This document shows positions 1 through 54,775 of a DNA stretch of 54,775 nt, in pieces. The stretch is from Candidatus Kerfeldbacteria bacterium (lineage in GTDB: Bacteria; Patescibacteriota; Patescibacteriia; UBA9570; XYC2-FULL-38-9). Made by a program: the position numbers and the translations under genes. Location: the NCBI GenBank assembly GCA_018500015.2, contig JAHBAR020000033.1, forward strand, positions 1 through 54,775. The letters are read 5' to 3'. The stretch's first letter is position 1. The number at the start of each line of letters is the position of its first letter. Below the pieces are notes generated by a model, which saw only the letters and a program-made list of their open reading frames with translations, did not search any database and was not told where the DNA came from.

Positions 1-1597
1 TAATGGATTGAGCGCCAGACGCAAGAACCACCGTTGCCTCTGTTGTATCTAAGTTGCCACGGTACACGCGTCCGCCTGTAGAATCAAACGCATAAATGCT
101 TGATCCTAAGAGAGCCATGTGCGAGACGGAAACAGAGGATGCCACAGAGGAGAATTGGATGAGCGGGGTGAGTGCGCCCAACACTTTAACGCCGTTTGCA
201 ATGAGCAACTGCTCGGTAATTTCACTCATGCGTTCACTGATACCTTGGCTGAACTCTTTGGAATCGTTTGGCACACGTTCAACAAGCGCCTTCGCCTCTT
301 GTAATAAGGTTCTTGAGCGATTTTTATCGTACAGCATTGCTGCGCGAGCTTCATTTATTTTGCTATCAGCTTTCGAAAGTGCGGCCGCATACTCTTGTTG
401 TTTTTCTTTGCTGATATTATTGCTCCCCTGATTAAAAATGCCGCTAAGCACAATGACACTCACAACAATAGCAATGAGTACGAACGATTTTTGTATAGTG
501 GTGAGATGCATAAACCACTGTCCAATATTTTTGAGCACTGATTTGAAACGCATGCCAAGCGTCATGCGTGCGTTACGCGCAGTGAGACGAGGGGAGTATG
601 TGGTAGCTTGATTTTTACGTGACGCTTTGCGGATGATAAGCAAAATAAGAGAGCGGATTCCACGTAGTAGTGAAGCGCCAACAACAACACATCCTTCAAG
701 AACTCGTGAAGCAATCATAGCGGCTGTACTTGTACGACCCGGAGTGTGTGCGGTTTTTTGCAAAGATGATTTTACATTTGACCATAGAGAACCGGAAAGC
801 GTTTGGCTTGTTTGATGCTCTTTTGTAAGTAGACGGGACATCGAGTCAGACTCGCGCGTTTCATGTTCCGAATCAAGCTCTTCAGATTTTTCAATATGGT
901 TCAGTGCGGGTTGAATGACGGCGACAGGAGCTTCATCCACTGTTGGAGCAATCACTGCGCACGCAAGAGAGGTGTTTTCGGCAGCCACTAACGCATCCTC
1001 AATGTGCTTTACAATATGTTCTGCGCTCCCTTCACTGAGCACACGACGCAGCTTCTCTTGAGAAAAATAGTCGTAAATACTTTCGGTTGAGAAAAATAGT
1101 CGTGACTCACTTTGTACATCGCCAGCGACCGTATCTTGGAATACTTTTACCGGATTAATAATTTCCAATTTTGCTTTTGTGTGATTTACAAGCTCATTCA
1201 GCTTACCTTTATATAAGAGCAACGCCACAGCACTGCCAACGTGTGCGAAATAGAGATGCTCGCTCACAATGACACCAACCAGTGCATTGAATTGTTGAAG
1301 CCACTCTTCACCAACCGTGCGAGTCATTTCTTGAATTTTTTTATTTGTTTTTTGCAGCGCTACTTCAAATGCAGCTTCCGTTGAAAAATGCTCCGAAGAG
1401 TAGAGTGCGTTGTACAACTCCTCGCCAATCGTTTTCAACATGTCGTCATTACGACTGTCGTTTGATTCAATCTCCAGAACTCCAAAAAGGGTACCGAGAT
1501 TTTTTTGTTCGAGTGGAGTGGGTACGGATTGTAACCAATGGATCGTTGATCGACTGGCATTCCGCGAAATAAGAACGTGCGCAAGAGAGGTGCCCAT
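1..1597 (-). CDS. Partial membrane protein: degenerate PP2C-like N-terminal domain, TM helix, extracellular region (runs off the window edge)
   Basis: Absent from the ORF track because its stop is outside the window. Manual translation from the ATG at 1597 gives MGTSLAHVLISRNAS...LGTLFGVLEI...HLYFAHVGSAVALL...RLFFSTESIYDYFSQEKL, a PP2C-like pattern lacking the metal-binding Asps. TM segment KSFVLIAIVVSVIVLSGIF near 440-490. Confidence 0.65.
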   Translation of the reverse strand, partial: MGTSLAHVLISRNASRSTIHWLQSVPTPLEQKNLGTLFGVLEIESNDSRNDDMLKTIGEELYNALYSSEHFSTEAAFEVALQKTNKKIQEMTRTVGEEWLQQFNALVGVIVSEHLYFAHVGSAVALLLYKGKLNELVNHTKAKLEIINPVKVFQDTVAGDVQSESRLFFSTESIYDYFSQEKLRRVLSEGSAEHIVKHIEDALVAAENTSLACAVIAPTVDEAPVAVIQPALNHIEKSEELDSEHETRESDSMSRLLTKEHQTSQTLSGSLWSNVKSSLQKTAHTPGRTSTAAMIASRVLEGCVVVGASLLRGIRSLILLIIRKASRKNQATTYSPRLTARNARMTLGMRFKSVLKNIGQWFMHLTTIQKSFVLIAIVVSVIVLSGIFNQGSNNISKEKQQEYAAALSKADSKINEARAAMLYDKNRSRTLLQEAKALVERVPNDSKEFSQGISERMSEITEQLLIANGVKVLGALTPLIQFSSVASSVSVSHMALLGSSIYAFDSTGGRVYRGNLDTTEATVVLASGAQSI

Positions 1598-1707
1598 AGA
1601 TAACATTATAAATATCAAAAAAAGTATACAATATATCACTCAAAATAACAATGAAACTCTGAACACCATATTTGATCGAGACTCATGCATGATGTATACT
1701 ACTGTTC

Positions 1708-2265
1708 ATGATTGAGAAACTTTTCGGCTCTCGTTCTCGTGTACGCATTTTGCAGTTATTGATGTTGCATCCCGAACAACGTTTTTATATTCGTGAGATC
1801 GCCCGCATGCTTAATGAACAAATGAACGCTGTACGCCGTGAGTTGAATAATTGCGAGAAGCTTGGGATCGTGACCGCCTCAGAACATCAACGTAAAAAAT
1901 ACTACTCAGTTGCCGCAAATCACAACATGATCCCTTTTTTACGCAATTTGTTGGTAACGGCGCTTTGGACATATGATGAGGCGTATATCAAGGCGCTTAC
2001 TGAGGCCGGCACAGTGAGCGGACTTCTTGTTCTTGGGTTTTTTATGGGTAACCATAATGACGCTCCTGTTGACGTGTGTATCATCGGTGACATTTCTTCT
2101 GATAAGGTGCGTCCATTGGTTGAAGTGTGGGAGAAGGAGCTGCATACGCATTTGCGTTATACCATGATGGCAAAGGATGAATATGCGTACCGTCTTTCTG
2201 TTTCAGACCGTTTTTTGCACAGCATTACTCAAGCGCCGCACATAGAGCTTATTTCACCAAAATAA
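1708..2265 (+). CDS. Winged-helix (ArsR-like) protein with degenerate nucleotidyltransferase-like C-terminal domain
   Basis: LFGSRSRVRILQLL...FYIREIARML...VRRELNNCEKLGIV forms the wHTH; PVDVCIIGD is an NTase-like strand. Confidence 0.7.
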   Translation: MIEKLFGSRSRVRILQLLMLHPEQRFYIREIARMLNEQMNAVRRELNNCEKLGIVTASEHQRKKYYSVAANHNMIPFLRNLLVTALWTYDEAYIKALTEAGTVSGLLVLGFFMGNHNDAPVDVCIIGDISSDKVRPLVEVWEKELHTHLRYTMMAKDEYAYRLSVSDRFLHSITQAPHIELISPK

Positions 2266-2269
2266 ATAT

Positions 2270-2689
2270 ATGCCTTTAGACACACAAGATGTGAATCGTC
2301 GCATCAATACAATCTCTCAACTTGCTATCATTATTGCGATCATTGCTGTTGTTTTTCTTATTGTTCTTTATGCTGTGCTGCGCAATCAACAAGAAGAGAT
2401 GCGTTCAGTAACAAACAATAACGTACATACAGAATCTATTTCCCAAACTCAATTAAGAGCATCAGATACGCAGTATGAAAATACCGTGAGCGCTCTTATA
2501 CAAGAGTATGTGAATGGTACGGCATCCGCACAACAGACAGGTCTAGAGTTAGAAAAGGTTTCTGTGACTTCAGCATATAAAAGCGTTCATGCGCAATTGT
2601 CAGCACTTTTTTTTGGAGTGCTCTCTGATGAGGATAAAAAAGCGCAGCTTATTGAAATGGATCAGCAGTATAGCTGGATGATTCCGTAG
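2270..2689 (+). CDS. Hypothetical single-pass membrane protein
   Basis: N-terminal hydrophobic helix; operonic spacing with neighbours. Confidence 0.7.
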   Translation: MPLDTQDVNRRINTISQLAIIIAIIAVVFLIVLYAVLRNQQEEMRSVTNNNVHTESISQTQLRASDTQYENTVSALIQEYVNGTASAQQTGLELEKVSVTSAYKSVHAQLSALFFGVLSDEDKKAQLIEMDQQYSWMIP

Positions 2690-2692
2690 CAT

Positions 2693-3460
2693 ATGATACT
2701 TGCACGACGCATCCTTCCATTTTTTGCTCCACTCGTCTTCGCGTTAGTGTTTGTCGGTTTGCTTACATCTGTCCACTTGCTTTGGTGGTGGGTGGCTATG
2801 CTTTGTTTATCCGCATGTATATGTTCCGCTTTTTTACTTCAATGGAAAATATTTACCGCGCGTTTTTTTTGGATCACCATGCCGTTGTTGGTGTTGTTGC
2901 TGACAAGCGCGGGAGTGATGGTGATGGTACCAAGCGCCTCTATTCGTATTGCATATGCATGTGTAGCTGTTGTGATGGCCGGTGTCTACATTGAAGATGT
3001 ATTTATTCTTTTTTTTCAAGCACACAAGTATACTCAACTCTCTTTGCCGCAGTTTTGTATTTTTCTCAATGTATGGAGCGCGTATGGTTTGGGTTTGGTG
3101 ATGTTTACAGTGCTGTTGTTACACCTCGCGCCGTTGTGGGTGTTGCTACTCTCGGCCGGTGTCTTTGGTTTGTATATCGGAGGGCACGTGTTGTGGAGTT
3201 TTGCCTTATGGAAAAAAACGCTATGGGTCATACCGCTCATTTCAGTCGCATTAGTGGTTGAGTGTACATGGGTGCTGACGCTCTTGCCGTTCTCATTTAT
3301 TGTGAGCGCATTTTTGCTCTGTATTCTGGTGTATATTTTACTCACATTCATTCAGCTTATTTATCGCAATGCGTTTACGTTTGATACAGTGATGCGCCCA
3401 ACAGTCATTGCTCTTGTTGGGTCAATAGCTATTTTACTCACCACTCGTTGGTTTTATTAA
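2693..3460 (+). CDS. Hypothetical polytopic membrane protein
   Basis: About 8-9 hydrophobic segments. Confidence 0.75.
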   Translation: MILARRILPFFAPLVFALVFVGLLTSVHLLWWWVAMLCLSACICSAFLLQWKIFTARFFWITMPLLVLLLTSAGVMVMVPSASIRIAYACVAVVMAGVYIEDVFILFFQAHKYTQLSLPQFCIFLNVWSAYGLGLVMFTVLLLHLAPLWVLLLSAGVFGLYIGGHVLWSFALWKKTLWVIPLISVALVVECTWVLTLLPFSFIVSAFLLCILVYILLTFIQLIYRNAFTFDTVMRPTVIALVGSIAILLTTRWFY

Positions 3461-3469
3461 TGTGAATTT

Positions 3470-4507
3470 ATGAAACAAGAAGTTGTACCTACATCTCCAA
3501 AATCCACTGAGCGTCATCAACGTTCTCGAGTGTCGTCGCAAACATTTATACCCATTTTTATCGCACTTGCGTTTGGTGTGGCGGGGGGTGTTGTTGGATC
3601 TGTCTACACGCAAAATATTATTCAAAGCATTGAAGATGTCGGAAGCTCTGCATTATTTCGTTTTTCGCGCAGCTCAACGGCATCCACTTCTGCAATGTCT
3701 TCTGTGAACGAGTCTATTGCCTCTGTGTATGTAGGAGGCGATGCCTTATTTTCTCCTGACGCATTTGTTGATTATGCGGTGGTGATGTCTACAGATGGAT
3801 GGTTGGTTCTTTCTGATGAACACGTACGCACAACAGATGGCCTTGTTGTGCGCTTGTATTCCGGCGCAGAGTTGCCTGTCCAAGAGGTGGTACGACGTGT
3901 TGACCTTGGTCTTGTGTATGTGCGCACAAACCGTGTTGATTTACAGCCAATCACTCTTGCACACGCTGATGTAAATGTGGGCTCTCCTGTGACTGCCTAC
4001 GCCTCAACCGCAACGCGTATGATATACGCACAAGAATCGGTGAGCATGTTGCGTCCAATTCCTGAAGTCGCAAGCTCCAACAACTTTGCGCGTAGATTTT
4101 CTGTGAACGGTTCAGTAGATGCGAGCGCACCATTGTTTAATGACAACCATGAGCTCCTTGGATGGCGGCGTGTCAATGGAGAAATTATTCCCGTCTCTTG
4201 GATCGGTTCGGGTTTTGTACGCATTCATGTAGACGATGAAGAGGTTGCGGATATTGCATACACCTCGGTGAATTATGTATCGACATCTGAACGCGCGATT
4301 AAAAAATATCCGGATGCCGGCTGGTTAATTACTCAAGATGTGTTAGGTCTTCAAAAAGATGATGTTGTCACTGCTATTGATGGAGCGGCAATCAACGATG
4401 CAGATGATCTGGCAACGGCTATTGCACAACATATTCCCGGCGCTGAAATTTCGTTGACTATTATCCGCGATGGGGTGACTCAACATGTTTCTATTACGGC
4501 GTGGTAA
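3470..4507 (+). CDS. HtrA/S1C-like trypsin + PDZ protein, probably catalytically inactive
   Basis: TM anchor, AVVMSTDGWLVL, and C-terminal PDZ (GLQKDDVVTAIDG...ISLTIIRDG). GNSGGPL is replaced by VDASAPL. Confidence 0.7.
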   Translation: MKQEVVPTSPKSTERHQRSRVSSQTFIPIFIALAFGVAGGVVGSVYTQNIIQSIEDVGSSALFRFSRSSTASTSAMSSVNESIASVYVGGDALFSPDAFVDYAVVMSTDGWLVLSDEHVRTTDGLVVRLYSGAELPVQEVVRRVDLGLVYVRTNRVDLQPITLAHADVNVGSPVTAYASTATRMIYAQESVSMLRPIPEVASSNNFARRFSVNGSVDASAPLFNDNHELLGWRRVNGEIIPVSWIGSGFVRIHVDDEEVADIAYTSVNYVSTSERAIKKYPDAGWLITQDVLGLQKDDVVTAIDGAAINDADDLATAIAQHIPGAEISLTIIRDGVTQHVSITAW

Positions 4508-4535
4508 TTGACATTGTATTACCCGTTGGTATACT
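4508..4535 (+). promoter_or_regulatory. Sigma70-type promoter
   Basis: TTGACA (4508-4513), 16-nt spacer, TATACT (4530-4535) with an extended TG. Confidence 0.65.
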
Positions 4536-4543
4536 GTATCTAC

Positions 4544-4585
4544 AAGATTGCTCCCACCGACGTTCCGGGAGCAATCTTTTATTTT
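4544..4585 (+). terminator. Hairpin + U tract (terminator or tiny RNA)
   Basis: AAGATTGCTCCC / GGGAGCAATCTT 12-bp stem followed by TTATTTT. Confidence 0.7.
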
Positions 4586-4615
4586 AGACTCTGAAATGGT
4601 ACAGTGTCATCGGGT

Positions 4616-6241
4616 ATGACCATTCAACAACGGATTTTGAAAGATATTACTCATGCCATTGAGCATGCTCGGAAGTTAAAGCGTTGGACGGTGAATGGTA
4701 CAATTCCAGAAGCAGATATAGTCACGTTATCGGGTGGTCATGGCGCAGATTTTTCTTCAACCATCGCATTGCAGTGTGGCCCTGTGCTTGGTATGAGCCC
4801 TCTGCACATTGCTGAGGATATAAAACACTGTTTGCAAGAAGAGTATGTGCAAGTGCAAATCGCACAACCCGGTTTTTTGTATTTTACTCTTTCTGATGCG
4901 CAATGGTTAAGTGCCATTGCCGATATTGAGCACATGGGAGAGAGGTACGGAGTTGAAAGAAAAAAGAGAGAACAGATACTCATCGAATGTATCTCAGCAC
5001 CACTCACACAACCGTTGATGCTAGCACAAGCTCGGAATGTCTATGTTGCCGATGTGCTCGCGCGAGTCTTTGAACGATTAGGGTATCGGGTTATTCGAGA
5101 GTGCGTGCTGCATGATCGTGGCGCGCAAGTGGAGGTTCTTGGAGAGTCTGTGATGCGCAAGTATTTGCACGCACAAGGGATGAATGTACCGTACTCTGAC
5201 GATTTGTTTCAAGGTGAGTATGTTGGAGAGCTTGCGCGCACTATGGATTTGTCGATGGTCAAACGCACCCCTCTCAATAAAATGGAGCAGGCAAAAGCGT
5301 ATGTAAAAACAGAAGCACTCAAAACATTGAATGATCAACTTCATGAGCTGTGTACAGATGGCATGCATTTGTCATGTGATTCGTGGATTTTGGAAAGTGA
5401 ATTGTTGAATGCTGAGAGAACAGAAAAAATTTACAAAAAATTGAAAAGCCGCGATGTCGTGTATGAAGTGCAGGGAACACAATGGGTTCGCACCTCTTCG
5501 TATGGCGATGATAAGGATCGTGAGTATGATGCGAATAGTACCGATGCCGTCTCCGCGTACGTTGAATTGCATCTTCTCCATGATCGTGGTGTTGAGCGAA
5601 AGGTACATCGCACTATCTCTTTTTTAAACGACGAGCGTCACGGATATGAAAAACGATTGAAAGCGCTCGCTCAATTGTTTGGTACAAAGATGGTGCATGA
5701 CACTGTGCGTACACAGATGGTGACGTTTGTGCAGCACGGATATGATATGCGCGTCATTGGGCGCAATGGCGACGGCATTACTCTCAAAGAATACATCGAC
5801 GAAGTAGGGAAAGATGCAGCACGATTTTTTTTCGTGCACTACTCGTACGATGAGCCTGTGCGCATTGATATGGATCTAATGAAAGAAAACTCCGAGCGTA
5901 ATCCGTTGCATGCGTTGCGCGCTGGGTATGATCGACTCACTCAACTCCTCGCACAAGCAGAAAAAGCAGAGCAAGCTGTTGCACAGACACCGATAACTCA
6001 GAGTGAAAAAGTGTTGATGCACGTTGTTTCTCGTTTTTCATCGGTACTTGAACAGTGCGCTCGAACACTCACTGTGCATCATCTCACACAGTACGGAATT
6101 GATCTTTTGCATGTAGTCAATGAGCTTTTAAAAGAATGCGCAGAGCATCAGCCAATGCACGCGCGACATACCCAACTTTTTCGTGTGACATGCACAACAT
6201 TTGAATGCCTTTTTGAAGTTCTTGGGCTACAGAAAAAATAG
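4616..6241 (+). CDS. argS: Arginyl-tRNA synthetase-like protein with degenerate catalytic motifs
   Basis: ArgRS scaffold is present (PGFLYF, YGDDKDR, IDEVGKDAARFFF, DALR-like C-terminus), but HIGH reads MLAQ and KMSKR reads RVIGR. ATG at 4616 follows TGgTACAGT. Confidence 0.75.
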   Translation: MTIQQRILKDITHAIEHARKLKRWTVNGTIPEADIVTLSGGHGADFSSTIALQCGPVLGMSPLHIAEDIKHCLQEEYVQVQIAQPGFLYFTLSDAQWLSAIADIEHMGERYGVERKKREQILIECISAPLTQPLMLAQARNVYVADVLARVFERLGYRVIRECVLHDRGAQVEVLGESVMRKYLHAQGMNVPYSDDLFQGEYVGELARTMDLSMVKRTPLNKMEQAKAYVKTEALKTLNDQLHELCTDGMHLSCDSWILESELLNAERTEKIYKKLKSRDVVYEVQGTQWVRTSSYGDDKDREYDANSTDAVSAYVELHLLHDRGVERKVHRTISFLNDERHGYEKRLKALAQLFGTKMVHDTVRTQMVTFVQHGYDMRVIGRNGDGITLKEYIDEVGKDAARFFFVHYSYDEPVRIDMDLMKENSERNPLHALRAGYDRLTQLLAQAEKAEQAVAQTPITQSEKVLMHVVSRFSSVLEQCARTLTVHHLTQYGIDLLHVVNELLKECAEHQPMHARHTQLFRVTCTTFECLFEVLGLQKK

Positions 6242-6299
6242 AGTAGGTTGATTATTTTGCTGTCTGTGGTAGGGTATTCCTGCTTCAGGAGTTTTCAAG

Positions 6300-7211
6300 A
6301 TGCGCTACATCAAGTGGACGATCTTTGTCCCGGTTCTGATCTTTGGCCTCCTCTTCACTCTTTTTTCCGCAGGTGGGGTGCTCGCATTTAGCCTCCCGTG
6401 GAGGTTGTTCAGGAAGTTGGGGGTTGGCCCTAAAAAGAACCCGGGGTACATCTGGGTGTATGTGTACTACTGGTGGTTGAGGGTTACCCTCTTCTGTCTG
6501 GGCGTCACTGTGCGAATTCGTGCGCCCGTCAATATTCCCGCTGGCGCGATCAGCATCCTGGGTGACCACGGGGCAACTCTGCCTCTTCTGCTTCAGGCCC
6601 TGCACGCTGCGGTGTACTTTCCTTTGCGCGCCAAAATCACAATCAAGGCGCAGCACATGAAGAATCCGATCGGCATCGGTCTATGCGCCATGGATGTCGG
6701 AATGCCGTTGCAGCGAGAAGATCGCGGTATGTCAGTTGGTGTGATTAGTCGTGAGGTTACTGAGCCCTGCACTGGGCTCATCTTCGTGACTGGGACACGT
6801 CCGACGATCAAGAACATCGCGGACGGACGCGCCGCCCTAAAAGAGATGGGCTACGAAGGTGTCGAGAAACTCGAGCATACCCCGGCACCACGTCCGAAAG
6901 GTTCGTGGGCTATGCTGCAAACCCAGCGGGCGGAGACGGTGTATCTGCAACTGGTTGCCAGCTCTGTCGACGATAAGGGCGGTCTTAGCGCTCTGGTCGA
7001 TCTGATGTTCGGAGGCGCCATCTTCGTCACATATGAGAAGATGACCGTTCAACGCTCGGATTTTCAAGAGTTTGCGAACACCTTGGTGCGCTACTGGCTG
7101 AAGAGGGTCAATCCCTGGATCGGCGAGAAGCGTGCCTTCTGGGGAAGCCTCTCGCCTAGTCAGCGGCGGGAGGAGCTCTTCAAGTCCCTGCGTACGATCC
7201 TTCGGGGGTAG
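6300..7211 (+). CDS. PlsC-like acyltransferase family protein (divergent)
   Basis: N-terminal TM, ILGDHGATLP (NHxSxxD-like) and LIFVTGTRP (FPEGTR-like). Higher GC than the flanks; has an AGGAG SD. Confidence 0.6.
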   Translation: MRYIKWTIFVPVLIFGLLFTLFSAGGVLAFSLPWRLFRKLGVGPKKNPGYIWVYVYYWWLRVTLFCLGVTVRIRAPVNIPAGAISILGDHGATLPLLLQALHAAVYFPLRAKITIKAQHMKNPIGIGLCAMDVGMPLQREDRGMSVGVISREVTEPCTGLIFVTGTRPTIKNIADGRAALKEMGYEGVEKLEHTPAPRPKGSWAMLQTQRAETVYLQLVASSVDDKGGLSALVDLMFGGAIFVTYEKMTVQRSDFQEFANTLVRYWLKRVNPWIGEKRAFWGSLSPSQRREELFKSLRTILRG

Positions 7212-7231
7212 GTCGTACGCGTCGTTTTTTT
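7190..7231 (+). terminator. Intrinsic terminator
   Basis: GCGTACGATC / GGTCGTACGC stem followed by a T run. Confidence 0.55.
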
Positions 7232-7241
7232 ATAGCGACTT

Positions 7242-10187
7242 TTATATCGAACGAATCGCGTTTTTTATTTTCTCGACCCAATCAGTGCCAAGTTCATCGA
7301 TTGTTGCGCGCACTTTATACTCACCAGCATTTTTGGTGTACACCAATTCCCATGGCTCTCTCAGATGAGTGAGTGGCGCTTGAGCAGTGAGTGTGATGCG
7401 TGCGGTTTTAAGCTGGTTGTGACTGCTTGGGTAAAGAGTGTTAATGGAAAGCAGCGAAGACCTGCTTGCGAGTAATTTGATTTCAAGAAGATCGAATAAT
7501 CTAGCAAACTCTTCGGGCAAATGATTGTATCGCGCCGCACGAGAGCGCAGATCGTCGACATCCGCGATGTTCGCAAGCTCTTGATAGAGCACGATGCGCT
7601 CTTCTTGCGATGGATACAGCGTCTCAGGAATACGCGCGCTAAAGGGAAGATCAATTGGAATGTCGCGTTGCACAGGCTCTGGATTGCCTTCGAGTTCCGC
7701 AACCGCTTGATTAAGCAAGCGTCCATACAAATTCAAACCAATTTTCACAGCGTGCCCGTGCTGATCTTTGCCGAGAATATTTCCAACGCCGCGAATTTCC
7801 ATATCTCTGAGTGCAAGTTCAAACCCAGCGCCGAGCATGTGCGATTCTTGGAGCGCGGTCATGCGTTTCATCGCATCTTCGTCGAGTTGGTGTTCGGAAT
7901 AGAGTAGGAGAGCATACCCTTGAATGGTAGAGCGTCCTACGCGCCCCTTGAGTTGGTAGAGCTCTGCGAGCCCAAAGTGCGTTGCGTGTTCGACGATGAT
8001 AGTATTTGCCCTTGGAATATCCAAACCGTTTTCAACGATAGTGGTTGCAAGAAGCAAATCAATCTCGCCTGTGTCAAAATCATGCATCACTTGTGCAAGA
8101 TTTTTTTCATCCATTTGTCCGTGTGCTATGCCTATACGCATGTCAGGAAACAACTCTTGCAGAGTTTGTTTTTTGAGTTCGATGCCTTGTACTCGGTTGT
8201 AAATGTAGTAGAGCTGACCAGAGCGATCGAGTTCGCGTTGAATTGCATTTTTTACAAGGGCGGTATCAAAACGTTCAATGCGCAAGTCGATAGTTTTACG
8301 CTCGCGCGGAGCTGTAAGAATTGTGGAGATGTCGCGAATGCCTGAGAGCGAGAGATTGAGCGTGCGCGGGATTGGTGTTGCGGTCATGGTAAGCACATGC
8401 GCGTGTGCGCGATGATGTTGCAAACCTTCTTTTGCTTTGACACCAAACCGCTGCTCTTCATCGATGACGATCACGCCAAGAGAATGCCAATGAACATCTT
8501 TAGAAAGAAGGCGGTGCGTGCCAATGACAATGTCGACGGTTCCGTTGCGTATACCTTCCAGCGTGACCTTTTGTTCCTTAGGCGATTGGAAGCGAGAGAG
8601 TGCCGCGACCCGAATACCAAAAGTATTCAAGCGCTCAGTAAATGTATCGAAATGCTGCTGAGCGAGCACGGTCGTAGGAGCCAAGATCGCAACCTGTTGA
8701 TGATGGAACGCCGCTCGGAATGCAAGACGAAGTGCGATCTCTGTTTTGCCAAAGCCAACATCGCCGCACAGGAGTCGGTCCATGGGGAGTTGCTTTTCGC
8801 AATCTGAAAAGACATCGGCAAGGGCAGTTGTTTGATCTTGTGTGAGCTCGAATTCACACAATGCGTTCAGTCGCTCTTCTTCATCAACAGGGGAGAGGAC
8901 TGGCGCTTGAGCGATAGATCTTCGAGCGTAGGTGTGCAATAAATCGCGCGCCATGTCGAGCGCTTGTGCTTTGACGCGCGCCACAACTTCGTGCCAGGAC
9001 GCATCTGACAAGCGCGAAATTTTTGGATGCGGATCACCAACGTAGGTGTCGAGGTAATCGGCGAGTTCAACAGGCACGTACACTTTGTCGCCCTGTGCGT
9101 ATTCCATGACAAAGTACTCATGCATGATGTCGTTAACTGGCATCTGTGTCATTCCAATGAATTTTCCAATGCCATGAAAAATATGCACTGCATGATCACC
9201 GGGTTTAAGCGTCATGAGCACCGCAACCTTTTTCTTTTTTGTTTTACGTTGCTCTGATGATGCGCTACCGATGCTGTGATCAGTCAAAATGATTGTGTTC
9301 TGTTCGCGATCAATAACTCCTTCGTTTGCAGTTTCTACATTGATAACAATGGGTTTAAGTGAGCCGAGCGTGCCTACTAAGCGGTCGGGATGTTGGCTTA
9401 CTACAATGTGCGTAGTGAACTGATGAGCAATTTTTAGGAGCTCTGGAACGCGATGCTGATAGGATGCGAGCCTTTCTAGTTTTGCTCCCTCAGAAGTAAA
9501 AAGCGGAGTCACATCGATGTGTTGAAGTAGAGTTTCAATATGCGTGTTCCATGTAAGCACGCGAGTGTCTCGTGGAAGAAGATCGAGAAGTGTGCACGTT
9601 CCGGTGAGTATTTTTGGAAATAGAGTGAGAGTGCTCACTGTCTCAAGTCGCGTACCTGTTGCGAGATCAAAAGCGTACATATCTTGCACAACATCGTCTT
9701 CGCACACTATGCGTACTGGAATTTCGATGTACACATCGAATACCGACCCGCGACTTGCGAAACTCCACTCCGTGTCAGCTTGCGTATTGCGCTCATAGTC
9801 GTTGCGCACACACCATGATGCGAGTTCTGTGAGTATAAGCTTATCACCAACGCGAAGCGTGCGAGTTTTTTTACCCGCTTCGGAAATGGTTGGAAGGGTT
9901 GCCTCTTGAGCAAAGGCAGAATGGGTGAGTATGATCTCTCCTGCGCTCAAGTTCCCGACGCGAAAGATGTCTTGAGAGGAGGATGTAAAAGGAAAAATAT
10001 GATTACACCCAAAGCCTTTGAGCAGTTCATAGAGCTTTTCAACATCTTTTATATGATCACAAATGATGTTCAATGGGAATTGACCTTTTGTTTTTGAAAT
10101 CGAGATAGCATAAGCCAGCGCCAAAAGGTTTGGGACCCCTCCGCGCTTTGCGTACCGTTCTGTCGTATCTAAAATATCCATTGCCAT
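7242..10187 (-). CDS. mfd: Transcription-repair coupling factor
   Basis: CarD/RID (PGDHAVHIFHGIGKF), DRLLCGDVGFGKTE, IDEEQRFG, ATPIPRT, GLAELYQLKGRVGR, TRCF domain. Confidence 0.93.
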   Translation of the reverse strand: MAMDILDTTERYAKRGGVPNLLALAYAISISKTKGQFPLNIICDHIKDVEKLYELLKGFGCNHIFPFTSSSQDIFRVGNLSAGEIILTHSAFAQEATLPTISEAGKKTRTLRVGDKLILTELASWCVRNDYERNTQADTEWSFASRGSVFDVYIEIPVRIVCEDDVVQDMYAFDLATGTRLETVSTLTLFPKILTGTCTLLDLLPRDTRVLTWNTHIETLLQHIDVTPLFTSEGAKLERLASYQHRVPELLKIAHQFTTHIVVSQHPDRLVGTLGSLKPIVINVETANEGVIDREQNTIILTDHSIGSASSEQRKTKKKKVAVLMTLKPGDHAVHIFHGIGKFIGMTQMPVNDIMHEYFVMEYAQGDKVYVPVELADYLDTYVGDPHPKISRLSDASWHEVVARVKAQALDMARDLLHTYARRSIAQAPVLSPVDEEERLNALCEFELTQDQTTALADVFSDCEKQLPMDRLLCGDVGFGKTEIALRLAFRAAFHHQQVAILAPTTVLAQQHFDTFTERLNTFGIRVAALSRFQSPKEQKVTLEGIRNGTVDIVIGTHRLLSKDVHWHSLGVIVIDEEQRFGVKAKEGLQHHRAHAHVLTMTATPIPRTLNLSLSGIRDISTILTAPRERKTIDLRIERFDTALVKNAIQRELDRSGQLYYIYNRVQGIELKKQTLQELFPDMRIGIAHGQMDEKNLAQVMHDFDTGEIDLLLATTIVENGLDIPRANTIIVEHATHFGLAELYQLKGRVGRSTIQGYALLLYSEHQLDEDAMKRMTALQESHMLGAGFELALRDMEIRGVGNILGKDQHGHAVKIGLNLYGRLLNQAVAELEGNPEPVQRDIPIDLPFSARIPETLYPSQEERIVLYQELANIADVDDLRSRAARYNHLPEEFARLFDLLEIKLLASRSSLLSINTLYPSSHNQLKTARITLTAQAPLTHLREPWELVYTKNAGEYKVRATIDELGTDWVEKIKNAIRSI

Positions 10188-10238
10188 ACGGCAAACAATA
10201 GTCTACATGAACTTTTTCCTTTGTGCTATGGTTATTGC

Positions 10239-11399
10239 ATGGAGACCAATGACACCTCAATTCCATTGCCAGAGCGTTTACGACCGCAGACTTTTGATGA
10301 ATATGTTGGTCAAACGCATATTGTTGGTGCAGATGCGCTGTTAAAAACAGTGTTGCGCAGTGGAAGCGTGCCATCGATGATTCTCTGGGGTCCGCCGGGT
10401 TCTGGAAAAACAACACTCGCTCATTTGCTGGCAAAACAGGTGAAGGCTGAATGCGTGCAGATGTCGGCGATTTCTTCGGGTAAACAAGAACTCACCAAAG
10501 TCATTGCTGATGCGAAACAACGCAAAGAATTTTTTAAACAGAACACCATTCTTTTCGTTGATGAAATTCATCGATGGAATAAAGCGCAGCAAGACGCGCT
10601 CCTCAGCGCAGTTGAAAAAGGGGTAATTACATTCATTGGCGCGACAACAGAAAATCCATCGTTTGAAGTAAACAACGCGCTACTTTCACGATGCCAAGTC
10701 ATTGTGCTGAAAAGTTTGACTGAAAAAGAACTCGATGTCATTGCGCGCCGAGCAGAAAAAACAATCAATTTCACATTGCCTGATGATGTGCGCTCTCATG
10801 TTGTTGGGCTGAGCAATGGTGATGCCCGTGTGATGCTGAATATGGTTGATGTGCTTTCAAAAGCGACCATCAAACTCACCCTTGAAAATGTGCGTACGCT
10901 GTTACAAAAAACATTGCAGTATGATCGGCATGCTGAAGAGCATTACAATACAATTTCAGCGCTCCACAAATCGATGCGTGCTTCTGATCCAACAGCGAGC
11001 GTGTATTGGCTCGCACGGATGCTTGAAGCTGGTGAAGATCCGCTGTACGTTGCTCGTCGTGTCATTCGTTTTGCTTCAGAAGATATTGGTAATGCAAAAC
11101 CAAACGCACTTGTACTCGCGGTTGCGGCATATCAAGCGTGCCATATGCTTGGCATGCCTGAGTGCAATTTGGCGCTCACGCAAGCGGTGGAATATTGCGC
11201 CTCAGCTCCAAAGTCTCGCGCAATGGATACTGCGTATGTGCGAGCCAAAAAAGATATTATCGATCGACCTCAAGGGGCAATTCCGATGCACTTGCGCAAT
11301 GCTCCAACACAGCTCATGAAAGAGCTCGGATACGGAAAACGAGAGCAAGACAGCAATATGCCTCAAGGATTAGAAGACAGAAATTATTTTTCCGACTGA
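10239..11399 (+). CDS. rarA: Replication-associated recombination protein A (MgsA)
   Basis: PLPERLRP, WGPPGSGKTT, FVDEIHRWNKAQQD, GATTENPSF, ISALHKSMR. Confidence 0.93.
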   Translation: METNDTSIPLPERLRPQTFDEYVGQTHIVGADALLKTVLRSGSVPSMILWGPPGSGKTTLAHLLAKQVKAECVQMSAISSGKQELTKVIADAKQRKEFFKQNTILFVDEIHRWNKAQQDALLSAVEKGVITFIGATTENPSFEVNNALLSRCQVIVLKSLTEKELDVIARRAEKTINFTLPDDVRSHVVGLSNGDARVMLNMVDVLSKATIKLTLENVRTLLQKTLQYDRHAEEHYNTISALHKSMRASDPTASVYWLARMLEAGEDPLYVARRVIRFASEDIGNAKPNALVLAVAAYQACHMLGMPECNLALTQAVEYCASAPKSRAMDTAYVRAKKDIIDRPQGAIPMHLRNAPTQLMKELGYGKREQDSNMPQGLEDRNYFSD

Positions 11400-11947
11400 A
11401 CAGTGATATCGCGATGTGTTTGCGGGTTGAGGCCGCGGACAACAATATCTCTAATTGCTTCTTCAGCAGCCTGTAGAATTTCAGGAAGTACTTTTTCTTC
11501 ATCAGCAGTAAATGGTGCAAGTACGTAGTCAGCCGCATCCCACTGCTCAGGCATCATTCCAACGCCAATTTTGATGCGAGGGAACTCCTTACTGCCGAGG
11601 CGTTCGATGATCGACTTGATGCCGTTGTGTCCTGCATCAGATCCGCTTGAACGCAAGCGCAGAGTGCCAAAAGGAATTTCTTTGTCGTCATAAATGACTA
11701 CAATACGCTCAACTGGAATATCATAGAAATGCGCGAGTGGCTGCACAGCGTCACCAGAATCATTCATGTAGGTGAGTGGTTTGCAGTAGATGATGTTATC
11801 GCGTTTTGTAACTAACGCATTGAATTTTTTTTCTTCACGAAAATCTGAAGCAAGAGCGTCAAGAATACGAAAGCCCACGTTGTGACGTGTACGGTCGTAT
11901 TTTTTTTCTGGATTACCTAAGCCCACGATGAGCCAAAGATTGTGCAT
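11384..11947 (-). CDS. pth: Peptidyl-tRNA hydrolase
   Basis: LIVGLGNP, TRHNVGF, KPLTYMN, GHNGIKSI. Confidence 0.95.
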   Translation of the reverse strand: MHNLWLIVGLGNPEKKYDRTRHNVGFRILDALASDFREEKKFNALVTKRDNIIYCKPLTYMNDSGDAVQPLAHFYDIPVERIVVIYDDKEIPFGTLRLRSSGSDAGHNGIKSIIERLGSKEFPRIKIGVGMMPEQWDAADYVLAPFTADEEKVLPEILQAAEEAIRDIVVRGLNPQTHRDITVQSEK

Positions 11948-11950
11948 AGA

Positions 11951-13303
11951 TTATTGATCGATCTCGATAATAATTTTGACGCCATCAAAATCAAAACGTT
12001 CGCGAAGTTCGCGTTCCAAAATATCTGGAATTGCGCGTGGTACATCTTTTGGCTTATTCACTTGCAAATAGAAGTGTGGAGGAGCAGTACGTGTTTGCTC
12101 AAAGCGGAAGAAACGGACATTTGGTGCTTTGTGTTTGCGTACGTTGGTTTTTTTTGGTTTGTATAAATTTTGCGCATACTCACGCAGTGGCTCGAGCTCT
12201 TCAATAGTGAGTTTGCGATTATAGTTTTCAAGAACGTTTCCAACCAAATCAAGGGTATCTGTAACGCGCACATGTTCTTTTGCTGAGATGAAAATCATTG
12301 GTGCCCATGCAAGATAGGGAAGCGAGTTGTGAAAATAACGAATGAAGTCGTTGATCGTGTTGGAATCTTTTTCTGGAATCACATCCCATTTGTTGACGAC
12401 AATGATGAGTGCTTTGTTGTGCTCTGAAATAATTTGTGCAATTTTTTTATCTTGTGCTGCGATTGATTTTTGCGCTTCAACAACAAACAACACCACGTCA
12501 GCACGTTCGATAGCGCGGAGTGAAGCATCGACGCTTTGTTTTTCAATCAAGCCTAAGCGCTTATCGCCCCATTTGTGTCCAACCTTTGCTTGCTTACGAA
12601 TGCCGGCAGTGTCAATGAGCATATAGTGCTTGCCTTCGTAATCATATTGAATATCGTTGGCATCACGAGTGGTGTGAGCAGCATCGGCAACGATCACGCG
12701 ATCTTCACCAAGAATGCTGTTGATGAGAGAAGATTTGCCTACATTTGGACGGCCGACGATTGCAATTTTTTTACGCTTTACATCGCGCTCTGCAGTCTGT
12801 TCGAGTGGAAGATACTGAAAGAGTGCGTCCAAGATGTCTCCTGTACCTCTTCCGGAAACCGCAGACATAATGTGTGTTTCTTTGATGCCAAGAGAGTAGA
12901 TGTTTTGATCCATCTGTGCTGCTTTTGTGTTACCGTCGATTTTGTTGACGCCAAGCACAATTGGTTTGCCAGCTTTTTGATATTGCGCGAGGAGTTTGCG
13001 TTCTTGTGGCAGTACGCCAGTGAGGCCGTCGATCACAAACAAAATAACATCCGCCTCTTTAATAGCGCGCTGAGCAGCTTCCACAACGCGTTTTTCGAGT
13101 TGTTCATCTTTTTCCACGTCCATGCCACCGGTGTCGACAAGAAGGCATTCGCGTCCGCGCCAGAATATGCTTCCGTATTTGAGGTCGCGCGTGGTTCCCG
13201 GGAACGACGAAATAATAGCGTCCTCAGTATGTGTGAGCTTGTTGAACAAGGTTGATTTGCCGACATTCATGCGGCCGACGATTGCGATACACGGAAGTTT
13301 CAT
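11951..13303 (-). CDS. der: Ribosome biogenesis GTPase Der (EngA)
   Basis: Two GTPase domains (GRMNVGKS/DTGG and GRPNVGKS/DTAG/NKWD). Confidence 0.95.
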   Translation of the reverse strand: MKLPCIAIVGRMNVGKSTLFNKLTHTEDAIISSFPGTTRDLKYGSIFWRGRECLLVDTGGMDVEKDEQLEKRVVEAAQRAIKEADVILFVIDGLTGVLPQERKLLAQYQKAGKPIVLGVNKIDGNTKAAQMDQNIYSLGIKETHIMSAVSGRGTGDILDALFQYLPLEQTAERDVKRKKIAIVGRPNVGKSSLINSILGEDRVIVADAAHTTRDANDIQYDYEGKHYMLIDTAGIRKQAKVGHKWGDKRLGLIEKQSVDASLRAIERADVVLFVVEAQKSIAAQDKKIAQIISEHNKALIIVVNKWDVIPEKDSNTINDFIRYFHNSLPYLAWAPMIFISAKEHVRVTDTLDLVGNVLENYNRKLTIEELEPLREYAQNLYKPKKTNVRKHKAPNVRFFRFEQTRTAPPHFYLQVNKPKDVPRAIPDILERELRERFDFDGVKIIIEIDQ

Positions 13304-13308
13304 ACTCG

Positions 13309-14988
13309 TTATTGTGCCAGATGTTGCTGGTCTTTACCAAGGATTACCACAATATCCGTGGTTTCGTCCAGTATGGAGGTATCAACGATGTTTGGATTGA
13401 GGTCAGTTGAGCTGCGGATTGTTGTGCTTGTTGGCAGTGTTGCGGGGGTACTAGTGACACCAAGCAACGTTTCAAGAGCGGTGAGTGCTGCCGAAACTTC
13501 ACCGTTGGAAAGATCATAAATGCGCGTTGTAGTTTGAGTCCTGTCAATCGCATTTCCAATAGCGACGTTTGTCATGCCTAGCGCTTCTAAGCGTGTTTGA
13601 GCTGTGCCCGCAAGCCCAGTGATACCAGCGCCATTTTGAACAACAATGCGCGTTGCGCTCAGCGAAACCCAAGTGCCTTCGTTTGTCTGCGTTGCGGAGT
13701 CTGTATCATGTATTGTTTCTTCCACGACAGGATTGATCGCTGCCTGAATCACTGCTTGAATTTCGGAGTAGTCGGCGAGCCCTGCTCTTGGCTCAAGATA
13801 AAATGCACCGGTGGTTGTCGAGTGTTCGTTGATAAGCACACTCTCTTCAGAATCTGCGTCAAGAATAACATTGACTATGTCATCTTGTTTCACTTCTTTG
13901 ACAAGATCTCCAATGCGTAGCATTTCCCACACCTCCATATCTGTGGTGGCGTGCTTGCCGACAGCTGTCAGTATGTTGGTGATAGCTGTTGGATTAAGAA
14001 GTGTTCCGACAGTAAATATTTTTTCTTTAAATGCTTGAATCACATCTTGTTGTCGTGCTGCGCGTGCAAAATCGCCGGCCTCTGTCTGATCATACCCTAA
14101 CGGTACTTTACGAATACGAGCGTACATGAGCGCTATATATCCATCCATGTGTTGCTCACCAGCAGAAAATGTGACACGGCAGTAGTATCCATCATCCAGA
14201 AGGTCTGTATTCAGAGCAGGGCACGGACTCTCTAGTTGGTCGACACCATAATGGCCGGTGAAGGCGCGCTCAACGTTGACCTCAATTCCACCAACAGCAT
14301 CAATAACATCTGTGAAGCCGTCAAAATCAATCTCTGCGTAATAATGAACCTCAAGCCCAGTAAGCATGGTGATAATCTTTTTTTCCATTTCTATATCGCC
14401 GTGCACAAGTACGCTGTTGATTTTGAGATAGTCTGCGGTTGCTAGATTTTCCGGTGGAATAGGAACAACCAGATCGCGAGGAATAGAAATGAGCGTCACT
14501 TTTTTCGTCGACGGCTGAACAGAGGCGACCATGATAGTGTCGGTGAGTGTGCCGCCCGGATAGTTCGCGCCACCTTTGCCTAACAGTAAGATGTTAATGC
14601 GGTCATCCTCCTCACCGTTGACCTTTTGAATGTTGGGAGCAATAATGCGTGCAATTTGTTCGATCGCTGAATGCTGAGAGTCTTTATTCGTAATCGAGTG
14701 TGTGATTATTGAATAGAGCGAATACCCATATGCCGCACCGCCGCATATAAACAGTAGGAGAGCTGCAAAAATACTCCATCGCACCCAATGACGTTTGCGT
14801 TGAGGAGTTGGTTGTTCTGCAACCTCCTCAACTGTAGGTGCATTGATGATGGGCGGTTCGTTGACAATGGCTTCCTCAACCAGTGTGTACTCTGAGATGT
14901 CACGATCTTGATCGGTGATTGGCGTTTGTTCTTTTGTATTTTTTTTTGAAGAGAGTTTTGTCACTCGTGGGGTGGTACGTTTTGGCAT
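13309..14988 (-). CDS. LCP family protein with LytR C-terminal domain
   Basis: NILLLG, TDTIMV, ISIPRDL, ALMYARIR, DFARAARQQ; C-terminal VQNGAGITGLA. Start placed 9 nt after a TATACT. Confidence 0.9.
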   Translation of the reverse strand: MPKRTTPRVTKLSSKKNTKEQTPITDQDRDISEYTLVEEAIVNEPPIINAPTVEEVAEQPTPQRKRHWVRWSIFAALLLFICGGAAYGYSLYSIITHSITNKDSQHSAIEQIARIIAPNIQKVNGEEDDRINILLLGKGGANYPGGTLTDTIMVASVQPSTKKVTLISIPRDLVVPIPPENLATADYLKINSVLVHGDIEMEKKIITMLTGLEVHYYAEIDFDGFTDVIDAVGGIEVNVERAFTGHYGVDQLESPCPALNTDLLDDGYYCRVTFSAGEQHMDGYIALMYARIRKVPLGYDQTEAGDFARAARQQDVIQAFKEKIFTVGTLLNPTAITNILTAVGKHATTDMEVWEMLRIGDLVKEVKQDDIVNVILDADSEESVLINEHSTTTGAFYLEPRAGLADYSEIQAVIQAAINPVVEETIHDTDSATQTNEGTWVSLSATRIVVQNGAGITGLAGTAQTRLEALGMTNVAIGNAIDRTQTTTRIYDLSNGEVSAALTALETLLGVTSTPATLPTSTTIRSSTDLNPNIVDTSILDETTDIVVILGKDQQHLAQ

Positions 14989-15090
14989 AACTGACACAGT
15001 ATAGCTGAGCATTTTTGTTTTGAATAGTCATTGACAAAAAAATAAAAAAGTGGGATAGTACACGCAACTTTTTAGTAAACAAATACGACT

Positions 15091-15393
15091 ATGGCTTCGC
15101 CCATGCACCAACTTATCAACGGTAACATCTTCGTTGAACTTGGACTCACCTCACTCAGCGACGGTGAAAAAGCGGATATGCTTGAACAAATTAACGACGT
15201 TGTGCTCAAGCGCGTGATGTTGCGGGTCATTGAGCTCATTTCAGATGAGCAAGCGCAAGCACTCGGAATGCTCCCTACAGATGAAGACAAGCTCAACTAC
15301 ATTTTGAAGGCGGTGCCAAATTTTGGAGAGCTTGTTGAAGATGAAATTCAAAAAATGAAACACGAAATCGCAGCAGCCTCACTCGTTTCTTAA
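15091..15393 (+). CDS. Small helical hypothetical protein
   Basis: Clean ORF downstream of TTGACA at 15031; leads an operon. Confidence 0.7.
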   Translation: MASPMHQLINGNIFVELGLTSLSDGEKADMLEQINDVVLKRVMLRVIELISDEQAQALGMLPTDEDKLNYILKAVPNFGELVEDEIQKMKHEIAAASLVS

Positions 15394-15402
15394 GACACAT
15401 AT

Positions 15403-15612
15403 ATGGAGCAAGCGTTAACTACAGCACCTGAAGATCTCAAAACAGCGGAGATTCGTCAAAAAATTCTCGCAGCACAGCAAGAGCTTGAGCACAAGCTGGC
15501 AAAATGTTCTGAAGAGCAAAAGTTGGTTCTAAAAGCTGTGCGCGAACGCGCCCGCCTTCACCACATTAACCAAGCTCGTGTACACATTCAATCTTTTAGT
15601 TCACATGTATGA
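15403..15612 (+). CDS. Small coiled-coil hypothetical protein
   Basis: ATGA overlap with the next gene. Confidence 0.6.
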   Translation: MEQALTTAPEDLKTAEIRQKILAAQQELEHKLAKCSEEQKLVLKAVRERARLHHINQARVHIQSFSSHV

Positions 15613-18533
15613 CCGCATTACCATCACAATCACCACTCGCAGATCTCCCTCGAGCCAAGAGTCGTGTAGAGCGACCTGAGCCGCAGCCAGTTACCCCACT
15701 CGAAGGTATAGATGGTAACGGCCCTGCGCTTCGCGCTGTGTTGGCAGAAAAAGGAAAAAAAGCGACTGAGGCTGGTGCGGTTTTGCGTGGGCGAGGAGAG
15801 CAAGTACGCAAAGAGGCTGGCCCTGTTGGTTTACAGCCTGCTGAAGAAGCACGATTAAGACATGCAGACCAAGAGATTGAAACTTCTCTTGTAGAATTTT
15901 TGCAGCAACTTGATGCTGCTCGTCAAGAAATTGATCGTCTCGAAGAGAACGCTCGTTTTTCAAAAAGTCTTGCAGGAAAGCTCGACAACACTCAAGAAGC
16001 TCGCGAACGTAGACGAGAGAGCACCCCTGCATTGTTAGAGAAAGCGCGAAAAGCCTATGCGGATTTATTGCGTGCATCCAGAAGTACAGAGGCAGGTCGT
16101 AAGGCACGTCGCATTCATGAGGCTCGTGTAAAATTCGCGCAACTTGAAGCGACATTAAAAGGTGGGCACATCACAGATGCACAAGCTGAGCAATTGTTGA
16201 AGAAAAAAACAGATTCAGGTCGCGCGTTGAGTCGCCATGATGCTGTGCGTGCAGAGTTTCTTGATGCAAGAGCTGAGTATGTTCAGCTTCGTGCCGAAAT
16301 CATTGGGGCCCATGTCGCAGGATTTTTACATGAGCAAGGCGCGCTTGCAGATGCACGGGCATTGGAAGTTGCTCGCGCGAGGCGTGGCGATGCATTGGAA
16401 GCTCACGTGCGCACACCGCACACAACAACAGCCCTTGAGCAGGTTGCCGGCACTGTAGAAACTGGGTGTGTTGCCGTGTATACATTATGGCGAACATTTC
16501 GTGAAGCTTCAGTGAGCAAATTTTTGGGTAAAGGTGATTCCCGTCCGCTTCGTGTGGCTATACAAGATGAGATGGTTGGTGCAGCGCCATTGCATGCCGG
16601 CGGAGAAGCTGGCGCAGTACGTATCCCTCGTCGCGTAGGAGATGTGGTGGCTGCTCTGCGTTCATCAGATGCATTGCCAACGAGCGCAGAGGAGTATGCA
16701 CAGATGCCGCGTGCTGATATTGAAGCTCTGCATCAAGAGGCGTATGCTCGTGCTATTGTGAATGGCAAAAAACCGGAAGAGGTGCCTGGGTATGCACAGC
16801 TCAAAGTTGCGCTTGCTCGTCACAACAAAGACAGGGCAGCACTACTCGTTGACACTGTTGAAGGCAAAGAAGGCGCAGCTCGCTATAACGCTCTTTTGCA
16901 CGGTGTCAAAGATATTGTCGTTTCAACAGATGCTGTATGGGAGGCTGCTCAATCTCAACCACATACAGCTCGACGCTTTCCAAGTGTTGCTGCGGCCATG
17001 GTTGGTGTTGCATTGGCTTTTGGTTCTGCCCCTGAGTTTGCTCATGCGCAAGATGCTCGGCCAGCAGCCGAAGCTGAAGCTGAGCCTAAGAGAGATGTTA
17101 CTATCACCGTTGAAGATATACGTTTTGTATACGAATCCGGTGCTTCTGAGTCAGAAGTAACGAGACTACTTTATGCTGCTATTGTAGACAGCTTACCTGA
17201 GAGTGGTGACTATCATACGGTAGGTTTTGCAAACACGACGATATGGCTTGATGTGCATGCTGAAAACATTACAGTACATTACCCCGGAGGGGCACCAGTT
17301 TCTCTTGGGACAATTGATGAGCCAGATCTTGATGCGTATGCCGACCTCTCTACTGAAATTGGAAAAATGTTTCGTCGTTACTCGGATGTCACTCTAACGC
17401 CAGAGCCTGAGGAGTCAGCAGATGATACTCTAGTGGCAGACTCTTCCGCATCTACTGAAATGCCATCAGGACTGTCGTGGGCAGAACGTCTAGCGTGGGT
17501 AAAGGCACATGAAGGAGATGCAGCTCCAAAAACTGCATTTCAACAACGTTTTGAAGCGGAGAAGACGCGTGCAGAGTCAGGTATTGAGCCTCCAAAAACC
17601 GAATTTCAGAAACGTTTGGAAGCAAACAGAGCAGCTGCAGAAGCTGGCATTGAACCACCAAAAACTCCATTTCAACAACGCTTTGAAGCGGCAAAAGCTG
17701 CGGCAGGTGCAACAGCTCCGTCAGAGACAGCAAGAGCAGTCTCTCCAGATGCACCAACCGAAGTTGTCTGGCATCGCGTTGATCATGCAACACCAACCGG
17801 ATTATTTGCCAAAGAAGAACGAAAAGCAGCTCGTGCTGTTGGTAAGAAAAGTGTCGCAGAGGTTGTTCGAACTATTGATGATGCGGTCACCTTTGATTTA
17901 GATGTGCGCTCTCCAAGGGAGCGTGCGGAAGCTCAGGGTGAAAAGGCTGGCTCACGTGTTGAGCATTACAAGCGCGCTGAAGCCGCCGATGCTGTGTGGC
18001 AAGAGCCCGCAACGCTTACTCCTGAGCGCAAAGCTGACGCACATGTTGAAATTTTGGATGGCACACTGCACTTGCCAAACGGCATGGAAGTGCATTTTTA
18101 CTCCGGTCGCGGCACAACAGGGCATCTTGATGTTACCGTCGCCAGAGCCATGCCTCCCGACACAGCTTTGAAGGCAGTGCTTGGTGCTGATTATAAAAGT
18201 GTGATCTCAGGCTTAGTAAGCAAGTATCGTCAAGAGTCTGTGGATAGGAATAAAGCGATTCTGGAGATTGAGTTCCATGCAGTGCGTTTAGCGCAGCTAC
18301 TTGAAGTTCGAGATTATATGGTTGCTGTTGGGCTTTCTGACACAAAAGAGTTTCGGTACCTACGAAGTGAAATTGAATCCGTAGCTGAAAAAGTAGGTAA
18401 ATATGGTCACGTGGTGTATGATGACCCGGAGTATGGACAACCCTCAAAAGAGCAGAAGAGTGATTACTTTATTGAGTGGGGAACACCGCGTCTTCGTGTA
18501 GTCCCTGAGCCATTGCCGGGTAAAGAAGAGTAA
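15609..18533 (+). CDS. Large hypothetical protein: coiled-coil N-half, internal signal-like segment, repeat-containing C-half
   Basis: 974-aa ORF, Ala/Glu/Arg-rich; no recognisable catalytic motif. Confidence 0.75.
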   Translation: MTALPSQSPLADLPRAKSRVERPEPQPVTPLEGIDGNGPALRAVLAEKGKKATEAGAVLRGRGEQVRKEAGPVGLQPAEEARLRHADQEIETSLVEFLQQLDAARQEIDRLEENARFSKSLAGKLDNTQEARERRRESTPALLEKARKAYADLLRASRSTEAGRKARRIHEARVKFAQLEATLKGGHITDAQAEQLLKKKTDSGRALSRHDAVRAEFLDARAEYVQLRAEIIGAHVAGFLHEQGALADARALEVARARRGDALEAHVRTPHTTTALEQVAGTVETGCVAVYTLWRTFREASVSKFLGKGDSRPLRVAIQDEMVGAAPLHAGGEAGAVRIPRRVGDVVAALRSSDALPTSAEEYAQMPRADIEALHQEAYARAIVNGKKPEEVPGYAQLKVALARHNKDRAALLVDTVEGKEGAARYNALLHGVKDIVVSTDAVWEAAQSQPHTARRFPSVAAAMVGVALAFGSAPEFAHAQDARPAAEAEAEPKRDVTITVEDIRFVYESGASESEVTRLLYAAIVDSLPESGDYHTVGFANTTIWLDVHAENITVHYPGGAPVSLGTIDEPDLDAYADLSTEIGKMFRRYSDVTLTPEPEESADDTLVADSSASTEMPSGLSWAERLAWVKAHEGDAAPKTAFQQRFEAEKTRAESGIEPPKTEFQKRLEANRAAAEAGIEPPKTPFQQRFEAAKAAAGATAPSETARAVSPDAPTEVVWHRVDHATPTGLFAKEERKAARAVGKKSVAEVVRTIDDAVTFDLDVRSPRERAEAQGEKAGSRVEHYKRAEAADAVWQEPATLTPERKADAHVEILDGTLHLPNGMEVHFYSGRGTTGHLDVTVARAMPPDTALKAVLGADYKSVISGLVSKYRQESVDRNKAILEIEFHAVRLAQLLEVRDYMVAVGLSDTKEFRYLRSEIESVAEKVGKYGHVVYDDPEYGQPSKEQKSDYFIEWGTPRLRVVPEPLPGKEE
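17523..17700 (+). repeat. Three in-frame 66-bp (22-aa) repeats
   Basis: PKTAFQQRFEAEKTRAESGIEP / PKTEFQKRLEANRAAAEAGIEP / PKTPFQQRFEAAK. Confidence 0.85.
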
Positions 18534-18537
18534 TTCC

Positions 18538-21480
18538 ATGCGGATGCACAATCTCCTTGAGGGATTAAATACACAGCAACGTCAAGCCGTTGAGCATACC
18601 GACGGTCCGCTGATGATTATTGCTGGTGCGGGCACAGGGAAGACTACGGTTATCACGCGTCGCATTGCATCCTTAATTGAGCGCGGTCTTGCGCAGCCTC
18701 ATGAAATTTTAGCATTGACATTCACAGAGAAGGCGGCCGCAGAAATGGAAGAGCGCGTTGAGGCCCTCTTGCCAATTTCAACACTGGATTTTTGGATATC
18801 CACATTTCATGGTTTTGGTGAACGCATGTTGAAAGACCATGCCATTGATATTGGTCTGCCAAATGATTTTCGTCTACTTGCCGATACTGAGCAGTTGCTA
18901 CTCTTGCGTGAGCACATCGATGATTTTGATCTTGAGTATTATCGTCCAAAAGGCAACCCAACAAAATTCGTTTCAGCATTGATTGCACATTTTTCGCGAT
19001 TAAAAGATGAGGATATTACTCCGCGTCAGTATCGCGAGTATGCAGAAAGTTTGCGCTTGGACAACGATAGTGAGCTTGAGTCACGGTATGCGGCGTTGAA
19101 TATCGATGAACAGGCGCGATTGGATGAAGCGCGTCGTATACACGAGCTGTCGACAGCGTATGCACAGTATCAAGAGTTATTACGCAATGAACATGCGCTT
19201 GATTTTGGCGATTTGATTGTTGAAACTATGCATCTGTTTCAACAGCGGCCGGCACTGCTGAAAAAATATCGGGAGCAATTTAAGTATATTCTTGTTGATG
19301 AATTTCAGGATACGAATATTGCGCAATACGAATTGATTAAAATGCTCGCAGCCCCTCATAACAATCTTACTATTGTGGCTGATGACGACCAAGCGATTTA
19401 TAGCTTCCGCGGCGCTTCGATGAGCAATATTTTGCACTTTAAAAAAGAGTATCCGCAAGCGCAAGAAATTTCACTCACGCAGAATTACCGCTCGCAGCAA
19501 GAAATCTTGGATCTTGCCTATGCGGTCATCACGCACAACAATCCATATCGGCTTGAGGATACATTGAAGATCGATAAAAAATTGCACGCACAAGTGTCTG
19601 GTCGCGCTTCTATAGAGCACATCCATGCGCAGACTGTTGATGGCGAAGCTAAGTTGGTTGCAGATAAGATTGTAGAACTCAAGAAAAAAGATCCAGAGCT
19701 TCAATGGAATGATTTTGCGATTTTAGTGCGTGCAAATGATCATGCACAGACAGTTATTCCATTTTTGGATCGCATGCATATCCCATATCAATTTTTAGCT
19801 TCTTCAGGATTGTTTAGCAAGCCGATTATTCTCGATATTATTTCTGCACTCAAACTCATCGACAATATTCATGAATCACGTGCATTGTATCGCACGCTCA
19901 CTTCACCTGTGTGGAATATTGCTCCCGAAGATGTGATGAAGTTGCTCAATCATACGCACTCAAATACAGAGTCGCTCTATGAAGCGTGTATGAATGCGCG
20001 CGTAATTTCGGGAATGAAAGAAGAGAGTTGCGTTCAGATTGAAAAATTACTTGGCGTTATTGCAGAGCTTTCGCAAGCAGCGCGTGTGCAAACGGCAGGA
20101 GAGATCGTGTTGCTGTATTTGGAAAAGTCAACGTATTTGCGTTTTATTGCTCAAGCAAAAGAGCAAATCGCTACAGAGCTGACACTGTATATTCACCAAT
20201 TGTATTCCTACATTGAACAATTTGAGCGCGCTCAAGCTGAGAAGACAGTTCATAACTTTGTGCGCGAACTCCAGATGATGATTGATGCTGGTGAAGAGGG
20301 AAGGCTCAAGCCGGACTTTGAAGATGGTCCAGAAGCGGTAAAAATGATGACCGTTCATTCGTCGAAAGGTTTGGAGTTTGAGTATGTGTTCATTATGAAT
20401 TTGGTGGATAAACGATTTCCATCTATTGGACGACGTGAGGCTATTCCGGTTCCGGATGCGCTTATTAAAGATGAGGTGCCGGAAGGTGATTGGCATCTTC
20501 AAGAGGAGCGTCGTTTATTTTATGTAGCACTCACACGCGCTCGCACTGGTGTGTACCTGACGAGCGCAGAAGATTACGGCGGCGCACGCAAGAAAAAATT
20601 ATCACTCTTTTTGGGTGAGGCAGGTTTTGATAAAACGCCTGCCGTGCCAACAGGCGACACATTGCTTGGAGTCAAAAAACCAGAGTCGATCGTGGCGCTC
20701 CAAAATGATCTGAAGCACGCGCCTCGAGTGTTCAGCTTTACACAACTCAAAGCGTACGAAACATGCCCGTGGCAATACCGTTTTTCGTTTGTGCTCAAAG
20801 TGCCAGTGCCGGGCAAACACAGCTTCTCGTTTGGAAAGTCGATGCACGCAGCACTCTATGAATTTTTCCGTCGCATCAAAGAAGATGCGGAGTTGAAGCA
20901 AAGCGGGTTGTTTGGCGGCGCACAATCAACAGCGCGTCAGCACACACTCGATGAGCTCCTCGAAATTTATGAAGAAAAGTGGTTGCCACACTGGTATCAA
21001 TCCAAGCGTCAGCGTGATGAGTATTTTCAAAAGGGCAAAGAGGCACTCACGGCGTTTTATGATCTGCATAAAAAATCTTGGCCACAGATTGCATTCTTAG
21101 AAAAAAGTTTTCAGGTGAAAGTTGGAAACGTGCTGTTGAAGGGTGCTATTGATCGTGTCGATCACACTTCTGAAGGTGCTGAGATTATAGATTACAAAAC
21201 AGGAAATTTTCCAAAAACCGGTAAAAAAGATGTAGAGCAACTCTATGTGTATGCTCTTGCGTTGCGCGAAGTATTCAAGATGGAGCCAGTAAAACTCACC
21301 TATTATTTCATTGAAGAAAATAAAACCATTACTACTGATGTTGACCCTGCAGAGCTTTTGGAGGTGACAGAGTGGGTGAATACCCTTGCTGAAAAAATTC
21401 TCGCTGGACATTTTAAACCAACCCCTGGGATGCACTGTAAATTCTGCGATTATCGCGATATTTGCGAATTTCGCGCTTAG
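18538..21480 (+). CDS. UvrD/PcrA-like SF1 helicase fused to a PD-(D/E)XK nuclease with a 4-Cys Fe-S staple
   Basis: AGAGTGKT, DEFQDTN, QNYRS, TVHSSKGLEF, EERRLFYVALTRA; CPWQY...GAIDRVD...IIDYKTG...QLYVY...CKFCDYRDIC. Confidence 0.9.
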   Translation: MRMHNLLEGLNTQQRQAVEHTDGPLMIIAGAGTGKTTVITRRIASLIERGLAQPHEILALTFTEKAAAEMEERVEALLPISTLDFWISTFHGFGERMLKDHAIDIGLPNDFRLLADTEQLLLLREHIDDFDLEYYRPKGNPTKFVSALIAHFSRLKDEDITPRQYREYAESLRLDNDSELESRYAALNIDEQARLDEARRIHELSTAYAQYQELLRNEHALDFGDLIVETMHLFQQRPALLKKYREQFKYILVDEFQDTNIAQYELIKMLAAPHNNLTIVADDDQAIYSFRGASMSNILHFKKEYPQAQEISLTQNYRSQQEILDLAYAVITHNNPYRLEDTLKIDKKLHAQVSGRASIEHIHAQTVDGEAKLVADKIVELKKKDPELQWNDFAILVRANDHAQTVIPFLDRMHIPYQFLASSGLFSKPIILDIISALKLIDNIHESRALYRTLTSPVWNIAPEDVMKLLNHTHSNTESLYEACMNARVISGMKEESCVQIEKLLGVIAELSQAARVQTAGEIVLLYLEKSTYLRFIAQAKEQIATELTLYIHQLYSYIEQFERAQAEKTVHNFVRELQMMIDAGEEGRLKPDFEDGPEAVKMMTVHSSKGLEFEYVFIMNLVDKRFPSIGRREAIPVPDALIKDEVPEGDWHLQEERRLFYVALTRARTGVYLTSAEDYGGARKKKLSLFLGEAGFDKTPAVPTGDTLLGVKKPESIVALQNDLKHAPRVFSFTQLKAYETCPWQYRFSFVLKVPVPGKHSFSFGKSMHAALYEFFRRIKEDAELKQSGLFGGAQSTARQHTLDELLEIYEEKWLPHWYQSKRQRDEYFQKGKEALTAFYDLHKKSWPQIAFLEKSFQVKVGNVLLKGAIDRVDHTSEGAEIIDYKTGNFPKTGKKDVEQLYVYALALREVFKMEPVKLTYYFIEENKTITTDVDPAELLEVTEWVNTLAEKILAGHFKPTPGMHCKFCDYRDICEFRA

Positions 21481-21481
21481 T

Positions 21482-21602
21482 GTGAGTCAATAAATGGCGC
21501 ACTGCTTGTCGTTCGCTTTCGCGCTTCTCACCGTACCGTCGCAGTACGGCTCGGGCGCGCTCAAGCTCCACGACTTCGCATTGCACTCATTTCTTGACTC
21601 AC
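21482..21602. repeat. ~120-bp imperfect palindrome (REP-like element)
   Basis: GTGAGTCAA/TTGACTCAC, AAATG/CATTT, GTCGT/ACGAC, CCGTAC/GTACGG. Confidence 0.7.
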
Positions 21603-21630
21603 TGTAGTCCATAGGTTAGTCTTCTTTCAT

Positions 21631-21954
21631 ATGTTGCGTAAAATTGCAGTGTGCCAGAATACAGTGTGTCAAAATAAGGGCTCAAAAATGGTGCTCAATC
21701 GTTTTCAATCTTTGCTGAAGGAGCGCTACGCAGACAAGTATCCAAACTTGCACATCGTCGCGTGGGATTGTATGGGTGATTGCGAAATGGGCCCTGTCGT
21801 AAAAGTAAATGATTCGACACTGTTGCGTTTAGTAGATCAAGACACTGTGGATAAGCTCATGGCAGATCCAGAAACAGTGATTGGTCAAGTGATGCATGTG
21901 CTTGAGCAAGATAGAGAAACCTTTGAGCGCATTGTCTCTGGCGATCTCTACTAA
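21631..21954 (+). CDS. Thioredoxin-like [2Fe-2S] ferredoxin domain protein
   Basis: VCQNTVC...CMGDCEMGPVV. Confidence 0.8.
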   Translation: MLRKIAVCQNTVCQNKGSKMVLNRFQSLLKERYADKYPNLHIVAWDCMGDCEMGPVVKVNDSTLLRLVDQDTVDKLMADPETVIGQVMHVLEQDRETFERIVSGDLY

Positions 21955-22069
21955 AATCCTGTACATAAGGGTTTTTTACATCTTGCGGAAATTTTTTGAT
22001 ACGTTACAATGCACGTAGTTCTTTCACATTTCTGTATTATTTTGTTTAATAAGTTACAACATATACAGT

Positions 22070-23506
22070 ATGACGTATTCACCTGAGGAGGTGTCACGAG
22101 TTTTTTCTTTGTGCAACGAGCGCAAGATAGAAATGGTTGATGTGAAGTTTACAGATCTTGAAGGTCGCTGGCGCTCAGTGACCCTCACGATGTCTCAATT
22201 TACGCCAGAGGTATTTACAAAAGGTGTCGCATTTGATGGCTCAAGCATTCCGGGATTTCAAACGATTGTTGAAAGTGACTTAGTAATGATTCCTGCACCT
22301 TCAACTGCGTTTGTTGATCCGTTTACAATAGTGCCAACGCTTTCCATCTGTGCTGACCCGATGGATCCTGTGACAGGTACATTACAAGAGTATTCCACAA
22401 ATCCTCGTTTTATTGCCCGCAAAGCATTGGACTATTTGAAGTCTACAGGTATTGCAGACACTATGTATGTGGGGCCTGAGATCGAATTTTTTATTTTTGA
22501 TGATGTGCGGTACAGTTCCGGCGATCGTCAATCTGGATATAGCGTCGATTCAGATGAGGGCGCATGGAATACATCGCAAAAGAAAGAAGAGGGGAATGCA
22601 TTACATCGTGTTCCAAATCAGCGTGGATATTTTACTGCGACTCCCTTTGACATGTACCACAACATGCGCGACGAAATGGTAAAAGAGCTTCAAAATGCAG
22701 GAGTTGTTGTTGAGCGTCATCATCATGAGGTGGGTGGTCCGGGTCAGGCAGAGATCAACATTCGTTTTCAAGAGATGCTCACACAAGCAGATCAGGTCAT
22801 GTTGTATAAATATATCGTGCGCAATGTTGCGGCGCGCCATGGAAAGAGTGTCACCTTTATGCCAAAGCCACTGTTTGCACACAATGGTTCTGGAATGCAC
22901 TGTCATCAGTCGTTGTGGAAAGAGGGTAAGCCGCTGTTTTATGATGCAGCAGGGTATGCGGGCTTAAGCGAGCTTGGTCGCTACTACGTTGGCGGTATAC
23001 TTGCACACGCTCGTTCATTACTTGCATTTGCAGCGCCGACGACAAATTCATATAAGCGTCTTACCCCGGGATACGAAGCGCCTGTTGTACTTGCATACTC
23101 AAAACGCAACCGCTCCGCTGTTGTACGTGTTCCAATTTATGACCAAACACCGGCAGGTACTCGTATTGAATTTCGTTCAAGTGATGCCGTAAGCAACCCA
23201 TACCTTGCAATGAGCGTAATGCTTTTGGCAGGGCTTGACGGCATCAAAAATAAAATTCTGCCACCTGAGCCAATGGACAAAAATTTGTTTGATCTCTCTG
23301 CAGAAGAGCAAAAAAAGATTCAGTTTGTTCCCGGCTCTCTTGAAGAGGCTCTCGAGGCATTGCGCAACGATCATGCCTATCTTACAGAAGGTGGTGTATT
23401 TAGTGAGAGCTTTATCAATAACTACATGGCATTGAAAAAAGGACAAATGGACGACGTTCGTTTGCGCCCGCATCCGCACGAATTTTCTTTGTATTACGGG
23501 CTATAA
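22070..23506 (+). CDS. glnA: Type I glutamine synthetase (GSI-beta)
   Basis: FDGSSIPGF, GPEIEFF, HHHEV, TFMPKP, NGSGMHCHQSL, NSYKRL, NRSA, IEFR. Confidence 0.96.
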   Translation: MTYSPEEVSRVFSLCNERKIEMVDVKFTDLEGRWRSVTLTMSQFTPEVFTKGVAFDGSSIPGFQTIVESDLVMIPAPSTAFVDPFTIVPTLSICADPMDPVTGTLQEYSTNPRFIARKALDYLKSTGIADTMYVGPEIEFFIFDDVRYSSGDRQSGYSVDSDEGAWNTSQKKEEGNALHRVPNQRGYFTATPFDMYHNMRDEMVKELQNAGVVVERHHHEVGGPGQAEINIRFQEMLTQADQVMLYKYIVRNVAARHGKSVTFMPKPLFAHNGSGMHCHQSLWKEGKPLFYDAAGYAGLSELGRYYVGGILAHARSLLAFAAPTTNSYKRLTPGYEAPVVLAYSKRNRSAVVRVPIYDQTPAGTRIEFRSSDAVSNPYLAMSVMLLAGLDGIKNKILPPEPMDKNLFDLSAEEQKKIQFVPGSLEEALEALRNDHAYLTEGGVFSESFINNYMALKKGQMDDVRLRPHPHEFSLYYGL

Positions 23507-23548
23507 ATATAACTAGGCAGCGTTGTATTTTTCTGCTACGCTCCTTTC

Positions 23549-24532
23549 ATGCAGGAGAGAGCATCCCATGACCACATTCACCATGTTGGCATTGAGATGA
23601 GTGATTCACACACGACTTTTAGCGTACTCTGCAACCTCTCTACGCCAACGCTTGTGCATGTTGATCGGCGCGTTCTACCTCATGGCGCTGTCTCAAATGG
23701 GGTTATTCATGGTCAGCAATCTGTTGTCTCTATTCTTCAGCCACTTATTCAAGAACTCGCGCGTTTTCCGAACGCGCGTTTTTCGCTTTCACTGCCTACG
23801 GCTCGTATCGCCTCGCATGTGTTTACATTTCCTGCTGACTTTTCAGAGCAAGATATTGATGCCGCATTAAAAAGTCAATTGGATGAATATTTCCCGTACG
23901 AAGAAGAGGACTGTGTACTGTGGTGGCGAATTGTACAACGCACAGAACAGACCGTAACAGTATTTGCTTGCGCTGCATCTCGTGCATTCGTACAGTCGTG
24001 GATTGATGTGTGCCGTGAGGCCGGGATAGTCATCTCGTTTTTGGATATTGAACCGATGAATATTTTACGCTCTATCACCACTCAAGCATCAAAGTATGGC
24101 GCAATTGTTGTACTCGATATTGGTCGTCGCATGACATACATTTCAGCTGTTGATGCACAAGGCATTCGTGAATTAAAGGTGCTTTCATGCCCTGTGCAAA
24201 AAATTCTCCATGAGTATGATGAAAAAAAATTGCGAGACACTTTAACATCAGTGGCTTATGAAGCCTCGACGATGATCAACATGTTAATCGATGTGTACGG
24301 TATTACTGTTGAAAATGTTGTTGTGTGTGGTTTTGGCGGGCGTGATCATCGTCTTGTGCAGATGCTTGAGCAACAGATTGAACGAACTCTCTCGCCATAT
24401 ATGCAGGTCACTGCTAGCGTGTCACCGCAGATGCGCCAGCTCTTTCGTGATGGGTTACCATTTGAATATGCAAACAGTGTGGGTGTTGCTCTTGGCAACA
24501 GCATGCAGCCTCCATTTCGGCCGCAGCTCTAA
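23549..24532 (+). CDS. PilM-like actin-fold protein (divergent)
   Basis: GAVSNGVI, LDIEPMNILR, VVLDIGRRMT, VVVCGFGG, YANSVGVAL. Confidence 0.7.
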   Translation: MQERASHDHIHHVGIEMSDSHTTFSVLCNLSTPTLVHVDRRVLPHGAVSNGVIHGQQSVVSILQPLIQELARFPNARFSLSLPTARIASHVFTFPADFSEQDIDAALKSQLDEYFPYEEEDCVLWWRIVQRTEQTVTVFACAASRAFVQSWIDVCREAGIVISFLDIEPMNILRSITTQASKYGAIVVLDIGRRMTYISAVDAQGIRELKVLSCPVQKILHEYDEKKLRDTLTSVAYEASTMINMLIDVYGITVENVVVCGFGGRDHRLVQMLEQQIERTLSPYMQVTASVSPQMRQLFRDGLPFEYANSVGVALGNSMQPPFRPQL

Positions 24533-24545
24533 GATCGTGAATAAG

Positions 24546-25037
24546 TTAAATCGCAAAAGTTAAAAAGAGTGTAATGGCGATGAGCTGCAAAAAAAGCGCC
24601 ATACGATAGCGTACAGGGATAAACAGAAGCTGGTGGAAAAACATATGCATGGTGTAATGTTTTTTAATAAGCCATTCACCTGCGCGACCAACGCGGCTTT
24701 TTGGAGGATGTCGGCGTAGGACACTGTCAATATTAATGAGTAGATCAGGAAGAGTTCCACCGAGCGCGCCAAGCAGAGTGAGAGATCCGTGAAAGTCATC
24801 GCCGTATGTCAGCAGCAGCGTGAGCATGAGTGAAAGGACGAGGATGTCTACCGTGCCTGCTGTTTTAGCAATGCGATCATCTTTGTTGTGGATGTATCGC
24901 CAGTACACAAATTCATCGCCGTGTGGGACCATGTCGAGCAGATAATGGCTCATGATAGCGATCAAAAAACCAAGCAAGGGATTTCCTGTCCATTCGGCGA
25001 TCATGATGCCTGCAGCAGCGTGTGTTGATAGTGTCAT
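24546..25037 (-). CDS. Membrane protein, putative metal-dependent hydrolase-like
   Basis: THAAAG, SHYLLDMVPH, LPDL and a C-terminal FFH; several TM helices. Confidence 0.65.
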   Translation of the reverse strand: MTLSTHAAAGIMIAEWTGNPLLGFLIAIMSHYLLDMVPHGDEFVYWRYIHNKDDRIAKTAGTVDILVLSLMLTLLLTYGDDFHGSLTLLGALGGTLPDLLINIDSVLRRHPPKSRVGRAGEWLIKKHYTMHMFFHQLLFIPVRYRMALFLQLIAITLFLTFAI

Positions 25038-25050
25038 ATTCGAGAAGGCT

Positions 25051-25581
25051 CTACTCAATGGTGAATTGAGTTTCTCCAGCACCAGTGCCTAACACCTCCC
25101 ACGGACCATTTTCTGATGTGGAAACAGACACTTCATAATATTCTGCTGTTCGCCCTGTATGCTGTCCAATTTCATACACCGTTATACTGTCTCCACTATG
25201 ATATGAAGCGTTGATGCGGACAATGATACTTCCTCCTTCCGTGAGCGCAAGATGAGAAGGATTTTTTTTGGATGAAAAATCGCCGATAATGGCCAATGTA
25301 TCTGAGTACGTGTTTGTTGAAGAGTCGATTGTATGTGGATGCTCAAAAGAAACAACCGCATCAACATACAATGGTGCTGAGTTTGGGCGATTCAATGTGA
25401 CTCCGCGTATGTCAGCTCCGGGCGACAAAGAGGTGTCACGAGTTATTGAACCCTGATCGATAATACGAATAAATGTTGGTTTTGCGTTTAGCGCTTGAAT
25501 TGTGAGAACAGAAATGACTACAAGAAGTACAGTAGGCAGAGAAAGAATAGCAGTTGTTTTTTTAAAAAATGGCCAACGCAT
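25051..25581 (-). CDS. Secreted or membrane-anchored beta-rich hypothetical protein
   Basis: N-terminal TM; LTEGGSI...ITVYEIG...YEVSVS...W. Confidence 0.65.
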   Translation of the reverse strand: MRWPFFKKTTAILSLPTVLLVVISVLTIQALNAKPTFIRIIDQGSITRDTSLSPGADIRGVTLNRPNSAPLYVDAVVSFEHPHTIDSSTNTYSDTLAIIGDFSSKKNPSHLALTEGGSIIVRINASYHSGDSITVYEIGQHTGRTAEYYEVSVSTSENGPWEVLGTGAGETQFTIE

Positions 25582-25627
25582 ATCACGCGACAAGCATTGT
25601 TCAATGAAAGATATAGATGGATGTGTG

Positions 25628-25701
25628 TTGCGGGGGCCGGATTTGAACCGGCGATCTCCTGGTTATGAGCCAGGCGAGCTGCCAGACTGCTCCACCCCGC
25701 G
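25628..25701 (-). tRNA. tRNA-fMet (CAT), no encoded CCA
   Basis: CGCGGGGTGGAGCAGTCTGGCAGCTCGCCTGGCTCATAACCAGGAGATCGCCGGTTCAAATCCGGCCCCCGCAA; C1:A72 mismatch. Confidence 0.93.
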
Positions 25702-25760
25702 CATCAGCGAAGGAAATTCCCTCAATAATGCTCAATGTAGAGGTCTGTAGATCGAAAGTG

Positions 25761-25789
25761 ACTATACAAGAAACGAGACTTACTGTCAA
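25761..25789 (-). promoter_or_regulatory. Promoter of tRNA-fMet
   Basis: TTGACA-17nt-TATAGT on the minus strand. Confidence 0.75.
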
Positions 25790-25822
25790 CTATAGTTGTC
25801 CGTGTGTGGTATACTGTAGGGT

Positions 25823-27553
25823 ATGAAAAAAGCACATCTCTTGAGCATAGCTTCGTTGATGATGATGATCTTGTTGAGTGCTGTAGTGTTTGCTTCCCAA
25901 ACTCGGGCTGCAGGAGGTGAGCATATTGATTCTTTTGCTGTTGATGTCAGCGTCAATACAGACAACTCAATCGATGTAGAAGAGACGATCATGTACAATA
26001 CAGGAGGAACATATCGTCATGGCATATATCGGGATATTCGCCCATATTCTTCGCAGAATCGTCACATGTTGATTCAGAATATTCGTGTGACGGATGAAAA
26101 GTATATTCAACACCCATTTGAGACCTCGTATGTGGGCGGCAACCTTCGTTTGAAAATTGGTGATCCAGACACAACGTTTACAGGAGAGAAAACATATGTG
26201 ATTCGATACCACGCAACTCGAGCTGTTGCACATTTTGCAGAAAACGATGAAATATACTGGAACGCATTAGGGAATGCATGGACAATGCCCATTGATGTCG
26301 CGCTTGTAAGTGTTCATCTTCCAAATGCAGTCCAAGCGACGCAGTCATCGTGCTATGTAGGTCTATATGGGAGCGCTGACACACTTCCTATTACACAGGA
26401 TACACATATGTATGTGTGTGGTACATACCAGATCGCAGAAGGTGAGGATCTTACAATTGCCGTAGGTTTTCCAAAAGGAGTGGTGAATGACTATTCTGCA
26501 ACAGAAGAATTTTTTGCAACATACCTACCTTGGATGATTGGTGTCGGTGTCCCGTTGGTCGTGGGTATCTTGTGTTTTTGGTATTGGTATAAAAAAGGTC
26601 GCGATCCAAAAGGACGAGGCGTAATCATTCCGCAATATGATGTTCCTGATAATCTCTCGCCATGGGAAGTTGATGGCATCGTGAACCAAAAGGTACAATC
26701 AAAAAACATTTCAGCAGAGATTGTGTATTTGGCTACTCAAGGGTTTTTGCGTATTGAAGAGATCGAGAAAACCGGAATGCTCAGCGCGTTGCAAAAAACT
26801 GATTATCGTTTTGTTCGCATTGGGCAGACTCTTCCACAAACACGTATAAGTCGACAATTGCTCAACGAACTTTTTCCAGAGGGAAGAACAGAAATTGTCC
26901 TTTCTTCTTTGAAGAATCATTTTTACAAACAAACAAAGATAATCATCAAAACAGTACTGAACGCCCTTGTTCAAAAAAAATATTACAGCAATTTAGGTGC
27001 AATGAAGCCAGCAGCGGCTATTTTTCCGCTATTTATCCTTGTGTTTTTTTGGACTGCTCCAGCACTTTTTTCAAATAATTCATTCGGTATCTTTTTTACG
27101 CCGTATGACTGGGTAATTATGGGAATTGGTTTTACTCTATCAATTGTAATGGTCATTGTGTGTACTCGTTTGAGTCCTGCAAAAACTCCAAAAGGTGTCG
27201 AGACAAAAGAATATCTTCTTGGACTAAAGGAGTATTTGCAAATTGCAGAAAAGGATCGCCTTCAATTTCATAACGCGCCGGACAAGAAGCCGGAAGTGTT
27301 TGAGAAATTGCTACCGTACGCAATGGTGCTTGGTGTTACTTCGATTTGGGCAAAAGAGTTTGTTGATGTGTATACAACACCTCCATCGTGGTACGTTGGA
27401 ACGCATGGAAGTACATTTAATGCAGTGATATTTTCCCATTCACTCACCTCATTTTCTGCATACGCTGGAACTTCTATGACTTCCGCGCCAGGGAGTGCAG
27501 GTGGCGGTTTTTCTGGTGGTGGTGGCGGAGGAGGCGGTGGTGGAGGATGGTAA
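25823..27553 (+). CDS. DUF2207 family membrane protein
   Basis: HGIYRDI, DEIYWNALG, EKLLPYAMVLG and a Gly-rich GGGGGGGW C-terminus. Confidence 0.9.
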   Translation: MKKAHLLSIASLMMMILLSAVVFASQTRAAGGEHIDSFAVDVSVNTDNSIDVEETIMYNTGGTYRHGIYRDIRPYSSQNRHMLIQNIRVTDEKYIQHPFETSYVGGNLRLKIGDPDTTFTGEKTYVIRYHATRAVAHFAENDEIYWNALGNAWTMPIDVALVSVHLPNAVQATQSSCYVGLYGSADTLPITQDTHMYVCGTYQIAEGEDLTIAVGFPKGVVNDYSATEEFFATYLPWMIGVGVPLVVGILCFWYWYKKGRDPKGRGVIIPQYDVPDNLSPWEVDGIVNQKVQSKNISAEIVYLATQGFLRIEEIEKTGMLSALQKTDYRFVRIGQTLPQTRISRQLLNELFPEGRTEIVLSSLKNHFYKQTKIIIKTVLNALVQKKYYSNLGAMKPAAAIFPLFILVFFWTAPALFSNNSFGIFFTPYDWVIMGIGFTLSIVMVIVCTRLSPAKTPKGVETKEYLLGLKEYLQIAEKDRLQFHNAPDKKPEVFEKLLPYAMVLGVTSIWAKEFVDVYTTPPSWYVGTHGSTFNAVIFSHSLTSFSAYAGTSMTSAPGSAGGGFSGGGGGGGGGGGW

Positions 27554-27607
27554 AGTACGATTGACAGTCGGCTTTCTCTTGTATACAGTATCTCCTGCTA
27601 CTTCTTT

Positions 27608-27689
27608 GCCGGGGTGGCGGAACTGGCAGACGCACGCGACTCAAGATCGCGCGGAGAAATCCATAAGGGTTCGATTCCCTTCCTCGGCA
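27608..27689 (+). tRNA. tRNA-Leu (CAA), no encoded CCA
   Basis: GCCGGGGTGGCGGAACTGGCAGACGCACGCGACTCAAGATCGCG...GGTTCGATTCCCTTCCTCGGCA with a long variable arm; TTGACA-17-TACAGT upstream at 27561. Confidence 0.93.
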
Positions 27690-27695
27690 CAGTTT

Positions 27696-27727
27696 AAGAA
27701 AAGCGCCCGATAGTGGGTGTTTTTCTT
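27696..27727 (+). terminator. Intrinsic terminator after tRNA-Leu
   Basis: AAGAAAAGCGCCC / GGGTGTTTTTCTT. Confidence 0.65.
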
Positions 27728-27752
27728 ATGCGTGTGGTATACTGCCTAAGAT

Positions 27753-28577
27753 ATGTCTCGAGTGATTTCGATCGTCAATCAAAAAGGTGGAGTCGGTAAA
27801 ACCACAACTTCAGTAAGCCTTGCGGCAGCCCTTGTAAAAGAAGGAAAAAAAGTGCTTTTGCTCGATATGGATGCGCAGGGGAATGCGACATCTGGTCTTG
27901 GCGTTGATCCAGCCAACTGCACAAAAACAATTTATGACGTAATAATTGGTGAATCACGTTTGTCGGAGGTGATTGTAAGTACTGTTGTTGATGGCTTGCA
28001 TCTTGTGCCAGCAAACGCCGATCTTTCTGGAGCAACAGTAGAGCTTGTCTCTGTTGAGCGTCGCGAATTTCGTTTGCGTGAAGCGGTACAAGAAGTGCTT
28101 GGTTACTATGATTTTATTTTTATTGATTGTCCGCCCTCACTTGGTGTACTCACAATCAACGGTATCGTTGCGTCTGACGAAGTGATTATTCCAGTACAAA
28201 CAGAGTATTATGCACTCGAAGGTCTTGGGCAGCTGTTACAAACGATCCAACTCATCAAGGAGCATTTGCATCCAGAGCTCGTAATTCTTGGCGCGGTGCT
28301 TACCATGTATGATAAGCGTTATAGACTCTCTGAAGGAGTGTTTCGTGACATGTATCAACATTTTCCCCATCGCGTGTTCCGTTCGGTGATTCCTCGTAAC
28401 GTGCGCCTTGCTGAAGCACCGTCCTATGGAAAGCCGATCACGCAGTATGATCCGTCATCAAAAGGCGCGCGCGCCTACCAAAAGCTTGCGAGGGAAGTGC
28501 TGATTACAGAAAAAAATTCACCAATTCGACACGATATACCACAAGAGATCAACGAAGATGACACCTATGATCAATAA
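27753..28577 (+). CDS. parA: ParA/Soj ATPase
   Basis: NQKGGVGKTT, DMDAQGNAT, IDCPPSLG, IPRNVRLAEAPSYG. Confidence 0.95.
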   Translation: MSRVISIVNQKGGVGKTTTSVSLAAALVKEGKKVLLLDMDAQGNATSGLGVDPANCTKTIYDVIIGESRLSEVIVSTVVDGLHLVPANADLSGATVELVSVERREFRLREAVQEVLGYYDFIFIDCPPSLGVLTINGIVASDEVIIPVQTEYYALEGLGQLLQTIQLIKEHLHPELVILGAVLTMYDKRYRLSEGVFRDMYQHFPHRVFRSVIPRNVRLAEAPSYGKPITQYDPSSKGARAYQKLAREVLITEKNSPIRHDIPQEINEDDTYDQ

Positions 28578-29460
28578 AAATCCAAAAGGACTTGGTCGCG
28601 GACTCAGCTCACTCATCCCAACACAATCGCAAAAGCTTCACATCGCATCACAAGTGCGCCTTACAGAAAAAGCACAACATGGATTGATGGATCTGCCAAT
28701 TGATTCAATTACCCCAAACCCTTTCCAGCCGCGCCTGCATTTTGATGAGCGCGATTTACGAGAGCTCGCAGACTCGATTGCAGAATACGGCGTGCTTGAA
28801 CCAGTGGTCGTGACTTCGGCGGGAGTAGGAAAGTGGCAATTGATTGCTGGCGAGCGTCGTTTTCGCGCATCGCAACTTGCCGGCAAAATAACAATCCCTG
28901 CAATTGTGCGTACAGCAACTGAGCTTGAACGTTTGGAAATTGCATTGATCGAAAATATTCAGCGCGCAGATCTCAATCCAATCGAACAAGCACAGTCACT
29001 CGCAAAACTTGTGAAGGATTTTGGTCTAACTCAAGAACAAGCTGCAAAAAAACTTGGGATCGCACGCTCCTCTCTCGCAAATTCTATTCGTTTACTTGAG
29101 TTGCCTGACGAGATTCAGCAAGGTTTGATGGAACGTAAAATTACAGAGGGGCATGCTAAAGTATTACTTGGAATCGAAAACGCTCAAGCACAGCTTGAGC
29201 TCTACAAGCAGATGACTTCTGGTCGCGCAATGTCTGTGAAGGAGTTGTCGTCAATCGCAAAAACAAATCAATCATCAAAGAAGCACTCTGTGGTTACTGT
29301 TGTACGTGATTTTGAAACGCGAGCACTTGAAGAAGAGATGCAAAAAGCGCTTGGAACAAAAGTACGCATCGAACCCGGGGCAAAGGGAAAAAAGAGTATT
29401 GTGATCGATACCTTTTCTCCAGAGCAAATGCAGGCAATTGTCCGTAAATTGACACAGTGA
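28558..29460 (+). CDS. parB: ParB/Spo0J
   Basis: GLGRGL, PNPFQPR, IAGERRFRA, ENIQRADL, HTH. Alternative start at 28567. Confidence 0.95.
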   Translation: MTPMINKNPKGLGRGLSSLIPTQSQKLHIASQVRLTEKAQHGLMDLPIDSITPNPFQPRLHFDERDLRELADSIAEYGVLEPVVVTSAGVGKWQLIAGERRFRASQLAGKITIPAIVRTATELERLEIALIENIQRADLNPIEQAQSLAKLVKDFGLTQEQAAKKLGIARSSLANSIRLLELPDEIQQGLMERKITEGHAKVLLGIENAQAQLELYKQMTSGRAMSVKELSSIAKTNQSSKKHSVVTVVRDFETRALEEEMQKALGTKVRIEPGAKGKKSIVIDTFSPEQMQAIVRKLTQ

Positions 29461-29475
29461 TTTTAGAGGCTATCG

Positions 29476-31002
29476 CTAGTTTCGTGGGCGGATTTTGAGT
29501 ATGTCGAGGAATCGTCGATTCTTTTTGTTTGTGTAGCTTCGAATGTGATGGCGTGCGTTATTTGTTTTGACAAACTCGAGCCAATCAGCTGAAGGGCCCT
29601 TGCGTTGAGGGTTCACAAGAATTTCAACCACGTCACCGTTTTTTAACGTAGTGTCTAGTGAAGCTTGTTGATCGTTAATGCGCACTCCTGAACACGTATT
29701 TCCTAAATCAGAGTGAATGCGGTAGGCAAAATCGACGGGTGTTGCTTCTTCTGGAAGCTCAATTACATCACCGCGTGGAGTGAAAACGAAAATATGATTT
29801 TGGAAAAAGTCAATTTTAAGATCTTCCAAAAATTGTTCACCTGATTTTTCTTGTATTTGCAATGCAGCAAGGTCGCGCACCCACGCCATTTTTTGATCAA
29901 TCGCCCCTTTTGATTTTGGACGCTCTTTATATTTCCAGTGTGCAGCAATACCGTACTCGGCCTCTTCGTGCATTTCGGGTGTACGAATTTGAATCTCTAT
30001 GATTTCTGCATTCTCACCAGATGGAATAAATTGTGGCGGAGCAAAAACAGTGGTGTGCAGCGATTGATAACCGTTTGGCTTCGGCTGGGCGATGTAATCT
30101 TTGATGCGCCCTTTCAGTGGTTTACAGACTTCGTGCACAATACCGAGTGCCGCATAACACATTGCAATATTTGGCACAAGAACTCGCACAGCAACGAGGT
30201 CGTATACTTTTTCAATGTCACGTTGATGTTTGATCAGTTTTTTGTATGTTGAAAATAAATGCTTTGCGCGACCATGAATGGAGAGTACAGACACATCGTG
30301 CGTGGTAAACGCGTCCATGAGAAATTGTTGAAAGCCCTCAACAAATTTTTCCTTTTCTTTAAACTGCGGCAAGATTTTCTTTGTGAGCCATTTGTACTCT
30401 TCTGGGTAGACATATGGAAACGCCAAATCCTCGATGCGGCCTTTGATAATGCCCATGCCTAAGCGATTTGCAATCGGTGCAAAAATTTCCAAGCTTTCAA
30501 GAGCAACACGTTTTTGTTTTTCAGGAGGGAGCGCATCAAGCGTTTCGAGGTTGTCGATGCGATCGGCAAACTTAATCAAGATAACGCGCACATCTTGCGC
30601 CATTGCAACAAACATCCGACGCAAATTTTCGACATACCGATCGGCACCGCGATATTTGAGCTTGCCCAGCTTGGTGATTCCTTCAACCAATGTTGCAATT
30701 TCTTTTCCAAATCGCGCTTCGATATCCTCAAGTGTTTTTTCTGTATCTTCAGGAACATCATGGAGTAGAGTTGCCGCAATAGTGCGTTCATCAAGGCCGA
30801 GGTCGGCGAGTGTCATCGCAGCGCCAAGCGGATGCACGATGTATGGCATGCCAGATTTGCGCAGCTGTGGACCGTGCGCATCTTTGGCAAATATAAATGC
30901 TTCTCGAATTAGCTGTCCATCGCAACTGGGATGGTACGATTGAACAGTATGAACGACATCGTCGATTGTTTTACCATGAATGTTTTGAATTGCACCTTCC
31001 AT
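29476..31002 (-). CDS. relA: Short RelA/SpoT homologue (HD + synthetase + TGS)
   Basis: PYIVHP, LLHDVPED, ADRIDN, RIKDY, YQSLHT, EIQIRT, TPVDFAYRIH. Likely true start MEGAIQ at 31002; no ACT domain. Confidence 0.9.
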   Translation of the reverse strand: MEGAIQNIHGKTIDDVVHTVQSYHPSCDGQLIREAFIFAKDAHGPQLRKSGMPYIVHPLGAAMTLADLGLDERTIAATLLHDVPEDTEKTLEDIEARFGKEIATLVEGITKLGKLKYRGADRYVENLRRMFVAMAQDVRVILIKFADRIDNLETLDALPPEKQKRVALESLEIFAPIANRLGMGIIKGRIEDLAFPYVYPEEYKWLTKKILPQFKEKEKFVEGFQQFLMDAFTTHDVSVLSIHGRAKHLFSTYKKLIKHQRDIEKVYDLVAVRVLVPNIAMCYAALGIVHEVCKPLKGRIKDYIAQPKPNGYQSLHTTVFAPPQFIPSGENAEIIEIQIRTPEMHEEAEYGIAAHWKYKERPKSKGAIDQKMAWVRDLAALQIQEKSGEQFLEDLKIDFFQNHIFVFTPRGDVIELPEEATPVDFAYRIHSDLGNTCSGVRINDQQASLDTTLKNGDVVEILVNPQRKGPSADWLEFVKTNNARHHIRSYTNKKNRRFLDILKIRPRN

Positions 31003-31036
31003 ATATGGCGTATACTCTAGCGCTAAAATGCTTTGC

Positions 31037-31066
31037 TTGACAAGAGCTCTCTTTGTAAAGTAACCT
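31037..31066 (+). promoter_or_regulatory. Putative promoter of the large ncRNA
   Basis: TTGACA-18nt-TAACCT; no plus-strand CDS downstream. Confidence 0.6.
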
Positions 31067-31072
31067 GTCGCC

Positions 31073-31476
31073 ACTTTTACAGAGACAGTAGGCGGAGGAA
31101 AGCCTGCTGTATATCGTGTGTAGAGCTCACACTGTCGCGGCCCTAAGCCGATAGGGTGCTGTGCTTTGTTCTCGCACATGATTTGTGGGCGGTGACGTTG
31201 TTCTCCCAACGTCGGCTGGGATCGCGATTGAGCGGTCGCAGATGAACATGAGAGCTCCGCAGAGGCTCTCTGAAAGATTGTCTTCCTTGGACGCTGCGTA
31301 GAGGTACTCGAGTCGAGGCCGCAGCAAAAAAGGAGTGGTGTGAGTTTATGAAGCGAATGCGACTCGCAAGAGTCGCTCCACTGGCGATTGCCAATTAGCT
31401 TCTGCTCACTGCTGCTCATAGGCAGTCGGAAAAAATGTTCATCAAATCCCGGCAAACCGTTAACACCTCTGTAGAA
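31073..31476 (+). ncRNA. Unidentified ~400-nt highly structured RNA
   Basis: Nested long-range helices plus about 8 local hairpins; G-U pairs and a GCAA tetraloop favour the plus strand (see findings). Confidence 0.7.
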
Positions 31477-31477
31477 T

Positions 31478-31565
31478 AGCTTTTGATGTGTCTCTCATTG
31501 ATGCGCGCCAGCCTCCTAAGGGCGCCGCAGCATGAATAGAGCACCTCTCAAAAGCTTTTCTTTTT
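31478..31565 (+). terminator. Long hairpin + U tract between the ncRNA and convergent topA
   Basis: AGCTTTTGA...TCAAAAGCT closes an ~80-nt irregular hairpin, followed by TTTCTTTTT. Confidence 0.5.
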
Positions 31566-31573
31566 GAAAACAT

Positions 31574-33769
31574 TTAGAGAGCGGTGGGTTGAATGGTGTA
31601 TGTACACTCTTTGCTCGAACATTTGATCGATCCTTTTGGACCAAAGACAAGCAAGCTTTTGCACACTGGGCAGACTTCGCCGGTGGGCTTTGTCCAGAAC
31701 GCGGTTTTGCATTCAGGGTAGCGATTGCATGAGTAAAATGATTTACCGTATCGTGAGCGCTTTTCAATGAGGTCGCCTTCGTTGCAGGTTGGGCACTTGA
31801 TGCCGATTTTTTTCTCGATGTTCATGATATTCTTGCACTCTGGGTATCCGGAGCAGGCGAGGAATTGACCATATCGACCATTTTTGCGCACCATCGGTTT
31901 ACCACACTTGTCGCACTTGATGTCGATCGGCTCTTCTTTTACGATGTGGCCTTCTTTGTCGATTTGTTGGGTAGTTTTGCATTCAGGGTAGCCAGTGCAT
32001 GCGAGGAATTTACCGAAACGACCAAATTTGACGATCATCGGTTTACCACACTTTGGACATTTTTCGTCAGATTTTTCTTCAACGATGTCGCTCTTCTGAA
32101 TCTCTTTTTCTTTTTGAATGAGATGTTCTTTAAATGGACCATAAAACTCTTTGAGCACAGGTTGCCATTCTTTTTCACCTTCTGCGATGTGATCCAGACT
32201 CAGTTCCATGTTTGCGGTGAAATCAAAATCAACAATTTCAGGGAAGTGTTCGACGAGGAGATCGTTGACCAAAAATCCAACCTCTTCTGGAATAAGTGAG
32301 CGTTGCTCTTTGCGCACGTAGCCACGATCTTGCACCGTCGCAATTGTTGGTGCGTACGTTGAAGGGCGACCGATGCCACGCTCTTCTAATGCTTTGACGA
32401 GCGCAGCTTCTGTGTAGCGCGCTGGTGGTTCGGTGAAATGTTGCTTACCTTCCACGCCCGCGCAACTCAGCTCTTGTTTTTCTTTAAGAGTTGGAAGTTC
32501 ATTGTCAGTATTTTTTTCTGGCATTGCAGCAATCCACCCTGGGAATTCGATCATCGAGCCAGTGAGGCGGAACACACCCTCGTTTGCCGCGATGTCGATT
32601 GTGGTTGCTTTGTAGCGCGCAGCAGACATTTGTGATGCTACAGCGCGGCGCCAAATCAAATCGTACATTTTGAACTGTTTTGGATCCAAGTGTGACTTGA
32701 TGCTTTCAGGGGTGATCGAGACATCGGTAGGACGAATGGCTTCGTGTGCTTCTTGAGCGCCTTTGGATTTTGTTTTGTAGGTTGTGCGTGCGGAGTATTC
32801 TTTGCCAAATTCTTTGGTGATCATCGCTTCTGCTTCTGACAAAAACTTCTCTGACAAATTGAGTGAGTCAGTACGCATGTACGTAATCAAGCCTGTGGAC
32901 GCGCCGTCGACCTCAACACCTTCGTAGAGTTGTTGAGCAAGCATCATCGTTTGTTTCGCAGAATACCCTAAACGGTTGTTCGACTCTTGCTGCAAAGTGG
33001 ATGTGGTGAACGGTGCTGATGCTTTGCGTGTGCGTTCTTTGTATTCAATCGAAGTGATAGTGTGTTTTGCATCATTGAGTGAAGCGAGCATCTTATCCGC
33101 CTCCTCTTTGTTTTCGATCGACAATTTTTTGAGCGCTTCACCTTTATATGAGTGTAAGTTGGCAATGTGCTCAACACCTTCGACAGTATACTTTGCTTCA
33201 ATCGACCAATACTCTTCTGGTTTGAATGCCGCAATGGAGCGCTCACGCTCAACAATCAAGCGCACGACAACAGATTGGACGCGACCAGCAGACAATCCAC
33301 GGTACACTTTTTTCCAAAGAAAAGGGGAGAGTTCATAGCCAACGAGGCGATCGAGGATGCGACGTGCTTGTTGTGCGTCTACCAAGCGAATATCAAGCTT
33401 CCGTGGGTGTTCCAAAGCGCCTAAGATCGCTTCTTTGGTGATTTCGTGAAACGTGATGCGTTTCATGTGATCGACATCACCCAAAATTTCGCGTAAGTGC
33501 CAAGCTATCGCTTCTCCTTCACGGTCTTCGTCAGTTGCGAGATAAATTTCGTCCGCTTTTTTCGCGAGCTTCTTTAGTTCCGTGACATGTTTTTTACTCT
33601 TCATCGGCACGATATACGTCGGCTCGAAGTTGTGCTCGACATCAACACCAATTTTGCTTTTTGGTAAATCACGTACGTGACCAAATGATGAAGTCACGGT
33701 GTACCCTTTACCTAAAAATCGAGTAATAGTTTTTGCTTTTGTTGGAGATTCGACGATGACAAGCTTCAT
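31574..33769 (-). CDS. topA: DNA topoisomerase I with C-terminal Zn ribbons
   Basis: MKLVIVESPTKAKTI, ATDEDREGEAI, SAGRVQS, LITYMRTDS, QEAHEAIRPT, GIGRPSTYA, repeated CPKC...FLACTGYPEC. Confidence 0.96.
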   Translation of the reverse strand: MKLVIVESPTKAKTITRFLGKGYTVTSSFGHVRDLPKSKIGVDVEHNFEPTYIVPMKSKKHVTELKKLAKKADEIYLATDEDREGEAIAWHLREILGDVDHMKRITFHEITKEAILGALEHPRKLDIRLVDAQQARRILDRLVGYELSPFLWKKVYRGLSAGRVQSVVVRLIVERERSIAAFKPEEYWSIEAKYTVEGVEHIANLHSYKGEALKKLSIENKEEADKMLASLNDAKHTITSIEYKERTRKASAPFTTSTLQQESNNRLGYSAKQTMMLAQQLYEGVEVDGASTGLITYMRTDSLNLSEKFLSEAEAMITKEFGKEYSARTTYKTKSKGAQEAHEAIRPTDVSITPESIKSHLDPKQFKMYDLIWRRAVASQMSAARYKATTIDIAANEGVFRLTGSMIEFPGWIAAMPEKNTDNELPTLKEKQELSCAGVEGKQHFTEPPARYTEAALVKALEERGIGRPSTYAPTIATVQDRGYVRKEQRSLIPEEVGFLVNDLLVEHFPEIVDFDFTANMELSLDHIAEGEKEWQPVLKEFYGPFKEHLIQKEKEIQKSDIVEEKSDEKCPKCGKPMIVKFGRFGKFLACTGYPECKTTQQIDKEGHIVKEEPIDIKCDKCGKPMVRKNGRYGQFLACSGYPECKNIMNIEKKIGIKCPTCNEGDLIEKRSRYGKSFYSCNRYPECKTAFWTKPTGEVCPVCKSLLVFGPKGSIKCSSKECTYTIQPTAL

Positions 33770-33852
33770 GCGGGTGAAAAAAGTGTTAATGCCACAGTTA
33801 TACACTGCCATTGTTTTTTTTGTCAATCAGTGATACGTTGCACGGAAGAATT

Positions 33853-35379
33853 ATGAACGCCACAATTGCGCGAGATAAAGTGAAAAAAAGTGTGTTGAGA
33901 GTGCTCGCGTTTGTGCGATGGTGTGCGCGTGTAAGTGCGCCTACACGTGGAGCAATTCGTCGCGTTGTTGCGCCAGTGTTTGTTGAAGGAAATCCGTTCG
34001 TGGTGAGGCCTATCGTACTTTGGATTTTTTGGGGAGTGTTTGCTGTTGCGCTGATTGCCGCAGCTATCTGGATACGTGTTGATGTGCAAGCGCCCGGTAC
34101 CGTGGTTGCTATAAACGCCAAGCGTTTTATTCCTGACGTGCGCACCTCTATATATGTATGGTGTGCATTGTCAGTCGCACTCTATGTTTTAGTGTTTCGG
34201 TTTCAATACACAAAACGCCAAGCGCGCACAGCACAGATGCTCGCAGTTATGCTCTGCGGCATTGTTTTGGTCATTTGCCTTGGTATTCATCCAACGCGTT
34301 CACAAGATGCGTATTGGAGTTTGTTACTCGCGCGTGGAGCAACAGCTCACCATATGAATCCATACACCACAACGCCAAACATGCTTGTGCGAGATGGATG
34401 GTCTGCGAGTGTGATAAGTTGGCGCACGCAAACTATGTCGCATGGAGTGTTGTGGACGGTGCCTCTTATGGGGATCACGTTGCTTACGACACAGTTAACG
34501 ACCGCGCTTGTGTACACAAAATTATTTTTGTATATCGGACTTATTGCGGTGTACGCGGTGTTGTGGTGGATATTATCGCATGATGAAAACAGGACCTTGA
34601 TTGAATCGCGCAAGTTGTGGATATTCCTTGTATTGCAGCCGATGTGGTTTCAGTACATTGCGATTGATATGCACAATGATGTGTGGGTTGCCCTTTCGCT
34701 CCTCGTGAGTTTTTGGTATCTCAAAAAAGAACGGTATCAAGCGAGCAGCATCGCCCTTATTCTTGGTGGATGTGTAAAATACGTACCGTTATTTTTGCTT
34801 CCTATTCCGATTATTCTCGCACTGCGTAAGGAAGGTTCGTGGAAAGCCATGCTCTCCAAGCAGCGCGCTACCATCGAATTACTCGTCGCATGCAGTATTA
34901 TTTTTTTCACCGTTCAATTTTCCAAATATACAACGCTGGGATTGTATACTGAAATTTTTGAGCGCGGACGAAAAGATTTTTTGCTTCTTGGGAGCCAAAT
35001 CGTTTCATTTTTTGTTGGAGGCCATGAAACGATTGTGCGTATCGTTGGTTTGCTTATGATGTTTGGCGTGCTTGCGTACTACATCAAACAAAAAAAATAT
35101 GTGCATGCGTATGTTGTCCCATTTGTTGTCTTACTCATTTGCGGTACGCCGTGGTTTCAGTCATGGTACGCACTGTGGATCTTGCCATTGGCTATTATGC
35201 TTTTTTCCCCGCGTGTTATGACCATTGCCGTAACCGCGCTATTGTTCATGTTTGAAATTATTATGCCCTCACAGATCAGTGTGTACATAGTACTTTGTTG
35301 TGCACTGCTTGCTGTCATATACATCTGCGCTGCGCTGGTGCGTAGCATTCGTACACCAAAAATCACCAAAATAGTATGA
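33853..35379 (+). CDS. GT-C membrane glycosyltransferase (MptA/MptB-like)
   Basis: Multi-TM; RSQDAYW, NPYTTTP, DMHNDVW, VKY, PWFQSWY. Confidence 0.7.
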   Translation: MNATIARDKVKKSVLRVLAFVRWCARVSAPTRGAIRRVVAPVFVEGNPFVVRPIVLWIFWGVFAVALIAAAIWIRVDVQAPGTVVAINAKRFIPDVRTSIYVWCALSVALYVLVFRFQYTKRQARTAQMLAVMLCGIVLVICLGIHPTRSQDAYWSLLLARGATAHHMNPYTTTPNMLVRDGWSASVISWRTQTMSHGVLWTVPLMGITLLTTQLTTALVYTKLFLYIGLIAVYAVLWWILSHDENRTLIESRKLWIFLVLQPMWFQYIAIDMHNDVWVALSLLVSFWYLKKERYQASSIALILGGCVKYVPLFLLPIPIILALRKEGSWKAMLSKQRATIELLVACSIIFFTVQFSKYTTLGLYTEIFERGRKDFLLLGSQIVSFFVGGHETIVRIVGLLMMFGVLAYYIKQKKYVHAYVVPFVVLLICGTPWFQSWYALWILPLAIMLFSPRVMTIAVTALLFMFEIIMPSQISVYIVLCCALLAVIYICAALVRSIRTPKITKIV

Positions 35380-37445
35380 AGCGTTTGTGTATTATTGTTC
35401 CCGTGTTTAATGAGGAGGGTGTTTTGAAGAGCTCGATTGATATATTGATGAGCGAGGTTATCCCTGACTTGAAGCGGCGTGACTACGATCCCTATATTGT
35501 CATTGCGCTCAACGGTTCAAATGATGCGACACAACATGTCGCACACACTTCAGTTGAAGCACATGCTGGTGTCGTGAGCGCACAAGTGATTACAGGAAAG
35601 GGAAGGGGTCGTGCAATTCAAGAGGTGTGCGCAAAGGAAAATGCAGAGATGTATGCATACATTGATGTTGACCTTCCTATTCCACTTAATGAATTTTGGC
35701 GCGTACTTGAGCCGGTGATGAATCAGCGTGCAGATATTGCACTTGGAAAGCGCGCAGGGAAGCGACCGCTGTTGCGTCGAATTATGACACGCGGTTTTCG
35801 ACTGTTAAACACCGTTACCTCAGGTGTCTCAGTACAAGATGCGCAGTGCGGTGTTAAAGCATGGACAGCAGAGGTTGCGCGCACATTCATTACTCAGTGC
35901 ACAGAAAAAGGATTTTTTTTCGATACAGAACTTTTAGCACGTGTTCAACAAGCCCAAAAGCGTATTCAAGAAGTTTCAATGGAGTGGATTGATACTCGCT
36001 TCGATGGCCGAAAAAGTTCTGTCCGACCATTCAGTGATTCGCTACGCGCATTGTGTGCAACAGTTCGTATTCTTGTGAATACTCAAGGGTATTGGGGATA
36101 CACACTCGTCGCGCTCTGTATTCTTTCACTCTGTTACGTTGGGCAGTATGTCTATGCCCACACCTACCTTCAGCCGGAGAATTTTCTTGTCGCACATCAT
36201 CTCGCAAATTTTGCTTTGCCGTTGGTGTACTCTATGTTTGGCATCGTATTATTTTATGTGATGTATGGCGTTGTCATATCTTTTGCGCGCATATCATCTG
36301 TGCATGCACGCGCTCTTATTGTGTTGAGTGTTGTGTGCGCAGTGCTCATTGCGTGTGTCACTCTCACCATGCATCCAACACGTTCGCAAGATGTGTATTG
36401 GAATCTTGTATTATCACGCGGTGCTACAGAGTTTCAACTGAATCCGTATACTACAACGCCAGATACGATTCCACTGACGACATGGAGTGAGCCTGTACGT
36501 GATTGGCGTTGGCTCCCTATGACTCACGGACCTGTGTGGGTCACGATGCTACATGTCGTGACATCGTTCACTGATGATCTTGCTGTTGCCCTTGTGTTAC
36601 TGCGCCTGTTTTTTATCACAGCTCTTTGCTCAACATTCTATGCAGCGTATCGAATTCTTGAGCGGGTGTGCACCGACCTTGTTCGTCGTGCTCGTGTATT
36701 CTCTCTCCTTATTCTTAATCCGTTATGGTTTCAAATGGGGCTCATTGATTTGCATAACGATGTGTTTATTGCCTGTGCAATTGTATGGGCGTGTTACGCC
36801 TTGTTACAAAAAAAATATCACCTCAGTATCATTGCTCTGGTTATTGGAGGTCTTATTAAATATACGCCATGGATGCTCCTTCCTGTACCGTTGTATTATG
36901 CGTGGTCTGAGCGCAAAAGCGTCACTGCGTACCTCAAAACATATCTTCCAATTTTGTGTGCGAGCGCTATCGGTGTAACTCTTATCTGCGCATATTTTGG
37001 ACTGCTCTCCGGCGCACCAATTGGTTTAAGTAATGAAATTATTGAACGCGGAACACAACAGTACTCTCTGTTTGGCACATTGCTTTTACAAAAAATGTTT
37101 CCACACGCGGAAAATATCATGAAAGGAGTTGTATATGTATCTGCATGTATCGCGTTGATTATCGCCATGATCAAAAGAAAAACGCTTCTTGCATTCACTC
37201 TTCCATTTTGTATTATTTTTGTATGTGGAACATCATGGTTTCAGGTGTGGTACGTGCTATGGATTTTTGCTCTTCTTGTCCCGTTACTCCCGCTCTCCGT
37301 GACTCTCCTCCTCACCATCATGCTCTTTCCAATGGGTGATGTGTTATATCCAAATAGCTCTGTAGTTTTTCTTGTCCTCGCATGCATTGTGTATGGCGCT
37401 CTGTGGTTTGTAAAAAAATATATTCTTATCCCACTGCGGGCTTAA
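35376..37445 (+). CDS. GT2 polyprenol-phosphate sugar synthase fused to a GT-C domain
   Basis: IIVPVFNEE, KGRGRAI, YIDVDL, DAQCGVKA, FFFDTELL; then RSQDVYW, NPYTTTP, DLHNDVF, WFQVWY. Confidence 0.8.
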   Translation: MKRLCIIVPVFNEEGVLKSSIDILMSEVIPDLKRRDYDPYIVIALNGSNDATQHVAHTSVEAHAGVVSAQVITGKGRGRAIQEVCAKENAEMYAYIDVDLPIPLNEFWRVLEPVMNQRADIALGKRAGKRPLLRRIMTRGFRLLNTVTSGVSVQDAQCGVKAWTAEVARTFITQCTEKGFFFDTELLARVQQAQKRIQEVSMEWIDTRFDGRKSSVRPFSDSLRALCATVRILVNTQGYWGYTLVALCILSLCYVGQYVYAHTYLQPENFLVAHHLANFALPLVYSMFGIVLFYVMYGVVISFARISSVHARALIVLSVVCAVLIACVTLTMHPTRSQDVYWNLVLSRGATEFQLNPYTTTPDTIPLTTWSEPVRDWRWLPMTHGPVWVTMLHVVTSFTDDLAVALVLLRLFFITALCSTFYAAYRILERVCTDLVRRARVFSLLILNPLWFQMGLIDLHNDVFIACAIVWACYALLQKKYHLSIIALVIGGLIKYTPWMLLPVPLYYAWSERKSVTAYLKTYLPILCASAIGVTLICAYFGLLSGAPIGLSNEIIERGTQQYSLFGTLLLQKMFPHAENIMKGVVYVSACIALIIAMIKRKTLLAFTLPFCIIFVCGTSWFQVWYVLWIFALLVPLLPLSVTLLLTIMLFPMGDVLYPNSSVVFLVLACIVYGALWFVKKYILIPLRA

Positions 37446-38754
37446 GTGATTGTTGGAGTACAATTGTTTTTTCTGGATAATAGTGTTCGCGTACAATCCC
37501 GGCCATGTAGAGCGAGCCTGTCACAAGAATGCAATCATTTGCATTTGCTCGAGCAAGAGCTGAATGAAGAGCGGCGAGCGGATTTTTTTCTTCGATAATC
37601 TCAAGAGAAGATGCACGCTGAGCAATGGCGTATTTCATCTCTTCGGTCGAGTGTGAAGAAAAGCCAGGGAGATGAAATTCTGTGCACCAGAGTGTAGAAA
37701 TTTTTGAGAGTAGAGGAGTGAGATTCTCAAGTGGATCTTTGCTGTATTTTGCGGAGTAGATGACAAATAGTCTGTTATATGTGAGAGTTGAAACATATTC
37801 TGCGAGCGCTCGCATCTTGATTACCGAGTGTGCGCCATCAATGATGACTAGAGGGTTGCGCTGCATCACCTCGCATCGTGCCGGGAGAAATGCTCTTTGC
37901 ATGCCGAGCTGTTGTGCTTGTAGAGAAACTCCGAGCGATTCCACCACTGCGCATGCGAGCGCAGAGTTGTGCGATTGATGAGCGCCCGGCATATCGGAGT
38001 TGTTTTCTTGTGAAGGTGCAATGTAGTGCACGGTTAATCCATACAGCGCAGCCTCATGGTCAAACACTGCGCGTACATCTTCACTCTGTTGAGCGCTAAA
38101 TACTGTGCAGCCGGTATGGATAATTCCGGCTTTGTGTGCAGCAATCTCAGGTACCGTGTTACCTAAAATATTCATGTGGTCCAAACCAATAGGTGTGAGT
38201 ACGCATGTTGTTGGTTGTGAAAAAATATTCGTGTAATCAAATTTCCCGCCACATCCAACTTCTGTAACAAGCCATTCCACGCCAGCTTGAGCACAACACT
38301 CCACGCCAATTGCGTAGAGTGTTTCAGAGTATGATGGTATTTCAGTGTCGTTCATTTTTTCCACATCATCCAAAATATCGTTTGCGACACGAATAAATAT
38401 ATTTGGATCACAGAGCTTGCCGTTGATCCATACGTCTTCAAGCGTTGTGGTGACAAACGGCGAGGTGATGAGCCCTGCACTATATCCTTGAGCATGGAGC
38501 ATGTGCGCAATGAGTGAGGCTGTTGATCCTTTGCCTGCGGTACCGGCAACATGTATAACACGAAAACGATTTTGTGGATTTCCTCTACGTGCAAAAAAAT
38601 GTCGCGTACACTCAAGACGTGTTTCGTGAGTTACTTGACTCTGCATATAATCAGATGTGGAACGTTGAATGAGTGTTTGTAAACGCTCGACAGTTTTTTT
38701 ATACGCGTCGAACAGCGAGGAATTCTCCGGAAGGGGTGAGTGTGATGTAACCAT
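37426..38754 (-). CDS. folC: Folylpolyglutamate/dihydrofolate synthase
   Basis: IHVAGTAGKGST, EVGCGGKFDYTN, IGLDH, IDGAHS, VTGSLY. Confidence 0.9.
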   Translation of the reverse strand: MVTSHSPLPENSSLFDAYKKTVERLQTLIQRSTSDYMQSQVTHETRLECTRHFFARRGNPQNRFRVIHVAGTAGKGSTASLIAHMLHAQGYSAGLITSPFVTTTLEDVWINGKLCDPNIFIRVANDILDDVEKMNDTEIPSYSETLYAIGVECCAQAGVEWLVTEVGCGGKFDYTNIFSQPTTCVLTPIGLDHMNILGNTVPEIAAHKAGIIHTGCTVFSAQQSEDVRAVFDHEAALYGLTVHYIAPSQENNSDMPGAHQSHNSALACAVVESLGVSLQAQQLGMQRAFLPARCEVMQRNPLVIIDGAHSVIKMRALAEYVSTLTYNRLFVIYSAKYSKDPLENLTPLLSKISTLWCTEFHLPGFSSHSTEEMKYAIAQRASSLEIIEEKNPLAALHSALARANANDCILVTGSLYMAGIVREHYYPEKTIVLQQSLKPAVG

Positions 38755-39565
38755 TGAGCAACAGTCTACCTACATGTTCATGAAGTGTCGAGAGCGGGAG
38801 AGTGCAGTGTATGAGGAGCATGTCGAGCGATTGTGCCTGTGAACACAATTCAACAATCTTTTTTTCTTCAGGCGCAAGGTGTGAAATAGTGTCTGTATAT
38901 GATATGCGCGCAAACAACTCTTCAAAGCTGTTGTGATTGATCCATGGAATTGCGCCACGTTGAATAAGTCCAAGAGTTCCTTGTGATTGTGGTGAAAAAA
39001 TCGATCCGGGTACGGCATATACCTCACGATTGTTGTCGAGCGCACTGTATGCGGTGATAAGACTTCCACTTTTTTCTTTTGCCTCTACCACACACGTGGC
39101 TTGTGTGAGTCCGGCAATGATCCGATTGCGCAACGGAAAGGCCCCCTTATGAGGCTTTGTCCCTTCTGGATACTCTGAAATGAGTAGCCCATGTTGTTGA
39201 ATAATACGTTGTGCAAGTCGCACATGCGCGCGTGGATACACAGAGGCATCATCAACGCTTGAGCCTAACACGGCGATGGTTTTGCCGCGCGATTCAAGTG
39301 TGTGCGTGTGGACGCGCGCATCAATACCAAACGCAAGTCCGCTGACTGTCACCACATCACGAGCAACGCATGCCTCTACGACACTGTCTGTGGCAGACAA
39401 GCCATAGGGTGTTGGTGTTCTACTACCGACAATCGCGCACAATTTTTGAGCTTGCAAGAGTTTTTTATCACCACGACAATACAAAGTCTGTGGCGGTGCA
39501 ATACTTTCGCGCAAAAGGTGTGGATAATTATCGTCTGTTTTTTTGATACAAAAAATCTCTGACAT
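38699..39565 (-). CDS. dprA: DNA-processing protein DprA
   Basis: AIVGSR, VSGLAFGID, ISEYP, FPLRNRIIAGL, SGSLITA. Confidence 0.93.
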   Translation of the reverse strand: MSEIFCIKKTDDNYPHLLRESIAPPQTLYCRGDKKLLQAQKLCAIVGSRTPTPYGLSATDSVVEACVARDVVTVSGLAFGIDARVHTHTLESRGKTIAVLGSSVDDASVYPRAHVRLAQRIIQQHGLLISEYPEGTKPHKGAFPLRNRIIAGLTQATCVVEAKEKSGSLITAYSALDNNREVYAVPGSIFSPQSQGTLGLIQRGAIPWINHNSFEELFARISYTDTISHLAPEEKKIVELCSQAQSLDMLLIHCTLPLSTLHEHVGRLLLNGYITLTPSGEFLAVRRV

Positions 39566-39621
39566 ACATATATACACGTCAGAGAGGTCGTTCACAAAAA
39601 GAGTAGCATAGTATATACTTT

Positions 39622-40365
39622 ATGAAAAGTATGGCATTACGAAACAACATATTGATAATTTGCGGCTGCGCTTTTGTTGTCGTGTGTATTGTCGTTGGTG
39701 TTATTGTGCACAATGATGGTGGGCGTATTATGATTACACACCAACTTATTGGACAAGACGGCGAGCAATTTGAGCTGCGAGAGTTTGCACGCACCAATGC
39801 GCGTATAGCGGTGATTTTGCTCCCCAACTCTTCTCAATCTCAAAGTGAATTGTTCAGTATTGCACAACAATTTCAAAATGAAGGATTTGCTACAATGACT
39901 ATAGACTGGCGTGGGCATGCAGACGGAAGTAACGCTCGTTTTTCCTCTTCTGAGTGGTCGGCGACGGCGTATGATGTTGATGCTGCTGTAGGTTTTACAC
40001 AACATAAATATCCAAAAGCGAAGATTGTACTTGCCGGCGGAAGCTTTGGTGCCGTTCAGTCGATTGCATATGCCGCCACACACAGTGACATCTCTGGCGT
40101 GATTGCTCTTTCTCCACGTCCCGCAATTCATGGTGTATCTATCGCACTGGCAATTACCCAGCTTACTAAACCTATTTTAGTCATTGAGTACCATCCAGTT
40201 GATGACACCACAACTCAATTTCCCGGATACGCACTTCTCCAAACATCTCCAAGCACTAAAAAAACCTATCAAGCAGCAATCACTCAAGCCTCTGGATGGA
40301 ATGTAGTTATCGATCAAGAGGATGTCATACGCGGCTTGATTGATTGGATTAAGCAAAATATATAA
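39622..40365 (+). CDS. Membrane-anchored alpha/beta hydrolase fold protein
   Basis: IDWRGHA and GGSFGA nucleophile elbow; no obvious catalytic His. Confidence 0.75.
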   Translation: MKSMALRNNILIICGCAFVVVCIVVGVIVHNDGGRIMITHQLIGQDGEQFELREFARTNARIAVILLPNSSQSQSELFSIAQQFQNEGFATMTIDWRGHADGSNARFSSSEWSATAYDVDAAVGFTQHKYPKAKIVLAGGSFGAVQSIAYAATHSDISGVIALSPRPAIHGVSIALAITQLTKPILVIEYHPVDDTTTQFPGYALLQTSPSTKKTYQAAITQASGWNVVIDQEDVIRGLIDWIKQNI

Positions 40366-40368
40366 CGT

Positions 40369-41661
40369 ATGCAGCAGCTCCACACCTCTCAAGTGTTTTC
40401 ACGAGTGGTGCGCGCCACGCCTACCGCCTTGCTGAACGTCATCATCGCACTTGGGATATATAATTTTGGATGGGGGTTTGCCGATCCATTTTTTTCTCAA
40501 TTTCTTCGTACGTTTTCCGACCACTATACCGTGATTGGTTTGCTTGCTGCAGTCATAAACGCCATCACGATTGTGATGGTCATCCCTGTTGGCGGTTTGC
40601 TTGAACGTATCTCACGTCGCCAAGTACTCGACATCGGGCGCCTTGGATACGTATGTGTTGGCGTGCTCTATGTTTGCGCCGGTGCATTTCATTCTTTGCC
40701 GTTGTTGGTGGTTGCATTAATGTGCAACGGATTTTTTTTACCATTCGTGTGGACGAGCGTGATCGCAACCGTTGAAAGTGAAAGCACAAAAGAAAATGCA
40801 AGCATGATGTACGGCTTTTACACTACGATGCGGCAATTGTTGTGGGCATTAGGATTATTATGTGCCTTGTGTCTTTTGCCCTACATACCATTATATGGCT
40901 TGTTTATTCCGGTGATTATTTTCCCGTTGATCAGTTTTTGGTATTCGCGAAAATTGCCCGACCCTCAAGAGCGTGCATCGGCTGCGCGTATCGCTTCCAT
41001 ACTGCTCTCGCCGTGGATGTTGCTACGCAGTTTTTACCGTGATGCGTTGCAATTTCCGCGTGAGTTGTGGATTGCATACACCATACATTTTTTTGTGCAT
41101 ATGATTTATACAGCGACCATTATTTTTTTACCGCTCTATGTGGTATCCCAAGGCCATCCAATGTTTTTAGCAGGAGTGCTTGCGTTCATTTTAACCATTC
41201 CGTTTATTATGAGCATGTTGTCGTCCGGCTTGCCGCAAGCTGCTGAGCATTGGCGTATGGCGGCTGTAGGAGTCGCAATATTCACCGTAGGATTTTTTGG
41301 ACTCTCATTTTTTCACACTTCATTTCAAGCGATTGCATTCTGGGGGCTATGTGTAATGTGTGGATACGCATGCGTCATCCCGGCGCTTGGAGGGATCATC
41401 ACCGCGACCACTCCGCGCCCGGTGATTGGCACAAGTTCAGCGATGGTTGACATCACGGAGTTTGGAGCGGCGCTTGTCGCGGCGCCGACAATCGGCTTTG
41501 TGATTGACACCTTTTCTTGGCAGAACTTTTTTTTCTCCATCACGGTGTATTGCGGTATGCTCACGTTGGCTGTGATCGCAATTCGCCGCGCCTTTCGTCT
41601 TGCCGATATTCGTTTTATGCACAGACATCCACATATGAATAAACGCCCATACGTGCTATGA
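40369..41661 (+). CDS. MFS transporter
   Basis: About 12 TM; motif A-like GGLLERISRR. Confidence 0.85.
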   Translation: MQQLHTSQVFSRVVRATPTALLNVIIALGIYNFGWGFADPFFSQFLRTFSDHYTVIGLLAAVINAITIVMVIPVGGLLERISRRQVLDIGRLGYVCVGVLYVCAGAFHSLPLLVVALMCNGFFLPFVWTSVIATVESESTKENASMMYGFYTTMRQLLWALGLLCALCLLPYIPLYGLFIPVIIFPLISFWYSRKLPDPQERASAARIASILLSPWMLLRSFYRDALQFPRELWIAYTIHFFVHMIYTATIIFLPLYVVSQGHPMFLAGVLAFILTIPFIMSMLSSGLPQAAEHWRMAAVGVAIFTVGFFGLSFFHTSFQAIAFWGLCVMCGYACVIPALGGIITATTPRPVIGTSSAMVDITEFGAALVAAPTIGFVIDTFSWQNFFFSITVYCGMLTLAVIAIRRAFRLADIRFMHRHPHMNKRPYVL

Positions 41662-42470
41662 ACGACATACAATCTACACTCTGCGACAACATTGTAAATG
41701 CGCTCAAAAAAACAGGACAGTGCACGCTCATTGTTGTGTATGGCGAATTAGCGCGTGATGAAGGCGACGATCTCTCGAGTGTTGAAATTGCAGTGATCGT
41801 AGAACGAACGCTCGCACAAGATCTCCTGCATGCACGCGAGCAGTGGGCAACGCGCTTTGGGGCAGTGCTCTCTGTACAGTATCCTGCAGAAGGTGATTGG
41901 GAGCACACGATCGATATTCTTTTTGATGAAAGCCTCGACTTACTACATCTACGATTGAGTGTGTTTGAAAAAAATGAACGTGATGAGTGTGTAGAAATGT
42001 TAGCACACATTTCGCAACGCATTCTTTTTCACGATCCGCTCTTTCATTGGAAAGAAGAGGTGGGCGAGAAGTGGTCGCGCGACGAGCGGCGAGTGTATGC
42101 AGAAGAACGTGTGCGCATTGCGTGGCACCGCATTCCAGAAGTTGTGCGTGCGTGGAAGCGTGAGCGTATGCCTGAAGCCTTGAGCGCCTACGTTACTTCT
42201 CTCAATGACCTCGCTTTTCTTGTGCGTGTGCAAAAGGAGTTGTATCCTGTTGAGCGCGGTCTTGAAGATGTGTGTGTTGATGTAGATGATGCAACAGCAC
42301 GTATGTTTCAATCGCTTTCCACAGATTTGCGGACAAAAGAGTTTGGAAAAGTGTTGAGCAGTTTTTGTGACGCGCTTGAAGCAGTGCAAGAAGAGTTGCG
42401 AGCAGAGCTTGGGATTATTCCACCGTCAAAGGTCATTATTCGATCTATTCGTGAGTGTTGTGAAGTATGA
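41658..42470 (+). CDS. Nucleotidyltransferase-fold protein (degenerate)
   Basis: VVYGELARDEGDDLSSVEIAVIV resembles GSxARGxxDxxSDxD; helical C-domain. Confidence 0.55.
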   Translation: MNDIQSTLCDNIVNALKKTGQCTLIVVYGELARDEGDDLSSVEIAVIVERTLAQDLLHAREQWATRFGAVLSVQYPAEGDWEHTIDILFDESLDLLHLRLSVFEKNERDECVEMLAHISQRILFHDPLFHWKEEVGEKWSRDERRVYAEERVRIAWHRIPEVVRAWKRERMPEALSAYVTSLNDLAFLVRVQKELYPVERGLEDVCVDVDDATARMFQSLSTDLRTKEFGKVLSSFCDALEAVQEELRAELGIIPPSKVIIRSIRECCEV

Positions 42471-42700
42471 CATTTATTCAAAAAAATTCTGTTGAATCTT
42501 CAGAGACAGGGCAACCTTCACGTATGCAGATGCGTGCTCAAAGAATGCAGCGTGGTGTTCGTATCCCGTTGAATCGCGGTCATCGTCGTCCATGGTTTTG
42601 GCTTGGCGCAGGTCTTGCTATCGGCGTTGGGATTGTACTTTCTGTGTTTGGCATTGCGTGGAGTCGCGTGATTGATACCATTCATTCGCTTGGATTATGA
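42467..42700 (+). CDS. Small C-terminally anchored membrane protein
   Basis: ATGA overlaps on both sides; one TM helix. Confidence 0.6.
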   Translation: MTFIQKNSVESSETGQPSRMQMRAQRMQRGVRIPLNRGHRRPWFWLGAGLAIGVGIVLSVFGIAWSRVIDTIHSLGL

Positions 42701-43449
42701 AAGAAGAAGCATTGCGCGCAGTTGCGCACGAGTTAGATTTGAATGTTCAAAGCATTGATGGTGATTACGCTGTTGTAGATTTTCCACAAGCGCACACGAT
42801 TGGTGAGTTGTGCGTAGAAGAAACTTCCACAACGCACCCGTTGTTTGATGAATACAAGGTGCAAGAGCGTGTGTTCCGCGTGATGAAAGATTTTCGTTTT
42901 TTTCAACTGTGTTTGCCAGCCGTGTATGGCATGGGATGCGTTGATGACAAATGGGATTGGGTGTTGCGCAAGCGCTACACTGGCGAGACATATGCGCATG
43001 CACCGTATCCGCAGACGCTTGCGCGAGAGATGGCGGTTCTGGTGTTTGATCTCTCCCAAGTGCCGGTATTGAAATTCAAAAAAGATGTGGTGAGTGTGAA
43101 TTACACAGAGCAAGCACCGGAGTTTGCAGATTTTTTTGCACGCTCAGTTCCAACGCTCTATTGCATCACAAACGGCGCATGTATTCCTGAGTCGCTTATT
43201 CACTTAGAGGAATCGATCGTGCTCAACAATTGGACGAACGCTCGCATTGTTGCGCTCGAAGAGATCGTCGCAGAGCTCATACTGCATGTGTATCCCGATA
43301 CCGTTTGGCTCGATATGTTTATGCGAGAGCTTTCGAATTACGTGGATGTGAACAGTGAATGGCTTGAGTATATGCTGCTCTGTTGTGCTTCGCGCAATGG
43401 CAAAGTTGACGCGGCGCAAAAGTGTATTCAACAGTATGTCAAAAAGTGA
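42697..43449 (+). CDS. Aminoglycoside phosphotransferase/kinase-like fold (degenerate)
   Basis: LPAVYG, WVLRKRYTG, ITNGACIPESLI (HGDxxxxN-like), VLNNWTNAR (IDWExA-like). Confidence 0.5.
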   Translation: MKEEALRAVAHELDLNVQSIDGDYAVVDFPQAHTIGELCVEETSTTHPLFDEYKVQERVFRVMKDFRFFQLCLPAVYGMGCVDDKWDWVLRKRYTGETYAHAPYPQTLAREMAVLVFDLSQVPVLKFKKDVVSVNYTEQAPEFADFFARSVPTLYCITNGACIPESLIHLEESIVLNNWTNARIVALEEIVAELILHVYPDTVWLDMFMRELSNYVDVNSEWLEYMLLCCASRNGKVDAAQKCIQQYVKK

Positions 43450-43461
43450 TATAATAATGAT

Positions 43462-44160
43462 ATGCAAAGACACGAAGTTCAAGAATATTTTCCTCAGCTA
43501 AGCACTCTTATTGAGCAGTTTCCTGATACGCACCCACTGTGCGTTGCGCTTGCTGGTGTCTCATTACAAGATGCCAAGATGCGCAAAACACTTATCCCAA
43601 CACTTGAGCGCATTGCAGAGAACATCGCGTCTGTGGATAGGGATCAAGGGTTCCGTTTACGTTTGGCAGTGGCACGTACACATCAAGAGTTGATGAACAT
43701 TCTTTCGCAACTTTATGTGTCCTATTTGTATCGCGATCATGGTCCTCGCATGATTCACGGCAACACTCATTTTCATATTGAGCTTTCAATTGCCGATCAA
43801 CTCCTTGCGCTTGGTGTTGTGCAGCTGCATTCTTTAGACTCCCTTGCTCTGCAGTTTCGTGACGAGATTGATGATGTGGAGACATTTATGCAGACACTCG
43901 CGACGCATGTACATGAGATGCACAAGCACGACACGGCGCATCATCATGTGCTCGCGGCTGTCTCTACACATCCAAGTTTGAGTAAAGAGATCGCACTACG
44001 TCGCTATGTGCAAGAACATCGTGACGAAATGACAAATGTGTTTCCGCATGTTTCTGGAGTCGTGCTCATTCACGCATTGCCTGATAAAGAAGAGGCAACC
44101 TTTGTTCCATTCCACGTTCCTAACTCTCAAGTTGAATGGATGCTTTCTAAGCAGTCATAA
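43462..44160 (+). CDS. Hypothetical protein
   Basis: Clean ORF after TGaTATAAT; His-rich. Confidence 0.65.
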   Translation: MQRHEVQEYFPQLSTLIEQFPDTHPLCVALAGVSLQDAKMRKTLIPTLERIAENIASVDRDQGFRLRLAVARTHQELMNILSQLYVSYLYRDHGPRMIHGNTHFHIELSIADQLLALGVVQLHSLDSLALQFRDEIDDVETFMQTLATHVHEMHKHDTAHHHVLAAVSTHPSLSKEIALRRYVQEHRDEMTNVFPHVSGVVLIHALPDKEEATFVPFHVPNSQVEWMLSKQS

Positions 44161-45209
44161 TGCTTGGCGTTTTAGAAAAAATAGATCACATTTTTCGTGC
44201 GCACCACATCACGCAGTGGGCCTTGTTGCCCGTGAGTGAGAGTACTACTGCGCACCATCTCGACCAATGGCTTGCGCAGAACATGCACGGCACTATGCAG
44301 TGGATGCAACGCGAAGATACTGTGCGCAAACGCCACGATGTGCACCAGATTGTTCCGTGGGCACGCAGTATTATCACATGCGCGATTCCATACACGCCGC
44401 CTGTTATTCCTCCAGAGCTTCTGAGCGACCGGTCGCGTGGCATCATTGCCCGCTACGCACTATTTGACGATTATCACGACGTACTCACTCAGCAACTCAC
44501 CCATGCAGCAGAAGCACTCAAAAAAGAGCTCGGCGATTTTCAGTACCGCGTCTATGTCGACACTGGTCCTATCTTAGAGCGCGAATGGGCGCAGCGCGGT
44601 GAGCTCGGATTTTTCGGTCGCAATTCTAATCTCATCGATTGGAGTTTGGGTTCGTATCTTTTTTTGTGCGAGATCATTGTGAGCATTCCACTTCCAGAAG
44701 TAAAACGAAAACAGATCGGCAGTTGCGGACATTGCCGTGCGTGCAAAGATGGTTGTCCAACACAAGCTATCATCGACGATAAGATTGTTGATGCGCGCAA
44801 ATGCATTTCGTATCTCACCATCGAATACAAAGGTTCAATTCCAGAGGAGCTTCGCCCGCTCATGAAAAATCGAATTTACGGCTGTGATATTTGCCAAGAA
44901 GTATGTCCGTGGAATCGCAAGCCAAAATCAAACGAAGAGTGGATGCATACGCTCAATCTGCATCGCGATCGCATTGCACCACCACTCGAAAGCCTCCTCT
45001 TTTTTTCCGACGATGATTTTAAGCGCTGGACTCTTCACTCTCCAATGACGCGCGTCAAGCGTGAGTGCTTCATGCGCAATATCAGCGTAGCACTCGGCAA
45101 CTGGGGCACCCACGACGCATCACTTCTCTTAAAAGATATTGTGCGTCTCGACACCTCTCCGCTCGTTCTCGAGCATGCACAGTGGGCTCTCTCACAATGC
45201 AGCGGGTGA
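44160..45209 (+). CDS. queG: Epoxyqueuosine reductase
   Basis: HGTMQWM, IARYA..DYH, VDTGPILER, CGHCRACKDGCPT, CISYLTIE, GCDICQEVCPWN, RNISVALGN. Confidence 0.92.
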   Translation: MLGVLEKIDHIFRAHHITQWALLPVSESTTAHHLDQWLAQNMHGTMQWMQREDTVRKRHDVHQIVPWARSIITCAIPYTPPVIPPELLSDRSRGIIARYALFDDYHDVLTQQLTHAAEALKKELGDFQYRVYVDTGPILEREWAQRGELGFFGRNSNLIDWSLGSYLFLCEIIVSIPLPEVKRKQIGSCGHCRACKDGCPTQAIIDDKIVDARKCISYLTIEYKGSIPEELRPLMKNRIYGCDICQEVCPWNRKPKSNEEWMHTLNLHRDRIAPPLESLLFFSDDDFKRWTLHSPMTRVKRECFMRNISVALGNWGTHDASLLLKDIVRLDTSPLVLEHAQWALSQCSG

Positions 45210-45283
45210 CGCCGGAGCAGGGACCCTGGCCGCACGGAGCCGCAGGCGAGTACGGACGGGGTGCGTAGTGCGGCAGGACCCGC
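45202..45283. repeat. GC-rich structured intergenic element
   Basis: GCGGGT/ACCCGC and GCCGCAC/GTGCGGC pairings; GC far above background. Confidence 0.5.
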
Positions 45284-45302
45284 GTGTGATATACTGATGT
45301 GT

Positions 45303-46463
45303 ATGAAAATCGGTATCGACTGCCGCACAATGTTGAATCCCGCACTTGGAGAGCGCGCTGGTGTTGGGCATTACACAAAGGAACTTGTTGATCACCTCAT
45401 CCCAATTCTCAAAAAAGGGGATGAGCTCGTCTTGTTTTTCGATCAACGCATGCCAGACGCAGTCCTTACTACTTACGCAAAACACAAACAAGTGCGCGTT
45501 AAACGTTTTCCGCTCGCAAAGTACAAAAAATATTTGCCGTTTGGCTATTCACATGTTGTTGTAGCTCAAGCGCTTGCTCGTGAGAAGCTCGATGTCTTTC
45601 ACGCACCGGCGTACATCATTCCGTATCAGTATAAAGGAAAGTCTGTTGTCACCATTCACGACCTCGCTATCTACGCGCATCCGGAATGGTTTCCGTCAAA
45701 GCAGAAGTTTTCTACAGATGTTCTTGTCCCACGCTCGATTAAAAAATCAGAACGCGTCATCGCAGTCTCTCAAGCAACGGCTCGTTCGGTGCTCAAACAA
45801 TTTCGTGTTTTAGCTTCTGGTGTTGTCACAATATACGAAGGAGTAAACACGCAGCCCAAAATTTTTGCCGCAACAGCAAAACGTATCCTCGAGGAAAAAT
45901 CTATTGGTAAAAAATATCTCTTATTTATCGGCACTATTGAGCCTCGCAAAAATATTGATCAACTCATCAAGGCATTTGACCAAGCGATGCATACGTTAGG
46001 TGAGAGCGGCGATGACGTGCAACTCGTGCTCGCTGGTGGCAAAGGCTGGAATCACGAAGGCATTTTTCGCACAATTGCAAACGCTGATTACTCCACACGC
46101 GTGCGTTACGTCGGCTACATCAGCGACGAAGAAAAAACCGCACTCCTCAAAAACGCGATGTTGTTTGTCTTTCCATCATTGTGGGAAGGTTTTGGTTTGC
46201 CAGTGCTTGAAGCGCAAGCAGCGGGCATTCCTGTTATTACGTCCAACGTGTCATCGCTTCCAGAGGTTGGTGGAAGAGCTGCGGTGTACTGCGATCCAAA
46301 AAGTGTGACGAGTTTGAGCAAAGCGCTTGTGAGTGTTATTCGCAGCAAAGCAAAACGCACAGCAATGTCTGCTGCTGGTAAAAAACACGCCGCAACTTTT
46401 TCGTGGACACGTTGCGCAAAAGAGACGTATCAGGTATACAAGGAGCTCTATGCACAAGAGTAA
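45303..46463 (+). CDS. GT4 glycosyltransferase
   Basis: MKIGID, VTIHDL, GTIEPRKN, FPSLWEGFGLPVLEA. Confidence 0.92.
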   Translation: MKIGIDCRTMLNPALGERAGVGHYTKELVDHLIPILKKGDELVLFFDQRMPDAVLTTYAKHKQVRVKRFPLAKYKKYLPFGYSHVVVAQALAREKLDVFHAPAYIIPYQYKGKSVVTIHDLAIYAHPEWFPSKQKFSTDVLVPRSIKKSERVIAVSQATARSVLKQFRVLASGVVTIYEGVNTQPKIFAATAKRILEEKSIGKKYLLFIGTIEPRKNIDQLIKAFDQAMHTLGESGDDVQLVLAGGKGWNHEGIFRTIANADYSTRVRYVGYISDEEKTALLKNAMLFVFPSLWEGFGLPVLEAQAAGIPVITSNVSSLPEVGGRAAVYCDPKSVTSLSKALVSVIRSKAKRTAMSAAGKKHAATFSWTRCAKETYQVYKELYAQE

Positions 46464-47070
46464 GCTTCTCGATCAATTCCCAGAAATTTCCTACGGTATT
46501 GCTGTACCTGCTGAACTCGTGCCTACTAATGCTGTGCGTGGTGAACAGGTGCACAAAGAGACAATCGCTTGGGTAGGCGAGCATACAGAGTCTCCAATTG
46601 CTCGCACTGACGCGTTGCTTACTCGCGAAAAAGCAAAACCACTCGCAGTCTACACTGCCGATTGCGTTCCCGTTCTTCTCTACGAACCAAAACGTCGCAT
46701 CGTCGGCACAGTGCATGCAGGTTGGCGCGGCACGGCTCTTGAAATTGTGCGCAAAAGTATTGAAGCGCTCAAATGTCCGCCAAAAGATTTTCGTGTCATT
46801 CTTGGCCCTGCAATTTGTCCGAATTGTTTTGAAGTGGGCGCAGAGGTATCTCGACAGTTTGATCCCTCATGCGTGCGTGAATCAGAAAAAGAAGAAGGAA
46901 AGTTTCTCGTAGACCTTTGGCAAGCAAACATCAATCAATGTCTTGAGCTTGAAATTCCTGAAAGCCATATCGAAGTTATTCGTGTGTGCACTTTTGAGAC
47001 ACAAAAGCTCGCCTCATTTCGTCGCGATCATTCCGACTCGCGCAACTTTTCTTGGATCGCTCAAAAATAG
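46450..47070 (+). CDS. pgeF: PgeF/YfiH (laccase-like domain) protein
   Basis: QVH, TADCVPVLL, VHAGWRG, GPAICPNCFEVG, SFRRD. Confidence 0.9.
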   Translation: MHKSKLLDQFPEISYGIAVPAELVPTNAVRGEQVHKETIAWVGEHTESPIARTDALLTREKAKPLAVYTADCVPVLLYEPKRRIVGTVHAGWRGTALEIVRKSIEALKCPPKDFRVILGPAICPNCFEVGAEVSRQFDPSCVRESEKEEGKFLVDLWQANINQCLELEIPESHIEVIRVCTFETQKLASFRRDHSDSRNFSWIAQK

Positions 47071-47152
47071 CGTATAAAAAAACGAACGCTCCTCTGCGCA
47101 CAAGCCTAGAACCTCACCTCTCTTTCGTCAATATGCTATACTCTTTTTCATT

Positions 47153-47701
47153 ATGCATCATTCTGAAAATAATTTTGCGTTTATTGATAGTCAAAATATC
47201 AATCTTGGTATTAAAAGCCTTGGTTGGACGCTTGATTTTCGACGCTTTCGAATATTTCTTAGAGATAAGTATCACGTCACGCAGGCGTTTCTATTTATTG
47301 GATATGTCCCGGGCAATGAACGCTTATATGCAGCTCTGCAATCGTATGGTTATATCTGTATTTTTAAGCCCACGCTTCAGCTCGCAAACAAACAGGTGAA
47401 AGGTAATGTCGATGCAGAACTTGTGCTTCATACTATGATTCACAGCACAGAATTTGATAAGGCGGTGATCGTCTCTGGTGACGGAGATTTTTATTGTTTG
47501 GCTGAACACTTACTCCAAGAGCAGAAGTTACTCAAAATTTTGGTACCAAACTATAGATACTCAAGTTTATTAAAAAAACTCAATACTTCTAGTTTAACGA
47601 TGATTGATATATTAAGTGAACATCGCAAAAAATTGGAATATCACCATAAAGAAAAAGGCTCCGAGCGGGACTTGCCCCGATCAGAACCTATTTCGTCGTG
47701 A
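47153..47701 (+). CDS. NYN (LabA/DUF88, PIN-fold) ribonuclease
   Basis: AFIDSQN, KGNVDAELV, IVSGDGDF with the acidic residues intact; AT-richer than its neighbours. Confidence 0.88.
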   Translation: MHHSENNFAFIDSQNINLGIKSLGWTLDFRRFRIFLRDKYHVTQAFLFIGYVPGNERLYAALQSYGYICIFKPTLQLANKQVKGNVDAELVLHTMIHSTEFDKAVIVSGDGDFYCLAEHLLQEQKLLKILVPNYRYSSLLKKLNTSSLTMIDILSEHRKKLEYHHKEKGSERDLPRSEPISS

Positions 47702-47702
47702 T
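47648..47702 (-). ncRNA. Putative ~55-nt antisense hairpin RNA overlapping the NYN 3' end
   Basis: Minus strand reads ATCACGACGAAAT-AGGTTCTGATCGGGG-CAAG-TCCCGCTCGGAGCCT-TTTTCTTT, downstream of TTGACT-18-TATAGT. Confidence 0.6.
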
Positions 47703-47708
47703 GCTTAC

Positions 47709-47738
47709 ACTATATCTTAAAGATGGTAGTAAAGTCAA
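47709..47738 (-). promoter_or_regulatory. Antisense promoter
   Basis: TTGACT (47738-47733), 18-nt spacer, TATAGT (47714-47709). Confidence 0.6.
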
Positions 47739-47777
47739 TAGCTGTGTATACTCAATTAGACCAACAAGTAAAATAGT

Positions 47778-50714
47778 ATGAAACCCTCCACTCAGCACCC
47801 AGCAAAAAGCCAATTTTCCGAAATGGAAGAACGTGTCATTGAATTGTGGGACAAAAATAACACTTTTCAGCGTTCTGTTGATGAGCGCCCAGCTGATCAA
47901 GCCTACAGTTTTTACGATGGCCCACCGTTTGCAACAGGCCTTCCGCACTACGGTCATATTTTAGCCTCCATCAACAAAGATGTCGTGCCGCGTTATCACA
48001 CTATGCGGGGACAGCGTGTTGAGCGTGTCTGGGGTTGGGATTGTCATGGACTTCCTATCGAGAACATCATCGAAAAAGATTTGAATCTCAAAACCAAACA
48101 TGACATCGAAAATTTTGGTGTTGCTAAATTCAACGATGCCTGCAAAGCGACGGTGTTCACCTATGCAGAAGAGTGGAAAAAAACCATTCGTCGTCTGGGT
48201 CGTTGGGTCGACATGGAACACGACTACAAAACCATGGATCGCAACTTCATGGAAAGTGTGTGGTGGGTGTTTAAACAACTCTGGGATCGCAATTTGGTGT
48301 ATGAAGGCAAAAAGTCCATGCACATCTGCACACGCTGCGTAACGCCTCTTTCAAATTTTGAAGTCACGCTCGGATACAAAGATGTGAAAGACATTGCTGC
48401 TTTTGTGAAATTCCAGCTTACGGATTGTGAAGTACCAACATATATCATCGCGTGGACAACGACTCCATGGACATTGCCGGGCAACGTTGCGCTCGCAATC
48501 GGAAAAGACGTGCAGTATGTCGAAGTTGAATGCGAAGGCGCGCGTTACATTGTTTCATCTCACGCTGTCGAAAAATTATTTGCTGATAAAGAGCATTCAA
48601 TCACAAATCGCTACACAGCCGATCAACTCGCAGGAAAAGCGTATACACCAGTCTTTGATTTTTTCGCAAAAGATTCAGAGCTCGAAAATCACAGCAACGG
48701 TTGGAAAATCTACATTGGTGATTTTGTTTCTGATGTCGAAGGTACGGGCGTTGTGCATATCGCTCCAGCATTTGGTGAAGATGACATGAATTTGGGCAAG
48801 CAAGAGAAGTTGCCATTTGTTCAACACGTTTCAATGGATGGGAAGTTCACGCAAGAGTTAGAGAGTCTCGCTGGCATTCAGGTGAAACCAAAAGGGGAAG
48901 ATCAAGAGCGTTTGCAAGCCGACATCGCAATCATCAAAGCGCTCCAAGAAAACGGAACGCTCTTCAAAAAAGAAAATGTCACACACAGCTATCCACATTG
49001 TTGGCGCTGCGACACGCCGCTTCTTAACTACGCAACAAGCAGTTGGTTTGTGAGTGTGACTGAGATGAAAGAAGATCTGCTCGCCAACAATCAAAAAATC
49101 AATTGGCATCCAGAGCATCTCAAAGATGGTCGTTTTGGCCAGTGGCTCGAAAATGCACGCGACTGGGCAATTTCTCGCAACCGCTATTGGGGCACGCCGC
49201 TTCCTGTGTGGCGCGCTGACGACGGCGAACTGATGTGCGTAGGCAGCGTCAAAGAGCTCGAGCAATTGTCTGGCACTCACGCAACTGATCTTCACAAGCA
49301 GTTTGTCGACGAAATCACATTTGAAAAAAACGGCAAAACATTCCGCCGCATTCCCGAAGTCTTTGATTGTTGGTTTGAATCAGGGAGCATGCCATACGCA
49401 CAAATGCATTATCCATTTGAGAATAAGGAACACTTCGAAGCAAGTTTTCCAGCTGATTTTATTTCCGAAGCGCAAGATCAAACGCGCGGTTGGTTTTACA
49501 CACTGCATGTGCTTGCAACCGCTTTAACGCGCGGAGAGAATCCGGCAATTCCATCAACAGGAGGCACTACGCCCGCATTTAAAAATGTGAGCGTGTTTGG
49601 CATTGTGCTCGCAGCCGATGGAAAAAAGATGAGTAAGAAGCTCAAAAATTATCCTGACCCAACGGTCGTGCTCGAAAAATACGGAGCCGATGTACTGCGT
49701 TTGTACCTCGCGCAATCGCCGGTTATCGATATGGAACCACTCAACTTTGATGAAAAAGATGTTGAAGAGTTGCATCGAAAATACACCAATACATTGTGGA
49801 ACGTTTACACATTTTTCAAAACATTTGCTGACAACGAACCAGCCACAATCACAGAGATTACGAATCCAGATGAGCTCTCAGATCCAATGGATGAGTGGAT
49901 CATGACCAATCTTCAGTTGCTACTCAAGCGCGTGACTGCTGGATATGAAGCGTACCATTTGCGTGATGTCGCACTGCCACTTCTTGATTTTGTGCAAGAA
50001 CTTTCGACGTGGTATGTGCGCCGTATTCGTACCCGTTGCAAAAGCGAGAACGCTGCAGATCGTATGATGGCACTGCGCACGCTCTACACTGTGCTCAAAA
50101 ATTTTGTTTGCATCGCTGCGCCAGTTACACCATTCATCACTGAAGAGATCTATCAACAACTCCGTACACAATCCGACGCTGACTCTGTGCATCTTGCACA
50201 CTGGCCAGAGGTACATGAAGCGATGATCAACTCCAAAGTAATGGAGGATATGGAATGTGTTCGCGCTTCGATTGAAGCAGCGCTTGCTTTGCGCGCCGAA
50301 CACAAACTCAAAGTGCGCCAGCCATTGCAGAGCGTCACTATCACTGGCGAAGAGTTAGCAAAAGAATTGCAAGCAGTCATCGCAGAAGAGTTGAATGTCA
50401 AAGAAGTCCATGTTGGCTCTGCGTACGCAATCGACACAACACTCACACCTGAGCTCAAAGCCGAAGGACTCTTGCGCGAACTTGTACGCCAAACAAATGC
50501 ATTGCGCAAAAATCAGAAACTCACACTCAATGATCGCGTCAACATCACCATCGCAACACAATCCGAAGCGATCACTCAGATGCTCTCTGTCCATACAGAC
50601 GAATATCTTCGCCAAGTGCTAGGCTTGACACTCACAATCACAGAAGCCGGAGCGGGAGAAGCGATGAATTGCGACGGCGAGCAACTCACGATGAGCCTTA
50701 CTGTGCATGGCTAA
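47778..50714 (+). CDS. ileS: Isoleucyl-tRNA synthetase (type 2)
   Basis: DGPPFATGLPHYGH, GWDCHGLP, AWTTTPWTL, DWAISRNRYWG, DQTRGWFY, KMSKK. Confidence 0.96.
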   Translation: MKPSTQHPAKSQFSEMEERVIELWDKNNTFQRSVDERPADQAYSFYDGPPFATGLPHYGHILASINKDVVPRYHTMRGQRVERVWGWDCHGLPIENIIEKDLNLKTKHDIENFGVAKFNDACKATVFTYAEEWKKTIRRLGRWVDMEHDYKTMDRNFMESVWWVFKQLWDRNLVYEGKKSMHICTRCVTPLSNFEVTLGYKDVKDIAAFVKFQLTDCEVPTYIIAWTTTPWTLPGNVALAIGKDVQYVEVECEGARYIVSSHAVEKLFADKEHSITNRYTADQLAGKAYTPVFDFFAKDSELENHSNGWKIYIGDFVSDVEGTGVVHIAPAFGEDDMNLGKQEKLPFVQHVSMDGKFTQELESLAGIQVKPKGEDQERLQADIAIIKALQENGTLFKKENVTHSYPHCWRCDTPLLNYATSSWFVSVTEMKEDLLANNQKINWHPEHLKDGRFGQWLENARDWAISRNRYWGTPLPVWRADDGELMCVGSVKELEQLSGTHATDLHKQFVDEITFEKNGKTFRRIPEVFDCWFESGSMPYAQMHYPFENKEHFEASFPADFISEAQDQTRGWFYTLHVLATALTRGENPAIPSTGGTTPAFKNVSVFGIVLAADGKKMSKKLKNYPDPTVVLEKYGADVLRLYLAQSPVIDMEPLNFDEKDVEELHRKYTNTLWNVYTFFKTFADNEPATITEITNPDELSDPMDEWIMTNLQLLLKRVTAGYEAYHLRDVALPLLDFVQELSTWYVRRIRTRCKSENAADRMMALRTLYTVLKNFVCIAAPVTPFITEEIYQQLRTQSDADSVHLAHWPEVHEAMINSKVMEDMECVRASIEAALALRAEHKLKVRQPLQSVTITGEELAKELQAVIAEELNVKEVHVGSAYAIDTTLTPELKAEGLLRELVRQTNALRKNQKLTLNDRVNITIATQSEAITQMLSVHTDEYLRQVLGLTLTITEAGAGEAMNCDGEQLTMSLTVHG

Positions 50715-51477
50715 GACCTACACCGATAGCGGCATCATTCTCAAGCGCTGGAACTACAAAGAACGCGACCGCATGGTTCGTGTTCTTGCTGCAAGCAAGG
50801 GAAAAATTACGTGTCGTCTTATCAGCGGAAAAAAACTCACTTCAAAACTCGCCGGCAACTGTGAACCGTTTATGATTGCCGACTTCTTTTTTGCGCAATC
50901 AAAAACTATCGACATTCTTGCTGGCTCTGTACCAACGGAAACGCTTTCGAATTTGCGCACTGACCCGTACCGTTACGCCTGCGCAGGATTTTTTTCTGAA
51001 CTTATTGATCGCCTCACCGAAGACAACGACCCGGAGCCAGCAGTCTATGAGTACGTTCTTTCCGTATTTCGTATTTTTCATGAAGAGCCAGCGCATGTGC
51101 TGATGCTCACCGCTGCAGCACTCCAGCTTTTTGTGTTGCTTGGATACCATCCTGAGTTGCGCAATTGCGTGGTGTGTCGCAACCCAATTCGCGAAGAGCA
51201 GGGGAATCAGTGGAATATGGCTATCTGGGGAGTGCAATGTCCGCGCTGTGTGTCACAAGACGCAACAATTCGAGTCAGTATTTCAAGTATTAAAATCATT
51301 CGTTTCCTTCTCGAGCACGATGTCCGCGCAAGTAAAAGCATGAAGCTTTCTGAAGCCGAGTGGACAGAAAGTTTTGCTGTTATTCTGGCCATGGTGCACT
51401 ATCTGGTCGGCCAAGAGCTCTTATCAGAACGCGTTCTCCTCGGTCTCAACTGGTCACGTCATTCGCGAATGACGTGA
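50707..51477 (+). CDS. recO: DNA repair protein RecO
   Basis: GIILKRWNYKERDRMV OB-fold; LGYHPEL..CVVC...CPRC Zn finger. Confidence 0.88.
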   Translation: MAKTYTDSGIILKRWNYKERDRMVRVLAASKGKITCRLISGKKLTSKLAGNCEPFMIADFFFAQSKTIDILAGSVPTETLSNLRTDPYRYACAGFFSELIDRLTEDNDPEPAVYEYVLSVFRIFHEEPAHVLMLTAAALQLFVLLGYHPELRNCVVCRNPIREEQGNQWNMAIWGVQCPRCVSQDATIRVSISSIKIIRFLLEHDVRASKSMKLSEAEWTESFAVILAMVHYLVGQELLSERVLLGLNWSRHSRMT

Positions 51478-51512
51478 CTGGTCACGCTACAGATGAGTTT
51501 TTGTTTGCGAAT

Positions 51513-51595
51513 AACAACAAGATTGCTTCGCTTCGCTCGCAATGACAAGCTGCTGTCATTGCGAGGAGTTTTAACTCCGAAGCAATCTTGTTGTT
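51513..51595. repeat. Inverted pair of REP-like elements
   Basis: AACAACAAGATTGCTTCG..CTCGCAATGACA / TGTCATTGCGAG..CGAAGCAATCTTGTTGTT. Confidence 0.8.
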
Positions 51596-51677
51596 CATTC
51601 TCACGCGAAGCAACTATTGACAATTTTGCGATTTTGTGCTATTTTCTTTTGTTAAGTCTTAAACGCCTTTCACCCAT

Positions 51678-52844
51678 ATGCGTATCGCAATGATAGGACA
51701 AAAAGGAGCTCCAGCCGTCTGGGGAGGCGTTGAACGTCATGTTGAGCACCTCTCGAGTGAGCTTTCGCGCCGTGGCCACGAAGTCACCATTTTTGCTCGC
51801 CATCACTACGTCACCCCTGAACAAGCGGCTGCATATACTCGTGAGCACAAAAATATTTCCGTGCACTTTTTGCCAACGCTCAACACCAAACATCTTGATG
51901 CAATCACCCATACGTTTTTTGCAACTGTTGTGGCAATGCTACAGAATGTCGACGTGTATCACTACCATAGTGTCGGCCCATCACTCCTTTCCTTCTTGCC
52001 CCGCATATTCCGCCCACACGCAACAGTGGTTACGACATTTCATAGTCCAGATCGTCAGCACCAAAAATGGGGTCGTTTCGCGAAGTTCATGCTCACTCTT
52101 GGCGAATGGACCGCTGTGAAGTTTTCACATCAGTGCATCACAGTCTCCAAAGAGTTGCAGCGATATGCGCTCGATCGTTATGGCGCACAAACGTATTATG
52201 TACCAAACGCAGTTGATGCTCCTGTATACGCAGATGCGTCCATGATTCAATCTCAATATGGGTTAACTCAAGGGAGTTACTTCGTGATTGTTTCGCGTTT
52301 GATTCCACACAAAGGTGTACATATTGCGATCGAGGCGTTCAAAAAAGTTCCGCAGATCGATAAAAAACTGGTGATCGTTGGCGACGCGTCGCACACTGAA
52401 GAGTATGTTACAGAGCTTCGTACGCTTGCTGCAGGAGATGAGCGTATCATCTTCACCGGTTTCCAACACGGTCGCATGTTGCAAGAGTTATGGAGTAACG
52501 CCTATGCCTCTATTCATCCTTCATTCTCTGAAGGTCTTTCAATCGCATTGCTGGAAGCGGCAAGCTACGGAATTCCAGTCATCTCTTCTGACATCACCCC
52601 AAATCTCGAAGTGGTGGGAGAGTATGCTACAACATACGCGTCTAGTGATGTGAATGCGTTGGCATATATTCTTCATACGTATAACGCCGAATCAAAAGCA
52701 GTGCAAGACAAGGCAAAAGCGTTGCGCGTGCAGATTGAGAAAGCATATACATGGAATGCTGTCGCCACATCTATTGAGTCTATCTACAACGAGCGCCAAC
52801 AAGCTGAAGACGTTGCCGGTTGGCACCTCAAAACACTGCCATAA
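51678..52844 (+). CDS. GT4 glycosyltransferase
   Basis: MRIAMIGQKG..GGVERHV, SRLIPHKG, PSFSEGLSIALLEA. Confidence 0.92.
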   Translation: MRIAMIGQKGAPAVWGGVERHVEHLSSELSRRGHEVTIFARHHYVTPEQAAAYTREHKNISVHFLPTLNTKHLDAITHTFFATVVAMLQNVDVYHYHSVGPSLLSFLPRIFRPHATVVTTFHSPDRQHQKWGRFAKFMLTLGEWTAVKFSHQCITVSKELQRYALDRYGAQTYYVPNAVDAPVYADASMIQSQYGLTQGSYFVIVSRLIPHKGVHIAIEAFKKVPQIDKKLVIVGDASHTEEYVTELRTLAAGDERIIFTGFQHGRMLQELWSNAYASIHPSFSEGLSIALLEAASYGIPVISSDITPNLEVVGEYATTYASSDVNALAYILHTYNAESKAVQDKAKALRVQIEKAYTWNAVATSIESIYNERQQAEDVAGWHLKTLP

Positions 52845-52875
52845 AAAACAGAGATTTAACCCTCTGTTTTTTATG
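52840..52875. terminator. Bidirectional terminator-like hairpin
   Basis: CATAAAAAACAGAG / CTCTGTTTTTTATG. Confidence 0.65.
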
Positions 52876-52888
52876 TATTAAACAAGCA

Positions 52889-52924
52889 TTGTCATTGCGA
52901 GCGTAGCGAAGCAATCTTGTTGTT
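52889..52924. repeat. Third REP-like copy
   Basis: TTGTCATTGCGAGCGTAGCGAAGCAATCTTGTTGTT is 35/36 identical to the reverse complement of 51513-51548. Confidence 0.8.
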
Positions 52925-52958
52925 TTTTTGCTTTTAGTATGGTATACTCCCGGTCGTT

Positions 52959-53375
52959 ATGGCACTCACGCGCGCATCAATAAAACAAATTTTGCGTTTT
53001 GGCATTGTCGGTATCTCAAACACAATGATTGATGCTCTTGTATATGTGGCCTTGCGTCATGAAAGCGCTTTTTTTGAAAAACACTTTTTATTTGCCTCCC
53101 TTATCGCATTTTGTGTCGCCACGCTCAACAGCTTTTTTTGGAACAAGCATTGGACCTTTAAACACAAGAGCCTGTACTCTCACAAGCAACTCGCAGGCTT
53201 TTACTTCCTCTCTTCTGTAGCATTGTGCGTTAACCAAATCACATTGTATGTGGTGACTAAACTTATTATACCAGGCCTACCAGCCAAGCTTATCGCTTCT
53301 GCAACCACAAGTATCGTCAGCTTTATTATGCAAAAAAGGACAATTTTTAAAACACACAAAAGTGTGGTTGCTTGA
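52959..53375 (+). CDS. GtrA family protein
   Basis: RFGIVGISNTMID, SFFWNKHWTF; 4 TM. Confidence 0.9.
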   Translation: MALTRASIKQILRFGIVGISNTMIDALVYVALRHESAFFEKHFLFASLIAFCVATLNSFFWNKHWTFKHKSLYSHKQLAGFYFLSSVALCVNQITLYVVTKLIIPGLPAKLIASATTSIVSFIMQKRTIFKTHKSVVA

Positions 53376-53407
53376 GGGCTGTAAAAAAGCTATACTAAAA
53401 TAAAACT

Positions 53408-54439
53408 ATGGCGCGTCAAGTCATCTTTGATCGAAAAAATATTCTGGTGATCGGTGGTGCTGGTTTTGTTGGCTCTCATGTTTGCGATGCTCTTCTTGAA
53501 TACGCCAAAGTCATTTGTATTGATGACTACTCTTCAGGCAGCGTCGACAACATCGCACATCTTCTCCAAAATCCAAACTTTGTTTTCTTGCGTGCCAATA
53601 TCAACACGCCTATTGATTTTGAAAACTTCCCTGAGCTTGAAGTGATGCAAGTGAAGTATCAAGGCATCCAAGAGGTCTATTACATGGCCGCCCCAACTGT
53701 TGAGATGGGTTTTGAGGAATTTGCTGTTGAGACAGTAAAAACCAACTCAGTAGGTGTCATCAACGGTTTGGAAATTGCTCGCAAGTACAACGCCAAGTTT
53801 TTTCTCGCATCAACACACTCTATTTACGGCGACCCGCTCGAAGGTCAAGAGTCGTTTCAAGAAGAGTATTGGGGTTTTGTAAACCATCTCAATCAACGCG
53901 CCTGCTACAATGAAGGCAAGCGTTTTTCAGAGACGATCACCATGACCTATCATCAGCGCTACAACATCGACACCAAGATAGGCCGCATTTTTAACACCTA
54001 CGGTCCGCGCATGCGCTTGCATTCAGGTCGCATGATTCCAGACTTTATTCGCGCGGCAAGCGATCACCAAGATCTCACCATTTACGGTGACGGTTCAGAG
54101 CAAGATAGTTATTGTTACATCGACGACATGGTGCAGGGGATAGTGGCCCTCATGCAATCGCCGGTCAATGACCCAATCAACTTAGGCAACATGCAAAGCA
54201 TGCACATTATTGATGTCGCCAAAAAAATTATTCAACTCACTGGCTCAAAATCAAATATCGTGTTTCAAGATCCGATTGTTGGACTCGCAAAATTTGCCGT
54301 GCCTGACATCACAAAAGCAAAACATCTTTTGGGTTGGTTCCCAATGACAAATATCGACGTCGGTTTGCAACGCACAATTCAAGATATGCTTGGTTCGCGC
54401 GTGCTCACCTATCATCCTCTCGTTTCTGGAAGGAGTTAA
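53408..54439 (+). CDS. NAD-dependent epimerase/dehydratase (UDP-glucuronate decarboxylase-like)
   Basis: GGAGFVGSH, YWGFVN, CYNEGKR, RIFNTYGPRM. Confidence 0.88.
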   Translation: MARQVIFDRKNILVIGGAGFVGSHVCDALLEYAKVICIDDYSSGSVDNIAHLLQNPNFVFLRANINTPIDFENFPELEVMQVKYQGIQEVYYMAAPTVEMGFEEFAVETVKTNSVGVINGLEIARKYNAKFFLASTHSIYGDPLEGQESFQEEYWGFVNHLNQRACYNEGKRFSETITMTYHQRYNIDTKIGRIFNTYGPRMRLHSGRMIPDFIRAASDHQDLTIYGDGSEQDSYCYIDDMVQGIVALMQSPVNDPINLGNMQSMHIIDVAKKIIQLTGSKSNIVFQDPIVGLAKFAVPDITKAKHLLGWFPMTNIDVGLQRTIQDMLGSRVLTYHPLVSGRS

Positions 54440-54466
54440 CAGCGTTTAAATTCGTTTGCTGTTGCT

Positions 54467-54501
54467 GACAAGCCCAATGACCCTTCGGGCTTGTTGTTTT
54501 T
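54467..54501 (+). terminator. Intrinsic terminator
   Basis: GACAAGCCC / GGGCTTGTT followed by GTTTTT. Confidence 0.65.
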
Positions 54502-54775
54502 CTCACCCCTCCAATGTCAAGAGATAACGCGCAGCACCTCTACCTAGTCATGGGGCTTTCGGAGGCATTTTTAGCTTGGTGCGATTCGTTAGAATCGCTG
54601 AAAATGCTGAGAATGAAGGCCGTGCCCCGCAGGAGGGCACGGACCTGTACCCATGGATAGGTAGAGTGCGAAAGAGTCGGTCAACCTAACTGACTTGGAA
54701 CAGAGATAAACTGAAGAAATGCTTTTGGAGAAGAGAATGCCTCCCTGTGATTGTGTCGTGCTTCAAACTCAGCAA
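54500..54775 (+). ncRNA. Unidentified structured RNA (possibly truncated by the window end)
   Basis: Long helix 54534-54554/54650-54669 encloses two hairpins; more stems downstream; no ORF. Confidence 0.5.

Follow-up and report, generated by a model that had tools for sequence, protein, structure and literature searches.

The spacer between topA and rel in the genome of a Candidatus Kerfeldbacteria bacterium contains a candidate gene for a large, elaborately folded RNA, and enlarged spacers at the same place in related genomes contain what appear to be its counterparts. Judged from six uncultured genomes (n = 6) and from modelled folds, the evidence leans slightly towards a lineage-restricted, fast-evolving family of large structured RNAs that is absent from Rfam. 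On the same models, the predicted architecture is very probably a real RNA structure under selection; if so, a scaffold acting in trans would have an even or slightly better than even chance of being the right description. The initial annotation had proposed a large structured RNA of no recognised type, encoded on its own on the plus strand and divergently from rel, and this central idea is supported by the negative Rfam searches, by the presence of rnpB and ssrA elsewhere in the genome, and by the positional homologues.

The stretch of DNA analysed here (the window, 54,775 nt) is contig C32 of a 48-contig genome of 1.07 Mb that is 98.8% complete. The Rel protein of the window finds its best matches in Magasanikbacteria-like and other candidate-phyla-radiation genomes. 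The topA-rel spacer measures 571 nt (31003-31573) and holds the candidate RNA gene, which would extend on the plus strand from about 31073 to 31565 (approximately 495 nt), its transcription and its ends being predicted. The sequence and coordinates originally given for 31037-31476 were correct on re-reading. One contig of sequencing run X2 covers 30000-32600 with zero differences and, as a possible source of the assembly, does not count as independent. The locus is organized as follows:

29476-31002, minus strand: rel, a RelA/SpoT-type (p)ppGpp enzyme gene, one flank of the candidate RNA gene
-35 TTGTCA at 31043-38 and -10 TAGAGT at 31019-14, minus strand: promoter-like site of rel, from a consensus promoter scan
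31037-31066, plus strand: putative promoter of the RNA gene, read from the sequence, with -35 TTGACA at 31037-42, an 18-nt spacer and -10 TAACCT at 31061-66
31478-31565, plus strand: terminator-like element made of a long 3' hairpin (31478-31556) and then UUUCUUUUU (31557-65)
31574-33826, minus strand: topA, the other flank, convergent with the candidate RNA gene

The predicted RNA start, at about 31073, lies some 2 nt ahead of the closing helix P1. The promoter that had been claimed upstream was recovered in part, since the TTGACA element is present, but the best -10 element, TAACCT, is weak and absent from the output of the consensus scan. The terminator-like hairpin claimed downstream is present: the segment 31474-31560 folds with a z of -5.0 and is followed by UUUCUUUUU, for the plus strand only. 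On that strand the candidate gene faces the 3' end of the convergent topA and has no downstream gene, for which reason a cis-regulatory leader or riboswitch was rejected.

The minimum free energy (MFE) fold of 31037-31480 on the plus strand reaches -173.8 kcal/mol. All five nested long-range helices described in the initial annotation occur in it, with pair probabilities (p) of 0.91 to 0.99, and the A-rich linkers described between their 3' strands are likewise present, as 1-2-nt linkers that are mostly A. The parts of the predicted fold, all on the plus strand, are these:

31075-84 (UUUUACAGAG) with 31467-76: P1, the closing helix, 10 bp, in the MFE fold, p 0.96
31085-31110: hp1, a hairpin of 9 bp with loop GGAGGAAA, p 0.99
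31113-31182: domain 2, a branched hairpin domain of the predicted fold
31188-93 with 31456-61: P4, in the MFE fold, p 0.91
31194-31213: side hairpin of P4, p 1.00
31215-22 with 31446-53: P6, in the MFE fold, p 0.97
31224-39: side hairpin of P6, p 0.89
31241-49 with 31435-43: P8, in the MFE fold, p 0.99
31250-70: side hairpin of P8, p 0.88
31276-31427: inner domain of the predicted fold, including a GCAA-capped hairpin at 31359-76; the least conserved part
31276-83 with 31420-27: closing helix of the inner domain, GAUUGUCU/AGGCAGUC, in the MFE fold, p 0.95
31435-31476: 3' strands of P8, P6, P4 and P1 in a row, joined by the 1-2-nt linkers

Eight junction hairpins had also been listed, and six of them belong to the MFE fold: ACAGTAGGC/GCCTGCTGT, GACGTTG/CAACGTC, GAGAGC/GCTCTC, GCTGC/GCAGC, GTGAG/CTCAC and GCGACTC-GCAA-GAGTCGC. 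The remaining two do not. In place of the TGTGC/GCACA hairpin, the fold forms the competing helix AUCGUGUGU/GCACAUGAU (p 0.96), for which the closest homologue has an equivalent, and CCCTA/TAGGG is an alternative to CGGC/GCCG (p 0.56). A suggested kissing interaction fared similarly. The complementarity of the loops GGAGGA and UUCUCC, in hp1 and hp4, exists in the window RNA, but the homologues do not support an interaction: no loop pair of at least 5 nt was found in three of them (L165, L168 and L170), and none at the equivalent loops elsewhere.

The fold is more stable than expected from its dinucleotide composition. The 444-nt segment 31037-31480 has a z of -4.44 against dinucleotide shuffles, none of 100 being as stable, and the core enclosed by P1 (31075-31476) gave z values of -7.0, -5.0 and -5.4 in separate runs of 60, 60 and 40 shuffles. 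Two controls bear on these values. Pairs spanning more than 150 nt were equally numerous in 10 of 60 shuffles, so that long-range pairing alone is not unusual. In a survey of 82 ORF-free regions of the genome (12 shuffles each), the window spacer included, 34 had a z below -4, and the window spacer ranked 34th by z. Low z alone could therefore not single out the locus, because such values are common in the ORF-free gaps of this genome. The regions with low z were a mixture of rRNA, tRNA with terminators, long inverted repeats and dispersed repeats. The RNase P region scored merely -2.4 in the same survey.

These controls lend some weight to the view that the element is non-functional DNA, be it the remains of a gene or mobile element or mere filler rich in hairpins, with folds that would be similar by chance or through shared mutational processes. 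The abundance of low-z gaps, some of them long inverted or dispersed repeats, would fit such an origin, as would the absence of the element from half of the family and the lack of detectable sequence conservation. We nevertheless assign this view a low probability, given the comparative evidence described below.

To place the locus in its family, we retrieved the rel locus of each of the 11 further genomes that GTDB assigns to that family (63-68% identity to the Rel protein of the window) and located topA by tblastn. An enlarged topA-rel spacer occurs in six of the 12 family genomes (G000, G001, G003, G004, G006 and G007), the enlargement amounting to about 470-920 nt, whereas the other six genomes have roughly 60-110 nt. 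The five homologous loci are labelled L165 (G007), L166 (G006), L167 (G003), L168 (G004) and L170 (G001).

All six large spacers share one design. The predicted RNA is opposite in strand to both topA and rel; a promoter of the form TTGAC(A/G)-17/18 nt-TAnnnT lies in the same orientation 35-96 nt from the rel start; and a U-run follows 470-920 nt downstream of that promoter. The closing helix P1 begins 1-12 nt past the predicted start and spans 325-707 nt; it has 8-10 bp in five of the six, and in L168 it consists of 3 bp plus 5 bp with a loop between them. Inside P1, the fold of each comprises a hairpin and a branched domain together with nested long-range helices that bear side hairpins. Directly 3' of P1, a long hairpin domain ending in the U-run is found in five of the six homologues, the exception being L166, with an additional domain and a short terminator hairpin in this position. 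The nested comb is clearest in the window RNA and in L165 and looser in L168, L170, L166 and L167.

The z values of the six cores in the sense orientation are -5.4, -5.6, -6.2, -2.9, -3.2 and -5.3, all of them more stable than shuffles, with L170 and L166 being only moderately structured (z about -3). Pairwise structure distances among five cores fell below the shuffle means in ten of ten comparisons, with z from -1.2 to -6.7, and the more distant pairs showed modest structural similarity (z from -1.2 to -3.0). Because nhmmer shows no similarity between any two of the six RNAs, the case for homology is built on position, design and predicted folds. What is kept across six genera, while sequence turnover is near-complete, is the position, the orientation, the design of promoter and terminator, and the architecture. 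The Rel tree of the family is unresolved, and both a single gain with losses and ancestral presence with losses fit the distribution.

The closest pair, formed by the window RNA and L165, allows a helix-by-helix comparison. Folded independently, the two RNAs give the level-5 shapes [[][][[][[][[][[][[][]]]]]]] and [[][][[][[][[][[][]]]]]]. Their HIT tree-edit distance is 197, against 387±28 and 390±28 for shuffled partners. Here, as in the pairwise distances among five cores, each core was delimited by the P1 predicted for that RNA, which favours similarity over unclosed shuffles. None of 300 shuffles was as close, and none of 300 had either shape. Ten helices match one to one, their starts lying within 13 nt of each other in each RNA's own numbering. 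The counterparts in L165 (numbering of that RNA) include:

24-44: counterpart of hp1
126-133:381-388 and 134-152: counterparts of P4 and its side hairpin
153-162:369-378 and 163-180: counterparts of P6 and its side hairpin
182-189:360-367 and 190-210: counterparts of P8 and its side hairpin

The 3' strands follow in the same order in L165, with the linkers G, AA and U. Of the 70 pair positions, both sides differ at 40, one side differs at 10 and neither differs at 20; this count uses the helices of each RNA's own MFE fold, which makes the figure of zero broken pairs true by construction. The only letters common to the pair sit at the apex of domain 2, namely CGCGGCC (31136-42) and GGUGCUGUGC (31155-64), both displaced by +8. 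For two sequences of 500 nt, a 10-mer in common has an estimated chance expectation of about 0.2 and is not rare, but two common words at one offset in the same domain would be rare by chance. RNAalifold applied to a MAFFT alignment of the pair found hp1 and the apex of domain 2, whose cap showed three compensatory pairs, but not the long-range helices. A MAFFT alignment of four spacers, at 36-49% identity, was not usable.

Searches for relatives or copies by sequence gave a consistent picture. In the window's own genome, BLAST recovered the element alone, and blastn at word size 7 produced chance hits only, with no paralogue. BLAST found the element in none of 60 relatives; nhmmer searches of rel loci drawn from genome and metagenome collections (80 at first, 160 later) returned nothing below an E of about 3; and blastn gave no match in phage and plasmid collections. 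A single-sequence covariance model of the inner domain (R1) detected nothing at E ≤ 0.1 in 140 relatives and nothing in 100 loci, and it missed the five homologues. Matches to the domain-2 motif in viral contigs (74 in number) were judged to be chance, the contigs having 64% G+C and no extended similarity.

The same design was also sought elsewhere. A strict screen of the genome's other gaps returned one candidate only, which contains a tRNA. In the 90 other rel loci that have 450 nt or more upstream, two rows passed, and both represent one gene for a HAD-like protein, a false positive with a P1 probability of 0.19. The possibility of a decayed copy of such a gene was discarded, as the element does not resemble the HAD-like gene that L099 carries divergently from rel (best E 0.12). 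Against an origin as non-functional DNA, then, stand the single-copy status of the element, the lack of phage, plasmid and HAD-like matches, the outcome of the strict screen of the genome's gaps, and the consideration that decay would not hold ten helices in register while the letters change.

The strand of the element had been argued from G-U pairs, of which the plus fold has 19 and the minus fold 6-7. Base composition explains this difference, so the argument is weak: shuffles of the same composition differ by 7.6±3.1 G-U pairs between strands, three of 60 reach 13, and the plus-strand excess of G extends into the flanks, where the region-wide GC skew is similar. The plus strand is better supported by the promoter and U-run and by sense z values at or below the antisense values, each in all six homologues.

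These features also bear on a minus-strand alternative, in which the structure would be a folded spacer or leader in a topA-rel co-transcript that controls rel. Both flanking genes lie on the minus strand, and the minus fold also beats shuffles (z from -3.5 to -4.4), as this alternative would have it. However, promoter and U-run are oriented for the plus strand throughout, sense z does not exceed antisense z in any core, the minus fold forms 124 pairs compared with 144 on the plus strand, where A-C mismatches are absent, and rel has a promoter-like site of its own beside its ATG. A minus-strand structure is consequently regarded as highly improbable, and the plus-strand RNA remains the preferred reading.

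The location of the element invites an explanation in cis, in which transcription of the spacer and its strong hairpins would matter and the folded RNA would for the most part be incidental. Convergent transcription from topA would be halted by the 3' hairpin, and the RNA promoter would compete with the back-to-back promoter of a leaderless rel, thereby tuning levels of the (p)ppGpp enzyme. Several observations agree with this explanation, to which we give a small but appreciable probability. Position between topA and rel, together with orientation, is constant in all six large spacers. In the window, the -35 of rel overlaps that of the RNA gene on the opposite strand (31043-38 and 31037-42). 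A TAGAGT-like box lies 6-9 nt upstream of the rel ATG in the window locus, L165, L166, L167 and L168. Furthermore, more distant relatives have other small RNA genes at the same place and on the same strand.

Three points weigh against action in cis. An insulator or competing promoter needs no 400-nt multi-junction fold kept by compensatory change; the -35 elements do not overlap in L165 and L166; and half of the family lacks the element although topA and rel are still adjacent. Adjacency is itself widespread, topA lying directly upstream of rel in many relatives, often with a spacer of less than 100 nt. A folded RNA produced from the plus strand is thus preferred over a purely local role of the spacer.

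The small RNA genes of the more distant relatives are two in number (A and B) and are mutually complementary. Their motifs are absent from all six large RNAs, and nhmmer finds neither in the window genome. Any link between A/B and the large RNAs is a conjecture.

Membership in known RNA families was assessed with the covariance models of Rfam 15, applied to the whole window at gathering thresholds and to 30900-31700 at E ≤ 10. The window as a whole yielded two tRNAs and nothing else at gathering. The narrower region matched two microRNA models only, at 20.3 and 15.5 bits against gathering thresholds of 68 and 77, and the five homologous loci gave, at E ≤ 0.1, a single hit of 24.8 bits against a threshold of 114. 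No Rfam family thus matches the element or the homologous loci at or near its gathering threshold. OLE, ROOL, GOLLD, raiA, HEARO, group I and II introns and riboswitches had no Rfam match at the locus.

The exclusion of RNase P RNA and tmRNA, made earlier from the sequence of the locus, is confirmed by the genome. The locus has no RNase P match and rnpB lies at C7:51355-51775 (123.1 bits); ARAGORN finds no tmRNA in the window, and ssrA lies at C36:10609-11011 (72 bits). For SRP RNA, neither RF00169 nor RF01854 has a match in the genome, and a search for SRP-like helix-8 motifs gave nothing convincing. No Ffh M domain was found in the genome and no SRP54-type GTPase appeared above the cut-off; tblastn with E. 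coli FtsY reached a best E of 0.7, compared with 2.7e-56 for the FtsE control. Since Ffh and FtsY both went undetected in the genome, a role as SRP RNA is excluded.

An analogue of a housekeeping RNA that standard models miss was also considered, for instance a greatly expanded 6S/Ms1-like RNA that binds RNA polymerase. 6S-type RNAs have a conserved shape with poor sequence conservation; no 6S RNA was detected in the genome; and the candidate is an independent gene whose product is predicted to pair its 5' and 3' ends. However, 6S models have no match at the locus even at E ≤ 10, and the fold is multi-branched rather than a rod with a central bubble, on which grounds 6S membership itself was rejected. 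Presence in only six of 12 family genomes would be unexpected for a core function, and the SRP role, a further housekeeping candidate, falls with the missing Ffh and FtsY. An overlooked housekeeping analogue is hence considered quite improbable beside a new lineage-restricted RNA.

Other modes of action were examined with the six RNAs together. A type I toxin mRNA was rejected, since the ORFs of the six RNAs encode no common peptide and no conserved small ORF was found among them. The only ORF of the window RNA that bears a Shine-Dalgarno-like sequence has 16 codons (31348-31398); it is buried in helices and unique to the window genome. None of the six RNAs showed more complementarity to the rel start region than shuffles would. 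For the six, 35, 33, 63, 50, 141 and 107 of 200 shuffles did as well in this comparison, which was crude because the duplex routine permitted very large loops.

On the preferred reading, which draws its functional part from predicted folds, one candidate-phyla-radiation family related to Magasanikbacteria would host a family of 470-920-nt RNAs encoded between topA and rel, antisense to both and present in half of the sampled genomes. The RNA would be made from its own promoter, and its first bases would pair with a segment about 390 nt downstream to form P1. Enclosed by this helix would be one hairpin, one branched domain and long-range helices stacked as a 'comb', each of which would carry a side hairpin on its 5' strand and a mostly-A linker of 1-2 nt on its 3' strand. 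A long 3' hairpin with a U-run would end the transcript and probably protect its 3' end.

The comb, its side hairpins and the A-rich 3' linkers are as might be expected for a compact tertiary fold. The product may thus be a stably folded particle acting in trans, as a protein-binding or self-assembling scaffold. Action in trans as a folded particle is suggested because the shape is kept while nearly every letter changes; target base-pairing, an encoded peptide or a cis leader are not thought likely modes of action. Selection would then act on the folded RNA, so the RNA would be made and its shape would matter. The scaffold mechanism is inferred from the modelled structures, and the notion of a scaffold or of self-assembly is taken over by analogy from OLE, ROOL and GOLLD.

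Few bacterial non-coding RNAs both exceed about 400 nt and have elaborate conserved folds, and to our knowledge each class described to date has proved unusual, be it a ribozyme, a ribonucleoprotein machine or a self-assembling cage. OLE, ROOL and GOLLD are large 'ornate' bacterial non-coding RNAs (cf. PMC12286853). They occur in prophage or tRNA-rich regions or next to oap genes. With them, the window RNA shares a predicted stand-alone gene, a length of several hundred nt, many helices, multi-way junctions, a lack of coding capacity and a narrow range. It differs in having no match to their Rfam models, in lying at the housekeeping locus topA-rel, in the far lower primary-sequence conservation of its family and in the restriction of that family, so far, to one candidate-phyla-radiation family.

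Comparison with other systems reveals partial likenesses. As in 6S and Ms1 RNA, the ends are predicted to pair and shape appears to be conserved with little sequence conservation in what is probably an independent gene, yet the window RNA is a multi-branched molecule of about 500 nt, whereas 6S RNA is rod-like, measures about 185 nt and has a central bubble. RNase P RNA and tmRNA are of similar size and also have a closing helix formed from the two ends, but both are encoded elsewhere in the window genome. The mRNAs of hok-type type I toxins fold back so that their two ends pair, and the window RNA resembles them in its roughly 400-nt extent, its predicted 5'-3' pairing and its buried short ORF with a Shine-Dalgarno-like sequence; unlike them, it has no conserved peptide, its ORF has too few codons (16) for a membrane toxin, and an antisense partner was not seen. 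We rate the element, on sequence grounds, as a new family from six uncultured genomes within the loose kind of large ornate bacterial RNAs. In our literature search, no paper was found, as far as the accessible text of the papers goes, that links the candidate phyla radiation to large structured RNAs.

More tentatively, and with somewhat less than even confidence, the family may represent the first class of large 'ornate' RNAs that is native to the candidate phyla radiation: a chromosomal, vertically inherited particle of about 0.5-0.9 kb in which a comb of stacked three-way junctions is under selection while the sequence turns over almost entirely between genera, and which may have grown from, or replaced, the small RNA pair of neighbouring lineages. 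The family offers a natural experiment in RNA evolution, with one architecture carried by almost unrelated sequences, and the window RNA and the G007 RNA provide two compact structural targets. If this reading is true, an abundant scaffold in organisms whose genomes measure about 1 Mb would indicate that such reduced cells depend on a function carried out by RNA.

The start region of rel (31002-31043), the (p)ppGpp enzyme gene beside the putative structured RNA gene, lies close to the 5' end of that gene. In this genome (G000) and at four same-family rel loci (L165, L166, L167 and L168), a TAGAGT-like -10 box stands 6-9 nt upstream of the rel ATG; judging from the sequence, rel looks leaderless. 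Two further features of rel overlap the RNA gene, and a small reading frame lies within it:

31043-38, strand opposite the RNA gene: putative -35 element of rel, overlapping the -35 element of the RNA gene (31037-42)
31003-31455 (-): rel frame, open for 151 further codons 5' of the ATG and spanning the RNA gene
31348-31398 (+): 16-codon ORF (MKRMRLARVAPLAIAN) with AAGGAG upstream

With the upstream stretch included, the open rel frame comprises 672 aa, against 453-544 aa in relatives, where no such extension is found. The translated stretch does not look protein-like, and we take the open frame to be a matter of chance. The 16-codon ORF is not kept in any of the five same-family homologues of the RNA, and in the predicted fold both the ORF and its AAGGAG are enclosed in the helices of the inner domain.

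Strong folding was also scored across the genome by screening every tested gap of 300 nt or longer that lacked an ORF, with 12 shuffles per region. A z below -4, well beyond the stability of the shuffles, was obtained in 33 of 81 such regions other than the RNA gene, examples being:

C28:5303-5890, on a contig with an inverted repeat whose arms measure about 100 bp
C45:4665-4992
C36:27884-28255
C4:35406-35949
C24:2808-3404

Repeat segments are common to C45, C36 and C28.

In more distant relatives, the space between topA and rel holds two small RNA genes, A and B, arranged in tandem on the strand opposite rel, each with its own promoter and terminator:

L008/L089, 2724-2964: A and B
L093, 1776-2106: A and B
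L095, 2688-2967: A and B
L097, 2576-2979: A and B
L007, L103, L117/L118 and L120: B additionally present

The apical loop of hairpin B is complementary to the 5' portion of A, with letters that co-vary from one locus to another. Neither RNA has an Rfam match, and nhmmer found neither in G000. On a metagenome contig (L138, 2387-2967), the topA-rel spacer contains several copies of a unit carrying GCAATGACCA. At L099/L101, a region that passed the RNA screen as a large-RNA candidate proved a false positive: 1868-2830 (-) is a HAD-like hydrolase gene divergent from rel, with a strong fold in its 963-nt mRNA region (-403 kcal/mol).

The signal recognition particle (SRP) system was not detected in G000 or in the phylum samples. 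SRP RNA (RF00169) was not found in G000, in any of 36 relatives or in any of 121 genomes sampled across the phylum, and RF01854 had no match in G000. The Ffh M domain (PF02978) likewise had no match in G000. The SRP54-type GTPase (PF00448) gave nothing above cut-off there, and a search of 101 genomes from the phylum turned up none at a threshold of E ≤ 1e-10. For ftsY (TIGR00064) there was no match, and a tblastn search with E. coli FtsY reached a best E of only 0.7, the FtsE control giving 2.7e-56. The G000 genome sequence contains no N runs. A literature search found no account of SRP absence in this phylum; if true, its phylum-wide absence would be remarkable.

What the first reader, a model, noticed from the sequence alone, without database searches (positions are those of the whole stretch)
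47153..47738. NYN/PIN RNase with a convergent antisense hairpin RNA: candidate RNA-antitoxin system
Seen: a solitary AT-rich NYN gene with intact catalytic Asps, its own TGcTATACT promoter and no protein antitoxin nearby. Past its stop, a minus-strand promoter TTGACT-18-TATAGT predicts a start at ~47702, giving AUCACGACGAAAU-AGGUUCUGAUCGGGG-CAAG-UCCCGCUCGGAGCCU-UUUUCUUU. The stem needs G-U pairs and has a U tract only on the minus strand, where no gene needs terminating (pgeF, NYN and ileS are all plus). It overlaps the last ~17 codons (KEKGSERDLPRSEPISS). Inference: a small RNA controlling an RNase, either by antisense pairing (type I-like) or by protein binding (type III/AbiF-like). I know of no described NYN system of this kind.
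Basis: partly seen in the sequence, partly recalled or inferred. Interest (0 to 1): 0.82.

Follow-up and report, generated by a model that had tools for sequence, protein, structure and literature searches.

The report
Conserved antisense small RNA paired with NYN RNase
A short, independently promoted hairpin RNA gene sits tail-to-tail on a predicted NYN ribonuclease gene here and in about 170 related loci from many bacterial phyla, forming a compact two-part module that looks like a new RNA-controlled toxin-antitoxin-type system, although no experiment has yet shown what it does.

Summary
The 182-aa NYN gene (47153-47701, +) is overlapped tail-to-tail by a ~55-nt small-RNA gene on the minus strand (47702 to 47646). 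It has a TTGACT-18-TATAGT promoter, a single-stranded AUCACGA leader, a long hairpin and a U tract.

Of 177 sources with this NYN clade (Patescibacteria, Omnitrophota, Elusimicrobia, Chloroflexi, Nitrospirae and others), 170 have a covariance-model match beside the NYN 3' end. Two more were seen by eye, four are cut by contig ends and one lacks it. No Rfam family matches.

The stems covary: in 82 loci not used for the model, 97.4% of cells pair and 11 of 11 pairs show double changes. A near-consensus sigma-70 promoter is kept in 134 of 166 cases, against 3 of 890 random sites. G.U pairs favour the small-RNA strand 82 to 10.

The conserved NYN C-terminal peptide is the antisense reading of this RNA gene. 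No protein partner is conserved.

Most likely this is an RNA antitoxin or regulator of NYN with type I-like architecture. The invariant leader and loop, and three loci with the cassette inverted, suggest a protein also reads the RNA. Expression and toxicity are untested.

The parts
47134..47142 (+). Likely NYN promoter: extended -10 (TG-n-TATACT), ending 10 nt before the ATG, so the mRNA would have almost no leader and no Shine-Dalgarno sequence
   Evidence: Read from the sequence. Similar -10-like boxes lie close to the start codon in many homologous loci. As a class, NYN upstream regions are barely better than random: 10 of 169 reach 10 of 12 matches, against 2% of random windows. This part is inferred.
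47153..47701 (+). NYN (LabA-like, COG1432-type) predicted metal-dependent ribonuclease, 182 aa
   Evidence: Pfam PF01936 E 8.9e-13. The profile matches PDB 2qip at E 5.7e-12. AlphaFold2 model mean pLDDT 79.3. Foldseek matches 2qip at E 6.6e-8 and the MARF1 NYN domains 5yaa and 6fdl. Invariant D12, E89, D110, D112.
47648..47701 (+). C-terminal tail of NYN (KEKGSERDLPRSEPISS plus stop), which is the antisense reading of the small-RNA gene; probably an overprinted by-product, not a domain
   Evidence: The tail motif is conserved in homologues. The underlying DNA element persists whether the ORF stops before, inside or after it. The tail is predicted disordered, pLDDT below 50 for residues 168-171 and 173-182.
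47733..47738 (-). -35 box TTGACT of the small-RNA promoter
   Evidence: In 166 unique homologous upstream regions the -35 positions read T162, T163, G155, A153, C150, A119.
47709..47714 (-). -10 box TATAGT of the small-RNA promoter, 18-nt spacer, 6 nt before the conserved A of AUCAC
   Evidence: 134 of 166 homologous upstream regions reach at least 10 of 12 matches, against 3 of 890 random positions.
47646..47702 (-). Small-RNA gene (about 50-57 nt), predicted primary transcript from 47702 down to the U tract
   Evidence: Covariance model R2, trained without the window, matches 47646-47702 (-) at 30.4 bits, E 1.2e-4. It is the only credible match in the whole 1.07-Mb genome.
47690..47702 (-). 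Single-stranded 5' leader AUCACGACGAAAU; the AUCAC[G/C]A core is nearly invariant across all subtypes
   Evidence: Alignment A2: A1, T2, A4, C5 and A7 are invariant and C3 is at least 90% conserved in 69 sequences. The leader is unpaired in every individual fold.
47656..47689 (-). Long hairpin: 9 bp, a U.C mismatch, 4 bp, hexaloop GCAAGU. Most relatives have loop UUYCGU closed by GG/CC
   Evidence: Folds. Covariation. G.U against A.C strand asymmetry of 82 to 10.
47648..47655 (-). U tract (UUUUCUUU): intrinsic terminator tail of the small RNA
   Evidence: Sequence. The candidates extracted and aligned end in a run of at least four T, but the extraction pattern itself required a TTTT run, so this is partly by construction. 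On the NYN sense strand the hairpin is followed by AUUUCGUCGU only.

Best explanation
This is a self-contained, horizontally mobile two-gene module. One gene encodes a LabA-like NYN ribonuclease. The other is a dedicated ~55-nt small RNA transcribed convergently from its own near-consensus sigma-70 promoter.

The small RNA ends at an intrinsic terminator inside or just past the 3' end of the NYN reading frame. I read the small RNA as an antitoxin-like restraint on NYN. It would be made constitutively and in excess. Being perfectly complementary to the 3' end of the NYN mRNA (in the window, the last 17 codons and the stop), it would form a duplex with that mRNA.

The duplex would be cut by RNase III and/or would block termination of translation, so little NYN is made. 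This is the architecture of Gram-positive type I toxin-antitoxin loci (txpA/RatA, bsrG/SR4, par RNAI/RNAII).

The invariant 5' AUCAC[G/C]A leader and the GG-UUYCGU-CC apical loop are not needed for cis-antisense pairing. I infer that a protein, most economically NYN itself, also recognises the RNA. If transcription stops or the module is lost, the short RNA would decay and NYN would be released.

Shown: the gene structure, its conservation, the covarying fold, the promoter and the exclusive linkage to this NYN clade. Inferred: transcription, NYN toxicity, the direction of control and the molecular mechanism.
For: (1) Linkage. 170 of 177 sources with this NYN clade have a model match beside the NYN 3' end. 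Two more were seen by eye, four are cut by contig ends and one (L049) lacks it. Genome-wide in five multi-copy genomes, 12 of 13 matches are NYN-linked. The own genome has one credible match, at the NYN.

(2) The 5' end lies at a fixed 535-590 nt from the NYN start in nearly all loci, while the stop codon drifts. Among 166 convergent loci, 30 have no overlap, 76 overlap by 1-20 nt, 41 by 21-45 nt and 19 by more than 45 nt. In 16 the stop abuts +1, as in the window.

(3) Promoter. 134 of 166 unique upstream regions reach at least 10 of 12 matches to TTGACA-N16-19-TATAAT, against 3 of 890 random sites. Upstream of NYN only 10 of 169 do. This fits antitoxin excess.

(4) Structure. Subtype B: 99.6% paired, 7 of 11 pairs with double changes, 0 of 500 shuffles as high. 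Held-out loci: 97.4% paired, 11 of 11 pairs, 123 cells, 0 of 500.

(5) Strand. 82 G.U cells against 10 A.C cells. The small-RNA strand is more stable in 49 of 69 sequences.

(6) No conserved protein neighbour: the maximum is 8 of 162 loci.

(7) Accessory or selfish behaviour. Close homologues occur in only 14 of 60 relatives, with up to 8 NYN matches per genome. One contig carries three modules in tandem. The module spans several phyla. It has lower GC than its flanks. It sits in a variable pgeF-ileS gap that holds a DUF167 gene or nothing in relatives.

(8) RNase III is encoded in the genome.

(9) Type I systems with convergent 3' overlap, a shared bidirectional terminator and nuclease toxins are on record (passages of PMC8167048).
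Against: There is no expression data. No RNA run was listed for this stretch, and that blank is not evidence either way.

NYN toxicity is unknown. No member of NYN.COG1432 had been studied as a nuclease according to passages of PMC5499597.

Three distinct loci carry the whole cassette on the same strand as NYN: L007, L110 (which is the same contig as L196) and L189. These represent two independent events. There the RNA has no above-chance complementarity to the NYN mRNA. Antisense pairing therefore cannot be the whole story.

Conserved leader and loop sequences are unusual for a pure cis-antisense RNA.

One intact NYN (L049) has no such RNA, and one RNA (G051:C8) has no NYN.

Within the window's own subtype A, covariation is not above shuffles: 82.4% against 82.0% paired.

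The convergent arrangement may simply be inherited rather than selected. Related loci are not independent, some loci occur in both collections, and the model-fitted alignments lean towards the structure.
Confidence: 0.5

Rival explanations
1. Protein-binding RNA partner (works like type III, or as an RNP cofactor). The small RNA is bound by the NYN protein through its 5' single-stranded AUCAC[G/C]A leader at the base of a hairpin and through its conserved apical loop. It would act as a pseudo-substrate inhibitor, or alternatively as a specificity or activating subunit of the nuclease. The tail-to-tail overlap would then be compaction, not mechanism.
For: The leader and the GG-UUYCGU-CC loop are conserved across subtypes whose stems differ completely. 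The cassette has been inverted at least twice (L007/L110 and L189) with promoter, leader, hairpin and U tract intact, NYN intact, and no complementarity to the NYN mRNA. The leader shows no complementarity to the NYN translation start: -5.5 against -4.9 kcal/mol for shuffles. NYN is the only conserved neighbour. A 5' single strand next to a duplex is the kind of substrate that PIN-like/FEN-like nucleases take; this point is my knowledge, not a test.
Against: No binding was tested, and the tools here cannot model protein-RNA complexes. About 98% of loci (166 of 170) keep the antisense overlap. The inverted loci are few and could be decaying. The system does not have the type III architecture (tandem repeats upstream of the toxin under one promoter), as described in passages of PMC8167048.
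Confidence: 0.3
2. Ordinary antisense tuning of a non-toxic accessory RNase. The small RNA merely sets the NYN mRNA level, 3'-end formation or read-through into downstream genes, by transcriptional interference or as an insulator. There is no addiction or defence logic.
For: It has the same architecture as the main explanation. LabA-type NYN proteins have regulatory, non-toxic roles in cyanobacteria (passage of PMC5499597). In subtypes with A and U runs on both sides, the hairpin could end both transcripts. In the window NYN and ileS are co-directional, so an insulator would be useful.
Against: The distribution is patchy, multi-copy and cross-phylum, with tandem arrays, which is typical of selfish or defence modules. 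The genomic neighbours differ from locus to locus, so no fixed downstream gene is being protected. The sequence motifs are conserved beyond what interference needs.
Confidence: 0.13
3. There is no small RNA. The conserved hairpin is a sense-strand 3'-UTR element of the NYN mRNA (stabiliser, terminator or autoregulatory site) or a DNA-level site (recombination or mobile-element end), and the 'promoter' is fortuitous.
For: The hairpin also folds on the sense strand: z -2.86 in the window, and the sense strand is more stable in 20 of 69 sequences. Composite or duplicated hairpins occur in L053, L067, L016 and L095, which hints at cassette exchange.
Against: The -35 and -10 boxes sit with fixed spacing to the AUCAC start in 134 of 166 cases, against 0.3% of random sites. 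The U tract is only on the antisense strand in the window and in the subtype-B sequences I read. The G.U asymmetry is 82 to 10. When the element is inverted, promoter, leader, hairpin and U tract move together as one transcription unit. No direct or inverted terminal repeats or recombinase genes were seen among the neighbours.
Confidence: 0.04

Closest known systems
Type I toxin-antitoxin loci with convergent 3' overlap (B. subtilis txpA/RatA and bsrG/SR4; E. faecalis pAD1 par RNAI/RNAII-Fst)
   Same: The toxin gene and a small-RNA gene are transcribed towards each other and overlap at their 3' ends. The RNA has its own, stronger promoter. Duplexes are RNase III substrates. The par RNAs share a bidirectional terminator (passages of PMC8167048). 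Here there is a convergent overlap or abutment in 166 of 170 loci, a near-consensus small-RNA promoter, rnc in the genome, and in some subtypes a hairpin with A and U runs on both sides.
   Different: Known type I toxins are mostly hydrophobic peptides under 60 aa. Here the partner is a soluble predicted nuclease of 160-185 aa. The RNA is only a leader plus one hairpin. It carries sequence motifs conserved across phyla. It tolerates inversion to a non-antisense position. Toxicity and regulation are untested.
SymE/SymR and RalR/RalA (type I systems with nuclease toxins, E. coli)
   Same: They set a precedent for an enzyme (endonuclease or DNase) controlled by a small antisense RNA (passages of PMC8167048).
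   Different: SymR pairs with the 5' UTR of symE. The folds are unrelated (SymE's AbrB-like fold is recalled, not tested here). They have a narrow enterobacterial distribution. NYN mRNAs here appear nearly leaderless, so control at the 5' end is unlikely.
Type III toxin-antitoxin systems (ToxIN, CptIN, TenpIN)
   Same: An RNA neutralises an endoribonuclease by direct binding. This is a possible way for the present RNA to work, suggested by its conserved leader and loop and by the inverted loci.
   Different: In type III systems the antitoxin is a tandem-repeat array upstream of the toxin under a single promoter, with a terminator in between, and it is processed by the toxin (passages of PMC8167048). 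Here there is a single hairpin with its own promoter, downstream and convergent, and an NYN fold instead of a ToxN fold (the ToxN fold is recalled).
LabA-like NYN proteins (Pfam PF01936, NYN.COG1432; structure 2qip) and PIN-domain VapC toxins
   Same: The protein is a member of PF01936, with the conserved acidic residues and a 2qip-like fold. PIN-like nucleases are common toxins of type II systems (the title and abstract of PMC5499597 name the superfamily; that VapC proteins are toxins is my knowledge).
   Different: No NYN.COG1432 member had a described RNA partner or a tested nuclease role in the passages read. VapC toxins are neutralised by protein antitoxins, and none is conserved here.

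Membership tests
NYN domain, LabA-like (Pfam PF01936 / NYN.COG1432) | Profile match above the curated cut-off | tested here: met
   49.4 bits against a cut-off of 24.2, E 8.9e-13, residues 10-130.
NYN domain, LabA-like (Pfam PF01936 / NYN.COG1432) | Conserved acidic residues predicted to bind the metal ion | tested here: met
   D12, E89, D110 and D112 are invariant and D87 at least 90% conserved in 27 sequences. The requirement for four acidic residues is from passages of PMC5499597.
NYN domain, LabA-like (Pfam PF01936 / NYN.COG1432) | PIN-like fold resembling 2qip | tested here: met
   Foldseek matches 2qip at E 6.6e-8, TM 0.58/0.65, and MARF1 NYN 5yaa at TM 0.59/0.71. Model mean pLDDT 79.3.
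Type I toxin-antitoxin system | The antitoxin is a small RNA with its own promoter, complementary to the toxin mRNA | tested here: met
   This is met at the sequence level only. The promoter is conserved and there is cis-complementarity to the NYN 3' end in 166 of 170 loci. Transcription is not shown. It is not met in the three distinct inverted loci.
Type I toxin-antitoxin system | The protein is toxic when the RNA is absent, and the RNA represses its synthesis | not testable with these tools
   This needs expression experiments. One intact NYN without the RNA (L049) exists.
Type I toxin-antitoxin system | Typical toxin: small (under 60 aa) hydrophobic membrane peptide | tested here: not met
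   The protein is a 182-aa soluble NYN nuclease fold. Nuclease toxins (SymE, RalR) are accepted exceptions.
Type III toxin-antitoxin system (ToxIN-like) | The antitoxin is an array of tandem repeats upstream of the toxin, under a single promoter, with a terminator between them | tested here: not met
   There is a single hairpin, downstream and convergent, with its own promoter. It is a single copy in the genome.
Type III toxin-antitoxin system (ToxIN-like) | The RNA binds and inhibits the toxin protein | not testable with these tools
   No protein-RNA modelling or assay is available. The only evidence is indirect, from conserved motifs and inverted loci.
Any described RNA family (Rfam 15) | Covariance-model match | tested here: not met
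   No match over the element at E up to 10 in window 46000-49000. No match at E up to 1 in nine homologous loci of different subtypes.
Bacterial small-RNA gene (sigma-70 promoter plus intrinsic terminator) | -35 and -10 boxes at proper spacing, a stable GC-containing hairpin, then a U run | tested here: met
   The hairpin z-score is -4.63. The simple terminator scan did not list it.

The most novel reading that the evidence does not exclude
The NYN protein and the small RNA form a ribonucleoprotein. The RNA is an independently transcribed, single-hairpin, protein-binding antitoxin, or a licensing subunit, recognised through its invariant AUCAC[G/C]A 5' flap and UUYCGU loop. That would be a new class of RNA-protein toxin-antitoxin or defence module: neither type I nor type III in architecture, spread by horizontal transfer through Patescibacteria and at least six other phyla, and releasing a PIN-like RNase when transcription collapses, for example on phage infection.
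Probability: 0.3. Interest if true: 0.88.

Novelty: new variant of a known kind. Interest (0 to 1): 0.78.

Why it matters
If confirmed, this defines a large, previously unannotated small-RNA family. About 170 loci were examined here. Each collection scan found more than 570 NYN relatives, and 8000 of 8000 scored protein candidates matched. The RNA has a clear partner, and it would give the first functional handle on LabA-like NYN nucleases in bacteria, which passages of a 2017 classification (PMC5499597) describe as never studied as nucleases.

It would extend RNA-antitoxin systems to a PIN-like enzyme toxin, and to the Candidate Phyla Radiation, whose tiny genomes are thought poor in known regulatory RNAs and defence systems (my knowledge).

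It also shows a clean case of overprinting. A 'conserved C-terminal peptide' of a protein family turns out to be the shadow of an RNA gene on the other strand. This matters for annotation and for protein-family models.

The module is about 650 bp and self-contained, so the decisive experiments are simple to set up in E. coli.

Tried and rejected
(1) Expression. The look-up of sequencing runs for window 46300-48800, kind rna: no RNA holder listed.

(2) Earlier findings of this scan were not open to the session.

(3) Rfam showed nothing over the element. The weak narK and PART1_3 rows lie in ileS and are below threshold.

(4) RNAalifold on the plain MAFFT alignment of all subtypes (A2) gave only 4 pairs and -0.5 kcal/mol. 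The subtypes differ in arm length, so MAFFT misaligns them. I switched to a subtype alignment and to covariance-model alignments.

(5) Subtype A alone (15 sequences, including two misaligned rows, L038 and L019, which I kept) gave 82.4% paired against 82.0% in shuffles. This is not significant.

(6) Trans-pairing of the leader with the NYN translation start showed no signal in 169 loci.

(7) Complementarity of the RNA to the NYN mRNA in the three inverted loci was equal to shuffles.

(8) A conserved protein partner was sought and none was found.

(9) Defence and phage libraries. PADLOC gave only a weak partial match to a longer 'NYN' model (E 1.3e-7) and HEC-09 (3e-4). NCBIfam gave none. PHROGs gave nothing below 0.03.

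(10) Phage carriage: only 2 relatives in IMG/VR, both with the RNA.

(11) Hammerhead, T-loop, k-turn and anti-Shine-Dalgarno mimicry were considered by eye and dropped, because the motifs do not fit. No tool test was made.

The second model, R2, found it.

(13) Supplements of papers were not consulted.
Full report
THE LOCUS. The window comes from a 1.07-Mb, 48-contig genome that is 98.8% complete. Its relatives are named in public records as Patescibacteria (Candidate Phyla Radiation) lineages. Around the finding all genes are on the plus strand. They are a QueG-like reductase, a GT4 glycosyltransferase, pgeF (PF02578), the 182-aa ORF 47153-47701, ileS (PF00133 with the anticodon-binding domain) and recO. 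The ORF is an NYN domain protein: PF01936, E 8.9e-13. Its only solved relative by sequence is 2qip. An AlphaFold2 model (mean pLDDT 79.3) matches 2qip at E 6.6e-8 and the MARF1 NYN domains. The acidic residues D12, E89, D110 and D112 are invariant and D87 nearly so. The gene has 35-41% GC, against about 45-50% on either side.

On the minus strand the scan finds TTGACT-18-TATAGT at 47738..47709. Six bases further on, at 47702, begins AUCACGACGAAAU. This is followed by a 13-bp interrupted hairpin (47689-47656) and UUUUCUUU (47655-47648). The minus-strand RNA folds at -27.6 kcal/mol, z -4.63, with 0 of 200 shuffles as stable. The plus strand gives -18.8 kcal/mol, z -2.86. The RNA gene overlaps the last 17 codons and the stop of NYN, and the stop codon abuts +1.

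THE KEY RESULT: THE ELEMENT IS CONSERVED, AND IT IS THE RNA GENE THAT IS CONSERVED, NOT THE PEPTIDE. Homologues share a C-terminal motif of the form NEKGSRRDxTLREPxSS. In 14 close homologue loci from related genomes the same DNA element is present whether the NYN frame stops before it, inside it or at its far end. Among 166 convergent loci the overlap of the ORF with the RNA gene varies widely. It is zero or negative in 30, 1-20 nt in 76, 21-45 nt in 41 and more than 45 nt in 19. In 16 loci the stop abuts +1 exactly as in the window. The 5' end of the RNA gene stays at about 535-590 nt from the NYN start throughout. The tail is predicted disordered. The 'conserved tail' is therefore the antisense reading of an RNA gene. 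GGY-UCN-CGN and CGN-GAR-CCN are mutually complementary, so a hairpin reads as G-S-R...R-E-P.

EXTENT AND LINKAGE. The protein search returned 8000 hits of 8000 scored candidates. Scans of species genomes and of metagenomes each found more than 570 relatives, of which the best 80 were kept. IMG/VR gave only 2. Named records include Patescibacteria lineages, Omnitrophota, Elusimicrobia, Chloroflexi, Nitrospirae, Deltaproteobacteria/Syntrophorhabdus, Planctomycetales and Ignavibacterium.

I built a covariance model from 24 subtype-B sequences (R1). I enlarged it with its own confident matches (R2, from 61 sequences, not including the window). R2 finds the window's RNA at 47646-47702 (-), 30.4 bits, E 1.2e-4.

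Over the first 95 sources R2 matches beside NYN in 92. Of these, 61 were in its training set. L018 and L111 end at contig edges, and L049 has no such element.

Over 82 further loci not used for the model it matches in 78. L140 and L205 carry clear variants that I saw by eye. L153 and L200 are cut by contig ends.

The two sets are not fully independent. 

Whole-genome searches gave 13 matches in five genomes that hold several NYN copies. Twelve lie at NYN 3' ends, one of which is cut by a contig end. One (G051:C8:2515-2572) is an orphan. The own genome has a single credible match, and plain DNA search found no second copy. One Taylorbacteria contig (L036) has three NYN genes in a row, each with its own RNA gene. 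More distant NYN paralogues, including one in this genome (C22), have none.

IT IS A TRANSCRIPTION UNIT ON THE STRAND OPPOSITE TO NYN.
(i) In 166 unique upstream regions the best -35/-10 pair reaches at least 10 of 12 matches in 134. This compares with 3 of 890 random positions in the same loci. The spacers are 16-19 nt, and the -10 box most often ends 6 nt before the AUCAC.
(ii) Stems covary. Subtype B: 99.6% of cells paired, 7 of 11 pairs with changes on both sides, 0 of 500 shuffles as high, and slid controls 54-73% paired. All subtypes aligned to the model: 98.0%, 10 of 11 pairs. Held-out loci: 97.4%, 11 of 11 pairs, 123 compensated cells, 0 of 500. The last two alignments are fitted to the model, and related sequences inflate such counts. 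The subtype-B alignment is a plain MAFFT alignment.
(iii) G.U pairs, which would be C.A mismatches on the sense strand, outnumber A.C cells 82 to 10. The antisense strand folds better in 49 of 69 sequences.
(iv) In three distinct loci the whole cassette (promoter, leader, hairpin and U tract) is inverted as a unit.
(v) No Rfam family matches.

ANATOMY OF THE FAMILY. All members have a single-stranded 5' leader beginning AUCAC[G/C]A. In 69 sequences, A1, T2, A4, C5 and A7 are invariant. All have one long irregular hairpin whose outer helix pairs the purine-rich segment after the leader with the segment before the U tract. The apical stem GG/CC usually closes a hexaloop UUYCGU, and the window has GCAAGU instead. 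A U run follows. At least five subtypes differ completely in the middle of the stem. Within the window's subtype A the stem is conserved in sequence rather than covarying: 82.4% paired against 82.0% in shuffles, with a U.G wobble kept in 13 of 15.

CONTEXT. No protein family is a conserved neighbour. The largest real cluster occurs in 8 of 162 loci and is itself a distant NYN paralogue. In the window's family the GT-pgeF-ileS synteny is kept, but the pgeF-ileS gap varies from 129 nt to about 1170 nt. In several relatives it holds a DUF167/YggU gene, and in none of those examined an NYN. The 650-bp module is therefore an insertion particular to this lineage. Close homologues (E below 1e-30) occur in 14 of 60 relatives searched, with up to 8 NYN matches in one genome. 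NYN genes often carry a -10-like box a few bases before the start codon and no visible Shine-Dalgarno sequence. As a class, however, their upstream regions are barely better than random: 10 of 169 reach 10 of 12 matches. This contrasts sharply with the small-RNA promoter.

HOW IT MOST LIKELY WORKS. The layout is that of Gram-positive type I toxin-antitoxin loci. Those have convergent genes, 3' overlap, a stronger promoter for the RNA and RNase III cleavage of the duplex. The pAD1 par RNAs even share a bidirectional terminator (passages of PMC8167048). RNase III is encoded in this genome. In the window the duplex would cover the last 17 codons and the stop. Cleavage or ribosome blockage there would give a non-stop message. 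In subtypes where the ORF ends at the edge of the RNA gene, the duplex would remove the 3' hairpin of the message. I infer that this restrains NYN synthesis.

Pure cis-antisense action does not explain two things. One is the phylum-spanning conservation of the leader and loop. The other is the survival of the cassette in the same-strand orientation in L007, L110 and L189. These are two independent events, of subtypes B and A. There the RNA has no above-chance complementarity to the NYN message. The leader is not complementary to the NYN translation start either. A protein must read these motifs, and NYN is the only constant neighbour. I therefore give substantial weight (0.3) to direct binding, which works like type III. 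The two modes are not exclusive.

WHAT IS NOT SHOWN. Transcription, toxicity, regulation and binding are all untested. No RNA sequencing run was listed for this stretch. One intact NYN lacks the RNA (L049), and one RNA lacks an NYN gene beside it.

COMPARISON AND NOVELTY. The protein is a member of PF01936 (the LabA-like NYN.COG1432 group). Passages of the 2017 PIN-superfamily classification describe this group as of unknown function and not studied as nucleases, with no RNA partner mentioned. The module meets the sequence-level features of a type I system but not the 'small hydrophobic toxin' norm. It fails the architecture of type III systems. Six full-text searches combined NYN, LabA, COG1432, Patescibacteria or candidate phyla radiation with antitoxin, antisense, small RNA or toxin. 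I read the listings, plus passages of two papers, and none described such a pair. I rate it a new variant of a known kind (RNA-antitoxin modules) and a new RNA family.

Noticed in passing
window 47071-47777, compared with L117-L125: The pgeF-ileS intergenic gap is a variable spot in this family. It is 129 nt and empty in G003. It is about 380-400 nt with a DUF167/YggU gene in G006 and G001. It is about 800-1170 nt with other ORFs in G004, G005, G008, G009 and G010. The NYN module fills it only in this genome.
   Followed up: partly
L053:3488-3592, L067:2880-2982, L016:1960-2071, L095:3470-3639: Composite or doubled elements. A complete small-RNA gene of one subtype is followed directly by a second hairpin and U tract of another subtype that lacks its own leader, or (in L095) by two full copies. 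This suggests that small-RNA cassettes are exchanged or inserted in front of older ones.
   Followed up: partly
L036:1275-5375: Three NYN genes lie in tandem (52%, 58% and 37% identical to the window protein). Each is followed by its own convergent small-RNA gene.
   Followed up: partly
L127 (G051:C8) 2515-2572 (+): An orphan small-RNA match (39 bits, E 9e-7) lies between a metalloprotease-like gene and map, with no NYN gene next to it.
   Followed up: partly
L055:2897-2952, L059:2754-2806, L088:2885-2936 (all -): Weak extra small-RNA-like matches (20-25 bits) lie just upstream of the NYN start, after unrelated genes. They may be remnants of a lost upstream module.
   Followed up: partly
L049:3001-3629: This is the only evaluable locus with an intact NYN (catalytic motifs present) but no small-RNA gene. 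A different short palindrome follows the stop.
   Followed up: partly
G000:C22:11280-11687 (+): A second, distant NYN paralogue occurs in the same genome (23% identity, E 1.8e-4), without any small-RNA match.
   Followed up: no
L130, L131 (IMG/VR contigs): The only two viral-collection contigs with this NYN clade also carry the convergent small-RNA gene (E 2.2e-8 and 1.3e-13).
   Followed up: no
window 47733-47760: The -35 box of the small-RNA promoter lies back to back with a TATACT box (47748-47753, + strand) about 25 nt before the ileS start. In relatives, ileS has a TTGCA-N17-TATAAT promoter at the equivalent place. The two may form a divergent promoter pair here.
   Followed up: no
window 44950-45400: A local GC peak (0.57-0.58) occurs at the queG end and glycosyltransferase start, with several long overlapping shadow ORFs. 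It was not examined.
   Followed up: no
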